The notes beneath the pieces were generated by a model that saw only the letters and a list, made by a program, of their open reading frames with translations, had not been told where the DNA came from and did not search any database. From positions 1 to 6,336 of the IMG/VR virus record IMGVR_UViG_3300045988_034117: DNA of 6,336 nucleotides. One strand, 5' to 3'. The stretch's first letter is position 1. Each line of letters opens with the position of its first letter. Below are positions 1-6,336 of the stretch, one piece after another. The stretch is from a virus. The translations under genes and the position numbers were made by a program.

Positions 1-55
1 ATTTTTCTCTTGATTTCGTTCGCTTCTTGCCTGCTACTTCTGATACTCCTATATC
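1..55. repeat. Terminal overlap copy 1 (identical to 6282-6336), marking circular closure
   Basis: Exact 55-nt identity between the two window ends, and the capsid reading frame is continuous through the junction. Confidence 0.97.
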
Positions 56-1298
56 TCCTTATTATGGAGCTTTTAATTCGGGTAAAGATGCTATTAAGAT
101 TTCGGCTTATCCCTTTCGCGCTTACGAAGCCATTTATAATGCGTATATTCGTAATACTCGTAATAATCCGTTCTTGCTTAATGGTAAAAAGACCTATAAT
201 CGTTGGATAACTTCCGAAGAAGGTGGTGCGGATTCTTCTACCCCTACCGCTTTGATGTATGCTAATTGGCAGTCTGATGCTTATACTACTGCCTTGACTT
301 CTCCGCAGCAAGGTATTGCTCCTCTCGTAGGTTTGACTACCTATGAATCTGTGACTGTTAATGAAGCTGGTCATGAGGTTACTACCGTCAATACTGCTAT
401 TGTTGACGAGGACGGTAATGCATTTAAGGTAGATTTTGAGAGTAACGGTGAGGCTCTTAAGGGTGTCAATTATACTCCTCTTAAGACTGGTGAGGCTGTT
501 AATATGCAGTCTCTTGTGTCTCCTGTTACCTCGGGTATCTCTATTAATGATTTTCGTAATGTTAATGCTTACCAGCGTTATCTCGAGCTTAATCAATTCC
601 GCGGATTTAGTTACAAAGAAATTATCGAAGGTCGTTTTGATGTCAATGTGCGTTATGATGCCCTTAATATGCCCGAGTACCTTGGTGGTATTACTCGTGA
701 CATTATAGTTAACCCTATCACGCAGACTGTTGAAACTGTTAATACGGGTGCTTATGTTGGTTCTTTAGGCTCACAGGCCGGTCTCGCGACTTGTTTTGGT
801 AATAGTGATGGCTCGATTTCTGTTTTTTGCGATGAGGAGAGCGTTGTCATGGGTGTTATGTATGTTATGCCTATGCCTGTTTATGATTCTGTTTTGCCTA
901 AGTGGCTTACTTATCGTGAACGTCTTGATTCGTTTAATCCCGAGTTTGATCATATTGGCTACCAGCCTATTTATCTTCGTGAGCTTTCTCCTCTTCAAGC
1001 TTATTCTGAGGGTAAGTCTCTTGATACTGTATTTGGTTATCAGCGTCCCTGGTATGAGTATGTGCAAAAGTATGATAGGGCTCACGGTCTTTTCTTATCC
1101 TCGTTGCGTAATTTTATTATGTTCCGCTCTTTTGAAAATGCGCCTGAATTAGGTAAGGAATTTACCGTTATGCAGCCCGGTTCTGTCAATAACGTGTTTT
1201 CTGTTACCGAGGTTTCTGATAAGATCTTGGGTCAGATACATTTTGATTGTACTGCCCAATTGCCTATATCTCGTGTTGTTGTTCCTCGTTTGGAATAA
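1..1298 (+). CDS. VP1: Major capsid protein (Microviridae VP1 / F-like), C-terminal part. It continues from 5225..6336 across the circular junction. The first full codon in the window starts at nt 3.
   Basis: The frame is open from window position 1 to TAA at 1296-1298, in phase with the ORF leaving the window at 6336 (unit length 6281). It carries conserved microvirus capsid motifs: YPFRAYEAIYNAYIRN (nt 108-155) and ISINDFRNVNAYQRYLELNQFRGFSYKEIIEGRFDV. The TTG at 27 in the ORF track is an internal Leu codon, not a start. Confidence 0.93.
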   Translation, partial: FSLDFVRFLPATSDTPISPYYGAFNSGKDAIKISAYPFRAYEAIYNAYIRNTRNNPFLLNGKKTYNRWITSEEGGADSSTPTALMYANWQSDAYTTALTSPQQGIAPLVGLTTYESVTVNEAGHEVTTVNTAIVDEDGNAFKVDFESNGEALKGVNYTPLKTGEAVNMQSLVSPVTSGISINDFRNVNAYQRYLELNQFRGFSYKEIIEGRFDVNVRYDALNMPEYLGGITRDIIVNPITQTVETVNTGAYVGSLGSQAGLATCFGNSDGSISVFCDEESVVMGVMYVMPMPVYDSVLPKWLTYRERLDSFNPEFDHIGYQPIYLRELSPLQAYSEGKSLDTVFGYQRPWYEYVQKYDRAHGLFLSSLRNFIMFRSFENAPELGKEFTVMQPGSVNNVFSVTEVSDKILGQIHFDCTAQLPISRVVVPRLE

Positions 1299-1323
1299 TT
1301 TGTAATTCTAATGTTTAATTAAT

Positions 1324-1356
1324 ACAATATCGGTGCTATTGTGCCGGTATTGTTTT
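1324..1356 (+). terminator. Terminator-like stem-loop downstream of the capsid gene
   Basis: ACAATATCGGTGC (1324-1336) pairs with GTGCCGGTATTGT (1341-1353). That is 13 pairs including 3 G-T/U wobbles, with a TATT loop, followed by a short T run (1353-1356). The short U-tract makes it at best a partial, attenuating terminator, as found after phiX174 structural genes. Confidence 0.4.
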
Positions 1357-1369
1357 AAAATTGTTTGTT

Positions 1370-1675
1370 ATGAAAGTGTTATCTCGTATTAATCCGTCTG
1401 AAACTTATCACCGTGTTTCTTGTCGGCGTGATTCCTGTGAGGATGTTGTAGTTTCCGGTTTGTCTATTACTCCCTCGGACATTGAACGCTTGGCTCGTCA
1501 AGGTGTTCCTGTTTCTGTTCCCAACGCTTCTAGCTTTTTTTCTGTTGATTCCGGTTTGGGTGTTCCTCCTGAATTGCGCGTTGATGCTGATAGAAATTCT
1601 CTTTGGGAGCTTTCTCAGGCCTCCAAGCGTCGTATTATGCAAGCTCGGCGTCGTGAAAAAGATTTATTAACTTAA
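1370..1675 (+). CDS. Hypothetical small protein (101 aa) with a basic C-terminal tail (KRRIMQARRREKD). It may be a scaffolding or DNA-binding accessory protein, but there is no recognisable family.
   Basis: ATG at 1370 (the track's TTG at 1361 is less likely). The NNT codon bias matches the capsid and Rep genes. The ORF is packed tightly between VP1 and VP2, with its stop 11 nt before the VP2 ATG. Confidence 0.6.
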   Translation: MKVLSRINPSETYHRVSCRRDSCEDVVVSGLSITPSDIERLARQGVPVSVPNASSFFSVDSGLGVPPELRVDADRNSLWELSQASKRRIMQARRREKDLLT

Positions 1676-1686
1676 AATTTGTTCTT

Positions 1687-2838
1687 ATGTCTGCTGCTGC
1701 ATTAACTGCTTTGCTTGGTTCCGGTACCGGTGGCGGCTCTCTTCTTAATGCTGGTGTCGGTGCTGCTTCTGGTCTTTTTGGGTTTATTGGTGCTAATAAG
1801 CGCCAAAAGCGCGCTATTGCTGCTCAGCGAGAGGAAAATCGTCTTGCTCGTGAATGGCAGAAAGATATGGCTGAATGGTATAACCGTGTTGAGCGTGAGA
1901 ATTTGGCTGATGAACGTGAGTATAATAGCCCCTCTGCTGTTATGGCGCGTTTGAAGGATGCCGGTTTAAATCCCGATTTGATTTACGGTAATGGTGCTTC
2001 CGGTCTTGTTGATTCTAACGTCGCTTCTGCTGCTATGCCCTCTTCTGTTCCGCCTGCTGATGTTGCTGGTCCTATTATGGGTACGCCTACTGCTATGGAG
2101 TCTCTTTTTCGAGGTGCTGCCTACGCGAAAACGCTTGCGGAAACGAAAAACATTAAGGCGGATACTTCGAAAAAAGAAGGTGAGGTTGCCTCTCTCAATA
2201 TTGATAATTTCGTTAAAGCTGCTACTACTGATAATGCTATAAAGTTATCAGGTTTAGAGGTCCAGTTAACTAAGGCACAAGCTGAATATACCTCTGAACA
2301 GAAAAGTAAGCTTATCTCCGAAATTAATGATATTAACGAGCATGTTAATTTGCTTAAGGCGCAGGTTTCTGAAACATGGTCTCGTACTGCAAATTTGGAT
2401 AGTGCTACCGTTCTTAATCGTACTACCGCTATACTTAATAATCGTCGTTTTGACCTCGAGTGTGAAGAGTTTGCACGTCGTGTACGTGAGACTGATGCAA
2501 AAGTTAATCTTTCCGAAGCCGAGGCAAAGAGTATTCTTGTGACCATGTATGCTAAAGTTAATAATATCGACACTGATACTGCCCTCAAACAGGCAAATAT
2601 CCGTCTTACGGATGCCCAAAAGACGCAAGTCGAACATTATACCAATAGCATAGATATACACCGTGATGCTGCTGTTTTTAAGCTCCAACAGGACCAAAAA
2701 TATGATGATGCCCAGCGCATCGTCACTGTAGCTAATCAGGCTACCCAGTCTCTTTATCACATTTCGCAAGTTGCCTCCGATTGGCTTCCGTCTCCTGGTG
2801 GCATTGCGAAAAAACTCCTGCGCTCCGGCAAGAAATAG
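1687..2838 (+). CDS. VP2: Minor capsid / DNA pilot protein (VP2, functional analogue of phiX174 H), 383 aa
   Basis: There is a Gly/Ala-rich hydrophobic N-terminus (MSAAALTALLGSGTGGGSLLNAGVGAASGLFGFIGA). The motif EREYNSPSAVMARLKDAGLNPDLIYGNG (nt 1912-1995) is typical of gokusho/alpa-type VP2. A long heptad-like helical segment follows (LEVQLTKAQAEYTSEQKSKLISEINDINEHVNLLKAQV). The position directly downstream of the capsid gene also fits. Confidence 0.85.
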   Translation: MSAAALTALLGSGTGGGSLLNAGVGAASGLFGFIGANKRQKRAIAAQREENRLAREWQKDMAEWYNRVERENLADEREYNSPSAVMARLKDAGLNPDLIYGNGASGLVDSNVASAAMPSSVPPADVAGPIMGTPTAMESLFRGAAYAKTLAETKNIKADTSKKEGEVASLNIDNFVKAATTDNAIKLSGLEVQLTKAQAEYTSEQKSKLISEINDINEHVNLLKAQVSETWSRTANLDSATVLNRTTAILNNRRFDLECEEFARRVRETDAKVNLSEAEAKSILVTMYAKVNNIDTDTALKQANIRLTDAQKTQVEHYTNSIDIHRDAAVFKLQQDQKYDDAQRIVTVANQATQSLYHISQVASDWLPSPGGIAKKLLRSGKK

Positions 2839-2912
2839 CTCGCTAATCGCCGTTAGGCGTACTCATTATCCATTAATGTAGCAAGCTGTAGGCGTGGCGA
2901 AATATACCAAAT

Positions 2913-2940
2913 GAGCGTGAGCGAATCGAGCGAAGCGAGC
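2913..2940 (+). repeat. Degenerate purine-rich tandem repeat (GAGCGA-like units)
   Basis: The sequence reads GAGCGt GAGCGAatc GAGCGA AGCGAGc. GAGCG occurs at 2913, 2919 and 2928, and AGCGA at 2920, 2929 and 2934. The complementary GCTCGCT lies at 2839-2845. Confidence 0.6.
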
Positions 2941-2993
2941 CAAGCGCGTTACAGGATAGATGTATCCGTGAATGCTAATGGTTCGCCTCGCTT
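2928..2993 (+). other. 66-nt nested imperfect hairpin (ssDNA or RNA structure)
   Basis: In the outer helix, 2928-2942 pairs with 2979-2993 over 15 positions, with one A-C mismatch and two G-T wobbles. The inner hairpin is GGATA (2954-2958), loop GATG, TATCC (2963-2967), extendable by 2 pairs with one bulge. Confidence 0.5.
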
Positions 2994-3002
2994 TGTCCGT
3001 TT

Positions 3003-3038
3003 ACCCTTAACAATAGACGCGCGCACCCTAAACCAATA
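3003..3038 (+). repeat. Imperfect direct repeats flanking an alternating CG core
   Basis: ACCCTTAACAATA (3003-3015), then GACGCGCGC (3016-3024), then ACCCTAAACCAATA (3025-3038). Confidence 0.45.
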
Positions 3039-3085
3039 AAAATAGATGAAGTTGTCCCACCGCGGTTAGAGCGGGCTCTGTCCCT

Positions 3086-3118
3086 CTTGATAATATAAGC
3101 GCAACTGACATGTTGACA
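3086..3118 (+). promoter_or_regulatory. Cluster of three YTGAYA motifs, including a CTTGATA core. It is a candidate Rep recognition and nick site (plus-strand origin), and overlaps a possible sigma70-type -35 box.
   Basis: TTGATA at 3087-3092, CTGACA at 3105-3110, TTGACA at 3113-3118. CTTGATAATATAA (3086-3098) resembles the phiX174 origin core CAACTTG/ATATTAATAAC as I recall it. CAACTGACA (3102-3110) is a second partial match. Confidence 0.3.
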
Positions 3119-3140
3119 TTGAAGTTGCAAATGTTACCTT
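3113..3140 (+). promoter_or_regulatory. Possible promoter: TTGACA, 16 nt, TGtTACCTT (extended -10-like)
   Basis: The -35 hexamer is perfect (3113-3118), but the -10 (TACCTT, 3135-3140) is weak, preceded by TG at 3132-3133. It points towards the 76-aa ORF and VP4. If the host is a Bacteroidota member, sigma70 consensus rules do not apply. Confidence 0.25.
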
Positions 3141-3160
3141 AGCATTCTATGAAAGAATAT

Positions 3161-3191
3161 ACCGTTATATGTTTTATAACATATAGTCGGT
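3161..3191. repeat. 31-nt inverted repeat / hairpin
   Basis: The structure is ACCG-T-TATATGTT-[TTAT]-AACATATA-GT-CGGT, with a perfect 8-bp inner stem plus a 4-bp outer stem. The sequence-level call is secure. The function (complementary-strand origin, recombination site or operator) is unknown. Confidence 0.8.
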
Positions 3192-3209
3192 TCTTGCTTT
3201 TATCCCTGG

Positions 3210-3231
3210 CATGATTTTATTTTGCATCATG
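3210..3231. repeat. Short inverted repeat: CATGAT, 10 nt, ATCATG
   Basis: A 6-bp perfect stem (3210-3215 with 3226-3231) and a T-rich 10-nt loop, about 25 nt upstream of the 76-aa ORF start. Confidence 0.5.
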
Positions 3232-3254
3232 TTAAACAATAATTTATTTAAGTC

Positions 3255-3485
3255 ATGGAAAGAAGATATCAAGGTGTTCTAAAATTTAAACGTTTTTTTG
3301 GTGTTAAGGCTGGTCGCTCTGTTTGGAAAGAGTCTTTTGTTAAGACACATGTTTATACCGGTCCTTTACTTGCTTCTTCCGAGCTTTTTTGGCTTCGTGA
3401 TTATATTGTACCTGCTACTGGTGCTCGTGTTGTTGGCTATTATGTTGATACTTTTCTTGATATGGATGAAAATTTGCCTTTGTAA
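3255..3485 (+). CDS. Hypothetical protein (76 aa), immediately upstream of the Rep gene
   Basis: ATG at 3255. About two thirds of its codons end in T, like the confirmed phage genes and unlike the adjacent non-coding DNA. Its TAA (3483-3485) lies 2 nt before the VP4 ATG (TAATTATG), which suggests translational coupling. I recognise no homology. Confidence 0.5.
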   Translation: MERRYQGVLKFKRFFGVKAGRSVWKESFVKTHVYTGPLLASSELFWLRDYIVPATGARVVGYYVDTFLDMDENLPL

Positions 3486-3487
3486 TT

Positions 3488-5035
3488 ATGGATATTAAAT
3501 GCCTACATCCCGTCATTCTTATCAATCCCGAGGCCCGTAAAAAGGCCTTGGATTTTGACCGTATTTATATTCGCAACCATTGTCAATGCTGGATCATGGA
3601 GACCTTTGTCCTCGAGCCTTGGCAATACTCCCCTAAAAAATGGTCTATTAAGCTATCCGATATAGAGCATTGTTACCTCCTAAATTCTGAAACTGGTGAT
3701 ATGATCCCCCTTTATGTTGCTGTCCCTTGTGGCTCTTGCATTATTTGTCGTAAACGTAAAGCTAATGCTTTAGCTACTCGAGCTATTATGGAGACAGAGA
3801 CTACTGGTTCTGCACCTCTTTTTATTACACTTACATATAATCCCGAACATCTACCTAAAAACGAATTTGGTTATGAAACACTTCGCAAGTCTGATTTACA
3901 GTTGTTTTTTAAGCGTTTACGCTCTTTACTTGATAATCAATCTATCCCTCATTCGCTGCGCTATCTCGCGTGTGGCGAATATGGCTCTAAAACCAAAAGA
4001 CCTCATTATCATTTACTTTTGTGGGGTTTCCCTGTTGCACATTTTAAGGATATACTTAAGGTCCAATCGTTTATACAAAAAGCGTGGTCTTATTTCCAAA
4101 TTGACGAAAACGGTAAACGCATACCTTTCTATAGTAAATGTCGCACCTGTCCGCTCAATCAATATAAAGAACGTAACTCCTGCTCGGCTGTTGCGCATCT
4201 ATGCACTGGCACGCGCTTACGTTATCCGTCAGGAGCTTTCATTTATCGTAGGTATCCCATCGGGTCGATAAAGGTTCTCCCTGCGAACTCTGGTGCTCCT
4301 GCTTATATTACTAAATACATGGTAAAAGGTTCTAATGCTCCTCATTCTACCTGTGAGCCTCCATTTCGTACCGCTTCTAACCGAGGTGGTGGTATTGGTT
4401 CTGCTTATATTCGCGCTCGAAAGGATGAGATTTTAAATAATCCTTCACTCGAAGCTCTTCCAGTCGTTGATCGTGTCACTGGCTCCGGTAAGCTCTTTTA
4501 TATGCCTATAGATTCATGGGTAAAATCTACATTAATTCCTTCCCCTTCATCTTATTTAAAAACGAAAGAATATGAGACAGTTCGCGATTTTTGTTACACT
4601 TTTACATTATTTGAGCAATGTGCCCAACAGTTATATCGTCTTTGGCCTATGGATCGCTTTATCGACGGTGAGTTACAATACTATACGGATGTATTCTGCG
4701 ATCCCCTCAAGCGCGAAAAATGGGCTGAGGCTTATGCTCATGTTCGTGAATATATTTCTCCTGCTGTGCCTAATATTAATATCGGTAATTGGATGAAAGA
4801 TCGTGAGTATTTTAATGAATATATGTATGTTTTAACAGAGCGTTTGGATATTTTATCACGAAAAGTTTTGGAGATTGAAATAGATGATTCGTATTTTCGC
4901 AGTCGAGAACAGTATTTAAAAACCCGTGTTGAGATATTTAAAAAAAAGTATGGTAACAAAAAAACAAATCTTGGCGCTCTTGCGGAAAATATTGCCCTCT
5001 CCATTGAGCGTAATAAATGGCGAGAGTACTTTTAA
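3488..5035 (+). CDS. VP4: Rolling-circle replication initiation protein (Microviridae VP4 / phiX174 gpA superfamily, HUH endonuclease), 515 aa
   Basis: Motif I is FITLTY (3821-3838). Motif II (HUH) is PHYHLLLWG, with H-Y-H at 4004-4012. Motif III is YITKYMVK (4304-4327), with two Tyr spaced Y-x-x-x-Y as in phiX174 gpA. The N-terminal CLHP and the CGSCIICRKRK cysteine cluster are typical of VP4 proteins. Confidence 0.93.
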   Translation: MDIKCLHPVILINPEARKKALDFDRIYIRNHCQCWIMETFVLEPWQYSPKKWSIKLSDIEHCYLLNSETGDMIPLYVAVPCGSCIICRKRKANALATRAIMETETTGSAPLFITLTYNPEHLPKNEFGYETLRKSDLQLFFKRLRSLLDNQSIPHSLRYLACGEYGSKTKRPHYHLLLWGFPVAHFKDILKVQSFIQKAWSYFQIDENGKRIPFYSKCRTCPLNQYKERNSCSAVAHLCTGTRLRYPSGAFIYRRYPIGSIKVLPANSGAPAYITKYMVKGSNAPHSTCEPPFRTASNRGGGIGSAYIRARKDEILNNPSLEALPVVDRVTGSGKLFYMPIDSWVKSTLIPSPSSYLKTKEYETVRDFCYTFTLFEQCAQQLYRLWPMDRFIDGELQYYTDVFCDPLKREKWAEAYAHVREYISPAVPNINIGNWMKDREYFNEYMYVLTERLDILSRKVLEIEIDDSYFRSREQYLKTRVEIFKKKYGNKKTNLGALAENIALSIERNKWREYF

Positions 5036-5225
5036 TCTCGTAGTGTGTTACATTGTATATGCACTCGTTGTTATTGTTCTTTCGCTTTTGCTTTGGTTCT
5101 TGCCGTCGTGTACGGTAACTCTTTCTGTACAAAAGAATAATAATAACTCTACTCAATCGAGTGAGAGTAGTTCTTCTTCTTCTGTAGATTCTACGACTAT
5201 TTTTCAACCTCAAACATTTAAGTAA
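4950..5225 (+). CDS. Hypothetical small membrane protein (91 aa from ATG 4950). It has one predicted transmembrane helix and a Ser/Asn-rich tail, and is a candidate lysis or membrane-targeting protein.
   Basis: The ORF fills the whole VP4-VP1 gap (5036-5224) without a stop and ends in TAATG overlapping the VP1 start. The hydrophobic stretch FNLVVCYIVYALVVIVLSLLLWFLP is encoded at about 5031-5105, downstream of the VP4 stop apart from its first codon, which spans it, so it is not an overlapping-frame artefact. About 36 of 63 codons after the VP4 stop end in T. The start is uncertain (ATG 4950 inside VP4, or GTG 5043). Confidence 0.45.
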   Translation: MVTKKQILALLRKILPSPLSVINGESTFNLVVCYIVYALVVIVLSLLLWFLPSCTVTLSVQKNNNNSTQSSESSSSSSVDSTTIFQPQTFK

Positions 5226-6336
5226 TGGCTAACGTATTTAACAAAATTGGTGACGTCAAAAATGATGTCAAGCGTAATAGTTTTGACTGGTCGCATGATA
5301 ACAATTTTACCACAGATTTAGGTCGTATCACCCCCGTTTTTACGGAGTTGGTGCCTCCTAATAGTTCTATCCGTATTAAGCCCGAGTTTGGTCTTAGGTT
5401 CATGCCAATGATGTTCCCAATCCAAACTAGAATGAAAGCTTATTTGTCTTTTTTTAAGGTTCCTTTGCGTACTCTTTGGAAGGACTATATGGATTTTATC
5501 AGTAGCGAAAACACAGAGGAATTTGTGCCTCCTTATATGAATTTTAGGGCGTCTGATATTCAGGAAGGTGGTGCGTTAAAACCCTCTGGTCTTGGTGATT
5601 ACTTTGGTATTCCTTCTCTTGAAATGACTTTTGGTTATTTGCCTCAAGGTAGTATTTCTTCTGTTCAGGATGCTCCTTCATCAATGGCAACTCCTGAATC
5701 AAATATGAGTGTTGAGTTTAATGCTGGTTTGCAGGAGAATTACTATAAAGGTGGTAATCTTACTTTGAAATTAAGTCAATATCATATTTCCAAGTTGGAG
5801 CCCGCTTATTCTTCTGACGGTGCTTGTGTTGCGTTTCCTGTTCCTTTGCCTAGTTCTCGCGGTCATTGGCGTTATCAGTCTTTAGGCTCTTTCAATCTTT
5901 CTTATACCGGCGATTCTCACGCAGAGCCTTTTGTTGCTGTTATGCGAGGCGTTGCTAGAATTGGTCTTGCCAATCCTTCGGTTTCTTCCTTTGATCCTAT
6001 GGCGTATCTTAAAAAATGTCATACTGCCCGTATTATTTATTCTACATCTCCTACTCCCGTTGAAGATGAGGGTAATGAGCAACCTTTTACTTCTATTGGT
6101 ATTGATTCCTTCAACAATCCTTATTCTGTTGATGAAGCCTCTCAAACTATGACGGTTACTTTTGAGGTTAGGGTCACTTTTTCTAATTCTTCTAATAAGC
6201 CTCGGCTCTCTTTTGGTTTTGTTTGTCCTCCCGTTTCACCGCTTGTTAAAGCTGATCGTTCTACCTTGCTTAAGCTCGTAAATTTTTCTCTTGATTTCGT
6301 TCGCTTCTTGCCTGCTACTTCTGATACTCCTATATC
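5225..6336 (+). CDS. VP1: Major capsid protein (VP1 / F-like), N-terminal part. It runs off the window end and wraps to 1..1298. The joined product is 784 aa.
   Basis: ATG at 5225 overlaps the upstream TAA (TAATG). I translated 5225-6336 by hand and found no stop. The N-terminus MANVFNKIGDVKNDVKRNSFDWSHDNNFTTDLGRITPVF...FFKVPLRTLW matches the usual microvirus capsid N-terminal pattern (R-x-x-F-D-x-S-H, then FFxVPxRxLW). An in-frame TAA at 5219-5221 rules out a longer N-terminus. Confidence 0.9.
   Translation, partial: MANVFNKIGDVKNDVKRNSFDWSHDNNFTTDLGRITPVFTELVPPNSSIRIKPEFGLRFMPMMFPIQTRMKAYLSFFKVPLRTLWKDYMDFISSENTEEFVPPYMNFRASDIQEGGALKPSGLGDYFGIPSLEMTFGYLPQGSISSVQDAPSSMATPESNMSVEFNAGLQENYYKGGNLTLKLSQYHISKLEPAYSSDGACVAFPVPLPSSRGHWRYQSLGSFNLSYTGDSHAEPFVAVMRGVARIGLANPSVSSFDPMAYLKKCHTARIIYSTSPTPVEDEGNEQPFTSIGIDSFNNPYSVDEASQTMTVTFEVRVTFSNSSNKPRLSFGFVCPPVSPLVKADRSTLLKLVNFSLDFVRFLPATSDTPI
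6282..6336. repeat. Terminal overlap copy 2 (identical to 1-55)
   Basis: Exact 55-nt identity. The length is typical of a k=55 de Bruijn assembly overlap on a circular contig. Confidence 0.97.

What the first reader, a model, noticed from the sequence alone, without database searches (positions are those of the whole stretch)
4950..5225. Small single-pass membrane protein filling the Rep-capsid gap: candidate lysis gene
As far as I know, no dedicated lysis gene has been characterised for non-phiX microviruses (phiX174 uses the embedded E protein, an MraY inhibitor). This ORF has the expected architecture: a short basic N-terminus (MVTKKQILALLRK), one strongly hydrophobic helix (FNLVVCYIVYALVVIVLSLLLWFLP) and a polar low-complexity tail (NNNNSTQSSESSSSSSVDSTT). 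It occupies the entire 189-nt gap and is coupled to the capsid start by TAATG. Its 5' end overlaps the end of VP4 in the +1 frame. The transmembrane segment lies beyond the VP4 stop, apart from its first codon, which spans it, so frame-shadow effects do not explain it.
Basis: partly seen in the sequence, partly recalled or inferred. Interest (0 to 1): 0.6.

Follow-up and report, generated by a model that had tools for sequence, protein, structure and literature searches.

The report
Tiny lipoprotein gene, candidate microvirus lysis factor
The 91-codon gene between the replication and capsid genes of this gut single-stranded-DNA phage is real and conserved. It most likely makes a tiny exported, lipid-anchored and probably sugar-tagged peptide. 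That peptide is the best, still untested, candidate for how these phages burst their Bacteroides-type hosts.

Summary
The ORF at 4950-5225 is there as described. It is intact in 10 relatives about 89% identical in this stretch. dN/dS is 0.10, and synonymous change in Rep is suppressed where the genes overlap.

It is not best read as a plain membrane protein with a low-complexity tail. It belongs to a large unannotated family: 114 cluster representatives, mostly 60-90 aa. A poorly conserved hydrophobic signal ends in an invariant Cys in a lipobox context. A conserved peptide of about 37 residues follows (C-T-x-S-L-S-V-x-K-N-N ... V-D-S-T). It carries the Bacteroidota O-glycosylation motif D-S/T-[AILVMT] in 87 of 98 members. 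So the "tail" is the conserved, probably functional part.

In 43 of 51 near-complete related genomes the gene lies directly before the capsid gene. It was absent from all 8 relatives whose Rep-to-capsid slot holds an M15 peptidase. That supports a lysis role but does not prove it. Superinfection exclusion remains a rival.

No homology to phiX174 E or to colicin lysis proteins was found.

This window's clade is a variant. It has a 53-residue pre-Cys region, its N-terminus is overprinted on Rep, and Pro sits at lipobox position -2.

Earlier agents of this scan reported the same family on other genomes.

The parts
4950..5225 (+). Whole ORF: 91 codons plus the TAA stop. It encodes the precursor of a small lipoprotein-family protein.
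   Evidence: intact in 10 relatives, dN/dS 0.098; family HMM hit at E = 5e-19
4940..4949 (+). A-rich tract (AAAAAAAAGT) just upstream of the ATG. It is a possible Shine-Dalgarno-less initiation context of the Bacteroidota type, and it also encodes Rep KKK-Y.
   Evidence: sequence; the role is inferred from general knowledge of Bacteroidota translation initiation and was not tested
4950..5035 (+). N-terminal extension (residues 1-28, MVTKKQILALLRKIL...), overprinted on the last 28 codons of Rep in the +1 frame. Predicted to be a cytoplasmic amphipathic helix.
   Evidence: Rep third-position variability 5/28 here against 261/487 elsewhere, p = 0.0003; AF2 helix 4-14 with first-block pLDDT 86; absent from most family members
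5034..5099 (+). Hydrophobic signal or anchor helix (about residues 29-50).
   Evidence: KD19 maximum 3.05; AF2 helix 30-53 with pLDDT about 90; sequence poorly conserved across the family
5100..5111 (+). Lipobox-like L51-P52-S53-C54. Cys54 is invariant in the family.
   Evidence: invariant Cys; 64/114 representatives match the strict PROSITE-type lipobox. This clade's Pro at -2 does not match it.
5109..5222 (+). Predicted mature peptide of 38 residues; 25 of 38 are S/T/N/Q.
5109..5141 (+). Conserved N-terminal motif of the mature peptide, C-T-V-T-L-S-V-Q-K-N-N.
   Evidence: C54 invariant in all three alignments; T55 invariant in A2 and A6; K62 invariant in A6, nearly invariant in A2 and A9
5187..5195 (+). 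D80-S81-T82, the Bacteroidota O-glycosylation motif D-S/T-[AILVMT].
   Evidence: D80 and S81 invariant; motif present in 87/98 members against a mean of 15 in shuffles; motif definition from PMC12871550
5223..5227 (+). TAATG stop/start overlap with the capsid gene (translational coupling).
   Evidence: In all 43 lipoprotein-positive genomes the stop is separated from the capsid ATG by a few nucleotides at most (ATGA, TAATG, TAAATG, TAATATG, TAATTATG).
3488..5035 (+). Rep (VP4) gene. Its 3' end is shared with the small ORF.
5225..6336 (+). Capsid (VP1) gene, 5' part. It continues at 56..1298 because the record has a 55-nt terminal overlap. The joined product is 784 aa.

Best explanation
The ORF encodes the precursor of a tiny envelope-targeted lipoprotein. 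Shown here: it is a selected protein-coding gene. It belongs to a large family restricted to microviruses. The family shares an invariant Cys in a lipobox context, a conserved mature peptide of about 37 residues, and a conserved Bacteroidota O-glycosylation motif. The gene sits translationally coupled just upstream of the capsid gene. Inferred: the protein is inserted N-in/C-out by Sec. It is then diacylated and cleaved at Cys54 by Lgt and LspA. In this clade that step may be slow or incomplete, because Pro is at -2 and the pre-Cys region is 53 residues long. The peptide would be O-glycosylated at Ser81 in the periplasm. Lacking acidic residues at +2 to +5, it would stay on the periplasmic side of a membrane. 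Most likely function, also inferred: it is the phage's lysis effector. It would be a lipo(glyco)peptide that compromises the envelope from the periplasmic side, standing in for the M15 peptidase that related microviruses carry in the same slot. In how it works it would resemble colicin-release lipoproteins, but it is not their homologue. The target is unknown.
For: Real gene. Family: 114 representatives at E <= 1e-3 among 1.84 billion proteins. Of these, 64/114 match the strict lipobox pattern and 80/114 have [AGS]-C-T, including textbook signals such as MKKRINYVVLSLVAIIAAS|CT.... The Cys is invariant in three independent alignments. Between divergent pairs the mature peptide is 47% identical against 25% for the signal. 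The O-glycosylation motif occurs in 87/98 members at a fixed position, against a shuffle mean of 15 and maximum of 28. Only 1/98 has D/E at +2 to +5 (motif from PMC12871550). Hosts are Bacteroides, shown by prophage copies. Position: 43/51 near-complete relatives carry the gene, always directly before VP1. Lysis link: no peptidase or lysin domain was found in the window's other ORFs. 0/43 lipoprotein genomes have an M15 hit, and 0/8 peptidase genomes have a credible lipoprotein hit. The peptidase lies in the same Rep-to-capsid slot. Fisher p = 9e-7 without phylogenetic correction.
Against: There is no experiment of any kind. The window's own lipobox (L-P-S-C) fails the PROSITE pattern at -2, and its Cys is at residue 54, far beyond the usual 15-35. 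The exclusivity test rests on 8 peptidase genomes and one tblastn query, and it is not corrected for shared ancestry. High conservation of the peptide is atypical of known single-gene lysis proteins, which evolve fast. The gene is retained in prophages, which also fits an exclusion function. AF2 gives no fold for the mature part. There is no homology to any known lysis protein.
Confidence: 0.5

Rival explanations
1. It is a superinfection-exclusion or receptor-masking lipoprotein, working like T5 Llp or the Cor proteins. On this reading the exported lipopeptide blocks the phage receptor or DNA entry. That would protect infected or lysogenic cells, and would protect progeny from inactivation by debris.
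For: Small phage lipoproteins with this role are well established (general knowledge). The gene is kept in Bacteroides prophages. Three of 10 members give weak hits to phrog_8545 'Sie-like' (E = 0.002-0.02), covering the N-terminal signal region only.
Against: The gene is near-universal in the clade and tightly coupled to the capsid gene, which is unusual for an accessory gene. The peptide is as conserved as the capsid across phages whose capsids are only about 46% identical, whereas a receptor blocker should track receptor changes. Its mutual exclusivity with a peptidase in the same slot has no explanation under this model. The PHROG hits are sub-threshold.
Confidence: 0.2
2. The protein stays uncleaved as a single-pass N-in/C-out membrane protein, and its transmembrane helix is the lytic part. 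It would either inhibit a membrane step of wall synthesis, as phiX174 E does, or form a lesion as MS2 L or a holin does.
For: In this clade Pro at -2 breaks the canonical lipobox. The hydrophobic run of about 24 residues is of transmembrane length, and the N-terminal extension is under selection. In relatives the slot holds TM-only micropeptides of 27-50 aa, some of them 'smalltalk' NF033879 members above cut-off. Some lipoprotein signals weakly resemble smalltalk.
Against: The helix sequence is the least conserved part, while the Cys and the tail are the most conserved. Many members have short textbook lipoprotein signals. There is no match to the phiX174 E family or to any lysis family.
Confidence: 0.12
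3. It is an envelope-modifying or accessory factor that is not itself lytic. Examples would be a partner for export of another factor, a modulator of vesiculation, or an upstream ORF that mainly serves to couple capsid translation.
For: Tight stop/start coupling with VP1 is seen in all 43 genomes. The mature peptide is predicted to be disordered.
Against: Strong amino-acid-level purifying selection and conserved motifs argue for a protein function beyond coupling. In other microviruses the same gene is coupled to Rep instead of VP1.
Confidence: 0.13
4. It is a chance ORF or a frame shadow of Rep and has no protein product.
For: Spurious ORFs of similar length are common in this genome.
Against: dN/dS of 0.098 outside the overlap, family-wide conservation, and 114 cluster representatives.
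Confidence: 0.01

Closest known systems
Colicin lysis proteins, also called bacteriocin release proteins (Pfam Lysis_col; 'colicin release lysis protein' of ColE-type plasmids)
   Same: Both are very small lipoprotein precursors (45-50 aa against 60-91 aa) with a short, S/T-rich mature peptide of about 28-38 residues after the lipobox Cys. Both are encoded by a minimal replicon that must get a product out of a Gram-negative cell. In this clade the long, selected signal region recalls the functional stable signal peptide of BRPs (general knowledge).
   Different: There is no homology. No Pfam hit was found at E <= 1 in 15 members. hhalign aligns only 20 columns of signal plus Cys, with probability 28%. 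The host phylum differs (Bacteroidota). This family has a conserved O-glycosylation motif. BRPs act through OmpLA activation in Enterobacteria, and nothing of that kind is shown here.
phiX174 protein E, the only characterised microvirus lysis protein
   Same: Both are 91-aa proteins of a microvirus. Both are partly or wholly overprinted on another gene, contain one hydrophobic helix, and come from a genome with no muralytic enzyme.
   Different: By my knowledge, E has its functional transmembrane domain at the extreme N-terminus and a dispensable C-terminus. Here the helix is the variable part and the exported C-terminal peptide is conserved. There is no sequence match. This protein has a lipobox Cys and a glycosylation motif.
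'Smalltalk' micropeptides of Bacteroidales (NCBIfam NF033879; related to Pfam DUF6486)
   Same: They occupy the same slot just upstream of VP1 in related microviruses. They occur alone (L055, 41 bits) or right after an M15 peptidase (L166 at 26.3 bits, L168 at 30.7 bits). Signals of some family members weakly resemble them (E = 0.001-0.02).
   Different: They are 28-31 aa, with the helix only and no mature peptide. The window's protein gives no hit. Their function is unknown.
Phage superinfection-exclusion lipoproteins (T5 Llp, Cor of HK022/phi80/T1)
   Same: They are small phage-encoded exported lipoproteins acting on the host envelope.
   Different: No sequence relation was detected beyond weak signal-region hits to a PHROG 'Sie-like' family. 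Those proteins are accessory and lineage-specific, whereas this gene is near-universal in its clade.
Rz1-type o-spanins
   Same: They are small outer-membrane lipoproteins of phage lysis cassettes, often encoded by overlapping genes.
   Different: They need an inner-membrane partner (Rz) and an endolysin. No such genes are found here, and there was no Pfam or PHROG match.

Membership tests
Bacterial lipoprotein precursors (signal peptidase II substrates; PROSITE PS51257-type rule) | Lipobox [LIVMFWSTAG]2-[LIVMFYSTAGCQ]-[AGS]-C after an uncharged hydrophobic stretch | tested here: inconclusive
   The window has F-L-P-S-C. It passes at -4, -3 and -1 and fails at -2 (Pro). 64/114 family representatives match the full pattern, and -1 is S, A or G in 81/98.
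Bacterial lipoprotein precursors (signal peptidase II substrates; PROSITE PS51257-type rule) | Conserved Cys at the end of the hydrophobic region | tested here: met
   C54 is invariant in alignments A2, A6 and A9.
Bacterial lipoprotein precursors (signal peptidase II substrates; PROSITE PS51257-type rule) | Cys within about residues 15-35 and K/R near the N-terminus | tested here: not met
   K4 and K5 are present, but the Cys is at residue 54 in this clade. The family median pre-Cys length is 30.
Bacterial lipoprotein precursors (signal peptidase II substrates; PROSITE PS51257-type rule) | Actual diacylglyceryl modification and LspA cleavage | not testable with these tools
   This needs lipid labelling, globomycin treatment or mass spectrometry.
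Colicin lysis / bacteriocin release proteins (Pfam Lysis_col) | Sequence match of the mature peptide (C-Q-A-N-Y-I-R-D-V-Q-G-G-T...) | tested here: not met
   No Pfam hit at E <= 1. hhalign against 4 real colicin lysis proteins gave probability 28%, with only the signal and Cys aligned.
phiX174 E-type lysis proteins | Sequence match to the E family and a conserved N-terminal transmembrane domain as the functional element | tested here: not met
   No Pfam or PHROG hit. The helix is internal (residues 29-53) and is the least conserved part.
Smalltalk micropeptides (NCBIfam NF033879) | Score above the curated cut-off of 24.7 bits | tested here: not met
   The window protein gives no hit. Other family members score 14-19 bits. 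Slot neighbours L055, L166 and L168 score 26-41 bits.
Bacteroidota O-glycoproteins | D-S/T-[A/I/L/V/M/T] motif in a non-cytoplasmic segment | tested here: met
   D80-S81-T82 lies in the exported tail. The motif occurs in 87/98 members against a shuffle mean of 15. Glycosylation itself was not tested.
Superinfection-exclusion lipoproteins (Llp, Cor, PHROG 8545) | Significant sequence match | tested here: not met
   Only E = 0.002-0.02 for 3/10 members, over the signal region. The window protein gives no hit.
Spanins (Rz/Rz1) | A partner inner-membrane spanin and an endolysin in the same genome | tested here: not met
   No such ORFs or domains in the window.

The most novel reading that the evidence does not exclude
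A lipid-anchored, O-glycosylated peptide of about 37 residues would be a new kind of single-gene lysis effector for Bacteroidota. It would act from the periplasmic face on a conserved envelope target and would be functionally interchangeable with an M15 endopeptidase plus micro-TM peptide cassette. One speculative mechanism uses the invariant glycosylation motif. The highly expressed peptide might engage or jam the O-glycosylation or lipoprotein-processing pathway. That would tie up undecaprenyl-phosphate-linked intermediates or LspA/Lgt, and wall synthesis would collapse.
Probability: 0.4. Interest if true: 0.8.

Novelty: new variant of a known kind. Interest (0 to 1): 0.6.

Why it matters
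How microviruses other than the phiX174 group lyse their hosts is an open question. Papers read here name phiX174 E as the only elucidated microvirus lysis mechanism and otherwise only propose M15 peptidases (PMC3394797, PMC9239249). Microviruses of this Bacteroides-associated (Alpavirinae-type) group were sampled here mainly from gut and faecal material. This gene gives a concrete, easily testable candidate in most of the relatives sampled here. If it is lytic, it would point to a new weak spot in the Bacteroidota envelope. It would also be the first lipoprotein-type single-gene lysis protein. No Pfam, PHROG or NCBIfam model covers the family, so these genes are currently left unannotated or called 'hypothetical'.

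Tried and rejected
- **Family libraries.** Scans of the window protein and of 13-15 family members against Pfam, PHROGs and NCBIfam gave only sub-threshold hits driven by the signal region.
- **Solved structures.** A profile search of PDB sequences found nothing meaningful.
- **Structure prediction.** AF2 with a 48-sequence alignment gave confident helices for residues 4-14 and 30-53 and no structure for the mature peptide. No fold search was therefore run.
- **Colicin lysis proteins.** hhalign showed no homology.
- **Related loci.** The search for related loci failed on the 15-member alignment. The porcine and chicken sub-alignments found nothing in IMG/VR. The Rep-alignment scan returned mostly distant gokushoviruses.
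- **tblastn with the small protein.** It found only 3 GenBank records, because the low-complexity filter masks much of the query.
- **Cellular homologues.** A sample of 401 Bacteroidales genomes gave one prophage and one doubtful hit inside a 557-aa ORF, so no cellular family was found.
- **Peptidase relatives.** A single-protein scan for peptidase relatives in IMG/VR gave only 2 loci. GenBank records were used instead.
- **Slot peptides.** The 31-aa peptide of L150 and the 41-aa ORF of L054 are not smalltalk members.
- **Alternative starts.** A shorter precursor starting at an internal GTG/TTG was rejected as the main reading. The ATG at 4950 is kept in all 11 genomes and the overlap shows dual-coding constraint. 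It is not excluded.
Full report
**What the window is.** It is a complete circular microvirus genome. Rep (VP4) lies at 3488-5035 (Pfam REP_ORF2-G2P, phrog_942). The capsid gene (VP1) starts at 5225 and wraps to 1298 (Phage_F, phrog_514). The pilot protein (VP2) lies at 1687-2838. A few small ORFs have no domain hits. The record is an IMG/VR virus contig with terminal repeats. The joined capsid product is 784 aa, the same length as in the closest GenBank relative.

**Checking the observation.**
The ATG is at 4950, the stop at 5223-5225 overlaps the capsid ATG (TAATG), and the Rep stop ends at 5035. The first 86 nt overlap Rep in the +1 frame.
- The hydrophobic segment is strong: the Kyte-Doolittle 19-residue maximum is 3.05 at residues 30-48. 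The N-terminus has net charge +3, which suggests N-in/C-out.
- ORF length is not evidence here, because the genome has many spurious ORFs of similar size.
- Two dog-faeces GenBank genomes and eight IMG/VR genomes, about 89% identical in this stretch, all keep the frame, the ATG and the TAATG junction.
- In the 187 nt outside the overlap, 55 columns vary and 36 of them are third codon positions. The tail stays identical at the protein level through Ser codon switches.
- NG86 dN/dS is 0.098, the same as Rep at 0.097.
- Inside the overlap, only 5 of 28 Rep third positions vary, against 261 of 487 elsewhere (p = 0.0003). No other 84-nt window of Rep is that quiet.
It supports translation from 4950, although another constraint on that stretch cannot be excluded.

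**What it is.**
- More distant relatives (Rep 33-51% identical) from dog, pig, chicken, hare and rodent samples all have a small ORF ending at the capsid start. In each, a hydrophobic segment is followed by [G/A/S]-C-T and a conserved polar peptide.
- One relative has a textbook lipoprotein signal: MTKPNRLRLTFALALCTVLVTA|CTVTLSVQK.
- A profile built from window and IMG/VR members found 114 cluster representatives at E <= 1e-3 among 1.84 billion proteins. Most are 60-90 aa.
- Of these, 64 match a strict PROSITE-type lipobox pattern and 80 have [AGS]-C-T. Several are unmistakable signal-peptidase-II substrates.
- The Cys is invariant in three alignments, as are D80 and S81. K62 is nearly so.
- Between genomes whose Rep proteins are 20-35% identical, the mature peptide is 47% identical. 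The capsid is 46% identical and the last 22 residues of the signal only 25%.
- So the hydrophobic helix behaves like a signal or anchor, and the 'low-complexity tail' is the conserved, probably functional part.

**The glycosylation motif.** The invariant D-S is followed by T, A, I, V or L, which is the O-glycosylation motif of Bacteroidota. That motif is used only on non-cytoplasmic proteins (PMC12871550). It occurs in 87 of 98 full-length representatives, at a fixed place about 26 residues after the Cys. Shuffled peptides give a mean of 15 and a maximum of 28. Only 1 of 98 has an acidic residue at +2 to +5. By my knowledge of the Bacteroidota lipoprotein export signal, this suggests the peptide is not surface-exposed (inference).

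**Hosts.** Prophage copies of the gene lie next to VP1, VP2 and Rep homologues in four Bacteroides genomes, one of them an isolate chromosome. A sample of 401 Bacteroidales genomes gave no cellular family. I did not test that.

**Structure.** AF2 with 48 sequences gives helices at 4-14, 18-23 and 30-53, and no structure for the mature peptide (pLDDT 50-70).

**Genomic position and neighbours.**
- I drew related genomes by capsid similarity, independently of the small gene, and added the GenBank relatives.
- Of 51 near-complete records, 43 have the gene. In all 43 it lies directly before VP1, with its stop overlapping, abutting or lying a few nucleotides before the capsid ATG.
- Two more records, which are the same hare-faeces genome, have a divergent member with VYSC|T and a D-S-L motif.
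- One record is cut at the relevant place.
- In the remaining five records the slot holds something else. One (L150) has an M15_3 peptidase (E = 9e-14) followed by a 31-aa hydrophobic peptide. Four have tiny TM peptides of 31-50 aa, one of which is a 'smalltalk' NF033879 member at 41 bits.
- In another microvirus group the same gene sits just upstream of Rep, again often with a TAATG overlap. So the gene is a portable module.

**The lysis argument.**
- The window has no peptidase, amidase or lysozyme domain.
- tblastn with the L150 peptidase found no hit in any lipoprotein-bearing genome held.
- The same query found M15 peptidases in many GenBank microviruses of about 6 kb. There the gene lies between Rep and the capsid gene.
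- I fetched seven of these. With L150 that makes eight peptidase genomes. None has a credible lipoprotein hit; the only hit, at E = 0.006, lies inside the pilot gene.
- In seven of the eight, a 27-34-aa hydrophobic peptide lies between the peptidase and the capsid gene. In four (L150, L166, L168, L171) it starts at or over the peptidase stop. Two of these peptides are smalltalk members above cut-off.
- Signals of some lipoprotein members weakly resemble smalltalk (E = 0.001-0.02).
- The pattern is therefore either 'peptidase plus micro-TM peptide' or 'TM signal fused to the lipopeptide', never both. The table is 0/43 against 8/13, Fisher p = 9e-7.
- This is what functional replacement predicts, and it makes lysis the best-supported role. 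The caveats are real. The peptidase sample is small, only one tblastn query was used, and related genomes are not independent observations.

**Comparison with known systems.**
- No curated family covers the protein.
- Against four real colicin lysis proteins fetched from plasmids, only the signal and the Cys align, with probability 28%. It may work like a bacteriocin release protein, but it is not one.
- It is not an E-type protein. There is no match, the helix is internal, and the helix is the variable part.
- Weak hits of three members to a PHROG 'Sie-like' family keep superinfection exclusion alive as the main rival. That model does not explain the near-universal presence, the conservation or the exclusivity with the peptidase.
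- Literature searches found no paper describing a lipoprotein or lipobox in Microviridae. Kirchberger et al. 2022 mention unassigned small proteins of about 65 aa that link microvirus families. These may include this family.

**What is particular to this window.** Its clade, together with MG945256, has the longest precursor: 53 residues before the Cys, against a median of 30. A 21-28-residue amphipathic N-terminal extension is overprinted on Rep. The hydrophobic run is of transmembrane length, about 24 residues. Pro sits at lipobox position -2. Processing may therefore be slow or incomplete here, and the selected signal region may have a role of its own. I put lipidation at about 0.7-0.75 for this protein and about 0.9 for the family.

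**Verdict.** The gene is a new variant of a known kind (a small phage lipoprotein acting on the envelope) and belongs to an undescribed family. Earlier agents of this scan reached similar readings on other genomes. I count those as leads, not evidence, and re-tested the key claims here. Interest is 0.6.

Noticed in passing
L048 (MG945256) 1400-2270: The Rep-capsid junction of this GenBank relative contains direct and inverted duplications of the small ORF and of the capsid start. Copies lie at 1400-1717, at 1733-2044 and on the reverse strand at 1642-1926. This is probably an amplification or assembly chimera.
   Followed up: partly
P0007 (JGI protein, 155 aa): This is a chimeric protein. An internal capsid fragment (...FTSIGIDSFNN) is fused to the lipoprotein tail (NSTQSSESSSSSSVDSTTIFQPQTYK). 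It looks like a junction at the Asn-codon run, from either a defective genome or an assembly artefact.
   Followed up: no
L065-L087 (IMG/VR microviruses): In another microvirus group the same lipoprotein gene sits immediately upstream of Rep rather than of the capsid gene, again often with a TAATG overlap. The gene seems to move as a module.
   Followed up: partly
L166 6179-6265; L168 6217-6306; L055 about 6129-6221: 'Smalltalk' micropeptides (NCBIfam NF033879, so far a hypothetical family of Bacteroidales) are encoded by microviruses directly before the capsid gene. In two cases they overlap the stop of an M15 peptidase gene, like a miniature holin-endolysin pair. Two of them contain F-L-G-C, itself lipobox-like.
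   Followed up: partly
L167 5854-5937; L169 5840-5923; L171 5653-5739; L170 5864-5968: A second type of 27-34-aa peptide (MKKI(V/I)DFFRA(I/L)VW(L/I)LC..FNRHNDPR) lies between the M15 peptidase and the capsid gene. It directly follows the peptidase only in L171, and lies 150-260 nt downstream in the other three. It matches no family.
   Followed up: no
window 4942-4964: Two A-runs flank the ATG of the small ORF. It could equally be the A-rich initiation context of the small ORF. This was not tested.
   Followed up: no
G360:C1:1980202-1980366 and 1983702-1983866 (L162, L163): Two copies, 3.5 kb apart, of a 557-aa ORF in a Bacteroidales genome match the lipoprotein profile at E = 3.6e-7. It is probably a compositional match to an S/T-rich segment.
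   Followed up: no
window 1361-1675 and 3255-3485: The 104-aa ORF after the capsid gene has homologues at the same place in Bacteroides prophages (about 31% identity), consistent with the predicted VP3-like scaffold. The 76-aa ORF before Rep has no family hit.
   Followed up: partly
L165 (PQ007099) 1-2373: In this GenBank record the capsid CDS is annotated as joined from two pieces ('spliced'). That is odd for a phage and may hide a frameshift or an assembly error.
   Followed up: no
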